DNA of 64,000 nucleotides from Diplonema japonicum (GCA_964019335.1 OZ025660.1:248001-312000), one strand, 5' to 3'; numbered from the stretch's first letter, positions 1 through 64,000 are shown. Notes: generated from the letters alone by a model not told the origin. Translations and numbers: made by a program.

Positions 1-3000
1 GTCATCCAGGCGCACCCTTCTGCGGAAGCCGCCTGTGGGGTCTTTAAGAAGACCCTTCTCGAAGTAGAGCTCTTCAATCGTGTCCGCGATCTGTGGTAGT
101 GTGGTGTGGTGTGGTGTGGTGAAAACAACATACTTCGTTAGCCGAACCGAGGTGCTGGCACCACTGTAGCTTCCCCTCTTTGAGGCGCAAAGTGAACTCC
201 TCGTATTTGTTGTCGCGATATCCGTTAAAGACCTGCATCTGAGGGGGCGTGAAGAGGAGCATCTTGGTGTCACGGTCCGTTGTGTTGGGCTTGATCAGCC
301 ATTCGGTTACCTGGTGTGGCCCCCTGCTGCCGTGTGTCTCGACTGAGTGGATGAAGCCCGTCTCCATGACAAAGTCATCGCGAGAGTCCGTGACACACCA
401 GCACCCGTTGCTGCCGCTGGTGGCATACAGCCACCTGTTGCTGTACTGGTGCGCGTACATCGGCTTCCCATTGGTCATCCCGTCCTTCTTATACTTCCCA
501 GCAAGCGACATAAGCAGCTCGTTTTTCGTCGTCAACTTCACCACATCGGGGTGCTCGGGCACCTTCTCCTTCTCTCTCTGCTTCTCGCGCTCTTTCTCTT
601 TCTCTACTGCCTTTTCTCGTTCTTTTTCTTTCTCTTTTTCTTTAGATTTGTCACTCGCACCATCAGTTACTTTGAGGACTTCCACACACCCCCATGTGTA
701 CGCCTTGGCGTACCCATTCGCTTGCACCAAGGGTTTCCCATCGCTGCCTACTTCTTTCACAGTTCCCTCCTTCCACTCTTCGGAGTCGTTATCTCGCACT
801 CGCACAGCCATTCCCTCACGGTAGGCCGCCTTGGGGCCAGCTGAGGACTCAGTCACGATGATGGTTACTTCTTCGCCGTTTCTCACCCACTTGCTGAAGG
901 CCGACGGGTGCCTCTTGTTGTGCTGCTCAGCTGTGAAAATGTACCCATTGTCCTCTTTAAAGTCCTGCGTGTCGTCTGTGATCACCCAATACCCGCTCTT
1001 AGACGAGTACAAGTGCGCAGGCGGCGTTGCATCGGACATGTAGTATGGCTGATTATTCACCATTGTGCTCATGAGCGTGTACACCCCTGTCCCCATGTCC
1101 AGCCCTATGCCCCTTGTGTCGATGGTGAGATGCTGCGGGCACCACTTCATGACCCTGAGGCCCTTCTCATCCGTGGGGGGTGTGCCGTGTAGCTGCCACA
1201 TCTCAACACGGTCCGGTGCTCCACTGTAGCTTCCCTTCGAGTAGAACCACCCCTTCCCTGTTGGGAAATCATCCTTGTCGTCGGTCACCACCCAACATTC
1301 GTTGCCGGAGCTGTGGTACAGCCAAGCATTCTTATCAATGTTTTTCCACAGGGGATGTGCACCGTACTTGGATGTGGATTTGAAGGTGCCCTGCAGGGAA
1401 GTAATCTCTTTGGGGAGACCTGCGGCACAAGTGATGAACAGGTCGTAAGGTTCGACGGATGCTTTTGTTTCCGTCTTTGGCTCATATGTGGCAGGTGCTG
1501 CGGCGGCTACCTCTTCAACAGCAGGTGCGGCAGCAATTGGCGCGGAAGCAGTTACAGGTGCAGGTGCGGCCACAGGAGCGGGAACGGCAACCGGCTTCAG
1601 TTTCGGCTTTGCACCAACGGTCCCCACCTCACGGATGTCAACGGCAAGTGCATCGTAGATCCATTTCCCCTTCACAAGAACTTCAGCCACAGCACCGTTG
1701 TTGCCTGGGACTTTCTTCACTTCACCATAGTCGCCAGGTTCTATAACCTCACCGTTCGCAAGGTTTATCCTCTTGTTGAAGCCTACCATGTCGCCGATTT
1801 TAAATGCCTTCCGCACCCCTCGGTAGTACCGTGCTGGTGCGCTGAATCGCAGCTCGCCAGCACCGAATACAGGCTGCCCGTCCTCCAAGCCCTGCACGGT
1901 GCCCATCTCGCCGACGCTCACGAACCCATTCCCCACCCGCACAGGGCGTGTAAACATGACAACATCACCTTTTTGCAGCTGTTGTGTGAAAGTTATGTGG
2001 GTCTTTATGCTACACACCTCGCCTGTGATCCTTACGTCGAACTCCTCATCACTGCTATCGTAGCCCCCTATGATCTGTGGCTTCTCAGACAAGATCTTGC
2101 GCAGCTTTACATTCTCATCCTCCAATCTTTTCTGCGTTTAAAATTACAACAAGAAAGGAGAGTGAATACCCGTGCGTTCTCCGCATCAGTTCGTTCTTTC
2201 AACCTTCGGCTTTCAGCCTCGGACTCAATGCGCCTGACGAGGTCCCGCTCTTTTTGCTCCAGCTCCTGCAAGGGTTCACTGATGGTTGTGTACATACCTG
2301 TTCCCGCTTTGTGAACTCGGTGCTCTTGCCGTTTAAGAGCGTGGGGGCCTGCACGTATTTTGCAAAAGCTTTATAAGTGTCATACCAGCTGCACCTGCGT
2401 CTTCCAGTCTTTGACCTCATGGGATAGTTGATTGATGAGGGAGAGGTGCTCGGCGGCTTCCTTCCTCCTCTGATCATCTAACTCTTTTTCTTTGATATCC
2501 GACGACATCTTCAGCTGCTTGTACATCTCCATTAGTTTCGTATCAGTGGCATCGATGCGCGAGTCAATTGGCGGTCCCACACCTTGCCCCCCGTGCCGCT
2601 TTCTGGCATGCGACTGGAGGTGCACTTCCTTCTTGAAACTCCGCCCGCACTTGCCACAGCGCCACATCCCCCCGTCCATGTGCCCAAGGTTGGCACCATC
2701 TAATCCCCCCTTGCCCATGGTTAACTCGTAGGCATAGAGTGTTTTCTTCATGTGTTTTTCTTTCAGCAGGACTTCTTTAAAGTCTCTGGACTGCCTGTCA
2801 TATAGCTCCCTGAGGGCACAAGCTTCTTTGTACTGTTCCTCTGCCTGCTTTGCCATGCCTTCCTTCTCCTCTACAATAAAGGCCTGCGTGTATATGAGGT
2901 ACTGCACAAGGAGCTGCGTGAGGCTGAACAGGTGCTGCACATGGCGGGGTTGCAGCTGCGCGGCCTCGTCGCTCGTGAGCGTGGCGTAAGTGACGTTGTC

Positions 3001-6000
3001 CATGACACCCTGCAGCACGTCTACCTCCACGTCGTTCATGAGACGTGTCACATCGATGGCCGACAGGAGCTGCCAGTTGAGTCTGTTGTTTGTCAGCCGC
3101 ATCTTGAACGGGGGCGGCGGCGCCACGGGATGCGGCTGGAAATGCGGCGGTGGCACTTGCGGCACAGGAGCCTTGTTGTTAATGTCGTGGAAGTAATAAC
3201 TCTCACGAGCAGGCTTCGGCGGGCTGATGGGCGGTGGCTGCACATAAGGCTGCGCTGGGTATCTTGGAGCCCAGTGCTCTGCAAGCACCTGCGCATGGGG
3301 CATCAACGGGGGTGTAGCGAAGCCAGCTGGCATCACAGGAGACTGCGGTGGCGGAGGCATGGGAACCTGAGGTGGTGGGTTCAGCACCGGCTGCGAGTAA
3401 GAAGCCGGAAGCGGTATAGACATCTGTGGCTGGGGTTGTGGCTGCTGCACGGGGCTAGCGTTGCCCGACGTCGGTATGGCAATGGGCTCTGCATCGCCTG
3501 GGTCCATGCTGTAGATGATATCGGCTACTCGGATTTGTGCAGGCGACCCCATGTTGTCTCCGGGCACCTTCGTCACGACCCCGAAGTCCCCAGGCTGCAA
3601 CACCCTTCCGCTGCGGAAGGTGACAGGTCGCAGCATCCGTACGGTACCACCCAGCACGAACCCTTCGTCAGCCTGCCTGACTGAGGGCGACATCCCTTTC
3701 GACACAGCAGGGGGTGCCTTCTGTTTGGCCATTTCATGCAAGGCCGCTTCTTTAAGTGCTGCCTCTTTTTCTGACATCCCACCTTGTGTGCTCGACTGCC
3801 AGTTATATACCTCGCAGTAGTTGAACGTAAAGGCGTTCTGCTGTCCCTCCAGTTTGGCGAGCACAGTGTTGCCTCGCACTTCGGCAACAGTGGCGTTTTT
3901 CCAATCTTCTTTTTCAGAGTCACGCACACGCACCTTGTCGCCAGGGCCTACCTTTAAGGACGGTTGTTCTGGTGCAGGCTCGATTTGATTCCAGGTAAAG
4001 CCCTTGCTCTGCCCTTCCAGTGCGACGCTGGTCTGTGAACCGTCGACATTAGTGACAGTGCCGTTTTTCCACCCTTCGGTGTTGCTGTCCCTTACCCTCA
4101 CCTTGTCGCCAACAGAGTACTTGCTCGAAGATGCTGGAGCTGCCGTATTCCAATCGTAAGGTTCTATAATGGCCCATGTGAAGCCTTTGTTGGAGCCCTC
4201 TATCCGCACCACAGCATCACTCCCGCGTGTCTCGATCACGGTGCCGTTCTTCCATGGCTCCCTTTCGCTATCTCGGACTCGCACTTTATCACCTGACGAG
4301 TACTTGCACGTGGCAGACTTGCTAGGTTCTGAGCTGGGCTTTACATCTGCTCCTGATCCTGCTTCCACAAAGCTCCACCCAAACCCTCGTGACTGGCCAT
4401 TCAGTTTCACAATTGGTTTGTTATTTTTGATCTCCACCACTGTTCCGTTCTTCCAGTCCTCCTTCTCGGAGTCGCGAACCCTCACCGAGTCGCCTGCAGA
4501 AAACTTGCATTCAGCAGAGGGTGGTGATGGCTTGACTTCTCCTACTCCTCCTCCTCCTCCTCCGGCTAGCTCGCAGAACGCCCACGTGAAGGACCTCGTC
4601 TGGCCTTCCAACTTCACAGCTGGCTTGTTATTGCGCATTTCAGTCACAGTACCAGACTTCCAATCTTCTTTCTCACTATCACGAACACGAACTTTGTCAC
4701 CCGCCTGTATTTGACCTGAAGATGGTGGCTTGGGTTTCACATCAACATCACCGCCACCACCTCCAACAGGCTCGAAAAATGTCCATGTGAAACCTCGTGT
4801 TTGGCCATCAAGCTTTACAATGGGTTTGTCACCACGCATTTCTGTCACCGTTCCTGTCTTCCAGTCTTCTTTTTCACTGTCACGGACACGAACCTTGTCA
4901 CCTGAAGATATCTTGCTGGAACTGGGCGGAGTAGGTTTCATGTCGGAACCACCACCAGCGGGCTCACAAATGGTCCAAGTGAAGCCTCGTGTCTGACCTT
5001 CAAGCTTCACAACAGGCTTGTCACCACGCATTTCAATTACAGTGCCTGATTTCCAGTCTTCCTTTTCAGAATCACGCACGCGGACCTTGTCACCTGCAGA
5101 TATCTTCCCAGAGCTTGGTGGGGCTGGCGTGGGCTTTCCATCGCTGCCACCAGGTGCCTCTACAAACGTCCATGTGAAGCCTCGTGTCTGACCATCAAGC
5201 TTGACAACAGGTTTACCACCACGCATTTCAGTCACGGTGCCTGGCTTCCAGTCTTCTTTTTCATTGTCACGGACACGGACTCTATCTCCTGCCGCGAAGT
5301 CTCCTTTGCCTCCCTCCTTCGAAGAGGCCTCAGCTGCACTGGAGCCTCCTATCGGTTCGAACATCGTCCAAGTGAAGCCTCTCGACTGGCCTTCAAGCTT
5401 CACAACAGGCTTGTCACCACGCATTTCTGTCACCGTTCCCGTCTTCCAGTCTTCTTTCTCACTATCACGAACACGAACCTTGTCGCCAGACTGAAGACCC
5501 CCTTTGCTCGGTGGTTTGGGTTTTACATCAACATCACCGCCACCACCTCCAACAGGCTCGAAAAATGTCCATGTGAAACCTCGTGTTTGGCCATCAAGCT
5601 TTACAATGGGTTTGTCACCACGCATTTCTGTCACCGTTCCTGTCTTCCAGTCTTCTTTTTCACTGTCACGGACACGAACCTTGTCACCTGAAGATATCTT
5701 GCTGGAACTGGGCGGAGTAGGTTTCATGTCGGAACCACCACCAGCGGGCTCACAAATGGTCCAAGTGAAGCCTCGTGTCTGACCTTCAAGCTTCACAACA
5801 GGCTTGTCACCACGCATTTCAATTATAGTACCTGATTTCCAGTCTTCCTTATCAGAATCACGCACGCGGACCTTGTCACCTGCAGACATCTTCCCAGAGC
5901 TTGGTGGGGCTGGCGTGGGCTTTCCATCGCTGCCACCAGGTGCCTCTACAAACGTCCATGTGAAGCCTCGTGTCTGACCATCAAGCTTGACAACAGGTTT

Positions 6001-9000
6001 ACCACCACGCATTTCAGTCACGGTGCCTGGCTTCCAGTCTTCCTTCTCGTTGTCACGGACACGGACCTTGTCGCCAACAGATGGCTTACCACCTCCACTG
6101 CTTACTGGTTTTGCATCAGAACCGCCTCCGCCCAGAGGTTCGAATAAGGTCCAAGTGAAGCCGCGTGTTTGTCCTTCAAGTTTAACAACAGGTTTGCTGC
6201 CACGCATTTCGGTTACAGTGCCTGTCTTCCAGTCCTCTTTTTCAGTGTCACGCACGCGTACCTTATCCCCAACAGCCATAGCCCCGCTAGGTGGTGATGG
6301 TGCGACACTGGAACCGCTAGTTGGTTCCACGTAACTCCAAGTAAAGCCCCTCGTCTGACCTTCAAGTTTCACAACAGGCTTGTCACCCTTCATTTCGGTC
6401 ACGGTGCCTGTCTTCCAGTCTTCTTTTTCATTGTCACGCACGCGGACCTTGTCGCCCACCGACATGCTACCGGAATGCTTCGCTTCAACCCCACCACCTC
6501 CAGCAAGCTCGACAATCGTCCACGTGAAGCCACGGGTCTGACCTTCGAGTTTAACAACAGGTTTGTCACCACGCATTTCAGTCACGGTGCCCGTCTTCCA
6601 GTCTTCTTTTTCGGTGTCACGCACGCGTACCTTAGCTCCGACAGCCATTTGTTCTCCTGATGGCTTTTTTGCGCTACTCCCCCCTAATGGCTCGAAGAAC
6701 GTCCAAGTGAAGCCTCTCGTCTGGCCCTCGAGTTTCACAACAGGTTTATTTCCCTTCATTTCAGTCACAGTACCTGTCTTCCAGTCCTCTTTTTCGTTGT
6801 CGCGCACGCGGACCTTGTCGCCGACTGACATCTTGTCGGAGCTCTCAGCAGGCTTGGAGCCTCCACGACCAACGGGTTCGAAGAACGCCCAAGTGAAGCC
6901 TCTCGTCTGGCCTTCGAGTTTAACAATTGGCTTGTCGCCACGCATCTCAGTCACAGTTCCGGTCTTCCAATCTTCCTTTTCACTGTCACGCACGCGTACT
7001 GTGTCGCCGGGTGACATCTTATCCGAGGGTGCCGCTGAACTGCCTTTTTCGCTAGAGCCGCCCATGGGTTCGAAAAAAGTCCAAGTGAAGCCTCTCGTTT
7101 GTCCTTCAAGCTTTACAACAGGCTTGCTGCCACGCATTTCCATCACGGTGCCAGGTTTCCAGTCTTCTTTTTCATTGTCACGTACGCGAACCTTGTCGCC
7201 GACTGCCATGCCACCTGAGGTCGCAGGGGGCTTGGCGTCAGAACTACCACCTGCAAGCTCAAAGAAGGTCCAAGTGAAGCCATTTGTCTGACCTGCAAGC
7301 CTCACAACCGGCTTGTCGTTGCGCATCTCAGTCACCGTACCTGTCTTCCAGTCTTCTTTCTCGTTGTCACGTACACGCACTTTGTCGCCGACTCCAATTC
7401 TAGATGAACTAGGTTTTGCGTCAGAGCTGCCTCCAGCAAGGGGTTCGAAGAACGTCCAAGTGAAGCCTCGTGTCTGACCTTCAAGCTTCACAACAGGCTT
7501 GTCATTTCGCATATCAGTCACTGTGCCTGTTTTCCAGTCTTCTTTTTCATTGTCGCGCACGCGGATCTTGTCACCGACTGAAATCTTCCCCGATGGCTTT
7601 GCACCACCACCGCCACCACCCTCATCGAGTTCAAAGAAAGTCCAAGAAAAGCCTCTGGTTTGCCCTTCTAATTTCACAATAGGCTTGTCGCCACGCATAT
7701 CTGTCACGATTCCCGCCTTCCAGTCTTCTTTTTCATTGTCACGCACGCGGACCTTGCTCCCGACCGATATCTTCGAAGAACTGGGCGGCTTAGCGTGGGA
7801 ACTGCCCCCAGTGGCAGGCTCGAAGAAAGTCCAAGTGAAGCCTCTCGTCTGGCCTTCGAGTTTCACGACAGGCTTGCTGCCACGCATCTCGGTCACGGTA
7901 CCTGTTTTCCAATCTTCCTTTTCATTGTCACGCACGCGGACCTTGTCGCCCACCGACATGCTACCGGAACTCGCAGAGGGCTTGGCGTCAGAGCTACCAC
8001 CACCCCCAGAAGGCTCGAAGAACGTCCAAGTGAATCCACGTGTTTGTCCTTCCAGTTTCACAACGGGTTTGTCGCCTTTCATTTCGGTCACAGTACCTGT
8101 CTTCCAGTCTTCCTTTTCGTTGTCGCGCACACGGACTTTGTCGCCGACTGCCATCTTACTTGTAGCTGGCTTGGTAGTTGCGCTGCTCCCACCGCTTGCG
8201 TTCTCAAAGAAGTTCCAGGTAAAGCCTCTCGTTTGCCCTTCAAGCTTCACAACCGGCTTGTCGCCACGCATTTCGGTCACAATACCTGTTTTCCAATCTT
8301 CCTTCTCGTTATCACGGACACGTACTGTGCCGCCGACTGAGATTCTGTCAGACTGGGGCTTCTGGGCGGGTGTTCCGGTGCTTCCGCTAAGAGGTTCGCA
8401 GTATGTCCAAGTGAAGCCTCGTGTCTGACCATCGACCTTAACGACAGGCCTCCCGCTTCGCATTTCGGTGACGGTACCATTCTTCCAGTCCTCCTTGGCA
8501 TTGTCACGCACGCGCACCCTGGCATCCACAGATATATCACCTGAGCCTGAAACGGGTTTTGCCTCCGAGCCGCCGCCACTGCTCACAGGCTCAAAGAAGG
8601 TCCATGTGAAACCCCTACTTTGTCCTTCAAGCTTCACAATTGGTTTTTCACCACGCATTTCAGTTACGATGCCTGTTTTCCAGTCTTCTCTTTCATTGTC
8701 ACGTACACGAACCTTGTCGCCGACTAACAGTTTGTTAGATGGAGGAGCTTGAGGGGGCTTGGTGCCACCACCATCAGCGATTTCGAAAAAGGTCCAGGTG
8801 AAGCCTCGTGCCTGACCTTCAAGCTTCACAACAGGCTTTCCATCACGCATTTCAGTCACGGTGCCCGTTTTCCAGTCTTCTTTTTCGTGATCTCTGACAC
8901 GCACGCTACTGCCTACATCGATGGTAGGCTTCAGAGGTTTGTAGTACGTCCATGTGAACCCTCGGGACTGCCCATTGAGTTTCACCACGGGCTTGCTGCC

Positions 9001-9081
9001 TCTGAACTCTAAGATCACACCTTCTTTCCAATCCTCTTTGTCATTGTCTCGCACCTGCACCGTCTCCCCCACAGAAGTCAT
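1..9081 (-). CDS. Giant (>2900 aa) multi-exon protein: 28 tandem ~60-aa SH3/Tudor-like repeats + Pro-rich linker + DZIP1/Iguana-like N-domain and C2H2 zinc finger + coiled coil + further beta-rich repeats; runs off the window edge
   Basis: ORF 2380-9081 (repeat GDKVRVRDxEKEDWKxGTVTEMRGDKPVVKLEGQTRGFTW; RLNWQLLSAIDV...LFSLTQLLVQYLIYTQ; CGKCGRSFKKEVHLQSHARKRH) joins in frame to ORFs 2107-2295 and 74-2125 via GT-AG introns 2349-2385, 2266-2297, 2132-2169 and 91-133. AG lies immediately before ATG 9081. Confidence 0.8.
3850..9075 (-). repeat. Coding tandem array of 28 ~190-bp repeat units, including a recent higher-order duplication (period 786 bp)
   Basis: VRVRD/VQVRD motif counted 28 times; ~4730-5280 and ~5516-6066 are near identical at DNA level. 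Confidence 0.9.
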
Positions 9082-9326
9082 CTAGTATGGCTCAACACGC
9101 TTCTCCAACCCTCTTTGTTTAGTACATTCTTTTTTTGCTAAGCCTGTGCGCATTTAAAAAAAAGGGGGGTGGTGGGATAGCTGCTTCAAACACCGAAAGA
9201 ATGAAATGAAAAAGAAGAAAAAGTGGACGCATCAATGATGGTACAAACAAGTGCGGGGGCCCCCTCCCGCTGGAAAGCAGGGACAGTGGACAGAAGAGAA
9301 CAAAAAAAAAAGATAGAGGGGTACCT

Positions 9327-10084
9327 CTACTCATATATTGTGTCTAAGAGAAGGGAGAGACTCTTGTACTCCGTACCTTCGGGATCCTTTTTATTATTTT
9401 TCTTTTTTTTTTCTTGCAAACAAGCCATACCTTGTCGATGCACAGGAGGTGTAGTGCGTCTGTCAAGGTGTTGGTGTCGGTGAGGGGCTTGCGGTGGGCC
9501 CGTCGGAGTTCTTGTTGCGCTCTGTTGGGGAGTTCAAGTTTAAAAATAAAAAAAAGGATAATAATAATGCAAAACCTCTGTGTGTCCCGTAGGGATGCCT
9601 GTGACTCGAGCTTTGCTTTCTTCTCTTCATCCGTTAGCTTTGAGTTGTTTTCTGCTTTTTGCAATATGGCTGCTCTTAGAGTAGGGTTGATCAAAGTGCG
9701 CTGCAGGCCAACGGATTGAATGTTAGAGTTATTCCGTAAAAGGAAGTTGAGGCATTTGCCGCCCGACTGTGAAATTGGGTTTCCTGAAAAGTCCAAGGTG
9801 GTGATGTTGGGCCGCCCGTCAATGCAGGATAGAATCTCCCCTACAGCTGCGTTGTCAAGGAAGTTGTCTGCAAAGCTGATGCTTCGCAGTTGCGGTGCTG
9901 AGCGTATCACATCTAGAACCGGCCGCACCCCGATCTTCCCCACGAAATTCAGGCTCAAGTCCAAATTGTTCAACTCAGTCCCCTCGGTGGGGAGCTGCGA
10001 GAACAACATTGTGTTCTTTCTGCATGCGTTCGCCTCGCAGCTCGCCGCGTACACGTCTCTTAAGGAATGCTGCACCACCTCCAT
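9327..10084 (-). CDS. Leucine-rich repeat protein (RNI-like), 2 introns
   Basis: LNNLDLSLNFVG, LRSISFADNFLD, ITTLDFSGNPIS; start MEVVQ at 10084; two GT-AG introns give a C-terminus ...LLDTIYE* at 9327. Confidence 0.7.
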
Positions 10085-10301
10085 CCCCTTCCTGTAAGAA
10101 GGGTGAATCCATAAAAAAAAATGAACAAAAAAAAAAACAAAAAAAAGTAGAAAAGAGTGGGGGATGAAAGTAATTAGGAAAACAAAAAAAAAAAAAAAGC
10201 ACCATTTACAACGGGAAAAAAATCGGAGAAATAAACAAAACAAACACAAAAAACTCTATTACCACATTTATTCTTTTTATAACATCTAAATCATTTCTAT
10301 C

Positions 10302-11978
10302 CTATGTTCGGCGCCCGTAGGACCGCGTGGAGTGTCTGGCGTCATCAAGTAAGTGCCGTTCATAAAGAGGCGAGGGGGGGCGGGTTCGGGTTGGGGAGAT
10401 GTCACGGTGAATAGAAGCTGAAGACGGTCGTGTGGGAGAAGTAGGCAACTGTGGTGGTAAAGAGATCTCCAGCTCCTTCTTGCTGACCTTGGTCCGGTCC
10501 AGAACTTCCAGCTGACCATCGACTGTTATCATTCTGTCAACCACCTTGTTCAGCACCGTGTTTGTGTTGGACAACGACCGCAAGGACACCTCCAGCTGCT
10601 GGTTCACATTACTGTACTTCTGTTGCAGCCCTTCTGTCTTCCTCTCGATGTCGCCGTGTACGGCCTCCCTGTCAGCACTGATGAGGTTCGCCATGTTCCT
10701 CTCCAGTTCGCTCATTTTGCTCTCCACTATGCTTTCGAAATGCTTCTCTTTCTCTTGCATTAAGAGTTGTGTCTGTGTCGCAAGGCTTGCGACGTCTTCC
10801 TTCGTGTTGGACAGTACCATGTCCACCTCGCCCATCGCGATCTGCAGAGAATGTTCCTGCTCCTCACGAACATTGTTGAACTGGTCAGCTGTGACTCTGT
10901 TCTGCTCCGACAGCACATGCACCAACCTCTGCGTCTCGCTCACCGCGAAAGAAAGCGGTTTTATAGCCTCCTGTATCTTTTCATCTTTAAGATTTGCGAT
11001 TTCAAACGCTTCTTCTTTCACCACACGCAGCTTGCCTTCCATGTCTCGCCGGGTCTGGTCGATCATCCTCTCCAGTCGCATCTGCGCTTCGAGCGCGTTG
11101 CGTTCCCTGCGAAGCCGTAACAGCTGCCACCACGCAGCCCACCCACGGCGGAGGGTGCCTTCTCCCGAATGGCGCATGATAGTCTGTAGTGCGGATCTGC
11201 GGACGCGAGCTTTCTTAGCCTGGATGCCTTGGTTTATCTTCTGTCGTTTACGATGTTCTACGAAACGGAGGACGCGCTTCCACGATACGTGCAGCATGGC
11301 CTTCTTGTTCGAGCTGAACAGCATGTCGACAGCCATGTGGGTAGTGCGCGCCTTGATGCGTCGCTTTCTGAAGGCAAGCAGCCTGTTGAAGCACTGTGCT
11401 ACCATGCCTGTTGTGTTGCGGTGGAGGAGTTGGTCGGAGATTGCACGGCGCAGGTGCATCATGCCCTTGTGGCGGTGCCACTTGTCGTAGAAGTAGCGTC
11501 GTGTGAAGCCCTCCGTGTCCACCTGCAGCTTGAGGGATGCCGTGAGTCTTTTCTTGAAGCCTTTCCTAGTTTTGAACCAGTTCGCCCATTTATCATAGTA
11601 CTTCAGGCACAGGGTTGTCTTGCTAACGTGGAAGACCGAAGGCCACAGTGTGGTCGATTTTCTTCGCCGCTCTCGCCTCTTTACCCCGCGTAACAGGTGC
11701 CCTTTCAGCTTGTGCCAGTACACAGTACGGAGCATCATTCCGGTTTTCTCGTGCAGCATTGCGGTCTGGGTTTTGAGGAGCCCGCTCTTGGCTCTGATGG
11801 TATTGAGGTGCATCTCTTTGCAGATCGCGGCAGCGCGACTGCTCTCGCCTTCAACCTCCTTGAGCCTCACTTCTGCCTCACTCTTCCATTTCCGCAGTTC
11901 ATTTAGTTCTGTCGCTACCCATTCGAACATACCACCCATCATCTTCCCCACATCTTCTGATGCAAACGGCGGCGACAT
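10302..11978 (-). CDS. Coiled-coil protein with Sfi1-like aromatic/Trp repeats
   Basis: 558-aa ORF; periodic motifs YWHKL, YYDKW, FYDKW, CFNRL, SWKRV, GWAAW in basic helices, then a long coiled coil. Confidence 0.65.
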   Translation of the reverse strand: MSPPFASEDVGKMMGGMFEWVATELNELRKWKSEAEVRLKEVEGESSRAAAICKEMHLNTIRAKSGLLKTQTAMLHEKTGMMLRTVYWHKLKGHLLRGVKRRERRRKSTTLWPSVFHVSKTTLCLKYYDKWANWFKTRKGFKKRLTASLKLQVDTEGFTRRYFYDKWHRHKGMMHLRRAISDQLLHRNTTGMVAQCFNRLLAFRKRRIKARTTHMAVDMLFSSNKKAMLHVSWKRVLRFVEHRKRQKINQGIQAKKARVRRSALQTIMRHSGEGTLRRGWAAWWQLLRLRRERNALEAQMRLERMIDQTRRDMEGKLRVVKEEAFEIANLKDEKIQEAIKPLSFAVSETQRLVHVLSEQNRVTADQFNNVREEQEHSLQIAMGEVDMVLSNTKEDVASLATQTQLLMQEKEKHFESIVESKMSELERNMANLISADREAVHGDIERKTEGLQQKYSNVNQQLEVSLRSLSNTNTVLNKVVDRMITVDGQLEVLDRTKVSKKELEISLPPQLPTSPTRPSSASIHRDISPTRTRPPSPLYERHLLDDARHSTRSYGRRT

Positions 11979-12207
11979 TGGTCCCTGTCCCTGTCCCTGT
12001 CCCTGCCCCCTGAGCCACGGTTGTTTTCTTTATTTTTTTAGTGTGGACAATGCGGGGGGAGGGGGAGAAGATCACAGGGAAGAGAAAAAAAATACGGGGG
12101 GGAGGAGAATATGGGTAAGGGGATACCGTTGTGCACAGTTCATATTTCTTCTTTTTCTTTTCTTTTTTTAAAAAAAAACCCCCCAATTTACCCCCCCCCC
12201 CCCACCC

Positions 12208-12907
12208 TCAGCAAATAACCTTCTTCTCGACAGAGCTGATCTTCGGCGCTGCCGCGTTGTCGATGATATGGCAGTATTTCTTGCCGAAGCCGATTGCTCG
12301 GTTGTTGTCTTCAATTCCGGCGATCCCCACAGCGGGGCACACAGCTTTTCCTTTAATTCCTATTTTTTTTTTCTTTTTTTTTTTTTCCCTTTTCTTCTTC
12401 TTTTTTTCTCCCCTCTCCCATACCAGACGCTTCATCAAATGCCATCCCTTGGTACTCACCGTTGAAAAATAGCTGAAGGGTGCCGTTCTTCGTGTCAAGT
12501 AGACAACCGAACTTCCCGCCGCTGATTGGCACTACCAGCCTCCATAATCTCCTTTGTACACCTTCGGGTTTCAACCGCTCTTGTCTATCATGCTCGCATT
12601 CCCCTGTCTGTATGTACACCGCCCAGGATTTAGTGTTATATCCCATTTCTGACCCAGTGGGGCAGTCGGGTAGAGCAACACCGATTTTCAGGTTGTCAAC
12701 GCTTGCAGCGAACTCCCAGTAATGTTTCCCTGTGTTCGGTTCCATACACTGTGAAGCAAGCACAGTGTGGTACATTGATCCCGGCGCCGGCCCCGTATTG
12801 GGCTGAGGAGCGTTTTTGAAACTCAGTTTTTTACTGCTTTCATCCACTTCATACGCTGTAGAATATCGGGACCATGTAAAGCTGCAAGGAGAAGCTCCTT
12901 TAGACAT
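12208..12907 (-). CDS. SPRY (B30.2) domain protein, 1 intron
   Basis: GKHYWEF, LKIGVA, GYNTKSW, FGCLLD..GTLQLFFNGEYQGMAF; intron 12360-12423 joins to GIKGKAVCPAVGI... Confidence 0.8.
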
Positions 12908-13853
12908 TCCCCCTTTTTTTTTTCCTTTTTCTTTTTCTCTTTTTTTTTGTGTGTCTGTAGGGGGGCTGAAATGAAAGTTTGAAAAAAAAAAAAAAAATTG
13001 GGAGGTGAAAAAGGGGGAGGGGGGAAAAGATAGGCCCCCACCACTGTTCGCAACACGCGCTTCTTTTTTTTTCTTCTTCTTTTTTTTTTTTTTACTCCTT
13101 CCTCCCCCTTTCATCTCATCTTTTCTTTTCTTCTAAAAAAAAAGGGGGGGTAATTACTAAGCGGATAACAGAGAAAAATGAACTATAATTAATCATACAT
13201 ATAGGGGGGGGAATAAAAAAAAAACCTCCTAATTTTTATATCTCCTTTTCTTTTTTTTTTCGTCTTGAAAGATTTCTGGTGTCTGATTAAACTTGAATTT
13301 CTTCGCCCGATTTTACGGGATCCCAAAAGGAAAAAAAAAAAAGGGGAGGTTAAACAAAGTATGTACGATTTAATCAAGAATAAAAAAAAATGTAGTAAGG
13401 GATATAAAAAAAAGGGGGAGAAAGAACAGGCGGACGCGAAGAGTAAAAAAAAAAAAAGAAATGAAAAGCGTACTTCCTGGAGGGCAACAAAAATGCACAG
13501 ATTCCCTCCTGAATAAAAAAAAAAAAAAAGGCCGCAGCACACATCACTATGTAGCATCGACCCAGCCCCGCTACTATTTGCGAAGAATTGTCGTAAAAAA
13601 AAAAAAGAAATAAAGGCATGCGGCTTTCTTTCTTGTCTATTGTCCTTTGAACGTGTACATGCTGGAAGGGGCTACTCGAAGAAAAAAAAGGGGGGGGGAA
13701 AGGGGAAAAAAAAGAAGAAAAAAAAACCATACGGAAAGAACACAGAGAATTACGAAACAAAAATGACAAAGAAAAAAAAGTTCCGCCCCCCCCCCCCCCA
13801 AGCTGAGCGAACAGAAAAAAAAAGAAAAATTGAAAAAAAAAGTTTTTTTTTTC

Positions 13854-14355
13854 TTATTTCTTCATGACGACAACAATGATCACAATTGTGGCAACTGTAA
13901 GAAATAATGAGGGGGGGGGGGGGGGGATCTTCATACCAAGCAGGAGCAAAAAAACTATCCCGCAGCACATTCTCTTTCTTGCAGATTTTGCGTTGCTGTT
14001 CGCCTGCTGCAGTTGGTAGATCCCTTCGCTTGTCTTGTGTTGGGCATCACCCATGACGTTGTCCGCCTCACGGAGCTTATCACCATCCTGTGCAACAAGG
14101 TCTGCCAGGGTCTGCTGACACTCTGCAATCTCTCGGATACCCACTTCGACATCCTCCACCTCCCTTCTCTTCTCCCTCGCGATAGCCTTAAAAAGGAAAG
14201 ATGGGAAAACAAAACAAAACAAAACAAAAAAAAGCGCACACCTCTTCTGTCTCCGCTCCTGCTGTATCATACCTTCTCACCTGCACCGCGTTTGACCCCA
14301 ACAAAGACTGGTCAGTGTTGGAGTACATGTCATCGTTCTTGTACCCACCGTACAT
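13854..14355 (-). CDS. Syntaxin-like (Qa-type) SNARE lacking Habc domain, copy 1 (2 introns)
   Basis: MYGGY start; SNARE heptads VEDVEVGIREIAECQQTLADLVAQDGDKL...; C-terminal TM; introns 14187-14241 and 13895-13936. Confidence 0.75.
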
Positions 14356-14511
14356 ATTTCTTCTTTTTTTTTTCCCCCCTTTTCTTTTTATACATTTTGA
14401 AAATTGCACGTTGCAGAAAATTACGGGAAAGAGAAAATTCAAGATTCATAAGAAGCGTGACGTCTGAGTGGGGAGGGGGAGAAAAAAAAAAGGGGAAGAG
14501 ATGAGGGGGAA

Positions 14512-14913
14512 CTAAAAGAAGAAAATCTTCTTGGTAACCCCCAAGGCCACGAAGACGATAACCCCAATACAGAGGCACACCAAGGCTGTGTAGCACATCC
14601 TTTTCTTTCGCTTTAACGTGTGTGCCTTCGACAACTGGTGTGCGCCTTTTTCTATGTTTTCGTGAGTCTTTTCAATGCTCTTAGCAGTCTCTTCCAGATT
14701 CAAACCGTCTTGCCGGACGAGTTGCGCGATGCTGTCTTGGCACTCCGCTAGCTCCCTCACCCCCGCTTCCACCGATTCTACTGCGATACGTTGCTCCCTG
14801 GCCATCACCTCTTTCAAACTAGCACCCTCAGTGCTGTACGTCACCTTGTGGCTGGGCCGCAATGGGGACTCAACCCCTACTCCTTCATCCACCTCGTGGT
14901 ACCCTCCATACAT
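14512..14913 (-). CDS. Syntaxin-like SNARE lacking Habc domain, copy 2 (intronless paralogue)
   Basis: MYGGY start; VESVEAGVRELAECQDSIAQLVRQDG; KRMC + TM; clearly alignable to copy 1. Confidence 0.75.
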   Translation of the reverse strand: MYGGYHEVDEGVGVESPLRPSHKVTYSTEGASLKEVMAREQRIAVESVEAGVRELAECQDSIAQLVRQDGLNLEETAKSIEKTHENIEKGAHQLSKAHTLKRKKRMCYTALVCLCIGVIVFVALGVTKKIFFF

Positions 14914-14999
14914 CTGATAGAGATATATGGTGCTTTTAGGGGGGAAGGGAAAAAGAGGGCTAATGAGAGATGTATGTTTTCTTTCTTTCTTCTTGTGTA

Positions 15000-16016
15000 T
15001 CACGTGCCCCTAGCGATGCTGCCGGCGATTTCACCGGCCAGCAGCTGCTCGTAAGCTTCGTGGTGTTTACAGATGTCCAGCTTCATAAGAAGCGTGGTGA
15101 CATCTGGGATGCTGTTCAGAATACTTGAAAGGAACCTTGTTACCAAACGCTTCTCGTTGCCATCTGAGGAGGTGATGCCTTGCGAGATGAGAGGCGCGAG
15201 GAGGTCGCAATCCGCAAGGAAGGTGTACATCTTCCCGGTGTCTTGTGTCAGGAGGTACGCTACGGCTGCCAAGCGCACTGGCCTGTCGCGGTCTTGTAGC
15301 TTGAGGTAGACAAGGCGGTTTGAGAACGTTCGGTGTGTAAAGAGCACAGAGCATGCGTCCTTGCGCACATGGGGGTTTGGGTCCAGCAGAGCCAGCTCCT
15401 CAAGGCTCTTTGCAGTCTCTTCCTTCACACTTTCTGTCAGCGCCGCCCAGTTGTCACCGACACACTTCACACCATTCTTGCGCATTTCTACACAATTGTC
15501 GAACATGACCCCCGCACGGTCCACTACGCACTCCCGCACTATCTCGTCTGTCTTCTCATGGAACACCTCCAGGAGCGCCCGCAAGGCTGCCATGCGCCGC
15601 CCGTTCGACACAGGCTCGCGTATACATGTTTTGAGATACGTGTAGCAGCATGTTTTCTTCTTCACCCACTCTGGCAGATGGCGGAACATTAACACAACGG
15701 GGTGCATCTTCCTGCCGCCTGCTTGCAGGTACTGCATGAAGCACGATATGAAGATCCTGTCCACCTCCTCCCACGAGGACTCTGCGAGCATCGCCAACGT
15801 CTGCGCTGTTGGTTTGTAAATAGCAGTCGATCCAAAGGGTGCTTTTTGGGTGTAAAACAGCATCTCCTCGAAAATCTCCTCTGTGCTGGTTCCTTCCTCC
15901 TCGTCACCATCGGCCATTAAGTTGTCCCTCAATGGTAGCTCCACCCCCTCACCTGTCATCGCCTTTAGCACGCTTGCTACCTCCGCCGCCTGCTGTTTAG
16001 CACTGACCAACGTCAT
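15000..16016 (-). CDS. HEAT/ARM-repeat protein
   Basis: 338-aa ORF with HEAT-like DPNPHVRKDACSVL and LQDRDRPVRLAAVAYL. Confidence 0.6.
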   Translation of the reverse strand: MTLVSAKQQAAEVASVLKAMTGEGVELPLRDNLMADGDEEEGTSTEEIFEEMLFYTQKAPFGSTAIYKPTAQTLAMLAESSWEEVDRIFISCFMQYLQAGGRKMHPVVLMFRHLPEWVKKKTCCYTYLKTCIREPVSNGRRMAALRALLEVFHEKTDEIVRECVVDRAGVMFDNCVEMRKNGVKCVGDNWAALTESVKEETAKSLEELALLDPNPHVRKDACSVLFTHRTFSNRLVYLKLQDRDRPVRLAAVAYLLTQDTGKMYTFLADCDLLAPLISQGITSSDGNEKRLVTRFLSSILNSIPDVTTLLMKLDICKHHEAYEQLLAGEIAGSIARGT

Positions 16017-16166
16017 GTTGCCTGCAAAAGAGATTGCTTTAAGAATGGCTCAGAAAACTGTATGGAGTTAGCCCATTCCCCTGTATAACACTATTAGTAT
16101 ATTAGGTAACCCCAGCTCTCAAGCGACGCCAGCCATGCATTGGCCAGAACGTCGCGGAAACGTTAT

Positions 16167-18125
16167 TTAGCAATCTGCGATGCCCAGCTCAGCGCAGTAA
16201 GCCTCGTTGCTTGGAGCCCTTCCAAGGAAGTCCTGCAGCATAGCAGGAGCCGATCTTGTGGCGCAGGGTGCAAGGATGGTGCGCCTCAGCTTCCTGCCTG
16301 TCTCCTTGTCGAACAGGCCTCGCTTCTTGAACTCCGTGAACAGATCCTGCGCGTAAACCTCAGCCCACCCGTAGCCGTAGTACCCAGCGTCGTAGCCGAT
16401 GACAGGGTGGTACCATGAGGCAGAGGGATTCGTTCCTGCTTGGAGCTCCACCCCAATGAGCTCCTTCATAGTGTCCGCGTAAATCTTCTGTGCATCGGCA
16501 AGCCCTGAGGCATGCATCCTTAAATCGGCCACAGACATAGCGTAGTACCTGGAGTACCTCTCGACGATGGCAAGCAAGTGTCGTGTGGCCTTTAGCTTCT
16601 TCACCACCTCAAGGTCGATCTTCTTACCGTCCACTTCACCGCTCACCCTCTCCACCACTTCAGGTTCCATCATCCACTGTTCAAACATTGTGGACGGTAC
16701 CTCCAAGAAGTCCTGCTCTACGCCGCCCGGCCACGGCACCATGGGCCACGCCCACGATAGGATCGAGTACCTTGTCTCCGTGCACAAGCAATGCATCACG
16801 TGGCCGAGCTCGTGGAACATGGTATTCACTTCCGTGACGCGCAGCAGTGCACCCTCATCACCCTCTGGTTTGCTAATGTTACCCATGTAGCAGCATGCAG
16901 GTACGCACCCTTCAAACGTCGGTGCCAGAGGCAAGATCATCTGGTGCCCGAACTTGCCCTCCCTCGGGAACAAGTCCAGGTACAACCTTCCCTGCAGCTT
17001 CCCGCTCTCCTCATCAGTCAACGTGTAGACGAGAACATCGTCGCACCACCTGGGAAGGGTCGTGTCTTCGGCGATGATGAGCCCCAGCAGGTCGGCATAG
17101 ATCCCGAGGATCCTGTTCAGCGTTTGCTTCAGAGGGAAATACTTCTTCAGAGCTTCTGTGTCAATGCCCTCCTCCTTTCTGATCTTCTCCGCCAAGTACG
17201 GCACGTCCCACGTCTCGACATCTTTGCCTCCGTTGTGCTTCTTGAGAACGGCACGCTCTTCCTCTAGCTTGACCTTCATCCTGTTGAGCATGTCGTAACA
17301 AAAGCTGGAAGCGGTGTGCAAATTGCCTGCTGTCTTAGTTCGGAGAATATACTCAGCGTGGTTGGGGAATCCGGCAGCCTTAGCGGCCTTGTTGCGGTTT
17401 AAGAGGATCTTGTCGAGGAGGGGGCCGTTGACAAGCTTGCAAGCAGAGCTAGCAGCGAGCTGCATTGTGCGGCGCGTCTCGCTGCTGTGGGCTTGCTGCA
17501 TGATGGGAAGGCGTACGGGTGCCTTGATCGAGGCAATGAACGTGAGTTCCTCTGTCTTTGGCAGGGCATCGATGAAGCTCTGTGGTAGGCCGTCGAGCTC
17601 CTCCTCAGTGTAGGCAACGGTGGTGACGTCTTCGTTGATGTTCATCTCGAACTTCGAGGCGTCTGCGGAAACCTCCATAAATGGCTCCAAGAAGGCCTCT
17701 CGTGACTTGTCGTCAAGGTGTGCACCGGAGTGGTTGAACCTCTGTGTGACGACCTCGATCAGCCTGCGGCCTTCGTCGTCGCCCGCTTCGCCCTTCATGT
17801 CCTGCAGTACCTTGTAAAGGACAGGGCACGAGTATGCCTCCGTCCACATCGCTGCAAGCTGCTTCTTTGCATCCGCAGAAGCTGACCTGCTCTCCTTGCA
17901 CGCCGATGTCAGCGATGGAAGCACACAGGTGATGCTCCTGAATGACGCCTCCCCATCTGCCGCTGCGAGCGCTTCGTAAGTCTCCTTGAAGCACCCATTC
18001 TTCACCTTCCTGATGCTGTCCAGACGTGACGCATAGTCGGCTTTAATGCTCTTCAGCTCGTTGCAGATCTCATCGGCAGTCGCTGCAAGGTTCCTCTTCG
18101 TGAAGTCGAAGATGTGCTTCTTCAT
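16167..18125 (-). CDS. M3 family metallo-oligopeptidase (thimet oligopeptidase/neurolysin-like)
   Basis: LYLDLFPREGKFGH, FHELGHVMH (HExxH), DFLEVPS, GYDAGYYGYGWAEV, FLGRAPS. Confidence 0.93.
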   Translation of the reverse strand: MKKHIFDFTKRNLAATADEICNELKSIKADYASRLDSIRKVKNGCFKETYEALAAADGEASFRSITCVLPSLTSACKESRSASADAKKQLAAMWTEAYSCPVLYKVLQDMKGEAGDDEGRRLIEVVTQRFNHSGAHLDDKSREAFLEPFMEVSADASKFEMNINEDVTTVAYTEEELDGLPQSFIDALPKTEELTFIASIKAPVRLPIMQQAHSSETRRTMQLAASSACKLVNGPLLDKILLNRNKAAKAAGFPNHAEYILRTKTAGNLHTASSFCYDMLNRMKVKLEEERAVLKKHNGGKDVETWDVPYLAEKIRKEEGIDTEALKKYFPLKQTLNRILGIYADLLGLIIAEDTTLPRWCDDVLVYTLTDEESGKLQGRLYLDLFPREGKFGHQMILPLAPTFEGCVPACCYMGNISKPEGDEGALLRVTEVNTMFHELGHVMHCLCTETRYSILSWAWPMVPWPGGVEQDFLEVPSTMFEQWMMEPEVVERVSGEVDGKKIDLEVVKKLKATRHLLAIVERYSRYYAMSVADLRMHASGLADAQKIYADTMKELIGVELQAGTNPSASWYHPVIGYDAGYYGYGWAEVYAQDLFTEFKKRGLFDKETGRKLRRTILAPCATRSAPAMLQDFLGRAPSNEAYCAELGIADC

Positions 18126-18246
18126 TTCTCTGTGTGAATCACACGACGGGGGAAGAAAGCAGCCTACACTATAAAAAGAAAACCGAAAACATTAATTCTT
18201 AATCTAACTAAAGAGGGGGGAATAGGGGTACTCCTTCATATTCCTT

Positions 18247-19761
18247 TCACAAGTCAGGGTTCTGTCGCTTCCAGTCCCTCGCGACGAGGAGAGGGTGGAT
18301 GAGCGCGGACCAGGTTTGGAAGACATCCATCTCGAAGAGGGACTGGCGCACCATGGCGAGAGTGGCGTGCTGTGTGGGGTGTATTGTGCGCCTGCTGCAT
18401 ACCTCATCTATAAACATGTCGTCGAAGGTGCCGACAAGCTCTGCGACATCTTCACCTTCGAAGGTGGACGCAAAGAAGGCCTGCATGTCAGCTCTGCTGA
18501 GCACCGTTTTGTTGGGTGTCATGAGCTGCACGATAAACTCGCAGATGGACTCCTTCACACCGAACATAGCAATATTCAGGACCTCTGCCACTCTAGAGAA
18601 CCTTATGACACGGTTGACCCTCTTGCTTGTGGGTGTCATGTTGTACGAGGTGCGCAAGGGGTCTGAGAGCAGCCACCACAACCCTTCCTGGAACGCACGC
18701 GACTCGAGGAACACTTGTAACGACGCAATGTAGTCGTCGTCTGCGTTGTCTTCAGGTGTCAAGTCCGCAGCGGGCAGCAGCAGCTTCAGGAACACAGGGA
18801 GGCGCTCTAATGACAGGAACACCTCCACGCCAGATGCGATGTCTTCTTCGCCCGTCTCACTCGCCTCGACAAAGAGTGACCACAGCTGCTCCACCTGGCC
18901 TTCTGTGAAATGTGTCACCGACGCCGCCCTGCGTCGAAGGCCGTCATAAAAGCGTCCCAACATGTTATCAAACACATCTTCGTCGTTCATGACAGCCTCT
19001 TGAGACACCTTCAACAGCCGTCCCACTGCCGACGGTGTCTGCACCATGTAGACCAGCGTCCCTCTGCATGGAAACAGAAATGGTACGTTGGGCGTCCCGA
19101 ATCTGTCGTTGTGCAGCATGAACCCCAAAGCTGGGGGGAGGACGTGTTCACCGGGTGCTTTAGACCGTTGTGCTTGCCTGAAGGTCCGCGGGTCCCACGC
19201 ATACCCTCCAAGGCTGAGGTCCAAGAAGCTCTGAAGACGGTCGCCTTCTGTGTTGTGGTCGATAAGAGTGATTACCATTTCCTCTTCACAATAAGGTGCG
19301 AGGGTGGCACCAGGGAAAATGGTATTTGAGGTTGTCCATTTGACGCGTATCTTTTTCGCTTGTATCTTGTGCACCATCATCTTACCAAGCAGGCCTTCAG
19401 GGGTTTTGAAGTGCAGCAGCGCATCAAGGTCGTCATTGTCTGCGTCTGGCCAGATGTCAGCAGGCTTGTTCGAGAGGGGTGCGCTGAAGCACTCTGCGAT
19501 GTCCATGGCGTCGAATTCGCTCTGCCGCTCCCATCTATAGTTGCTAGGCTTCTCGTCCTTCCATTTCTCCCGCAGGTTGGCTATGTCAGCAACCTTCACC
19601 GCAGCGGCCTCTGCTTCCTTTTTCTTGTCGCTTGACGAGGGCGGCAGCATCGTCTCTACTATGTCGAACTCATCGGAGTCATCGAAGTCATTCCCCTTAG
19701 CGCATATGTCTTCCAGCGGGATAGACGAATCGCTGCTGTCACAGTTCATCTTTACCTGCAC
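18247..19761 (-). CDS. Hypothetical protein, possible degenerate EF-hand-like C-terminal half
   Basis: 504-aa ORF with coding-like composition; FTEGQVEQLWSLF and VLSRADMQAFF resemble EF-hand flanking helices. Confidence 0.6.
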   Translation of the reverse strand: MQVKMNCDSSDSSIPLEDICAKGNDFDDSDEFDIVETMLPPSSSDKKKEAEAAAVKVADIANLREKWKDEKPSNYRWERQSEFDAMDIAECFSAPLSNKPADIWPDADNDDLDALLHFKTPEGLLGKMMVHKIQAKKIRVKWTTSNTIFPGATLAPYCEEEMVITLIDHNTEGDRLQSFLDLSLGGYAWDPRTFRQAQRSKAPGEHVLPPALGFMLHNDRFGTPNVPFLFPCRGTLVYMVQTPSAVGRLLKVSQEAVMNDEDVFDNMLGRFYDGLRRRAASVTHFTEGQVEQLWSLFVEASETGEEDIASGVEVFLSLERLPVFLKLLLPAADLTPEDNADDDYIASLQVFLESRAFQEGLWWLLSDPLRTSYNMTPTSKRVNRVIRFSRVAEVLNIAMFGVKESICEFIVQLMTPNKTVLSRADMQAFFASTFEGEDVAELVGTFDDMFIDEVCSRRTIHPTQHATLAMVRQSLFEMDVFQTWSALIHPLLVARDWKRQNPDL

Positions 19762-19875
19762 CCCTTGAAAGGAAGCTTATTTTTGGTTTTCCCCTTCAAA
19801 GAAGACATTTAAACAAAAAGAAAAACTGATGCGGTGCTCCTTGCGGTTTTCTTTTTTATTTTTTCTTCTTTTTTT

Positions 19876-21048
19876 TTAAAACCCAGGCGGCGGGTAGAGA
19901 TCCTTCCTGCACATCCCAACCGCCCTGTGGTACCCACCCATCTGCTCTTTGTCCATCATGAGCGAGTACCGATATTCAAGATTGGGCGGAAGCGGGCCAT
20001 TCTGTGCAACTCGTTGCTGGTATAACTCATCAAACCCCATGTTAGACAGGAAGGTTGCTTGGGGCGCAGCAGAAGTAAGGGAGAGGGTGGGACAAGCAAG
20101 CGCAAGGTGGTCGCGGAGGGAAGAGAAATCAACGTGCCAGGAAATATCAATTTGCCCCGGATTGAGAAGGGGGGAACACGTGACTTGTTTAGACATCCCC
20201 TGAAGGGTGTTGACACTGGGTAGGTCCTTCCCATAGTCGATGCCCAGCATCGCACCTCCAGTCTCTTCAATACGCTTACCGATTTGAACAACCGCGTCGA
20301 TGGCTGCTGGGCAGACCTCCAACCGTTCCGCGTGTAACTCGTCTTTTCGCCCAGCAACTAGGTAGTGAACCAAATCTGTTTCATGATCGCCGGTTTCTAG
20401 AAAGAATGTTGGGGTACCGTTGCTGTCTTTTGAGGATTTCACGAAGTCCTCCTTCCAGACCCCATTGTGCTTTGTGATGATGTGGACAGGTAGGACATCG
20501 AAGTATTCGTTTGATGTTACATAAGTAGGTGCAGATGGGAGGGATGCGAATGTTTCCTCAAAGCTGGACCCCCAGCTCAGCGATGCGAGGTCGGGTGCGA
20601 AAGGTTTCAATTGTTGTTGTTGCTGTGTTATCATGATGGGCGATACCTCAAGCATTCTAAGATGGACCCTTTTGAGGAATTCCGTGCCGATTTCATATTT
20701 TATGTACATTAAGAGGTGTAACATCAACCGGCCTGTGCCGGGGCCGAGCTCTACTAGACAGAACTCTTCGGTGTCATTGCTTGTTGCTTGCACGCATTGT
20801 TCAAGCCATCGTGCCACGCACCAGCCGAACTCAGGGAGAAGCTCCGGAGCTGTAATGAAGTCTGCATCACCACCAATTACTTTTTCCCTTGTTGTGAAAT
20901 ATCCGAATTCTTGATGGCACATTGCTTCTTTCATATACAGCGCGAAAGGTATTGGGCCTTCCTTTTCGATTTGTTTGTGGAGGAGCTCTCCTAAGGGCGT
21001 CGGTACTTTTTTTACTGCATTTAGAAGCCGACGGGAGGAACGGATCAT
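19876..21048 (-). CDS. NDUFAF7: Mitochondrial SAM-dependent protein arginine methyltransferase (complex I assembly factor NDUFAF7/MidA)
   Basis: MIRSSRRLL presequence; GPIPFALYM, GYF, DFITAPE, LVELGPGTGRL, NEYFDVLP, IDYG, PGQIDISWHVDF. Confidence 0.9.
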   Translation of the reverse strand: MIRSSRRLLNAVKKVPTPLGELLHKQIEKEGPIPFALYMKEAMCHQEFGYFTTREKVIGGDADFITAPELLPEFGWCVARWLEQCVQATSNDTEEFCLVELGPGTGRLMLHLLMYIKYEIGTEFLKRVHLRMLEVSPIMITQQQQQLKPFAPDLASLSWGSSFEETFASLPSAPTYVTSNEYFDVLPVHIITKHNGVWKEDFVKSSKDSNGTPTFFLETGDHETDLVHYLVAGRKDELHAERLEVCPAAIDAVVQIGKRIEETGGAMLGIDYGKDLPSVNTLQGMSKQVTCSPLLNPGQIDISWHVDFSSLRDHLALACPTLSLTSAAPQATFLSNMGFDELYQQRVAQNGPLPPNLEYRYSLMMDKEQMGGYHRAVGMCRKDLYPPPGF

Positions 21049-21603
21049 TTTCGTTTCTTTTTTTTTTTTTTGTTGCCCCACCCCGTCTGAAAAGAATGTG
21101 GATGGAGGAAAAAAAAAGGGGGGGGAGGGGGGTAAAAAAAATAATATAAAAAAAATAAAACAAGAGTAGAACAGATGAAAAAGATTTTTTTTTGGAAATG
21201 TGAAATAAGTAGATAAAAAAGAAATGGAGACGAAGAAAAGATTAGTGGGGGGTGGTAGAAGAAAGGGGGGGAAAAAAAGGCGATGTTTAAAGGGAAAATC
21301 CAAAAAACTGTTTCAGGGAATTTAAAAAAAAAAAAAGCAGGAATTTCTTGCAAGAACTTAAATAAAGAAAGAACCGTCTAGGAATTTCAAAAAAAATCCA
21401 GACTCTAACCAAGAAACCAAAAAAAAGGTATTACAAAAAAAAATGTGTATAATTAATTCCCTGCTCAGTTTTAAATTTTCCTTTTTTTTTTGATACAGCA
21501 AATAAGAAAAAAAGGAGTTGAGGGGAGGAGAGAAGGGGGGGGGAAAGAAAAAGATCCTTTAGTTTCAATGTTCATTTCGTTCACGAAAAAAAAAAAAAGA
21601 AAA

Positions 21604-21848
21604 TAGTATTGGGGCGTTAAGCGTGCAACGAAGCACGAACTAACTACTTGATTACAGGGGGCGCTCCTCGGCCGAGCAGTACCTTCTTCTGCGTTCCGCG
21701 TCGTGTCCTTAATGCGTGCGGTGTGCAACTCAACCCAGCCTGTTCGTTACCCTGAGCATCTGCAATACGTTCTTCCACTCGGGCGCTATCGGTGATGACC
21801 GACGAAGAGGTCAGTTAACAGCGAACAACACATTTCCATGTATTTCCA
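21604..21848 (-). mobile_element. Degenerate short non-autonomous retroposon, same family as 44552-44901
   Basis: 21644-21833 aligns closely to 44605-44839 with a ~47-nt internal deletion; terminal hairpin CGTGC/GCACG followed (sense) by CTTAA and a T-run. Confidence 0.8.
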
Positions 21849-22243
21849 CTACAAAAAAAAAAAGGGAATAGTAATAAAGGAGAGAGGCGGAGGGAGTATC
21901 ACGGAGGAAGAACTAAAATTGAAACGGTAAAGGGTGGGGTCTGTCGGGGTCTGTCTATTGTGTGGTTTGTTCCCTTTTCTTTTTTTCTTTTTTTTTTCTT
22001 TCCCTTTTCCATCTTTCTTTGCTTGGCGACCAGTCTATGAATCCTTTTTCTTTCAAAAAATCTTCTTCATCTCTGGGCCGTTTTTTTTTCTCTCTCTTTT
22101 TTTTCTTTTTTTTTCTCCCTCCCATTCCCCTCTTTTCTAAGTAGTACCCAAAGCCATGGTCAGCGCTTCGATTGAAAGAAAGAAAGAAAGAAAAAAAAAA
22201 AAAAAAAAGGGAAGCGAAAAAAAAAAAAAAAAAAAAAAAGAAA

Positions 22244-22283
22244 AATTCACTATGATAGGAACGTAGTGGTTAACAACGGCCCA
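22244..22283. repeat. Dispersed repeat family A (AATTCACTATGATAGGAACG..GTGGTTA.CAACGGCCCA)
   Basis: Near-identical 40-mers at 22244, 29963 and 55216; degenerate copy at ~47596. Confidence 0.85.
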
Positions 22284-22351
22284 ACTTTTTTTTTTCTTTT
22301 TTCGATCAGATTGGGGGAGGGAGGGGAACAGGAAAATAAACTCATGTCGAG

Positions 22352-22397
<46 letters not shown>

Positions 22398-25300
22398 CCT
22401 TTATAATGTGGGCGCATCGACGCTCGCTTGAACCGAAAGAACAAAGCGAGTAGACTCTGGAGGGAAAGTCACCGCTCCCCTCCCCTTAAAAAAAAAAGAA
22501 GAAGAAATTGAGTTCAGTCTCCGGAGGTGGTGAAAGATGGTTTGAAACTACGCTGAAGAAAGTAAAATATGTTTGTAAAGGAGGGGGGGGGGGGGGGGGG
22601 TGGTACTTCACTGCCACACCATGGTGGCCGAGAGCTCATAAAAAAAAATAATAATAAAAGCAAAAGGATACCTCAACTCTCTAATACCCCGGTCTACACT
22701 TAGTGTTGCTTTCCGCGATACATTTTAAAAGGTAAAAAGGGTAGAAAAAAAAAAAACAGGCTTTTGTCGAAAGGCGGTGCTCCCCATCTTTTTTTTTTTT
22801 TCCCGGGGGTGCAATGGAGAAAGAAAAAAAAAACTTTGCCATCACACTTTTTTTTTTTTTTTTTTTTTTTTTTTTGTGAGGTTAGGTACTCGGCTTTACG
22901 TTAGCATCACTTGGCCAACCTCTTGCCTTTTCTTGTGCTTCCAATGGCATCTTTAGAGGGCAAGCAAAATTCAGATTCCCTCTCATTTAGACTACATCTT
23001 TGGTCTTACTGCCCTCGATAAAAAAAAAAAAGAAAAAAAAAAAAGATAAAAGAGTGTTGGTGGCGCCCTGAAAAATAAAAAAGAAAAAAGGTTTTTCGTT
23101 CCAACTTCCTGGAAGAGCATTTAAAAAAAAAAAAAATTCAACTCAACCTTTCCCGTATTTTTCTCATTTTAACTTTTTTTTTTTTTTTTTCTTTTGCTTT
23201 TAAAAAAGCCTTTTGATTCTTTGATTGTTTGTAAAGGAGGATGAGGCAGTGGTACATAAAATAAAAGAAAAAAATAATAAAGAAAAGAGGGAAAGAAGAA
23301 CTGTTCAAGAATAATATAAAAAAAAAATAGTTCTTTCCTACTTTTCTTTCTTTTTTTTTCCTTTAAATTTGCCTCATTCCTTTTTTTCTTTTTTTTTTTC
23401 TCGCTTTTTTGTTTTTTACAGGAAATCTCTTTTTCGTTTTCTTTCTTTTTTTTTTTGACTGTGAACAGCCTTGGGGTAATGTCTATTGCTTGGCAAGGAC
23501 GTGAGAAAAGGAAGGAGAAAGAAAAAAAAAAAAAGAAAAGAAAAAATGAAACAGGAAAGAAAACATGAGTGAATATAAGAAAAAAAAAAAAAAGGAATTC
23601 AAACTCCAGCGCGAAACGAAAAACACCTAAATTACTGCGGGGGGGAGGGAGAGGGGAGGAGGGGATAAAGAAACCAGACATTTAAGATTCTTGTTTTCAC
23701 GATCACCAGCTTATCTGCGGCACCTTTAAAAAAAAAAGGGGGGGACACGGTGGGAAAAAAAAAAAAAAAAAAAAAAAAGAAGAAAGAAAGAAAAGGATCA
23801 TTTTTGCGAGATATCGTTTCTATTCTCCCTCGCCATTTTTTTTTTTTTTTTTTCCTCTTTTTCTTTTTTTTTCTTTCTTTTCTCCCCAATAGCAACAGGG
23901 AAGGAGAACATTGATCATCTACCTCCCCCCCCTTAAAAAACATAAAATTGGGGAGAGGGGTGGGGGGGGGGGGGGGGGTGGCAATCTTCTCTACCCTCTT
24001 TATGCTCTTCTTCTGCGCGACCTTTCTTGGCTTTTAAGAGGAAAATCAAGAAATAGAAAAAAAAACCAAGCTGAGAAAGGGGTAAAAAAAGAAAATCATT
24101 CTCGGGCAGGGCGAAAATACGATGATAATTGCCTTGCCCGATCCACTCTATGCCTTGGGGGGGGGTGAAAAATAAAAATGATCATTAAAAAACTAAATCC
24201 CCCCCCTTTTTTTGATCACAAGACTTTGGAACATCAGAATAAAGATAAAAAGAGAAACTGACTGTGCTATCTATACGTGCTGGTGTAGAAGCCCTTGAGA
24301 ATGTTTATATAAACTCTCCTCAAAAAAACTAATTCTTCTGGCGTTCCTCTTTTTTTTTTTTATTTAGACAGATCAAAGCCTCGTTCTTGGACAAAAAAAA
24401 AAAAAAAAAAACAGGAAGCAGTTATCACGTGGTGGTACCTCGGAAGGCCGAATGGGACAAGGAAAAGGGGGGAGGGGGGAACAAAAAAAAGAATAAAGGG
24501 GGGGGGGGGAAAGACACTTTGCACAGGATTTCCTGATAAAAAGCAGGTGATATTTCTTTCTCCCCCCCCCCCCCCCTTTTTATTCTTCTCAATTATTCTT
24601 TTTTCTTTTTTTTGAAGTTCCCAACAAACAAACAATAAAGGGAATGGGGAAAGGGGGAGGGCAAAATAATATTATTATCCTTTAAAAATGTGTCAACAAC
24701 TGCGTGATTCTCCGGGTGCTTTATCATCTGGCGGTTGCCTTTAACCATCCAAAAGGCACACATTTAGTTGGAAAATGCTTTCGAGAATAAAAATGGTTTT
24801 TCTTTTTGTTTTTTTTCTGTTTTCGGCTGTTGTTGACAACTCTTGATGGGCCCCTATCTGGGACGGAGGGGGAACAGGGCCATTCCTCATAAGGTATTTC
24901 TTCAAAGTTGGAGTTTTTTTCTTTTTTTTTTTGTGCCTCACCGACTTTGTTGTTGTTGTTGTTAATTAGCCTATGAGCGAAAGCCCTGAGGGGAGGGGAG
25001 GGGGGGGGGAGAAGAAAAATACTTTTTCTTTCTTTTTTTTTTCTTTTTTTTTTTTCCGGCTCGCTAGGGGAGGTATCGCCACGTACCTTTTCTTCTTCTT
25101 CTTTCTCTGTTCAGCTACCCCGTAAGATGGATAAATAAAAGGGAGAAGGGAAAAATGGGGATAAAAAGAGGGAGAAGGAGGGCACTGAGGGGCGGGGGGG
25201 AAGAGGGAAGACAGAGAACAGACCGGAAGCACTTTGACACATAATACAGATGGAATAATATAAAAAGAAGAAAAAAACCACATCCCCCCCCCCCCCCCCC

Positions 25301-26148
25301 CCTCCCCCCTATTTTCTTTCTAAATTCTTTCCACATAACACATGTCTTCAAAGGTTTCGGGAATTTAAAAGAAGAATTCTTTTTTTGCATGTTTTGCTGT
25401 TTTTCTTTCTTTTTCCGTTTCTTCTTCGATTTCCCTCTTAATCTTTTCTAGACAGGTCGGAGTTTGCAAGGTAAGTAAAAAAAAAGATAAGAAATATTTT
25501 AAAAAGATTCTTTCAACTTATACCTTTCCCCCCCCCCCTTTTTTTACCAACACCTTGAATTGCGCCCCCTTTCTTTTTCTTTCCATTGTAATGTCATCTG
25601 TATATAAAATAAATGAGAACTGGACGACAGTACACTGGGCATAAAAAAAAGGGGGGGAAATAATAATAAAAAAAGAACATTTTCACCCACTTTCACCTTA
25701 CCCCCCCCAAAAAAAACAACGGAGGGGGGGGGTGGCAATTGTATTCTTCTTTATACTTTCCTCTAGTCCCCGGATTTCTTTTTAAAACGAAAAAAAAGAA
25801 TAATTTTATGCCCCCCCCCCACTTTTTCTTTCCTCACCTCGAGAAAGAGAGAGAAAAAAACTGGAGTAGTCTGATTGGGCTCGAAAAAAAAAAGGAAACG
25901 GGACAAAAGTCCAACCTGGAAAATCGAATAGCGGGTTCAAACGAGGGATATGGGAGTAAAAAAAAAAACTGTAAAAAAAATATTTGGACTATTTGTCTTT
26001 CACCCCCCCCCCCCCCCCTCCCCCGTTATAAAATAAAAATAAAAATCTCTTTCCCTCGGAAAAAAAAAAAAAAAAAAACTCCATTACCCCACCAAAAACC
26101 TCATAACAACGAGCTAGACGTCGTGAGCGCACGGCTACTGTCGAAAAG

Positions 26149-26191
<43 letters not shown>

Positions 26192-26200
<9 letters not shown>

Positions 26201-27061
26201 ACACCTAGCCGCCTTAATTAAAGGCTTGCTGTTCGAACGGGATACGGAGGGGTCAGAGAGAAGAGGGGAGGTAATCGAGGAAGGGGGGGGTTTCAAGATG
26301 GAAGAAGATGAAGCGGTACGTAGTGGCGGGTCACCTAAGAAGGTGACATTACGAGACCGCGATGTCGCAGTCCCGCGGGCAGGGTCATTGAGACTCATAG
26401 ATGACGACCCAGAGCCGCCTTGACGTGAGGGCACTGTTATCGTCCCCATGGCAGTGGTGCATGTTGAGCCGCTGTTGGGTGGCGACCTAAATGAAGATCG
26501 CAGGGTCTGTACCTCGGGGTTGTTGGTGACGGCTGTGCTATTAACCGAAAGGGAGTGACCCCGTTTTGGACCCAGCCATATGGGAGTTGAAACGTCGCTG
26601 AAGCCAGCTGCTTCCCTCCAGCTTCCAGGTGCTTTCTTCTTCTTCTCGTTGGCCAGCGACGCAGTGGACGGAGTCGCCACATAATCAACGTTTATTTCCT
26701 TAAGCTCGACGTCTGAAGCAGCGGCACCGCCTGATAGTGATGCCTTCTCGGAGAAGGCTTCCGTGAAGGCTTCCTTTGATTTCTCTTCTTCTTTTGCAAA
26801 CTGGTAATACCGGCACAAGCAGTACACCAGACCCAACAACATCAGTCCCATGAAAACACCCCCCGCGACCACAAGCTTCAGCACCGTTCTGTCAGGCGGT
26901 GCGTCAGACCCGGAGTCAGTTGCGTTCCCTTCCCCTTCCCACGGCTCAGCCCATTCTGAAGGTGCGGTCCCAGCACCTGCCGGCACGCTCGCCAGCAGCA
27001 AACCCAACACCGCAATCACCTTTCGTCTAACTTTCCATCGTTCGGTGTTTGATCCACTCAT
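26192..27061 (-). CDS. Single-pass membrane protein (signal/anchor, TM, Ser-rich cytoplasmic tail)
   Basis: Start MSGSNTERW; hydrophobic VIAVLGLLLASV; TM LVVAGGVFMGLMLLGLVYCLC; upstream part of the listed ORF is intergenic or repeat. Confidence 0.65.
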
Positions 27062-27283
27062 CACCTTTTGTTGGGTTATTTTTTTTTTTTCGTATTGTGG
27101 GAGAAGGGGGGAATAAAAAAAAAAGTTTGTATTTTTCTTTTCTTCTTGAGGGATAAATGTAAATTCTCCCGCCTGAAAAGGGGCAAATGTGAAACGGCGC
27201 AAAAAAAGATAAAAGGGGATGGGGTGGGGGGAGGGGGAGGGGGAAGGAAACATGGCGATGAAACAACAAACAAACATATAAAA

Positions 27284-27397
27284 GAGGAACTGGCCGTTGT
27301 TTGTACGTGCCGGGTAAAACCTGGAGAAGTTTGTCAACCCAAAACACGTTGCCAACGTTCCCCTTTGTTTAGACAAGTCAAAGACTCGTTCTTGCAT
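27284..27397 (-). repeat. Dispersed structured repeat family B (~114 nt), copy 1
   Basis: Nearly identical to 58460-58574; degenerate copies at ~24342-24389, ~45295-45342, ~46057-46136. Confidence 0.9.
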
Positions 27398-27536
27398 AAA
27401 AAAAAAACCCCCCTTGCAACACTATTTCGCGAAGTGTGCAGCGGGATGGGTGATGAGGGGAGAAAGCAACTATTCGTACAGAGCCGAAAAAAAAAAGAGC
27501 AAAAATGGGAGGGTGGAGAGGAAAACACACGGGCGA

Positions 27537-27569
<33 letters not shown>

Positions 27570-27571
<2 letters not shown>

Positions 27572-27606
27572 CATTTAAGGGTACCTGCGGTATGTGACAG
27601 GACGCC
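27570..27606 (-). mobile_element. Extremely 5'-truncated insertion of the LINE 3' terminus (37 nt)
   Basis: 36/37 identical to 37920-37956; flanked by A-run+GA on both sides (apparent A16GA target-site duplication). Confidence 0.85.
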
Positions 27607-27697
27607 AAAAAAAAAAAAAAAAGAGCTTGAACAGATTCCCTTCTCGTTTAAAATACAACTCTAAACAACACACGCAGTTGCTTGTTTTGGGAAAGCT

Positions 27698-29830
27698 TCA
27701 GCTTGGCGGCTTTGGTGCCAGCGGGTTAGCCCTGCTGCCAGCGAGCCTGTTCATTGTTTTCTGTTTCTGTTGCTCTGAGATGGGGGGCAATTTTTGGGGT
27801 GCTTTGGCTTGCAGTTGTTGTTGCTGCTGCTGCTGCTGCCTCGGCCGCTCAGCGGGAGTGTCAAAGAAGCCTCCGAAGCGTTCCTTGGCCGGCGGTGCCG
27901 GTGGTGGCTGGGGCTGTGGCCGCGACTGTTTCCTCGAGCGTGAGAGCTCAAGCTCTTTCACGTTCTTGTTGTCTTTGCTATCGGCTCGCTCCCTCTGTTT
28001 CTTTGACCTCTCAGCCAGTTCTCGAATCTTCTTGATGAACGGCAGCTTGGCTCGGGTATCGTCTGTCTGGTCCTTCGTGTCATTCATTACCGGCCCGTTC
28101 ATGTCCTTCACCATTTCGTAAGGGAGCTTCCCTTGTCGGAGCATGTCTAGGAGTCGATCTTTGAGAAGGTCCAGACCGTCAGAAACAGAGCTGAGAAGAG
28201 AGAAGCCAGAGCGGCCAGAACCAACACGAAGGCCTACTGGGACTCCTGTCGCACGCATGCCTGAGGTGGCCATGGCTTCCCTTGTGGACTTGGCAACACG
28301 TTCTACCATGCTCTCGAATTCTGCTGAACCAATACCCTTATTGCACCCCTCGGAGCCCCCCACAGCAACTGACACTACAGGTACGTACGCCATGGACGCG
28401 GTTGACTTCACAGGTGGGTAAGCAGTTATACCTTTATGAAAAATCTGCACCACCCGCTCCTGTCCGCATGGACCTACCTTCACGCTCTTTGTGTTCGGCC
28501 TCATGTTCATAGACAGCTCTCTTGCACTGTTCTCTATCGCCAGCCGCATGATCCCTGTCAGTGCCTTGTCTACGCATCTTCTTAGATCGCTGACTCTTTT
28601 GTCTAACACTTTTGTTAGTTGCTTGGTCTGCGAGTCAGGTAGGAAAGAGAGCACCCCTGCCACCTCCGATAAAGGCTCCCCAATTGCGGCGGCGAGGTCG
28701 ATGCTCATCCGCCCCATCTCGGAAAGCAGGGAGAAGAACACTGGGTTCTTTTCGGGGTTCTTTGTGATAAACCGTTCCACCTGGGACATCGCGTCCTGCA
28801 CGGTTAGAGGGATTGTTTCTTTCCTCACTGCTGCCGTGTACTCCATCACCTTGGCTGTGATCCTGTTCACCTTCCGCTTTGTGTCGACGGTCAGCTCCGT
28901 GTACAGGTCCTGCTTGCCATGCATGTCCACGTCAAAGGTTTCCATGAGGCGCTCCTCCCGTACCTTTTCCTTCTGCATGATGAAACTTCTTTTCAAGACG
29001 GCCTTCTCGCCACCTCTGCGGTTGGTGGCCTCATTCTCCTCTTTGATAGCTTCGAGTCTCTGTGACACTGTTGCCAGCTGCATAGCTTGCATCTCCATTG
29101 CTTCTGCATCGGAAGAGGCCTTCTCATCAAGCTTCTCAATCTTGGATCGCAAAACAGACGCTTGTGAGCAACGCTCGGTTAGTTCTTGCTCTTGTTTAAG
29201 AATTGTCTCCAGGCTTTTGTTGTTCTCCTGCTTCAGGTCTTCCACACGCGATTCCATTGCCTCGTTTCTCATTGTTGACTTCTTCAAACCCTCGGTGGCT
29301 TTCTCCAGCAAGAGCTTCACCTCTTCTAACTCTATGCTCAGTGCTTGGATGAGATCGGCGTCCTTGTTTGCCTTCACGGCGAGGTTGGTGCATTTCTTTT
29401 GAAGGTCAACAGACAGGGTGGTCAGCTGGCTGAGAGAGGTGACCTGCTTGGTGATGACAATCTCGTTGTCTGCGATTCGTTTTGTTTGTGCCTTGCTGAT
29501 GTGCTGGAGGGCCGTTGCCTTCGCGCTCAGTGCCTGCTCGCGAGTCTCGACTGCCTTAAGTAGATCGATAGGCACCATAGTCGGGGGCTCACCCTTCACC
29601 ATGCTGAACACATGGTTTATATTCTCGTACTGCGGTCTGAACCGATCAGAGTGCAGCAGCTCCAGTATCGCATTGTTGGAAATCTCGTTGTAGCGCGTCT
29701 CCTCGTCCTGAACCGCCTTCCTGGGCTGTTCACTATCCGGCTGCCCTTTCTTCAACTTAACTCTATCGATGGCATCCTGCTCTTGCCGGTACCCGACTTG
29801 ACCGGTACCCGTCCGTGAGGCAACACCCAT
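27698..29830 (-). CDS. Coiled-coil hypothetical protein
   Basis: ~710-aa ORF, long heptad-rich region, Q/P-rich C-terminus; CAG acceptor just upstream of the ATG. Confidence 0.7.
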   Translation of the reverse strand: MGVASRTGTGQVGYRQEQDAIDRVKLKKGQPDSEQPRKAVQDEETRYNEISNNAILELLHSDRFRPQYENINHVFSMVKGEPPTMVPIDLLKAVETREQALSAKATALQHISKAQTKRIADNEIVITKQVTSLSQLTTLSVDLQKKCTNLAVKANKDADLIQALSIELEEVKLLLEKATEGLKKSTMRNEAMESRVEDLKQENNKSLETILKQEQELTERCSQASVLRSKIEKLDEKASSDAEAMEMQAMQLATVSQRLEAIKEENEATNRRGGEKAVLKRSFIMQKEKVREERLMETFDVDMHGKQDLYTELTVDTKRKVNRITAKVMEYTAAVRKETIPLTVQDAMSQVERFITKNPEKNPVFFSLLSEMGRMSIDLAAAIGEPLSEVAGVLSFLPDSQTKQLTKVLDKRVSDLRRCVDKALTGIMRLAIENSARELSMNMRPNTKSVKVGPCGQERVVQIFHKGITAYPPVKSTASMAYVPVVSVAVGGSEGCNKGIGSAEFESMVERVAKSTREAMATSGMRATGVPVGLRVGSGRSGFSLLSSVSDGLDLLKDRLLDMLRQGKLPYEMVKDMNGPVMNDTKDQTDDTRAKLPFIKKIRELAERSKKQRERADSKDNKNVKELELSRSRKQSRPQPQPPPAPPAKERFGGFFDTPAERPRQQQQQQQQLQAKAPQKLPPISEQQKQKTMNRLAGSRANPLAPKPPS

Positions 29831-29898
29831 CACCTGTATTAATAATATGCGATGATAAACAGAAAAACCGATAAACTGAATAACGAGAGGGACACAAG

Positions 29899-30050
29899 AT
29901 GCAAGAACCGTCTAGCCTTGTGGTTCAAGGCAGACTTAAGGTTAGGTGTCGAAGAAGAAAGAAATTCACTATGATAGGAACGAAGTGGTTAGCAACGGCC
30001 CAATGAAAGAAAATATAAGAGATTAAGAAGGCCAGTGTTGGTGGCACCCT
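29899..30050. repeat. Longest copy of repeat family A with 5' hairpin
   Basis: ATGCAAGAAC + hairpin GTCT(A)GCCTTG/CAAGGCAGAC + family A 40-mer + GTGTTGGTGGC.CCC (also at 23054). Confidence 0.75.
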
Positions 30051-30086
30051 TTAAGAAAAGAATGGTCGAAGTAGTCTTTTCTTTTT

Positions 30087-31670
30087 TTACTTCTTGAAAC
30101 CCTTGCCGCCTTTTCCGCTCTTGTACCCTTTCGAACCTTTGCCGCCCTTTTTGCCGCCCTTTGATGAGTGGTAGCCGCATTTCTGCGACCTGTCCATCGC
30201 GAGGAGGAGGCGGTTGTTGTGGTCGGAGCAGCGGCTGAGGCCTTGGAAAGAGTGGTATTCGTCCCAGGAAGAGATCTTCTTGACCTCAGCGAAGCCCTTC
30301 TTGATGGCAAGCTTTGCGTCGTTGATGCTCATGGCGCGCTGCAGGACGCCTTTGGCGAGGCTTGAAAACAAGTTCTGGAAGCACAGCAAGTCGCGGCCGA
30401 CCACAGACGCCTTGAACATCTTTGCGGGCCGTTCGGCAGCGTTTCTGTCCAGCAGCTCCGGGTAGGGCGCCGACTGGTGGAAGGTGCCTTTCGCAGCCCA
30501 GAAAAAGTTTCTGGTGTCCGACTCGGCACACAGCGGTTCGGCGAGATCCTTCCAAGAGAATCTTGAAAACGGCAGCAGCGCGAGCAGGACGCCAAGGTTG
30601 GGGACTTTGTTCTTCACACGGTGCCCCTCGTCACTGATGAACAATTGGATCACACGGTCGACATGCTGCGTCACCGCAGCCCGCTCGTCGTCGTTCACTC
30701 TGTTCAAGGTGTCAAGCAGCGTGTAGTAGCACTCGATGAAGCTGTCGCTCGTCGTACCGTCCACACGCTTCGCCACCTCCACCACAAGCGAGGTCATTAG
30801 CACAGCGGCGCTTTCCACCAAGTGCATCACCCAGCCGGCGGCAGGGGGGTTTTTCCCTCCTTCCTGTCTCTTTCTGATTTCCTCCAAACTCGCCACAAGC
30901 AGGTCTGCCTTCTTGACCCTCTCGTGGTGCTCGCTGGTGTGGCTCAGCGGGAGGAAGTGTGTGAAGCTCTTCAGATTGTCACTCGACTGCCTGACACCCC
31001 TCTTAAAGGCCTCGTGCGACAGGACCTCGCCAGGGGTGCTGAGGCTCCCGTTATTGGAAATCTCGATCCCGATCCCAAGCAGAGCGTCGTCTTCGTCAAG
31101 TGTTGCGCCGCTGCTGTAGCACACGATGTTATCGTGCTCGGAGATAGAGCGGGGTGCCGCCTCCAATGTCACTGCGGGGGACGGGTCACTGGTGGAGTGA
31201 CCGCACGAGCACCTCTCCGTTGGGGCGTGGTTCCTTGCGCTGTCGACGTCTGCCTTTGCGGTCGACAACAGCCTGTCATCGTTGCTGAGGAGGCTCTGCA
31301 TCTGAACAAGCACTGTCTCCAATGTGTACGCAGGGCTCCATCCCTCGTTGGTGCTGCCCCACTCCCCATGAAACTGCTTGAAGTTCCCAAAGATGTTCAA
31401 ACAAACGCTCCGCCTCCCCTTCGAGTCGTGGTTGACAGCCCCTCCGTGGTACGTGATCGGCGTCACGAACCAGGCATTCGGCGGGCTGATCGGGTAGTCC
31501 CCCTGGAGCTCCAACACAAAGTGCACATTGATCCCCTTGTACGCACCCGTCTGCCCAATCACGTTACAGTGGATTTCGTTCAGGTCGTCGTTGCAAGGGG
31601 CAGCTGCCGCTCCGGTGACTGGTTGCTTTTGGAGCTGCTTCAGCTGGCGCATGATACATTTTGTCGCCAT
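30087..31670 (-). CDS. Ubiquitin-conjugating enzyme (E2) domain protein with long C-terminal extension
   Basis: AYKGINVHFVLELQGDYPISPP, catalytic VCLNI, GWSPAYTLETVLVQMQSLL; G/K-rich tail. Confidence 0.85.
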   Translation of the reverse strand: MATKCIMRQLKQLQKQPVTGAAAAPCNDDLNEIHCNVIGQTGAYKGINVHFVLELQGDYPISPPNAWFVTPITYHGGAVNHDSKGRRSVCLNIFGNFKQFHGEWGSTNEGWSPAYTLETVLVQMQSLLSNDDRLLSTAKADVDSARNHAPTERCSCGHSTSDPSPAVTLEAAPRSISEHDNIVCYSSGATLDEDDALLGIGIEISNNGSLSTPGEVLSHEAFKRGVRQSSDNLKSFTHFLPLSHTSEHHERVKKADLLVASLEEIRKRQEGGKNPPAAGWVMHLVESAAVLMTSLVVEVAKRVDGTTSDSFIECYYTLLDTLNRVNDDERAAVTQHVDRVIQLFISDEGHRVKNKVPNLGVLLALLPFSRFSWKDLAEPLCAESDTRNFFWAAKGTFHQSAPYPELLDRNAAERPAKMFKASVVGRDLLCFQNLFSSLAKGVLQRAMSINDAKLAIKKGFAEVKKISSWDEYHSFQGLSRCSDHNNRLLLAMDRSQKCGYHSSKGGKKGGKGSKGYKSGKGGKGFKK

Positions 31671-31774
31671 TTATTTTTTTCTTTTTTAAATGTGTTGTGT
31701 ATAATGTTAACCTTTGTGATGTGAGCTTCAAAAACTGCTTCAAACCATACAATGCAACTCGTACATAACTGTAA

Positions 31775-33700
31775 CTATTCAGGTGTCCTTGAGACAATGG
31801 TTCTATCTGTTTCCTTATCAGTAAGGAAGTGCCAGACAAGGGTTTTCTTGAACCCGGCGTCTTTCCAAGCTGCGACGAGCTTCTCGGTGACGCGGCGGCC
31901 TCGGGACTGGACGCCCAGCTTGACCTTGCCGTAGATGGGGGAACCAGGCAAAAGATACGGGATCATGGCGCGCATGATAGCTGGCACGTCGCCCCTGTCC
32001 AGACGGAAGATCGCTAGGTCGAAGTTCTTACTCACATCGTGCACGACCCACATGTCGTCCTTCTTGATGGGCACCACGCACTCTGCAGAGGCAGCTCCTG
32101 ATGCAATGATAGTCGATTTGATGAGATCCGCGTTCCCGTCTTTAAAGTCGTCGCACACCACGACGACCTTCTTCCCTTTGCAGGCATGCGAAGGATGCCG
32201 CTTCTCCATCTCATCGATGAACATCACCACCGTCTTTTGGTTCTTCTTCGTAACAGGCTTGCCTGCCAACATGACAGCACCGCATGCGGCCTGCCGCCAC
32301 TTGCGCATATCAAACACATCCTTCGGTATCACAGACGCTAGCAGGCACCTGTGCCCCATCCTGTCCTTCCAATCGATCGCAAACAGTGCATGTGTGAAAT
32401 TCGTTGGTGACAGCTGCTCAGTAGGCACTTCGGGGAGTAATTCCTTTTCCAACACACGAGGTACACAGCACAGCCTGACAGACTCGCTTTCTTTCAACGT
32501 TTTCTTCAACAGCCCACTCAGGAACTCCACACTTCTTTCAGAGCTGGAGTGCGTCGTGAAAGGGATCACCATGTCCACAACACGTGTCAGCAGCGGTTCT
32601 TCCAAAATAGGGAGAAGCTCGGCAGGCTCCCCGATCACAACCACCACGATGGCATTAGAGTCTGAGTCCGACTTTCTCATTCCACCACCGAACTGGATAG
32701 CATGCATCTCCACAGACTTGATGCAACTGGTGCCGGTCTCTGTCAGATGCACGCTGCGCTTCTCTAACCAGTACTCAGCGACTCTGTCGGGAACGGACTG
32801 CTCGCCGTTGGCGTGCATGATAAGCCCTTGCGGAGAAGGGAACACTTGTGCCGCGGGAGTCATGGGAATGGGGAACACAGTGCGCCGCGAGGCGAGGATA
32901 AGGAAGTTGTCTGGCGAGACGGCGTCAGGTGCGTACTGCACGAGGCATGTGGAGAAACCTGCGTTTTGCAGTGCACGCATCCTTCCCTCCTCAATGATGC
33001 GACGGATGTGCCTGCCCGACTGGTAACACACGGACTGACCTAGATCACGGAGCTCCGTCCATCGCTTGCAATCTTTCTGAGAAATGCCCTTGCTGTAGCG
33101 TGACATAGTGATCAAGTCAAGGAAGTTAGGAAGGTCGTCCTTCGTGAAACCAAGCTCGGTGAGGTACGCAGTGCCGGTATACGAGTCCCACTGGATCTGA
33201 GGATGACAGCAAGGTGCAAGAGCAGCGACAGTAACCTTAGGGGAGGCGCAGATCATGGTGACAGCTGTGTCGGTGGCATTGCCGCAGAAGTGCTTCGCAA
33301 TAACCAAAGAGTTAGAGGGGATGGTGTCGTTGAGGGAGACTTCTTGCAGGTCTGCGTTAAGGCGTGTCACGTCGTGCCCGTCGTACGTGGTGCAGTCGCG
33401 ACGCTCGATAGCAATGACAGGCTTCTTCGTTACCTCCTGCAACACCCTCCCCAGCAGTCCTTTCCCCGCACCCAGTTCTACAATAGTATCTATCCCTTCT
33501 GTGTACTTCTGCACCTCCCCTGCAATAGCCTCTAGCTGTGGTTCATGCACCTGCCTCTTTCCTATTGTATACCATGTCGCAGTGCCCTCTGTTGCCTTCT
33601 GGAACACAACCGCTGCTTCCAACCCTCCTCTCCGACTTGCCTTGATCTCCAGGCCCTTTCCTATCTCCGCCACGCGTTCCACGAGCTTACCAATCTCCAT
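31775..33700 (-). CDS. Trm13-like tRNA 2'-O-methyltransferase domain + additional C-terminal domains
   Basis: IVELGAGKGLLG, VIAKHFCGNATD, LAPCCH, VSPDNFLI motifs; likely start MEIGK at 33700. Confidence 0.75.
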   Translation of the reverse strand: MEIGKLVERVAEIGKGLEIKASRRGGLEAAVVFQKATEGTATWYTIGKRQVHEPQLEAIAGEVQKYTEGIDTIVELGAGKGLLGRVLQEVTKKPVIAIERRDCTTYDGHDVTRLNADLQEVSLNDTIPSNSLVIAKHFCGNATDTAVTMICASPKVTVAALAPCCHPQIQWDSYTGTAYLTELGFTKDDLPNFLDLITMSRYSKGISQKDCKRWTELRDLGQSVCYQSGRHIRRIIEEGRMRALQNAGFSTCLVQYAPDAVSPDNFLILASRRTVFPIPMTPAAQVFPSPQGLIMHANGEQSVPDRVAEYWLEKRSVHLTETGTSCIKSVEMHAIQFGGGMRKSDSDSNAIVVVVIGEPAELLPILEEPLLTRVVDMVIPFTTHSSSERSVEFLSGLLKKTLKESESVRLCCVPRVLEKELLPEVPTEQLSPTNFTHALFAIDWKDRMGHRCLLASVIPKDVFDMRKWRQAACGAVMLAGKPVTKKNQKTVVMFIDEMEKRHPSHACKGKKVVVVCDDFKDGNADLIKSTIIASGAASAECVVPIKKDDMWVVHDVSKNFDLAIFRLDRGDVPAIMRAMIPYLLPGSPIYGKVKLGVQSRGRRVTEKLVAAWKDAGFKKTLVWHFLTDKETDRTIVSRTPE

Positions 33701-33827
33701 TTTCTTTTTTTGATACCTACTGTGAGCATCAGGCAAAATGACGTCCTTACGTGACAGGCTAAATACTATACTACAACACAAGCGCCGTACAAAGAAAAGA
33801 AGTAAAAGGGCGAGGGAGGAAGCACCT

Positions 33828-34790
33828 TCACCCATACTTGCTGGGTGGGGTGTACTGAGGGGTAATAGGGGGGTACTGGTGGGAGGCCGTCTTGGCAGGG
33901 GAGATGGCCCGCATAGAGGATGGTGACCTTGTGGGAGAGCCGCATGCACAGCGGGGGTCAATATATGTGTCAGTGAAGGTGTTTGCTAACGAAGGTGTTG
34001 CTGTGTATATGGGGCGGTCCACAGGTGCCATGTCTTTGATGGTTTGTTTGAGCGTTTCCTCGCGAGAGGTGGATTCCTTAAGAGCTTGTTTCATCTCTTC
34101 CAACTCTTCGCGCAAGGTTTTGGGAGGGGTGTCCTGCGGGATAGGCATCGTGGGGGGGCTTGCCAACACATCAGGGGGCAACACCATGATGGTGCGACGA
34201 TGCCGAACAGCGTGGGTAGTCGTCACAGGCCCTGCCTCGAGAAAGGTCCGCATATGTAACGCCTGGGCAGGTGTGGGCTGTACAGTTGGAGGCAGCTGCT
34301 GCACGGGTAAAGGAGCAACTCTCCCCTCTATTTCATCTAAGGCTGCAAGCTTCCGTTGTGTCTCATGTAATTCCCTGAGAAGCTCCGATCTGTTCATTTG
34401 CTGTGTCCTAGGAGACAGTGGCTCGGGGCTGCTCTTACGGCCACCACGCAGCGTAGGTGACTTGCGTGAGCCAACAGGACTCGGCGACCTACGGTACATA
34501 CCTCTCGATGGTTGGTATCGAGGCAACGGGCTGGGTGACTTCGCAGGCAGTCTAGATGGGCTGCGTGACTGCTGCCTTCCCCTCGGAGGCTGCTTTGTAG
34601 GAGATGTCGTTCGGGCAGACCCTGGCCTGTACCGCAGTACCCCTGTAGGGCTTCTGGACCGTGATGTTGTTGCCTGCCTCCTAGAAGGACTTTTCGATAG
34701 CCTTCTGCTCCTCACCGACGCAGGGCTTGGGTGTGATTGCTTCACAGGTTGGTGGTATCTGTCATATTGCAGATTTCCCCATGTGGACAT
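33828..34790 (-). CDS. Ser/Arg/Pro-rich hypothetical protein with short coiled coils
   Basis: ORF 33828-34823, ATG at 34790; many RSPS motifs. Confidence 0.6.
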   Translation of the reverse strand: MSTWGNLQYDRYHQPVKQSHPSPASVRSRRLSKSPSRRQATTSRSRSPTGVLRYRPGSARTTSPTKQPPRGRQQSRSPSRLPAKSPSPLPRYQPSRGMYRRSPSPVGSRKSPTLRGGRKSSPEPLSPRTQQMNRSELLRELHETQRKLAALDEIEGRVAPLPVQQLPPTVQPTPAQALHMRTFLEAGPVTTTHAVRHRRTIMVLPPDVLASPPTMPIPQDTPPKTLREELEEMKQALKESTSREETLKQTIKDMAPVDRPIYTATPSLANTFTDTYIDPRCACGSPTRSPSSMRAISPAKTASHQYPPITPQYTPPSKYG

Positions 34791-35471
34791 GTCCGCCCTT
34801 CCTAATGAGGGCCACACCCTCACCCCACCTTGGCGTGGTTTTTAATAAAAAGGTACAGTTGTGAAGGAGTGTAAAAAGAATTTAAAAAAAAAGAAGGTAA
34901 GCAAATAAAAAGAGAAAAACAAAAAAAAAGGGGGGGAACTAAAGAGAGAAAGGTGGACAAAAAAAAAAAAGAGAAAGCATGACTTGCAAGACGCCCTTTT
35001 ATATGTCGAGAAATAAAAAAGAGACAAGTTTTTTTTTTTCTTAGGTTAGAGTGGAAAAAAAAAAAAGGGGTCATTTGTTTTTTTTTTTTGTTTTTTTTTT
35101 GTTTTTTTCTTTGTTTTTCGAGTTTTTTAGAATAAAAAAGAATAAGGGGAAATGGATGAGCGGGAATATAAAAAAAAAAGAAGAAAAAAAAAGAGGTAAG
35201 GGCGAAGTGAAAGGGCAAGTCCTACCTTGAAGGACCACCCTTGAAAAAAATAGATGAGAAAAAGGGTTCCAACTTTTTTATTTTTTCCTCTTTCTTTTTT
35301 TTTTTTCCCGGAAACGCCCCTCTTTAACCCATCGACACCATTCTTGTGCTTTCTTCCCCCCCCCCCCCAGAGGTAAGGGGAAAAAAAAATTGTGGGGAAA
35401 AATGTGTATTATTTCCTCTTCTCCCCCCCCCCCCCCCCCCCCTTTTTTTTGTTCCGTTATTATTATTATTA

Positions 35472-36980
35472 TTATTTTGCTTCATCGTCATCTTTTACCT
35501 CCAGCATGTTTTCGCTGCCGGAACTCACGATTTCTCCACAAACATCGCCTTCCACGCAAGCAAGTTCCTCCTCCTTATCCTCATCCTCATCCTCTGGGTC
35601 TGGGACCTCTTCTTCAACACCAGAGGCATCCATGAACCATGGAGTGGAAGGGACAGCCTTTCCTATCAAAGCAGCTGATCTCAAGGCAGAAGGGGCAAAT
35701 GCATCAACAGTGGTTTGGGTGAACAAACAGTGAGCTTTCCCCAATGTGGTGTAAGCATCATAGTTTTGAATGGTGTTGATCCACGAGGGAGGGATGGATG
35801 AGAGCCCGTAAAGCGATCCCGCCATTTGGCACACAACAGCACAGACAGAGTCAGCATCCCCACACATGTTTGCTACTTTCAAAGAAGCTTCTTTGAAGGA
35901 TGAGGTGGAGTACACACAGTGCAAGGCCATTCCCATGGCATCCATGGCGTAGCTTCCAATGTACCCAGGTTGGAGACGGGAGCGGGTAGCGCAGTATTTG
36001 TAGTCCGGTTCTTTCCAAGTCCAGCGTCTGTCTTTGAGTTTGAGGTGTTGGTTCTCAGGGTGCTCTTGTTCCTCGACACCATCCCGCATGCACCTGATGG
36101 TGTAGAATTCCGACTCAAAACCAGCGGATTTCAAATCGTCAAGGAGGTCCTTCTTGGAACCGTTCATGAACTTCACGCAAACGAATGAAAGCAGCCTGCA
36201 GAGCTCAGCTGCCTCGTCGCCTTGATGAGTTGTCTTTGATTGCTTGTACGAAGCTTTCATCGCTTCCTCGATGTTTGACGAGAAGAATGTTGGAACCGCA
36301 CCGTTGCGCATAACAGATCCGTTGCCCGAAGTTTCACGATCGCCTGCTTTTGTGTACGGACCGCCGTCTTGGCAGAACTCCCACATGGACATGGAAATGT
36401 TACCCCCCAGGCCGATAGAGGAGCGAAACCCGCGGATGGCATCACGGCCGAATGCGTTGTTGTAACCAAATCTGTTCCACGCGGTGAACCGTGCTCTGGT
36501 GTCAAGGGGATCGAATCGACCATTCACGAGTAGGCAGTCCGCAATGCACATTCCCATCGAAGCATCATCCGTCCATTGGCCTGGTTTCAAACCGAAGTTA
36601 TTGTAATGCCTGTGTTCCCACATTTTATTATCGTCAAGTCCTGTTAAAACCTCTGATTCATCATAATCAGGTTCGTCAGGGTAACGTACTGAACTAAATT
36701 CCATAGGTGCGCCTAGTGCGTCTCCGATAACGTTTCCGACGAAGCAGCCCATGGCCTTGTCCTCCTTGGATCCCTTCCCTTCGGCCATGCATCGTTTCCA
36801 TGCGTCCTGTCCGTTTTTCAAATATGTTTTGTTTCCCCCAATGATGGAGTAGGCCGACAGGCATGACCCCGACTCGCCCCTCATTCCACGGCAGGTTTTA
36901 AACTCATCCCTCGGGTCGAAGCAACGTTTAATATCTTCGGGCTTCATGGACGCTCTGCTTGAAACATGGTTCAGCCACAT
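35472..36980 (-). CDS. ADP-ribosylglycohydrolase (DraG/ARH family)
   Basis: IGDALGAPMEF, GQWTDDASM, GNGSVMR, TTH, GDADSV; acidic tail. Confidence 0.92.
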   Translation of the reverse strand: MWLNHVSSRASMKPEDIKRCFDPRDEFKTCRGMRGESGSCLSAYSIIGGNKTYLKNGQDAWKRCMAEGKGSKEDKAMGCFVGNVIGDALGAPMEFSSVRYPDEPDYDESEVLTGLDDNKMWEHRHYNNFGLKPGQWTDDASMGMCIADCLLVNGRFDPLDTRARFTAWNRFGYNNAFGRDAIRGFRSSIGLGGNISMSMWEFCQDGGPYTKAGDRETSGNGSVMRNGAVPTFFSSNIEEAMKASYKQSKTTHQGDEAAELCRLLSFVCVKFMNGSKKDLLDDLKSAGFESEFYTIRCMRDGVEEQEHPENQHLKLKDRRWTWKEPDYKYCATRSRLQPGYIGSYAMDAMGMALHCVYSTSSFKEASLKVANMCGDADSVCAVVCQMAGSLYGLSSIPPSWINTIQNYDAYTTLGKAHCLFTQTTVDAFAPSALRSAALIGKAVPSTPWFMDASGVEEEVPDPEDEDEDKEEELACVEGDVCGEIVSSGSENMLEVKDDDEAK

Positions 36981-37970
36981 TTTTTTTTTCTTTTTTCTTT
37001 TCTTGTTCTTCTTCCTCCCTTTTTTTTTTCGGGTTTATCTAAGTGTGGGGGTTTGTTCTTTTTTTTTTTTTTGAAGGGTATTAGTTAAAAAAAAAGGAAC
37101 TTTTTTTTGACAAAGTGGGTTTTTTTTTTTTTTGGTTCATTTCTCTTTTATTTTATTATGTTGTTGTTGTTGTTGTTGGGGGGGGGGGGGGGTGGTGTTT
37201 TTTTTTCTTGGAAAAAAAAATGTAGTACGAAAGACAAAAAAAAAAGGAAGGGGGGATAAAAAAAATCATCAAAAAAAATGCAACCCTCCCAACAATCACA
37301 CAAAAAAAGGTAAAATTCATTGTGGGGGGAGAAGGGTCAGCAATGACTCACCAGACTCTTTTTTCTTTTTTTTGGTTTTCAATTTATGCTTATTCTTATC
37401 CGTCACCAGCCACGTGTCTAATAAATTGAAATCTAATATCTGTGTTGCTGAGGAACTCCTTTCTGCGAGTGATCTCTTTTCATCTTACTTTTCTCCGTCT
37501 TGTTCTTTTCCCTCTCCCTTATTGAAAAAAAGGTGACATCACATAGTGTCCAGAATCGTGACCAGCAATGCTACCACTACTTTCTTTTCTTTTTTTTTTT
37601 TAAAAAAGAAATGGGGAGTGGGGGGGAGCCTGCACCTATTTACACGTAAGCCTATGGTCCTTCATCCAAGGAAAGAAGGGGATGGGAAGAGAGAGAAATA
37701 GACCATTTCAAAACCAGACTCTTTTTTTTTTCTCTTTTTCTCTTCTTCTTTTGGACAACCCTGCGACTTTTAAACTAAAATATCGACATTTCTTTTTCTC
37801 TTTTTTTATTTTATTTCTTTTGCCCAAGGTTCCTGAAGCTGTGCCGTCTAACTAAGATACAGTCTTCTAAGGTCATGGGCTGATGTGTCAAGTAAAAAAA
37901 AAAAAAAAAAAAAAAAAAAGACATTTAAGGGTACCTGCGGTATGTGGCAGGACGCCTGAAGAGTCTCAAT

Positions 37971-40900
37971 CTATCTCTTGATCGAACCTTTCTGCTGTGG
38001 TGTGGCCTTCGGCCCCTCGTTCACCCTCCTCGGTACCTTAGGTATAAAACCCTCAACCGAGTTGGTAAGGACACAATAGTTGTACAGTTGTTTCTCAAGG
38101 ATGTGGCGGGTCACCGGGGAGGCGAATACCGGTCTAGAGGAGTAGCCCCTTACGGAGCTGTTGTAGTAACCCAACGTGCGCAGGGAGTGGACAGAAACTA
38201 CTGACGCAGCTGGGATGAGGGGCGCTATGCCCTTACTGGTGTGGATGCGTTCTAGTGCCGTTATCACCCGGCCTATTACACGCGCGCTCACTTGGATGTC
38301 CTCACCCTCTTCACAAGGTGAGAGTCCCACCGTGGCAATGAAGTCTATGGCCAGCTCAAGCCTGGAGACCTGTCCACCTGTCGTGCCCCAGTGAAGGGCA
38401 GAGAGCCATCGGATGACGTGCGGGATGAGCCGTGGGAGGTACTGTTGCCTCAAACCATTGTCGTAGTACCACCTCAGTGACCGTGGCTTGAGCAAACTCC
38501 CCTTCTCGAAAGGCCTGTTCCACAGGTGAACGCTGAAGTCCATCGTCTTTTTCCGTGCAAAGGTGAGTTGTAAGCTACCAGTGATCTCCGCCATCATCAG
38601 CTGCAACTCGGCAGTGTCCAGCCCGAGCCCCACTGTCGCGATGCCGTGCAGTTGCGTGCACCGGGGCCACTGGTTACGTTGTGTGCACAGCGCTGCCCGC
38701 GTCTCGGAAGCTGTCCTGATGTGCTCGTGCGCCTGACAGTCCCAGAGGGTGTGCTTCAGGAGTCTCGCCGTGTGTTCCGAAATGTCGAAAGTAGCGTCGC
38801 AGCCCATGCATTTCGTCCGCCCCCCGACCGTGTTGTTGATGATCTTGGGGTGGAACGGGAAAACAGCCCCAGTTATCACTTGCAGTACCCTTCGTGCTTT
38901 GGGAGGGTTGCGGGTCGCCAGGTGCAGGTGTAGCCCGTTGGTTGCCACTTCGTCGATGTCGCCCGTCCCCTGAAAGGAGGGTCTGCTCTCCACGAGGTTC
39001 GCTCGCAGGTGGACCTTCAGGAGCTTCCTGACCTCATGCTTCAGTGCCCCAGGCTCTAGGGGGACCCATTGCCGCGCGAAATGCGCCCAGCTGGACCCTA
39101 GTTCCTCCAGCAGCTCGTGGGTCTGTCCGAGTATCCCGCGCGGGGCGAGGGGGTTTCCGTTCCGGGCGGCCTCCTTGTAGCCGTCTCTGCACGCCCTGAC
39201 GAGTGAACTGGACTCACCGTCGCTCCTCATCATCCGCGCAAACGTTGTGATCCTGCGGTATGCGGCTGCTGAGTACGGGTCCAGCCTGTGTCCTTTGAAA
39301 GCCACCCCGAGCGCCTGACGAGCGTGTTGGGTTGTGTGGGCCCCATATGCAAGAGGTAATCTTCTTCCTGAGGGAGTCCAAGAGCGAGTCCGTGGGTGGT
39401 GTGTAGAGCACTCCGTAGAGCGCCGCAGGTAGGATGCAGTCTTCTATCAGTTGGGCCTTACGCGTTCTCGTGATTTGGGTCACTGTGAGCTGAGCCTGTC
39501 GACAGCATCCAGCGCCGTGGCGATCCTTGTGTTCTTCGTCCTGGTGGGCTGCAGGCACACCGTACACCCCAACATAGTTACGCTTTTCACCGTATCGAAT
39601 AAGGTGCCCCCCATCGCCAGCCTGCTTCTGTACCCCTTCTTGGTGCTAAAGGCCTTAGTTTTCCCCGGGTGTACCGACATGTTCGTCAAGCGGCAGAGCT
39701 CGTCCAGCAAGAGTATGGAACTCTGGACCGCCTTCTCCGAGATCCTAGAGAAGAGGTATAGGTCGTCCGCGTAGGAGATGGGTAGGACTTCAGGGAATGT
39801 GGTGACGCATCGCCTGGTGTAGGCAGCGAGGATGGCGTTGATGAAGACGGGTGAGATAGGGCAGCCCTGGAGGATTCCGTTTGTGGTGCGAAACACCTCC
39901 CCTACCCCCGCCTGGAAGCGCAAACGCCGGTCGAGGTTGGCGTACATGGATCTCAGCGGCCTTAGGATATTCTCGGACATGCCCAGTCTCTCCGCAAGGT
40001 CGAACGTCAACGTGACAGGGACGGAGTCGAAACACTTCCTGAAGTCTACCGACAGGCCATACAGGGGTTCTGCCCCCTGTCGAGCATTTTCCACCTGCGC
40101 ACACACTTTGAAGAGTAGGTCATCGACGCCGTGTTTTGGTCTAAAGCCGTGCTGCGTCGGGGTGATCCAACGTTCCTGCCACTCGAGAATAGCGGGGAGC
40201 CTGGCACATGCCCATAGGCGGTAGAAGGCACTGGAGACCGTGATCGGGCGATGATCTAAGGGCTCTTCCGACTCAGACTTCGGGATCATCGTGATCAAGG
40301 CAGTCAGGATCGCTTGTGGCCACACGCCGGTCGTCTCAATCCAGTCAAAGAGGAACAGGAAGCCATCGAGGAGTTCTGAGGGTAGGTGCGCTAGCTCACT
40401 CAGCCTCCATCCGTCTGCCCCTGCACAATGCTGCCGCTGTTTCTTGTTGAGGACCTTCCGAAGCTGCGCAGAGGTGAGCTCCGTGGTGGACATCGAGCAG
40501 TACGGGATATACCCCCCGAAGGATCTCACGAACTCTTCCGCTGTTGGTTCTGGCCTGTCTTTGTACATCTGGAACACAGGACTCCATGCCTCCCTGAACG
40601 CGCGGTCGATCTCGCCCAGATTGGTGCTGAGCCTCCCGTCAGCCGTCCGGACCGCCAGCAGCTCTCTCGACTGTTTTCCCTGCACTAGTCCCGCTATGGT
40701 TTGGCGATGCTTCGCGAAGTGGTACTCCATCTCTCTCTTGTGCTTAGCACCCCGCGATACTTTGCTAGCGAAGTCCATTGTTCTCTGCACTTGGAGCACC
40801 TTCGCCTGCAGCTCCGCAGCGTCCTTGGCCATATCAACCATCGGCGCCGCACTCTCAGGGATGACACGCTGGTTCACTGCACGTCGCACCGCGTTGTCCC

Positions 40901-42263
40901 ATCCCCTACAGATCTCATGCGGGGGGGCTCCACATATAGGCTTCAGCCGTCTGACTACAGCAGCACAACCCACGCGGATTTTCTCGAGCGCTAGATATCT
41001 CTTTGAGACCGCATCCACGCTGTGCGCTGTAGCAGGCGCTGTTATGCGTTTGAGAGTCGGCTCGCCCAGGCTCCGCCCCAGGTAGCTCGGATTAAAACTC
41101 TCCCTTGACGTCCCCAGTAGGTGCCGTTCGCATATCGAGGAAAGGAACTGGTAAGCACTGTCCATGTCCCCCAGCTCCTTAAAAGAAGTCAGAGTCTGAA
41201 GGAGGTCCGCGGGCGGGGGCGGTCTATGTCCGGCTGGAGCCGGGGTAATCTGCCTGGGGATGGAGAACCGGTAGGTCGCCTGCTTGAGCGCTGTCACCCC
41301 TAGCCTAAGTCTAAGGGCATGGTGTGAGGGAACCCCGATGTCGACCGTCTCGCAGTCCTTCAGCGTGTGTGCCGCAACCTTGTTGAGCAGGATGTAGTCC
41401 GGCCTGGTCCTTGCCACTGCAGTGACAAAGGTCGGGGGGGTCTCCTCGTTCTTGCGCCTGGCAATTGTGGCGGCCGCGTCATCAACCCACTGGCTCGCAA
41501 GCGCTTCAGCTAGTACGGGGGACTCCCCCACCGACGTGTTGAAGTCGCCTGTGATTGCCACTGGGACTTCCCCTAGTTCACACACGCCGCTAACGGTTTC
41601 GTGCAGCAGCCTCTCCCTTTCCTGTCTGGCGTTTGCTGTGCCGTCTTTCACTGGACAATAAAGGGTGATCACATGCAGCCATGAGTTGGTCCCAATCGCG
41701 ATCCTTGCGTGCACCCTCCGCGACGTCGACATGTCTCCATTGAACACCGCGTTGTCCTTCAGCGCCAGGAGCCGTTTCTTCACCAGAATGCCCACCCCTC
41801 CTCGTTCTGCAACATCTGGAGCCGCAAGCCCGTGAATCACTTTGCACTCTTGAGGCGGACCCCACAACGTTCTGTGCGCTTGGAGGAATGAGTCAGTCTT
41901 CGTCTCCAGCTCGACCCTTAGTTGACCTGCCTTCGTGAGGGCCGTCTCTTGCAGACAGGCGATGTCGAAGCACTGCGTCCTAATCCTGGATTCATGATTC
42001 CTGTAGTTAGTCATGTTTGCAGAAAGCAGCACCAGTTCGTCCGGGTCGGCGGGCCCCGGGTTGGGGTGAATGTCACCATGTGTGAGGAGCCTCCTACGGG
42101 CTTCGCCTGCAATCGATTTCCTCGAGCGCTTGGCAATGTATCGGCAGCTTCGTGGCAACGCCATCGGCCGGCAGCGGGAGTATAACGCGCCGTTGGAGGG
42201 AGCACCAAACCAGTCGGAGGGTATGCAGCGTGGGCTGAGGAGTGAGAGAGCGTCGAGGGTCAT
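37971..42263 (-). CDS. LINE ORF2: 2A-like peptide, AP endonuclease, reverse transcriptase, C-terminal CCHC; two frameshifts (~39490, ~39310)
   Basis: DIACLQET, GGVGILV, ITGDFN, RPDYILL (APE); RPITV, QHGFRP, DFRKCFDSV, GILQGCPISP, SYADDL (RT); CMGC..KHTLWDC; split over ORFs 39480-42263, 39214-39567, 37971-39305. Confidence 0.9.
42051..42089 (-). other. 2A-like (StopGo) motif LLTHGDIHPNPGP
   Basis: NPGP motif immediately upstream of the APE domain; His replaces the canonical Glu of DxExNPGP. Confidence 0.7.
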
Positions 42264-42344
42264 CCCGTCCAGCGTGATCAGTGTGACAAGCGCGAAAAGG
42301 AAAAGGAACAGGGGACGGAGCAGGGAGCCTGACCATGCAGATAG

Positions 42345-43913
42345 TCAGTTGAATTCATCCTGCGTGATCGCCGCTACATCCATAAGTGCTGCCTGGTCAG
42401 CGTCCCTCTTACGCGTGGGGGAGGCGGATTCGGCAGCCGCGCGTTCAGCTTCAGCCTCCGCTTTAGCCTTCGCGAGCGGGGACAGTGGAAATTCGGCCTC
42501 CGTAAGCTTCACCCGGGACCTCCCTTTGGGATGGAACGCGCGCCCGATGCGGTTCGGCTTGTCCTCGACCGTCCATTCTCTGATTGAAATGGAGGTCAGG
42601 TTGTCTGCACGGCGGATGACGGGGTTGGAGGGAGCCTCCTCTGCCCTTGCCAGCCATCTCCTCCCCGGCAACCGGCTGAGCTTCTTCACGACCCATCCCC
42701 GCATCCTGCAGTCGTCGATGATGTCGCACTGGTGCTCGCAGTGCCCGGCCCCCTCGATAACAAACTTCCTCCCCACCTGGTCCTCCGGCAGGAAAACAGC
42801 GCCCAGGGACTGTACCACCACGTGTCGAGCAGTGCCTGGTGGGAGCATGATCGCCAGGCCGATGGGAGTGAGGGCTACACGGAAGCTAGAAGAGGTCCCG
42901 GTGAAGGTACGGGGAACATCCCGCGGATGGATCGAATCTTTGAGCTGGATGACTTCCAATCGCTCTTCGGGGAGTGCGTGTGTCCAATACACATCGTTGT
43001 CTCCGCTGCCGCTGAGGAGGCGGGCGGCGTGTTGCCAGTCCACGCGCACCCTTGCCGTCGCACGCTGTGCCGTCCTCTCCACCCGCCAGACGTTGCTCCT
43101 CACGACCTCGTGCACCCCCTGCTTGTCCCTTGCTGCTAGCATGGCCATCCTGGCTATTGCCTCCCCGTCCGACGTCTTCGCCCATTGCGCGGCGCCGCAG
43201 AACTTCTTGGCGATAATCGCCACGAGGACAACGGACCTGTTAGTCCTTTGGGGCTTGTCGCCGTCGGCCATCACAGGGTCGTAGTGCTCGCCGGCAGTCC
43301 AGAGGGCCTTGATGCCTCTGCTGGTGGGGGTTGCAACTTCCCTAGCGGCCTCGAACAGGGTTTTCGAGACGACACGATAGTCGAGCTCGAGACTCGCCAA
43401 CCTCGCCGCTAGGACTGCGGGTTCGGGGCAGTCGAAGTAGATCCCTTTGACGAGTGGCTCAGGGACCTCGTAGAAGATGGGCGCACCATTCCAGTGTTTT
43501 GCGTCCAGGGTGGTCTTTGGTGGGGGGCCTCTCAGCTTGTCAGCCCATGAAGAGGTCTCAGGCTGCTTCTGCGGGTTCGTCCTGGGTTTGATAGGCCCAC
43601 CGACCGTCTTCCACTTCCCGGCCTTCTGTTGCTGCGGTTGCTGTTGCTTGGCTGGGGTCTGCTTCTGCCCCTGCTGCTGCTTCTGTCCTTGCATCTTTTG
43701 TAGCTGCACCTGCTGCTGCTTCTGTTGCTGCTTCTGCTGCTGTCCCTGCTGCTGCTTCTGTTGCTGCTTCTGCTGCTGTCCCTGCTGCGGGGGACCGCCC
43801 TCCATCAGGGTCAGCACCATGCCGATGAGGCGCACGCACTCCTCGCTCCATGCGCCTTGGCCCACCAGCCTCTCTGCCCTGTCGAGCATCTCTCCGATCG
43901 TCTTCTTATCCAT
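42345..43913 (-). CDS. LINE ORF1 (Q-rich N-terminus, no recognisable gag knuckle)
   Basis: 522-aa ORF inside the element boundaries, upstream of and in frame with ORF2. Confidence 0.8.
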   Translation of the reverse strand: MDKKTIGEMLDRAERLVGQGAWSEECVRLIGMVLTLMEGGPPQQGQQQKQQQKQQQGQQQKQQQKQQQVQLQKMQGQKQQQGQKQTPAKQQQPQQQKAGKWKTVGGPIKPRTNPQKQPETSSWADKLRGPPPKTTLDAKHWNGAPIFYEVPEPLVKGIYFDCPEPAVLAARLASLELDYRVVSKTLFEAAREVATPTSRGIKALWTAGEHYDPVMADGDKPQRTNRSVVLVAIIAKKFCGAAQWAKTSDGEAIARMAMLAARDKQGVHEVVRSNVWRVERTAQRATARVRVDWQHAARLLSGSGDNDVYWTHALPEERLEVIQLKDSIHPRDVPRTFTGTSSSFRVALTPIGLAIMLPPGTARHVVVQSLGAVFLPEDQVGRKFVIEGAGHCEHQCDIIDDCRMRGWVVKKLSRLPGRRWLARAEEAPSNPVIRRADNLTSISIREWTVEDKPNRIGRAFHPKGRSRVKLTEAEFPLSPLAKAKAEAEAERAAAESASPTRKRDADQAALMDVAAITQDEFN

Positions 43914-44093
43914 TTTGGTAGGAAGAATAATTATTTTTTAATAAATATATTTAAATATTTTATATTTTATTATTTTTATTTGTTTTTTTGTTAAGTTTAT
44001 AGTATGATTGATGTACCACGTCACCTCCCGTGTAGTAAGGGAAGTAGAGATTTACCCCGTTAACGCCTTTATTTATCAGCCACGGGGAGCGAC

Positions 44094-44109
44094 CAATAAA
44101 GTACAGAAA
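44094..44109 (-). other. Spliced-leader 3' remnant TTTCTGTACTTTATTG at the LINE 5' end
   Basis: Exact match to the conserved 3' end of the kinetoplastid/diplonemid SL exon (...CAG TTTCTGTACTTTATTG). Confidence 0.85.
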
Positions 44110-44551
44110 AAAGAGAGAGAGAGAATGGGCAAAGTTTTTCTTTGTCTCTGTGCGCTTCCTTGTAACGCATGGAATCGCTGCCTTTTTTTTTTAATTCTTT
44201 TTTCCCTCCTTCAGTCGTGCGATGTCTTGTTTCCTCGTTCCTCACAGTGCCGTCTACTGCAGTGGTCAGTGGGTGTAGAGATACCTTTCAAGGGAGGAAA
44301 CTTTTTTTTTTCTTTTTTATTTCACCTTTTTCTTTTATTTCTTTTTTTTTTTGTTTCAACGAAAACTGGCACTTCTTCTTTTTTTTTTTTTAGAAAAGAC
44401 TGTTTTATCGCTGAGAGAAAAAGAAGAAAAAAAAAAAAAAGGGTGGGGGTGGGAGATAAAAAAAATAGAAATAAAAATCATGAAAAAAAAAGGGATAAGA
44501 GGCAAGGGGCGAGGGGACAAAAAAAAAAAAAAAAGAAAAGAAAAAAAAAGA

Positions 44552-44901
44552 GACTATTTAAGGGTGCCTGCAGTATGTGGCAGGGCGCCCTGCACAAGTA
44601 TCGTCTACTTGATTACAGGGGGCGCGCCTCGGCCTAGTTGTAGCTTCTTCTGCGTTCCGCGTCGTGTCCTTAATGCGTGCGGTGTGCAACTCAACCCCAG
44701 CCATGGTGCCCCCGGTAACCAAGATTCTGAGCCCGTGCAGTTTGCTGCCTGTTCGTCACCCTGAGCATCTGCGATACGTTCTTCCACTCGGGCGCTACCG
44801 GTGATGACCGACGTGGAGGTCAACAGCGAACAACACATCTGATGTACTTCTTTATATTTCCATATTTCTGTGTTATCCCCACCACCAATAAAGTACAGAA
44901 A
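44552..44901 (-). mobile_element. Short (~350 bp) non-autonomous retroposon: SL remnant at 5' end, LINE-like hairpin at 3' end
   Basis: 44552-44590 homologous to the LINE 3' end; 44886-44901 is the SL remnant; body shared with 21644-21833; AAAAAAAGA on both flanks. Confidence 0.88.
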
Positions 44902-45455
44902 AAAAGAAAAAAAGGAAAGGGCGTGCTGCTTTAGCAGATGGAAATTAGGCTCGTTCTTTCCCTTGAAAGGGAAGTGTGGAAATCAGGAAACCTTTTTCTT
45001 CTTCTTTTCCCGTTGTTTATTCCAAGTGTAAAAGTGGTGCACAACCCACTGTGAGGATGCAATAAAATAAAGGACAATGAAAAAAAACAAACCTATAGTT
45101 ATTCATCCTCAACAGGGCTAGAAGGGAAAAAAAGAGGGGGGGTGGGAGGGAGAGAAAAATATCTGAGCCATTTCGAACGATGAGGTGCCTCTCCCATTTT
45201 AATTCAGAACCTAAAATACCTTTACCCATAACTCCCCCACACCTCGCCGTTGCATAATAGTGCAAAGGAAACAGGCTGTGAAGTCTATAGTCTAGCCAAA
45301 ACGCTCTCCTTTTGCTTGCTTAGACAACGATTCGCTCTCGCAAAATCATTCCTTTTTTTTTTATTGTTGGCGAATATTTTTCTTCATTTTCTTTTTACCT
45401 AATCTTTTTAACCCCGGAAAGTACGACGTCTCCCCATAATTATTTCTCAAAATGT

Positions 45456-45489
<34 letters not shown>

Positions 45490-46337
45490 CTTTACTGATT
45501 AAAAACGGCCACAGACCCACTCCTTACAAAATGCTATTATGAGTTACTGAAACCCACCCTTTTTTTTTACCCCGTTCTAGAAGCAGCTGATGAAGGGGGG
45601 GGGGGAGGGGGGGCATTTTCATTTTCTAAAAAAGTTTCTTTTTCATTCTTTTCGCGGAAAAAAAAGAAAAAAAAAGGACAAATAACGAAAGTACCGGAAA
45701 GTAATGGGGAAAATGAGAGGGGGGGGGGGGGGGACAACAATAATGTTTCCTTTTTCTTTTCTTCCACGTTCTCTTCTTCTACTCCCCCCCCCCCCCCCCC
45801 CCCTGCGCATGCTATTTTGTTTGTTTTTAATATTTCCTCTAAATAACGCCATCTTACTGTTCTCACCTTTCCACGTTTTTCGCATGCTTAAAAATATGGA
45901 GAGAGAGAGAGAGAGGATAACGAAAAATAAATAAAATAAAAGAAGTACTGTTTAACGGTCCGGACCTTCCTTGCTGAGATCCTGGCTGTGATCCTACCTA
46001 CGGCGTGCTACTGGGATTTTATCTTTTATTTTTATTTTTTACCCAACAAAGAGGGGCGTGTGCATGGGCACCGATTTGGCAGTGGGTGTTGTCACCAAAA
46101 AAAAAAAAAAAAAATTAAAAGACTCGTTTTCTTGCAAAAGCCTTCTCAGATAAGGAAAAAAAAAAAAAAAAAACCTCTGTACAGATCGTTTTTTTTTTCT
46201 TTTTTTTTTTTTTTCTGTTCTTTACACAAGGAAACCTGATTATGGTGGGGGTGGGGGAGCGGGCGGGGGAGGAATCACATATCTGCGTCGCCAGAACACG
46301 CAACACATCGACATGCACACCTCCGTTCCGTAGAATG

Positions 46338-46847
46338 TTAAACAGGGTTCTCCACCCAATTCACCAGTATCCGGAGCTGCTCTTGTTGCAGCCCGTTTTG
46401 AGGGGAAGCAAGGGCAGCTATTCCAGGACAGGCACGAGACACATCTGTCACGTTCCCAGGATCATCATCTACAAAACAGGCATGTTTTGGTGGAGTGTTG
46501 TGGGTTTGGAGAAGTTTTGCTGCTGCGGGGCCTTTTCGTTTAACTGTCTCTCGGCCCAGCACTGAAGAGGTGGGAAGGTTGCCTCGTTCCAAAGCTGCTT
46601 CTACAACTGGCGCCCAGTTGTGTGAAATGACGTGGACCGTTACGTTGCACTCGTCCATTTTGCGCCAGAATTCTTTCAAACTGTCTAATCTTTCCTTCCC
46701 TCCCCACAAGCTGTCATCGCTCACCGAGCTCAGAAGTGATGGGTCTCTCTTCCCTTTGAGAAGCTTCCATATGTGGCAGTGCGCGATCGTTTGATCAAAA
46801 TCCAACAACATCATCCTGTTGCCTGCCACCTTTCCTGTGTCCGTCAT
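46338..46847 (-). CDS. HAD-superfamily hydrolase/phosphatase
   Basis: Motif I LLDFDQT, VISHN, K, FVDDD. Confidence 0.85.
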   Translation of the reverse strand: MTDTGKVAGNRMMLLDFDQTIAHCHIWKLLKGKRDPSLLSSVSDDSLWGGKERLDSLKEFWRKMDECNVTVHVISHNWAPVVEAALERGNLPTSSVLGRETVKRKGPAAAKLLQTHNTPPKHACFVDDDPGNVTDVSRACPGIAALASPQNGLQQEQLRILVNWVENPV

Positions 46848-48252
46848 TCTTTTTAAAAGAGGAATCTTTTCTTCTTTTTTTTTCTTTTCTTTTCTTTTCC
46901 TTTTAAAGTTTTGAGTTAAGACCTAAGGATCAGAAATGGAAAAAAAAAAAAAAAAATACGAAAAACACAGAAACACACGGTTTGTCAAAAGAGAAATATA
47001 GACACAGATGGCTTTTCCCCTATTTCTTCTTCACAACTTCTTTTTTTTTTTTTCTTCTTCTCTCCTCCCTCCCTTATTCGAAACAAAAAGCACTGAAAAA
47101 AAAGACCGAAGCGCGCAGATATGGTGCTAAAGCTGCTTATCTGCAAGGGCTCTGGGTTATAATTTTCTTATATAAAAAAAATACAAAAGTGTAGGAGAAA
47201 AGTAAAAAGAAAATGCAATTCCACACTGATTATTAGTTCTCTATACTCATTTACCTTCCCCCCGTTAGTTTTTTTTTTTTCCGCTCGTTTTTTTCTTTTT
47301 TTTTCCCCCCCTTTCTATTTTTTTTTTTATTATACTCATTTCTCTTTTTCATTCACACGAACACATTGTCGCAGTAAAGCGATACAAAACAACAATAGAA
47401 AAATTGTACATTTTTTTTTTTTTTTTTTTTTTTAAAAAGAGGCCATCATTTTGCCCGGAAGACGAAGAGGCCTACCTGCGACATTAGTAATGTTAGACAG
47501 CATTCGTCCATCACTTGGTCTGCCTCCAGATTTCCCTTGCTGCTCATGATGCTACTTTTTCTCGCTTAGATGAGGGCCTCCACTTCAAAAAGAATCTATG
47601 ATATTAGACAAAGTGGTTAACAACGCCAGTTAAAAGAAAAAAAGAAAAAAAAACTATCAGGAGTGAAGGGAATGTTACGCTCGTAGTCCAGCTACAACAC
47701 CATGAATACTGTGATCATTGCTGTTGAAAAGGGCCTCAAAGGCATGGACAATGCTGGCAACAGAAGTAGAGAAAAGAGAATGAAAATAATAGGGAAAATA
47801 AAAATCACCTGTTTACCTGTCCGGAAAAGACGAAGGGGAAAAAAAGGGGGGGTGACCCCGTTCTGTTGTAACCTGTGAGGTTTGCACAGAAAAGAGGCAA
47901 ACACGAACTAAGAAAAAAAAGGGGGGGGGGAATGGGGAAGGAACTGACTGACATGCATGTGTTACAGAGTTTAACAGGCACGACAACGCAGGTCCCTCCC
48001 TTTCCCCTTTTTTTTTCTTAAATGACAGAATGTTGATAAAAAGAAGAAGAAAAAAAAACTAAACGAATATATGTGACAGGATCAACTTTTTCAATTTAAA
48101 AAAAAAAGTGAAATTATTAATGCCAGAAAAAAAAAAGAGAAAAAAAAACTACTAAATAGTAATCCAATAGCGGCGGCGGCTGCGGGGGGGGGGGGGGGGG
48201 GTTTTCTGATTTCTTTTTCTGCTGTAGTAGCAGTAGCAAAGTTTTTTTTATT

Positions 48253-48295
<43 letters not shown>

Positions 48296-48374
48296 AAAGG
48301 AAGAAAAATCGTGATTTACCGTTCAGTGCCGGATCACTTTCTTTCTTTCGTTTTTTTTTTCTTTTTTTTTTCTT

Positions 48375-49985
48375 TCACTCACACTCGGTGAAATGGTCCT
48401 CCAAACGAGTATTGTGCACAATACTAATTACCGACTGGCTCCCATCATCATCATCACTGCACCCAGCATTGATGGTACCGTAACCCCGCGAAGCTGCAGG
48501 AGAACGCGCCCCTTGATAATCCTCCCACGATGAAGGATCGGGAGAAACACTACAAAGGATAACAGAAATAAGCGCAAGCGCGGCCACAAACGCCGGCATC
48601 ACCCCTACAACCAACCTGTAAAACTGCGCATCCGACACGTTCAAGTCTATAGTCTGAATGCCCATAATAACGGCTCCCGAGCTGAGCTTATCGCTGAACG
48701 AGAACGCCCCGTATACAAATGCAGATCCGGGAAGGTCACCAATTAGCTTTGCAACAATAGACAAGCAAGACACCATCAGCAACGACGATGAAATTCCAAA
48801 CAGTGCTGCTGCTGGATACACCGTCCACGAGTTGTCCTCCGGAATACTGTACAATCCTGCAGATGCTGCAAGGCATCCTCCGATGGCAATGGCATAGCTA
48901 ACACTGTCGCCAACCCTTTTCACAATACCTCCGATCACCGCTGTCCCCAGAAGTGACGACGCATAAAGAACAAGCGGTGCTGTTGCAATAGACGTTTTCG
49001 GCATCTTCAACGAGTCCAACAAGTACAGTGCAAGGTAGGTCTGCGTCATGTTGACCATAAGCCTAGTACACATGTACATAATCCCAACGTAGTAAAACTT
49101 TTTACAGTGCAGCCACATTCTTGTTGAGTCCTTTGCCTTAGCGTTGCTCCCGTTTGTTGGGGATTCAGGGTCGACAAGAAGCTCGCCGTACTTCTTTGTT
49201 ACGAACCTCATGCCGTTCTGGAAGATGATGAGTGCGAACAGAATACCCGTTGAGGTGATGAACGTAGCGAGGATCTTGAACTGCCCATGGTTGGCACGCG
49301 ATAGGTTGCTGCTCCCATCGTCGGTACTTGTCGAATTGTCAGAACTGTGGTCGTCGCTGCCCGCGGTACCAAGAAGAGCCCATGCAACCACGTACACGGC
49401 GACAGTTGACAGAACGGTGGCTGCGTACCGGGTTGCGTTAAGCGATGTCTTCCGCGATGCCTTCCCTACACTGAGATCCGGGATCAACGCAAGATGCGAG
49501 ATTTGAGTCGTCGCCCAACCGATTTGAAACAACGTCACAAACGTGGCATACCACAGAACAACTGCCGTACTACTGCTTCCATACGTGAATTGCGCGTCCT
49601 CTATAAAGAGCAACGGGTACGACACAGCTACCAAGATGCTTCCAAAGAGATGCCAAGGAAGACGCTTGTGTACTGTGTCGCCAGGGACGTTCGGGTCGGC
49701 TTTTGAAGCGCTCACGTCGCATCCTATACCTACAAGAGGGGTTGTGATGGCATCGACCACTTGGCCTAGTAGTACTAGGGCACCGCTTGATGCGCCTGAT
49801 AGACTTGCTACCCGTTCAAAGAACACCAACATGTAGCTGAACCAAGAGGCCGCGCATAAGTCGTTGAGGATGTGTCCTGTGCCGTACAGAATCTGGATCT
49901 GTCTCAATTTACTCTTCTCCCGTTCGTTAGCCTCGTCTACAATGGCTGCATCGATGAGCGGTTTGTCTTCGTTAACTTCCGACAT
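48375..49985 (-). CDS. MFS transporter, MFSD12-like (MFS_2/GPH family)
   Basis: YGTGHILNDLCAASWFSY, GQVVDAITTPLVG, FQIGWATTQISHLALIP, AFVYGAFSFSDK; ~12 TM segments. Confidence 0.88.
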   Translation of the reverse strand: MSEVNEDKPLIDAAIVDEANEREKSKLRQIQILYGTGHILNDLCAASWFSYMLVFFERVASLSGASSGALVLLGQVVDAITTPLVGIGCDVSASKADPNVPGDTVHKRLPWHLFGSILVAVSYPLLFIEDAQFTYGSSSTAVVLWYATFVTLFQIGWATTQISHLALIPDLSVGKASRKTSLNATRYAATVLSTVAVYVVAWALLGTAGSDDHSSDNSTSTDDGSSNLSRANHGQFKILATFITSTGILFALIIFQNGMRFVTKKYGELLVDPESPTNGSNAKAKDSTRMWLHCKKFYYVGIMYMCTRLMVNMTQTYLALYLLDSLKMPKTSIATAPLVLYASSLLGTAVIGGIVKRVGDSVSYAIAIGGCLAASAGLYSIPEDNSWTVYPAAALFGISSSLLMVSCLSIVAKLIGDLPGSAFVYGAFSFSDKLSSGAVIMGIQTIDLNVSDAQFYRLVVGVMPAFVAALALISVILCSVSPDPSSWEDYQGARSPAASRGYGTINAGCSDDDDGSQSVISIVHNTRLEDHFTECE

Positions 49986-50090
49986 TTTTTTTTTTTCTTT
50001 CTTTTTTCTTTTCTTTCTTTTTTTTTCTTTATTTGAGGTGTTACAAAACAGTATTTAAGAGGGGGAAAAAAAAAATAAGACACTCCTGCT

Positions 50091-50741
50091 TTAATCTTGT
50101 ATCTCCGATTTTACTATCTCTGACTTTACTATTTCTGATTTCACGTCGGTGTTCGCGGCCACGCTAGCGAGGTCGGTTTGGGCGTCTTCTTCCTCTGACT
50201 CTGTCCCATCGTAGGAATCGTCATTATCCTCCACTTCGGTTTCAAGGAAAGCACGCACGGCTACTGCGTAGGCACCAGGGACGAGCTCGGGGTGGTCCAA
50301 ATCCTGCCACCGGCAGACCCAACTGTCGTCCCGGTTCCCCGTGCATACGCACACCATCCCTTCAAAGTTCAAAGTCGTGTACTGGTCCACACTTTCTCTG
50401 TCCCCTTGTTTTACTATTGACGGACAGTTGCTGCATCCTTGTTTCTGGAACGGAGAATTTTATACGAAAAAAAAAAAAAGTAAATACCAAAAACTGATCC
50501 TCAGTCTTCAGCAGTTTGCAATGCATGCAAGCTCTCAATTTCCTATCGTCCACCTTCCGTTCACCGTTTCGCGCATCAGACACCGGAGGGATGTGGTCAA
50601 AGACTTCCTTTTTTTTTTTTTTAATTTGATAAATTATCAATGATGAATCACGCGTACCTTAACTTGTTTATTCAGCTCATCAGAGAATCCCAACGACAAC
50701 CTGGCATCGGAGCCTGCACTGAAGCTTGGAGGTCGGTACAT
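50091..50741 (-). CDS. SPT4: Transcription elongation factor Spt4 (2 introns)
   Basis: LRACMHCKLLKTEDQF / GCSNCP / TTLNFEGMV / SWVCRWQ / PGAYAVAV, assembled across GT-AG introns. Confidence 0.88.
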
Positions 50742-50893
50742 TTTTGCTTTTTCACTTCTCACTCCCTTGGTTTTTTCTTTTTCTCTTTCCCCCCCCAACT
50801 GACGACGTTTGCAGCAAAGGGGAGGAAGAAACAGAAGGGGGGAACAAAAAGAAAAAGAACTTTCTAAATCCGCTCCGCTGCAAGATAAAAGTG

Positions 50894-51130
50894 TCATAAT
50901 TTATCTGTTGCAGGTATCAACCCTTCCAGATCCAGGCCCCCTCCCCTCACTGTTACTTTCTTGATGCCCTTGGTAGCACTCAGGGCAGCAGAATCAATAA
51001 GCCTCTTCTGCAGCGGTTGAAAAGGTGTACGCACTGTCACATTGCTGCCTCCCAATCCCTTGATGCCCTTTCTCGTGTCGATCCCTCGTTGAGTGCTTTC
51101 GGGGTTTTTCACGTGAATAAATATATCCAT
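50894..51130 (-). CDS. Small basic hypothetical protein (~78 aa)
   Basis: MDIFIHVKNP...; coding-like composition between homopolymeric spacers. Confidence 0.4.
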   Translation of the reverse strand: MDIFIHVKNPESTQRGIDTRKGIKGLGGSNVTVRTPFQPLQKRLIDSAALSATKGIKKVTVRGGGLDLEGLIPATDKL

Positions 51131-51568
51131 CGTGACTGCTCTCCTTGGTGTAAACCTGTGGTCCCCGGGTTTCTTTCCCCCCCTCCCCAGAACAACGGAA
51201 AAAGTGAGAAAAAAAAATGAGGGGGGGAAAAAAAAAACGAGGGAGCAGAAAAAAAAAAAGAGGGTGGGGGTGAAGCTGAAAAAAAAAGATGGCCCAAGAA
51301 AAAATAAAGTAATATCGGAGGGGGGGGGATAAAAAATACGGACGTAGCAAAGGGCAGGGGAGGGGCAACAAGTGCTCGCAAAAAAAAAGGGGGTTTCCTT
51401 CTTTTCAAAGACAAGGGAAAAATCAAGAAAACCCCGTTTTTTCTCCGTTTTTTTTTCTTGGGAAAGGTGGGGGACATACAAAAGAGAAAAAGGGCGGGGG
51501 GGGGGGGGGGGGAACACTACTGGGTGTATCATATGAATATTTTTTTTTTCTTCTCTTCTTCATTTCTT

Positions 51569-52088
51569 CTAAAGACGCTTGCCCTTGTTCTGGCTCTTAA
51601 GCGAGTTCATTACATTCTTCCACTCTTCGAAGGTGATGCCCTGTTTGAGGGAAAAAAAAAAAAAAATACTACCCCCACCCGTTTCCCCCTCATACCCTCT
51701 CAGGAATATCAGCGACTGCGTTCATCACACGGTGCACCTCATCATCACCGATAGTGGGGTCCTCAAGAAGAGCAACCCTCTTCAAATCATCGAATGAGAT
51801 ACGGCCAGTCTTGCTCGGGTCAAAAAGGTGGTATGCCTTCCAGATCTCCTCCTGAGAATCAGCCTTGTCCATCCTGCCCAGGACAAGAGTCTCAAACTCG
51901 CTGTACTGAACTGAGCCCGACCCATCAGTGTCAATAGCCTTGATCATTGCCTGGATATCCCTCTCGCTGCACTCGGTGAATCCCAGACCCTTCAGCACCA
52001 ACCCCATCTCGGTGGCATCGATGGCTCCACTGCCATCAGCGTCAAACAGGTTGAACGCCTCCTTAATTTGCTCCTTCGTGAGGGCCAT
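51569..52088 (-). CDS. Centrin/calmodulin-like EF-hand protein (1 intron)
   Basis: EQIKEAFNLFDADGSGAID, KGLGF, DTDGSGSVQYSEF, GRISFDDLKRVA; intron starting at 51695 joins GITFEEW. Confidence 0.88.
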
Positions 52089-52348
52089 TTTTTTTTTTTT
52101 TTTTTGTTCCTTTGCAACAATAATCATTTCGGAAAAAAAAATAAAAAAAATAAAAAAAAAAAAAACTGTACGAGAATAGTTGCAACTTATGCAGTCGTTT
52201 TTTTTTCCCCCCTCCCCTCATTTTTCTTTCCCTCTTTTTCTCGTCTTTCTTCTTTTTTTTTTTTTTTTCTTTTCCCCCGTAAAAAGACTTTCGCTGCGGC
52301 GCTGTTGAAGAATATTTTCTACTTGTTCCTTCCTTTTTTTTCCCCCAG

Positions 52349-53727
52349 CTAGCTTGTCTTCTTACTTCCGCCTTGCATGACTTCAAGCTGTTGTATTTGT
52401 ATATATTTTTGCATTTAATTTGCCAGTAAAGGGGAAATACCTTCTTTTTAAGAATGTCGTGTCTCGAGCGGAGATCATGAAGAACAGAAGACATATGCAG
52501 TGCAGGCTTTGAGGGTTGCGGAGGGTGCGGTTCCGAGTCTTCCCACCACATCTGCGATCGTGGCTGCGGAGTGTACAGTGCACGTGGGGAAGGATCCGGG
52601 CTGCTGTACTTCAGCTTAGGTGCTTCACGCGCGCACACAGGTGCCGAGTGGATGTTCCTACGGTAGGGTGTCACTGCCTTAGCAGGAGGCTCTTCGGGAG
52701 TCAAGGGCGCCCTGTCCACCCGTAGGGCATCGCACTCCACCTCCCGCAGCACAGCTACCTCCCCAGCTTGGCACCAGTTGTGTCGCGTCCCCTTGTCATC
52801 AGTCTGCACATACTTCGCTCTCCCTTTGCTTTTGTACTTCACCAACACCGCCTCCCGCACGTGCAGCATTGGCGCAGCTGGTGTTTGTGTGCTTGCGGAA
52901 AAGCTGTACGCCCTACCCGTCTGGGTTGCCGCGAGCTGCGTGCTCAACACCTCAGTGGTGGTTGTCACTGTGCGTCCGGGCGTGTGCGCAGTCTGTACAA
53001 CTGCTGTCGTGAACCCTTCAGGGACGGGCCCACCGGAGAACACTGCAGTGGCTGCCGCAGGGGGCCCCCCACACCATGCCCTTGTCTCGACAGACGAGCC
53101 ACCTGTCCAGTCTGCCATGCGTGGAGAGGGTCCTCCGTGGAAGATTTTCGTAGGCACTGTGACGGGTCCACCACACCAGTCTGCAAATTTCCGCTTTTTC
53201 TGCCTGGTTGGCGGCGGTGAAGACGGTACTGGTTTGGGTGGCGAGCACACGGCAGGCGTCGGTACTGAGACGGGGGCCGGGGCCGGGGCCGGGGGAGGCG
53301 TAACCGGCTTAGAAATCGAGGCAGGCACGGGTGCGACGTTTACAGGTTTGCTGCGCTTCTGTAGCCGGAAGCGTTCCCACCGCTTGAAAAAGCTCCTGGT
53401 GAAGGCATCATTGAGGAATGCCTTGTAGATGTTGGCGGCACGCTGCCCTGTGGAACGCCTGCTGACCATCAGCAGCTTCGATGTCGTGTGCCATTTGTCG
53501 CACTCGTCTTCCAGCATGGCGATCCGCTCCAGCAGCTTCGAGAAGGACGCCTTCAAGGACTGCAGCTCCACCTGCTTGTTGTGCCTTTCTACGTCCTCAT
53601 CTGCAAGCTCCTGCAGCATTCTCAATGACTCCCCCTCTTGTGTTTCCCCTACACCTATCTCCCCATCCATCATGCTATTCAGCATCCCCAACGCTTGCGC
53701 ACTGCCCTCGCCTTGCCAGTCATCCAT
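52349..53727 (-). CDS. Hypothetical protein with coiled coil, Pro-rich linker, GGP repeats and TQT-like motifs (1 intron)
   Basis: Start MDDWQ; ORF 52063-53916 trimmed; GT-AG intron near 52388-52440. Confidence 0.6.
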
Positions 53728-54023
53728 GGCGCACCTAAAGCCCTCGCATGGTATAGCCTCCTGTGACAGTGACGATAAGCCAGAAATGATGACGCGAAGA
53801 TGGAAATAAAAGGCGATGTTTAAGGGCAAATCCCACGGAGCACCCTTAATAAAATAAAGAAAAAAAGATCGAACGATATTATGGAAGGAAAAAAAAAAAA
53901 AAAAAAAAAAAAGCAAATCAAATCACGCGACCCGCAAGAGGCGGTTTAAAGTAGTCACAACAGAGTGCAAGGGGGACAAGGGGGGACGAGGGGGAAGTTT
54001 CAACATCAACCATCAAGATGTTT

Positions 54024-55035
54024 CTAGATCTCCGAGGTGCAGGGGGACTTGTTGAGGCCGCACTCGTTGGCGCCCCTCTTGACACGGATGTAACCGTTCT
54101 CACCCCAGGATGCGCCCCAGGAGTTCTTGATGATCCAGTAGTCGGCGGCGTAGCCGACGATGAGGACGCCGTGGTCGAGGGTGCAGACCTCGCAGCAGTT
54201 GGTGAGGATGCCACCGTTGTACGTCTGCCACTTGGTAGCGTCAACGGCGATGGAGAGGGGACCACTGGGGCCAACGAACTCGGCCATCGCGTTCTCGTTG
54301 TGTGCGATGTCCTTGTGGCCCTTGATGGTGGCGCCGACAGCCTTGCCAGACACGTCGTGGCACACACCGCTGATCCCGTCACCAGAGGTGTAGTGGTACG
54401 AGGCCTCAGTCACGATGTGCCCGCTGTGCGTCTGGAGAAGCCACTTGAAGGCGTTGTCCATGAGACCACCGTTGCACCCGTCGTCGATCTTGTCGCACGA
54501 AACAAGCTCCTGCTCGGAGAGCGAGGTGAGGGTGTTGCCCGCCAAGAACCACTGGCCCTCGATACCACCGGTGGTGGAAAACGCCCAGCAGCTGTTGAGT
54601 TTTCTTTTCCCCCCAATCTTTTTTTTAATACCTCCCGCACTGAGCCTGGTTCTTCACGTGTGTCACGGCGCCCTTCGACCTCCAGTCCACCTCGGTGGGA
54701 ATGGACACACCGGAGGGGGTGTAGGCAGGGCCCTCCTTCTCAGCCACCTGAAGGTTGTGGTACACCTTGAACTCCTCGGTGGAGAGGTCCGAGAACCTGT
54801 TCACGCCGAAGGTAGCGCCCATGGCCTGCTCCTTCTCGTACTGGGCACCCTTCAAGAGGTTCTTGGTGAAGATCTGGAACCTCCTCTCCTCCTCGGCGGC
54901 GCTGCTGTAGGCCTTGTTGTGGTCAGCCTTGAAGCTCCTGAACATAGTCCTGGAGTTGGCACGGATGTAGTCCTCAGACAGACCCTGCGCGCACCCTGCT
55001 AGCAGGGCAATCATGACGGCGGTACCGCAACGCAT
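54024..55035 (-). CDS. Papain-family (C1A) cathepsin L-like cysteine peptidase (1 intron)
   Basis: Signal peptide, I29 prodomain (EEERRFQIF, GVNRFSDLS), VDWR, QCG|SCWAFS across intron 54592-54631, LDHGVLIVGY, YWIIKNSWG. Confidence 0.95.
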
Positions 55036-55215
55036 TGTAAAGGGAAGAAAGGGTCTGCAGGGGGGTGGGGCGGTGCAGTGGTAGAACGGTGCAATTCAAA
55101 AGAAGCCCAATAAAGACATTTAAAAAAAGGGCAAAAAAAATGATGGAAGGGGGGGGGAAGAAAAAAAGGGTGGCATTTGAGGGGAATGCGTGGGTAGAAA
55201 TAAATAAATAAAAAA

Positions 55216-55255
55216 AATTCACTATGATAGGAACGAAGTGGTTAGCAACGACCCA
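55216..55255. repeat. Repeat family A copy
   Basis: 39/40 identical to 29963-30002. Confidence 0.85.
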
Positions 55256-55859
55256 CCAAAAGAACAGCTGATTTTTTCTTTCTTTTTGCTTACTATTTTT
55301 CTTAAAAAAACTTTTTTTCACTCTGCATAAAATTCAGATTCTCTCGTTCTCGAACTGACCCCACTAACTCTTCTAAACCAGTTCAATATTAGTCGAAAAA
55401 TGCAGGGAGGGAAGGTGGGGTGGCAAGAAAATGGAGGGCTGGTACAGGGCGGGGGGGGGAGGAGGGGGAGGAAAAAAAGAGAAAAAAAGGCCATGTTCCT
55501 CCGTTGTCTTTTTTTTCTTTTTTCGTTCTTCCTTTTTTTGCGTTTCCTTTTTTTTTTTTTTTTTGTTCTTCTTCTATTCGTCGTTTGGATAGGTGGACAA
55601 AGAGAGAAGGGAAAAAAAGGGGGAGAAGAAAGAAAGAGGGAGGGGGGAGAAAAGTATCAGGGGGAGTACTGTGTTGGAGAAAGAAACTCAAAGTACAGGA
55701 CAAGCCCCCGCTAGAGGGCCGCCCTGAGAAAGAATGAAAAACACACAAATGGGAATTAGAGGAAAGAAAAACAACACTCAACAGGAAATAGAAAAAAAAA
55801 AGCAAAAAAAAAAGAAATCCGAGTTGTTTGTAAAACAGGCCAGGGTCTCTAGTCTACAA

Positions 55860-55895
<36 letters not shown>

Positions 55896-56241
55896 CCACA
55901 TGGAGAGACCTTCGGATCTCCTTTTCCCCTTGGTGTGTTGTATTGTATTTCTTTTCCCAATGCTTTTCCAATTCTCGATTCTTTTTGTTCCTCCCTTCCC
56001 CCCCCCCCCCCCCCTTTCTCCCTTCTTCTCTGGGTTTCTTCTCCCTTTTTTTTTCCCCTTTTTCTTGTCCAACAAGAAGAATGGGTCCATATATTAAAAA
56101 AAAAAGGAACGCACCCCTCCCTTTCAGAATCAGTCCTCGTTTCAGCCAATTGACGTGTACTAGCGTTGTTGTTGCTGTTGTGACTCAAACACTGGGGATA
56201 TAAAGAAAACACATTTTGGGTTCCAATTGAGATCACTTTGT

Positions 56242-58277
56242 TTAATTCTTCGCCTCTTCGTCCTCCTCCTTCGGGTCGGGCTTCTTCTTCTCAACCTTCT
56301 TCTTCTTGTCATCGGTGGCGCTATCTTGCATGAAGAAGTACTGCTTGGCGGCCTTCTGCTCCCTGTCCTTCACAGACTCTTGCTTGTTGATACGCGGACG
56401 GTAGTTATCAGGGTCCCTTCTGAACGTAATGTTAAGATGCTTCAAGAAGATGTTCATGCCCTCAAGGAGCGTTTTAGGCGCACGGGCATAGCACTCAACG
56501 GCGGGTGTACCATCGTAAACAATTACCTTGTCTGCAAGGTAGGTGGCCATGATAAAGTCGTGCTCCACAATGAAAGCAGATTTCTTCGCGTGAAGAATGA
56601 ACCTCTTCAACACCTTCGCTGCGATCAATCTCTGCTCGGAGTCAAGGTACGCAGAGGGCTCGTCAACCAAGAAGATGTCAGCAGGCTTACCAAGAGCCAG
56701 CACAAGCGCCACTCTCTGAAGCTCACCACCAGACAGCACCTGCACATCCTGGTCGATGATGTTGTCAAGCTGAAGCGGTTTGTATACATCCGTCTGGAAC
56801 TGCGGGTGGAGGTACGAGTCGTTCACCTTCGCCTGAAGAAGTGCCCGCACGGGACCCTTGAACTTTGGCGCGATGGTCTGCGGTTTGAACGAAATGTTGA
56901 ACTCCGGGATGTCCAGCCCCTTCTCGTCGGGCTTTGAGACACCGGCGATCATCTTGATGAATGTCGTCTTCCCTGTCCCGTTCTCACCGAGGAGCACCAC
57001 GATCTCTGAGTCGGTGAAGGTACCTTCTTCAACGTGCAGCTTGAATTCGCCCTGCGTCCTTGTCATGGACGGGTACTTGTACCTCGAGTTGCCCTGCTCC
57101 AGCATCTCGTCCTCCGCGTCCGCAATCTATTTTTTTTTTTTTTTTTTTGAAAAAAAAAAGAAGAAGAAATACAAACCTTGAAGCTCAGCCCCGCCTCCCT
57201 GAACCTAAGGTTCTCCGTGGGGACGAAACCGTCCAAGAAGATGTTGATACCCTCCCTCACGCCGAAGGGCATGGTCACGACACCGTAAGCACCAGGCTTG
57301 CCGTACAGCACGCAGATGAAGTCACTTTGGTTTTGCGTTTTTTTCTTTTTTTTCATTCCACTCAAACCTGAGGTAGTCACAGATGGACAAGTCGTGCTCC
57401 ACGACGATGATGTAGTTCTTTTCAGTGATGAGCCCTCTGATGACGTTGGCGGCCTTGAGACGCTGCTTGACATCGAGGTACGAGGAGGGCTCGTCAAACA
57501 TGTACATGTCGGCGGCCTGTGGTGTGGTGTTGTGTAAAGATTTTGAAGCAATACCTGAACGCAGACAGAGGCGATGGCGAACCTCTGCAACTCACCACCA
57601 GACAGGTGTTCGAGCTGCCTGTTCAGGACGGGCTGCAGGTCCATCTCCTTAACGTAGTAGTCGGTCATTTCTCTGTCATCGCTCTTCCTCAGCGTGGCAA
57701 GCACTTCGCCCTTAACGGTTCTCGCGATCTGGTCAACGTACTGGATCTTAGTAACGGCCTTGATCTGGTCTTCAAGTACCTTGGAAAAGTACGACTGCAG
57801 CTCGGACCCTCTGAAGTACTTAAGGATGTCCGCCCATTCAGGAGGGGCCTTGAAGTTACCAAGATTGGGCTTGACCTTCGCGGCAAGAATCTTCAATGCG
57901 GTACTCTTCCCGATACCGTTGGTGCCGACAAGACCGAGAACTTGACCGGGACGGGGGTGGGGCAGCCTGTGCAATTTGAACGAGTTCGGGCCGTATCTGT
58001 GGGTGGTGAACGATTCCAAACTCTTTGGCAGGTTGATGATCTGCACCGCCTCGAAGGGGCATTTCTTAGTACAGATGTTGCACCCGATGCACAGCTCTTC
58101 GGAGATCCACGCGAATTTGCTGGTGGGTTCGACTTCGATACACAGACCACCGCCCCTTACTACGGGACAGAACTTTTTGCATTCCTGCTTGCACCTTCTG
58201 GGCTTGCACTTGTCCGTAGACACAATTGCAACCCTCGTCAGCTTTCCATCATCTCCTCCTTTGGACTTTTTACTCAT
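56242..58277 (-). CDS. ABCE1: ABCE1/RLI1 ribosome recycling ATPase (3 introns)
   Basis: N-terminal Fe-S cysteines, [26 protein letters not shown]; introns 57517-57554, 57325-57367, 57127-57176. Confidence 0.97.
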
Positions 58278-58459
58278 TTTATTTTTTTTTTGTTCTGATT
58301 TGGTTGGTGTCATATTTTCTTTTTTAAGATCTTAATAACAACAAAAGGGAGAAAAAAAATGAAAAAAAAACACAAAGGGAGGGAAATGCATGCAATCACA
58401 TGATAACAAACTTAAAAAAAAAAAAAAAAGTAAAATAAAAACAAAACAAAACAAAAAAA

Positions 58460-58574
58460 GAGGAACTGGCCGTTGTTTGTACGTGCCGGGTAAAACCTGG
58501 AGAAGTTTGTCAACCTGAAACACGTTGCCAACGTTCCCCTTTTGTTTAGACAAGTCAAAGACTCGTTCTTGCAT
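58460..58574 (-). repeat. Dispersed structured repeat family B, copy 2
   Basis: Differs from 27284-27397 by ~3 positions. Confidence 0.9.
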
Positions 58575-59229
58575 AAAAAAAAAAAAGAAAAAAAAAAAAA
58601 ACCGTGCCCTTCTTCCCCCCCCCAAAGCTGGTTTCTTTTTCTTTTTTTTTTCTTTTTTTTGTTCTGTACATCAATAAAAAAAACTCTTTTTCCCCCCCTT
58701 TTCATTCTTCTCCTAAGTAAGAAAGAAAGCGGGGTACAATAAAAGGGGTTAAACACCGGGAGGGGGGACCCACGTAGATCTACACAAAAGAACGGGTGAG
58801 TAACAAATAAGGGACCGCGCTCACATTGCTGTCTGGGAGGGGAGAAGGTTATGGTGGAAAACACAAAACAAGAAGAAATCCGATTAGTCTTCGCCATCGT
58901 TCATAAAGAAAAAGGTAAAAGGTTCGATAACCATAATATGTACATTACTTTCTTTTTCAATTTTAAATATCTCTCTTAAGAATTTTCTCTTTTTCTTTCC
59001 CCCTTTTTTTTTTCTTTAACTTGGTTGCTGTCCCCCCCCCCCCCCCCCCCACAAAGAAACATAAAAAATAAAAAATCTAATAGAAAAGAAGAAAATAAAA
59101 CATAAAGAAAATATAAAAAAAAAAGGAGAAATAGATAACAGAGTAAACCCAAGGAGAAAAATGAAGAGAAAATAAAAAAAGGTGAAAAAAAGGAATAAAT
59201 AAATAAAAAAAAAAACTATGAACTTAGGA

Positions 59230-59279
<50 letters not shown>

Positions 59280-59338
59280 GTTCTAATGGGAGGAAGGGAA
59301 TAAAAAAAAAAATCAACAACAAAGTTCTTTTTTTTTTT

Positions 59339-59389
59339 TTACTGTCTCCTTTTAGTTCCAGACAACGAAGTTGGTTTGGTGATGATTCT

Positions 59390-59431
<42 letters not shown>

Positions 59432-61805
59432 CCCCTTCTCCCCATGCATACCCCTGCTCGGTCCCATCCGCCCTAATAAGCTTTGCAGTACCATCAGGGA
59501 AATAAATTTCCTTGGACCCGTCAGGATAATGCTTCTCGGACTGGCTGTTGCTGTGGAACTCAAAGTATTGCACGCCATTCTCCGCTGTTGTATGTGTCGT
59601 TTCAGCCTGGTGGTAGTAATACACAATCTTGCCGCTGGGGTAGGTCTGTTTATTTTATTTTTATTTATTTTCTTTTTTTAAAATCTTCCCGTACCTTTCT
59701 TACGTCACCATTGTTGAATTCCAAGACTATGTGCCCGCTTGGGAACACCACCTTCCGTGTGCCGTTGGAATAAACGACCTCCCTCTTCCTTGATGTGTAG
59801 TACCTTTCCACCTTGCCGTCCGCATTCCTCCTCTCGTCTATCAAGACGTCGTTGCTGACCTCTTCAATAGGTTCGCACTCGTCAGCTTCGGCTAAGGCAG
59901 CTATGGTGTGTTGTTATTCTACTGTCGTATACCTGATTTGTGTCCTGGCTTCTTTGCCACTTCTTCCTTTTCATTCCTCTCGCGTGCTTCCTTCTCTTTC
60001 CTTTCCCGTGTTTCTTTCTCCTTCCTGTCTCGTGCTTCTTTCTCTTTTCTGTCCCGTGCTTCCTTTTCTCTTCTCTCGTTCTCGCGTGCTTCTTTCTCTT
60101 CTCTTTCTTTTCTCTCTTTTTTCTCCTTTCGCTCTCTTGCTTCCCTCGCCTCTCTTTCCCTCTCCCTTGCTTCTCTTTCCCTCGTTTCCTTTTCTCTAAT
60201 CTCTCTTTCTTCCCTTTCTCTGGCTTCCCTCTCTCTTTCCCGTGCCTCTCGTTCTCTCTCTCTTTCCCGTGCTTCTCGTTCCCTCTCTCTTTCTCGTGCC
60301 TCTCGTTCCCTTTCTCTGGCTTCTCTTTCCCTTTCCCTGGTTTCTCTAACCTTTCGTTCTCTCTCTCTTTCTTCTATTTCTCGCTCCCGTTCTCGTTCTT
60401 TTTCCCTCTCCCTCTCTTCCCTTTCTCTTTCTCTTTCTTCCCTCTCCTTCTCTCTTTCCCTCTCTTTCTCTCTCTCCCTCTCATCCCTTTCCCTCTCCCT
60501 TTCCTCTCTCTCGCGGCGTGCTTCGCGTTCTCTTCTTTCGTCACGCTTCTTGAACTCCCTGTCCTCATCGCCCTCGAAGCGCATGGTGTCCATTTCTCTG
60601 TTTTTAATCATTTGGCAGAGATGGGTGTTACGCTCCGACAGGTCGTGGAGATCGGTGTTAAGATCAGCGACCTCGTCCTCGTACAGCATGGCTTTGTTGT
60701 CCCAGTCGCTGCGAACCACTGCAATCTCTTCCCTCATGAGACGGATCTGCGCCTTGACCTTGTTGTGTTCCTGCTGCTCCGACAAGGCGTCCTTAAGGAG
60801 ACGTTGCTGGCGCTGCATGAGCTCACGCTCCTTTTGGAGCCTGCTCTCGATTTCCAAGATGCGTGACTCGATCTCATTGTCCTCGAGAGACGCATCTTCG
60901 TAGGTGTCTGTGCTGCCATCGATCTCGTACATGGCTTGGCTTACATCGCGCCTTGGCACGCGTCTCTGGTGCACGGTGATGGCTGCTGACGACGACACGT
61001 CGAAGGACCCTCTGCTCTGTGCCATCCTCCCCTTCCTGCCGATGGGTTGTGAATGCGATCGGCTTGAATTCGCCTCCTCCCTGTCGCGGCCTCTGTACGG
61101 TTTCTCTTCGTACGTGTTTTCGAAGACCTCGTCGTACTGCTGGTCATCGTAGGACCCTTGCCACCTTCGCTCCCTCTCAGCGAGTTCTCTTTCCTTCTCT
61201 TCACGCAGTCTTTCTCTTTCCCTCTCTCGTTCCTCTCTTTCCCTCTCCCTTTCCCTTTCTCTTTCCCTTTCTCTTTCCCTCTCCCTTTCCCTCTCCCTTT
61301 CGGCTCGTTCTCTTTCGTCCCGTTCCCTTTCTCTTGCCTTGTCCTGTTCACGATCATGCTTAGGGGTGTCTTGGATGTTAGATGTCAAGCGTTCTTGCAG
61401 TGGTCGCTTCTTCTGCGGTGCAGCTACGGTTATTGGCGGATCGGAGAGAGGCTGTTTCTTGGGTGCAGCAACAGAAACAGAAATGTCCTGCCTGAGTGGA
61501 GGTGCGGACTTCGGGAGTGCAACGAGAGCGTCGTCAAACTTGTCAGAGGCAGCGCTCGCCTTCATCTGCTGGATGGCTTGCCTGAAGGCCTGCGATTGCA
61601 TTTTCGCCCCACCGGCGCTTGAAGGAGCTGATTTCTTGTCAGCCACTACTACGTCTTGCAAGTCCTGCATCTTCCCCAGGCTGCATTTCCCTTCGTCTCT
61701 CTTCAAGTACTTCCTCCTCTCCCCCTTTGGCAGCGGTTTGCTAGGCTTCTTCTTCGCTGGCTTCGCATCCCCGAATGATATGGAGAAAGATTCAGCTTTG
61801 GGCAT
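59339..61805 (-). CDS. CENPJ: SAS-4/CPAP (CENPJ) centriole protein with TCP10/G-box domain and very long RE-rich tracts (3 introns)
   Basis: DGKVERYY..NGTRK..FNNGDVRK|TYPSGKIVYYYHQAETTHTT..EKHYPDGSKEIYFPDGT matches the TCP10 C-terminal domain; first intron 59901-59932; start uncertain. Confidence 0.85.
59965..60545 (-). repeat. Coding low-complexity (RE)n / REREREARE repeat, strongly purine-skewed
   Basis: GA-rich tandem units; a second tract at ~61165-61345. Confidence 0.85.
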
Positions 61806-62090
61806 GGTGGGCGGGCTGCCGTGTGTGGTCCCCCCTGCAGTGATGTGGGTGTGGTAAAAAAACAAAAAAAGAGGAAAATCAAGAATATAAATAAAAAAAA
61901 CGAAACCCAGAACGACAAAAAAAAAAATCTAGAAAAGGAAGGGGGAAAAAAAATCATTTTTTTTTTCCCCATTCCCGCGGTCCGATGAGGGGGGGAAACA
62001 AGGGCACGGAAAGCACTTACAAAGGGCTTTCTTCCCGCCCAACTTCTTATCGCCAAAAAAAAAAAAAATCAAAACGATCATTTCTTCTTT

Positions 62091-63254
62091 TCAGTAAAAG
62101 GGTTTGTAGCAAGGCCCCATGGAAGCCCGACGTGACTTTTGAATAGCGGAGGTGAGTTTCAAAGTAGCGAGGTTGGAGGACACGACGGCAAGCTGCCCTT
62201 TGTCTCTTTCGTCTAAAGGGACGAACAAGGAGAATGTCTGCGACAAATCAACTGTACGTGTAAAGGACAGAGTCAGGTTATCCACCATCTGAGTGAGCCT
62301 CAAGGCAAGCCTGTGGTACGACCAACCTAAATCTCTGTTGAACACATCCTGGCACAGGTACCGTATCAGCATATCGTCATCTTCAGGAGCACCGCCTGAT
62401 ACAACTGACGAAAGGCCTTCTGTTTGTACTTTCGACGCGGCGTCATGCTTGTAAGGGGAGTTCTCCCATTGGAGCCCAGGGCCTTCGGAAGATTTGCTCA
62501 ATTTACATGGTAGATAATCGAGTCTTGTAGGGTCGTTGGTAACCACAAGTAATCGAACCCCGAGCTTCACACTGTTTAGGGCGTTCACGATATCTATGTC
62601 GTTTCTGTTTGATTCCATTTCAGGTGTGAAGCCGAAGTACGCGAACAGGGAAGCTCCCGGACCAGTGTTACGGACTAACCACTTCAAACCAGGGAGAATG
62701 TTGTCCCATATTCCTTTAAGCGGGACGATATCCGCCTCGGGGTAGGTCGTTCTGAAGAATTCTTCTACTGAGCTCGGGGGGTTTATAAGAAGAACCTTGT
62801 GCAGGGTCTGGTCTGTTGCTGAAAAATTCCGTTTTGAGAATGTAAGTGAGACCGTTTTACCTAGTAGGTATTTTTCTCTGCTTTCGGTGTCGAAAACGCG
62901 GTCCGGACCGACCTTGATGAGCTTCATACCTCTGCATAGTCCTTTCCGGATTGCAATGTTGTTTTCTGGGATCACTCCTGTTATTGTGTTGCCGTCCCAT
63001 GTCACGCCAAGAGGGTCCTCGCCTCGAGGGCGTGGGGGCCTTCGAGGGGCTCGTCGGTCGCTGTTGATGTCCTTGTCCCAGACCCACTCAGGGTACCAGT
63101 ACTTGAAGTTTCCTAGTACCTCGTTTTCCCTCCCTTGATACTTCAAAAACAGATCGTCGACTTCGCCAACCTTTTCGGGGTACCTGTCTTCATAAAACTG
63201 CTTGACCTTTCTATAAGCCAGGTCATTGGTTTTCGTCGATTGGTCATACGGCAT
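62091..63254 (-). CDS. Hypothetical protein with PDZ-like segment and degenerate metacaspase-like domain
   Basis: Start MPYDQ; PLGVTWDGNTITGV (PDZ-like); NILPGLKWLVRNTGPGASLFAYFG resembles the metacaspase pre-His motif. Confidence 0.6.
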   Translation of the reverse strand: MPYDQSTKTNDLAYRKVKQFYEDRYPEKVGEVDDLFLKYQGRENEVLGNFKYWYPEWVWDKDINSDRRAPRRPPRPRGEDPLGVTWDGNTITGVIPENNIAIRKGLCRGMKLIKVGPDRVFDTESREKYLLGKTVSLTFSKRNFSATDQTLHKVLLINPPSSVEEFFRTTYPEADIVPLKGIWDNILPGLKWLVRNTGPGASLFAYFGFTPEMESNRNDIDIVNALNSVKLGVRLLVVTNDPTRLDYLPCKLSKSSEGPGLQWENSPYKHDAASKVQTEGLSSVVSGGAPEDDDMLIRYLCQDVFNRDLGWSYHRLALRLTQMVDNLTLSFTRTVDLSQTFSLFVPLDERDKGQLAVVSSNLATLKLTSAIQKSRRASMGPCYKPFY

Positions 63255-64000
63255 TTCTATTTTCGCATTTTTTGTTCTCTTTTTTTCTTCCCTCCCTGTG
63301 ACCTGAGTACGAAAAATGGATAACGAAAAGAAGAAAGAAAAAAAAAGAAATAGAACCCGTATATTTCCTCTTCTAGGCAGGAAGTGCCTTTTTTTTTTTT
63401 TTTTTTTCCCTTTTAAGAATTGGGGCTTATCACCATTTTCTGGGTTTTCAGAGGCAAAAATATGGCAAAAAAGCGAGAAAAAAAGAAAGAAGGAATAAAA
63501 AAAAAAAAGAGAAGGGGAAAACAAAAAAAAAAATAAAAGTACAAATCAAAAAAGTTTTTTTTTTTATATTCCACATTTTTTTCATGATGCAAATGTTATA
63601 AAAAGAATGGAGAAGGGAAAAAAAAATAGGAAGAGAACGAAAGAGAAGAAGGATAAAAAGAAAGTGGGGAGGGGGAAAGCGGGAAAAATACGTAATAATA
63701 AGAGTTCTTGTCTCTTTTTTTTTTTTAAAATGCCCCACGGTAATCTTTTCCGTTTACATACAAAACAAAAAAATCCGTTTTGAAGAAAACGAGGAAAAGG
63801 ACTAACGCGCACTTTTTTCTTTCTCGCTTTTTTTTTTTTTCTCTTTTTTTTTTCCCTTTAAACTGCCACACCTTCTAACCCAATTCAATCAAAGAAAAGG
63901 TGACTTTCAAATAAATTAAAATATTATGAACGTTTTTTTTTTTTTTTTTTTTTTTTGAGAAAAAAAAATGGTAAAAAAGAAATAATTATCACATGCACAA

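Follow-up and report, generated by a model that had tools for sequence, protein, structure and literature searches.

The question raised by this locus is why a LINE and a short neighbouring element that have almost nothing else in common begin with the same 16 nucleotides, and how those nucleotides came to be there. The window analysed here is a stretch of 64,000 nucleotides from Diplonema japonicum (GCA_964019335.1 OZ025660.1:248001-312000), in which the 16-mer TTTCTGTACTTTATTG occurs exactly twice, both times on the minus strand (Table 1). The chance expectation is 0.07 and none of 100 shuffles gave two matches. Read on the minus strand, each copy is preceded by T-rich sequence and followed by GT (GTCGCTCC and GTGGTGGG). 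A local blastn shows that the two elements share only their first 18 nt and their last ~54 nt (89% identity), and nothing between them aligns. The observation in the earlier note, that both elements start with this 16-mer followed by GT and that their 5' UTRs are otherwise unalignable, is confirmed.

The first copy heads an element with a reverse transcriptase domain (Pfam RVT_1, 80.1 bits against a cut-off of 29.6) preceded by an apurinic-type endonuclease (Exo_endo_phos, residues 71-295, 24.7 bits against a cut-off of 24.5). The endonuclease match is marginal in the window copy but clear in relatives, at 42.8 and 45.6 bits. A protein search returned only three ORFs from EukProt transcriptomes and a search of the ESM Atlas only generic APE+RT clusters, neither of which places the LINE in a named clade.

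Table 1 Features of the window, counted from its first nucleotide
Position	Strand	Feature	Observations
44902-44915	-	T-rich 5' flank of the short element (ccTTTTTTTcTTTT)	A 12-nt stretch recurs in the 3' run; it may be a target-site duplication, but this is inferred and cannot be told apart from simple T-richness
44552-44901	-	Short (SINE-like) non-autonomous element, 350 bp, as a whole	
44886-44901	-	16-nt spliced-leader relic at the 5' end of the short element	Exact match, identical to the last 16 nt of the exon of the genome's SL RNA gene; sibling SINE copies carry the full SL at the same junction
44552-44885	-	Body of the short element, starting GTGGTGGGGATAAC and ending ...CCCTTAAATAGTC	1394 first-look candidates in the genome, of which the 40 scored are 90-100% identical
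44519-44551	-	TC + T-rich run after the short element (tail and/or target T-tract)	All 27 full-length copies examined end in ...CCCTTAAATAGTC, then TC and a T-run of about 6 to 50 T
37920-44109	-	APE+RT LINE as a whole	
44094-44109	-	16-nt spliced-leader relic at the 5' end of the LINE	Exact match
43914-44093	-	LINE 5' UTR (GTCGCTCCCCGTGG...)	No ribozyme or other Rfam family in 43975-44109; bases 43935-43974 lay outside this and later database searches
42345-43913	-	LINE ORF1 (522 aa)	No recognised domain
39480-42263	-	LINE ORF2 (927 aa), APE-type endonuclease followed by reverse transcriptase	45-47% identical to 1328-1454-aa ORFs from EukProt transcriptomes
37971-39305	-	LINE ORF3 (444 aa), no Pfam match	46% identical to residues 1016-1454 of P0001, the single 1454-aa pol ORF of a EukProt transcriptome; the pol frame of this copy is therefore interrupted between 39305 and 39480
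37920-37970	-	LINE 3' UTR with a hairpin (CCTGCCACATACCGCAGG) and then ACCCTTAAATGTC, the module shared with the short element	Folds with z -3.5 (LINE) and -2.1 (SINE) against shuffles
37894-37919	-	T26 run after the LINE (tail and/or target T-tract)	
27544-27606	-	5'-truncated copy of the same LINE (last 37 nt)	Lies between a T16 and a T32 run
21644-21846	-	Older, diverged copy of the short element	73% identity

The 16-mer is a remnant of the organism's own spliced leader, as the earlier note had proposed. In the genome assembly (62.5 Mb, 132 contigs) it occurs 252 times, against 0 for the reversed control, and in most of the first 30 loci examined it is preceded by ACCAACGATTCTAAAGCTACAG. 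Loci retrieved from the genome are denoted here by L numbers. The genuine SL RNA genes (L078:1411-1542:-, with two more copies in L081) share an upstream region, a 39-nt exon, a 93-nt intron starting GTACCC and a T6 terminator, and a 5S rRNA gene lies beside them. The exon differs at two positions from the published Diplonema leader, so the organism is a diplonemid-type euglenozoan, and the 16-mer is the 3' end of this exon, starting right after the internal ...CTACAG.

The remnant is strongly enriched at the 5' ends of elements. Of the 252 occurrences, 228 follow a G (the full SL or a tandem form), 21 a T, 2 an A and 1 a C. One of the 21 preceded by T is a full SL with an extra T; of the other 20, genuine T-run junctions, 8 head the LINE family of the window (GTCGCTCCCCGTGG...), 11 head a sister family (GTGTCCGACCGTGCC...) and 1 heads the window's SINE. 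A census that does not depend on the SL gives the same picture, although it requires exact cores and so misses diverged copies. All 14 genomic copies of the first 16 bases of the window's LINE are preceded by at least 12 nt of the SL 3' end, eight by a T-run and the 16-mer, two by the full SL and four by 12-13 nt. All 39 copies of the sister family are likewise preceded, 22 by a full 37-39-nt SL, 14 by 12-17-nt relics, two by tandem forms and one by a full SL with a point change. Taking the two related families together, all 53 copies that keep their first bases carry SL sequence, 26 of them the whole SL and most of the others a T-run plus the 16-mer. None has an AG at the junction and none extends upstream with element-specific sequence, the T-rich flanks beyond the SL being different at every locus. 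Three conditions had been set beforehand as able to refute the interpretation, namely that the species' SL does not end in the 16-mer, that the 16-mer is not enriched at element 5' ends, and that other copies extend upstream with element sequence; none of the three holds.

The short partner shows a more mixed picture. Among 42 distinct 5' ends, three carry the full SL, two the 16-mer and one TTTATTG, about 20 have a T-run + TTG and 9 a T-run + TGG, and ten have an AG directly before GTGGTGG, exactly the point where the SL is joined in the SL-bearing copies. Five of the 42 came from loci fetched because they contain the 16-mer, so that SL-bearing copies are over-represented in this sample. Most SINE copies show at most 3 SL-like bases, which cannot be told from a T-run plus G. 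An Rfam search of 43975-45100 at E up to 1 gave no tRNA, 5S or 7SL head on either strand and no ribozyme, only chance microRNA-like matches; bases 43935-43974 lie outside this range, although they were included in the alignment of the whole LINE against the window itself.

At the other end of the LINE, the last 19 nt of the hairpin module occur 440 times in the genome, and 99 of the 100 copies listed are followed by (TC)0-4 and a T-run, not poly(A). With 440 3' ends against 14 5' ends, this is the usual LINE 5' truncation. The 37-nt truncated copy in the window, flanked by T-runs on both sides, shows that the upstream T-run belongs to the insertion site and not to the leader, and one copy (L133) sits in the T-run of another LINE's tail. 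All four elements in the window lie on the strand of nearly all long ORFs, that is, sense to the host polycistron. We read this as insertion into T-tracts of the coding strand, where an oligo-U-ended RNA would pair with the A-run of the nicked strand; this last step is inference, as the tail and the target cannot be separated. With T-runs as flanks, target-site duplications cannot be read, and the spacer 44110-44551 has no second copy, so that no empty site exists in the assembly. The body of another SL-headed unit, the A-tailed L001, was searched for a parent gene and is unique in the genome.

How did the leader get there? Four lines of evidence favour trans-splicing. The junction is at the last base of the SL exon in every family. 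Full-SL copies begin at SL nucleotide 2, as expected if the reverse transcriptase stops at the modified first A, a stop reported for Diplonema RNA-seq. Copies of the SINE with an AG|GTGGTGG acceptor exist. Finally, in the sister family L135 carries the SL plus a 16-nt relic and L120 the SL plus a 22-nt relic, which are exactly the products expected if a genomic SL-headed copy, lying behind its T-run, is trans-spliced again at one of its two internal AGs, ACAG| or AAAG|. Similar tandems occur in another family (L018 and L030), but they are rare: 2 of 39 in the sister family and 0 of 14 in the window's own.

It does not follow that trans-splicing is the regular way in which the transposition template gains its 5' end, and the interpretation offered in the earlier note is only partly supported. 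Its identification of the SL remnant, of a dispersed APE-type element distinct from insertions in SL arrays, of the sense orientation and of the T-tracts is supported, and the junctions fit its suggestion that T-rich patches of the leader anneal to a target T-run. However, with no AG at any of the 53 LINE junctions, present copies cannot regain the SL at that point by canonical trans-splicing. Moreover, the tree of 300 nt of element body in the sister family splits into one clade of 24 copies (21 full SL, the two tandem forms and the point-changed copy) and one of 15 (14 relic, 1 full SL), and the labels are far more clustered than in shuffles (0 of 500). The relic is therefore largely inherited rather than remade at each insertion, the idea that each 16-mer junction is an independent truncation is rejected, and the four copies of the window's own subfamily, 95-100% alike, all have a T-run + 16-mer. 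One plausible way for such copies to breed true is that read-through RNA includes the upstream U-run and that the A-run of the cDNA pairs with the target T-run, so that everything upstream is lost; SINE copies that share T-run + CAG at different loci point the same way.

The explanation that we consider likely is that the 16-mer was fixed in DNA because SL-carrying element RNA was reverse-transcribed. In this view the LINE is a stringent-type APE+RT element that recognises a 3' hairpin module shared by its short partner and inserts into T-tracts on the coding strand of polycistrons, so that copies would lie sense to host transcription, directly downstream of a pyrimidine run, and could be read through by Pol II without a promoter of their own. 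At some point element RNA would have received the SL at its first base by trans-splicing, and cDNA made from such RNA would either have reached the 5' end of the leader (the full 38-39-nt copies) or been joined to the target T-run at a T-rich patch of the leader (16-, 15-, 13- and 12-nt relics in the LINEs; TTTATTG or TTG in the SINE). Once acquired, the relic is passed on within a lineage as part of the element. Our analysis establishes the SL origin, the common junction, the T-tract context, the sense orientation, the shared 3' module, the inheritance of the 5' class and the presence of re-splicing products. The attachment of the SL by trans-splicing, its presence on element transcripts, read-through transcription, joining by microhomology and priming on the A-run of the nicked strand are inferred from DNA sequence alone, none of the 10 sequencing runs of one organism that contain the stretch being on record as RNA.

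The rival that survives best, although we regard it as unlikely, is that the reverse transcriptase puts the leader on, or renews it, by switching templates, an alternative which the earlier note had raised. After copying the element's 5' end or its 16-nt relic, the nascent cDNA would pair with the identical 3' part of the SL on SL RNA or on any capped mRNA and run to the cap, without trans-splicing of the element RNA itself. The main support is that L138, a full 38-nt-SL copy, is identical over 300 nt to L133, which carries the 16-nt relic, so that a full leader can reappear in a relic lineage; trans-splicing does not explain this, and a homology-driven switch is the simplest explanation. The absence of AG at the LINE junctions agrees with it, and several further features fit an enzyme that often jumps near 5' ends: stuttered 5' ends, with repeated partial SL plus the first 5-10 element bases, in L097 and L098; an SL joined at a non-AG internal point of another element's UTR (L010 compared with the UTR of L020); retrocopies of the whole SL RNA, exon and intron, in L077 and L087, showing that SL RNA does reach the reverse transcriptase; and a 'CC' recurring between the T-run and the SL in all subclades, suggesting that a true RNA end was reached each time. 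Most SL-headed families also start with GT, like the SL intron, but this match alone, to which the earlier note had pointed, is weak evidence. Against this reading, a jump to the 3' end of SL RNA would carry the intron along, whereas the junction is exactly at the exon's last base in every family; the 16-nt and 22-nt tandem relics end exactly at the two AG dinucleotides, as splicing predicts; and AG acceptor copies exist for the SINE. As a homology-driven jump needs a relic already in place, it explains renewal of the leader better than its origin.

We consider it very unlikely that the leader sequence acts as an internal initiator or promoter module copied from part of an SL RNA gene, from which SL-headed copies would be transcribed from SL position +1 and regenerate SL-terminal RNA without splicing or jumping, in parallel with Pr77 of L1Tc/ingi. 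All 53 LINE 5' ends keep SL sequence, full-SL copies begin precisely at SL nucleotides 1-3 whatever the flank, and in trypanosomatids Pr77 binds the SL-gene factors TBP and SNAP50 (PMC8190864). However, the genuine SL genes share a conserved upstream region that the retrocopies lack, relic-only lineages with 12-16 nt propagate well, and most SINE copies lack the SL. That the 16-mers are chance matches, decayed SL RNA genes or flanks of a SLACS/CRE-type insertion into an SL gene is refuted by the low chance expectation, the absence of an SL intron after either copy, the unique intergenic T-tracts flanking every locus, the APE-type endonuclease, and the fact that SLACS/CRE elements split the SL at nucleotide 11/12 whereas here it is intact or truncated from its 5' side.

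A bolder reading, which remains compatible with the data but which we hold only tentatively and think less likely than not, is that the leader or its 16-nt relic is a working part of the element rather than a scar. It would act as a homology handle that lets the reverse transcriptase leave a read-through transcript of undefined 5' end and jump onto SL RNA or any SL-capped mRNA, so that each new copy would end precisely at a cap-proximal leader, or alternatively as an SL-gene-like internal initiator. Together with T-tract targeting and U-run/A-run priming, this would be a promoter-free way for a LINE to define both ends in a polycistronic genome, and a third solution beside Pr77 with a ribozyme and beside insertion into SL genes.

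The finding matters because a retrotransposon in a genome without gene-specific promoters must still produce an RNA with defined ends. Trypanosomatid LINEs do this with an internal promoter and a ribozyme, and SLACS/CRE elements by sitting inside SL genes. Here every copy of the two LINE families that keeps its first bases carries host leader sequence, and the elements home to the T-tracts that also serve as trans-splicing signals, which points to a different solution that uses the host's mRNA-capping route. It also provides a built-in tag of retroposition in diplonemids, a very abundant marine group, marking RNA-derived DNA as DinoSL does in dinoflagellates, and it explains the hundreds of stray SL fragments reported in Diplonema. 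The series of full-SL, relic and tandem-relic copies makes the question of splicing versus template jumping directly testable. In metagenome contigs, the pattern of 16-mer + GT + N6 + CCGTG gave no hits, while the 3' 26-mer of the diplonemid SL gave at least 120 contigs, most of them metatranscript 5' ends with the same SL variant and a few SL RNA genes, none of which encodes this LINE. Our literature searches, in a collection too incomplete for this to be proof of absence, found no description of LINE/SINE families headed by the SL or of T-tract-targeted, T-run-ended LINEs; leader relics on retrocopies and stray SL fragments as such were already on record.

The closest analogue is the relict spliced leader on retroposed genes of dinoflagellates (PMC5585692, PMC6050394). 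There too the species' own leader is fixed in DNA at the 5' end of a retrocopy, exactly at the exon end, and tandem relics truncated at an AG inside the leader are read as re-splicing of the retrocopy, but the tagged sequences are host genes with poly(A) tails, whereas here they are the LINE families and their SINE partner themselves, with T-run ends, and the relic is inherited as part of the element. In Diplonema papillatum, the same kind of organism with the same kind of leader, hundreds of partial fragments of the 39-bp SL exon lie outside the SL arrays, and the authors suggested that they are by-products of retrotransposon activity (Valach et al. 2023, PMC10161547, Additional file 1). That remark is confined to the supplement, the main text saying nothing on this, and does not link the fragments to element 5' ends, T-tracts, relic classes or a LINE/SINE pair. 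The trypanosomatid L1Tc/ingi elements with their NARTc/RIME partners (PMC1874656, PMC3185411) are likewise euglenozoan APE-type LINEs with a short partner sharing their ends, which must create a defined 5' end inside a polycistronic genome. L1Tc uses a 77-nt internal promoter plus an HDV-like ribozyme, gives unspliced transcripts and ends in poly(A); here, in place of a conserved 77-79-nt signature, LINE and partner share at their 5' ends only the SL relic + GT, no ribozyme was found by Rfam in 43975-45100, and the 3' end is a hairpin plus a T-run.

SLACS, CZAR and CRE, and nematode NeSL, are also retrotransposons physically linked to spliced-leader sequence, but they are site-specific elements with a restriction-like endonuclease C-terminal to the reverse transcriptase, inserted inside SL RNA genes. 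The element described here has an APE domain and no Pfam match in ORF3, is dispersed in intergenic T-tracts and carries the SL as its own 5' end, with SL sequence on the 5' side only. In mammals, L1-U6 snRNA chimeric retrocopies (compare PMC13174262) join an abundant small nuclear RNA to the 5' side of a LINE copy by the LINE's own reverse transcriptase and are a model for template switching; U6 is joined whole, at variable points of a 5'-truncated L1, whereas here only the SL exon is joined, always at the element's first base. Lastly, as in stringent LINE-SINE pairs that share a 3' end, such as UnaL2/UnaSINE1, the partner shares the LINE's 3' hairpin module and far outnumbers it, but it has no tRNA, 5S or 7SL head in Rfam, and its tail is (TC)n-T(n) rather than a short repeat or poly(A).

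Two abundant SL-headed families were found to start GTCGTTCGTG... and GTCGTCTGTG... (loci L006, L009, L013, L020, L023 and L024), in which a UTR of ~ 150–190 nt is followed by an ORF that starts MDPRRN and carries a 2OG-Fe(II) oxygenase domain (53.6 bits). Many copies lie near contig ends and, in L013, one sits beside (CCCGCAAA)n repeats; this may be a telomere-associated element. Four 16-mers on a single contig are spaced ~ 10.66 kb apart, which suggests a large tandem repeat whose every unit carries an SL-headed sequence. In the LINE of the window, ORF1 and ORF2 are separated by a short gap, and the 5' UTR includes an AT-rich stretch which was left out of all the later external searches.

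Retrocopies of the whole SL RNA, exon plus intron, were seen at two loci (L077 and L087), where they have foreign, T-rich upstream flanks; in L087 the SL RNA copy is followed by TTTT, then AAAG, then a SINE. An SL-headed unit of ~ 620 nt (locus L001), unique in the genome, ends in poly(A) and is preceded by an A-run, suggesting a second, A-tailed mode of retroposition in the same genome. At two further loci (L097 and L098) the 5' ends are stuttered, with repeated partial SL 3' pieces, each followed by the first 5–10 bases of the element, arranged in tandem. In about half of the full-SL LINE copies (L102, L108, L117, L118, L121, L122, L126–L128 and L136), ‘CC’ lies between the upstream T-run and the SL. 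It recurs in all subclades and is not present in the SL RNA gene, and these may be extra bases added when the RT reaches the capped end.

Positions of the additional SL-related loci and LINE features (L, locus; C, contig; G000, genome)
Feature	Locus	Position	Strand
Example of the two SL-headed families with a 2OG-Fe(II) oxygenase ORF	L020	1-1498	-
Retrocopy of the whole SL RNA	L077	C2:~150573	
Retrocopy of the whole SL RNA, followed by a SINE	L087	C30:~484556	
SL-headed unit ending in poly(A)	L001	C1:315900-316600	
Stuttered 5' end	L097	C60:170281-170327	
Stuttered 5' end	L098	C90:~402690	
Four regularly spaced 16-mers		G000:C24:7178, 17837, 28496, 39079	
Gap between ORF1 and ORF2 of the LINE		window 42263-42345	
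AT-rich stretch of the LINE 5' UTR		window 43935-43974	

Environmental transcripts among the metatranscriptome contigs (L141, L143, L146, L160, L169, L172, L173 and others) carry the same SL variant (...GATTCTAAAGC...). Many of them start with a partial SL followed by a second SL that lacks its first 4–6 bases, which may be an assembly or library artefact, or may represent real double leaders. A groundwater metagenome contig of 6636 nt (L198), from a different leader type (A-run + AAAGCTACAG...), has a 5'-truncated SL-like relic directly before an ORF, with an RT-like region upstream (24% identity to ORF2 of the LINE). SL relics may therefore also occur in other euglenozoans.
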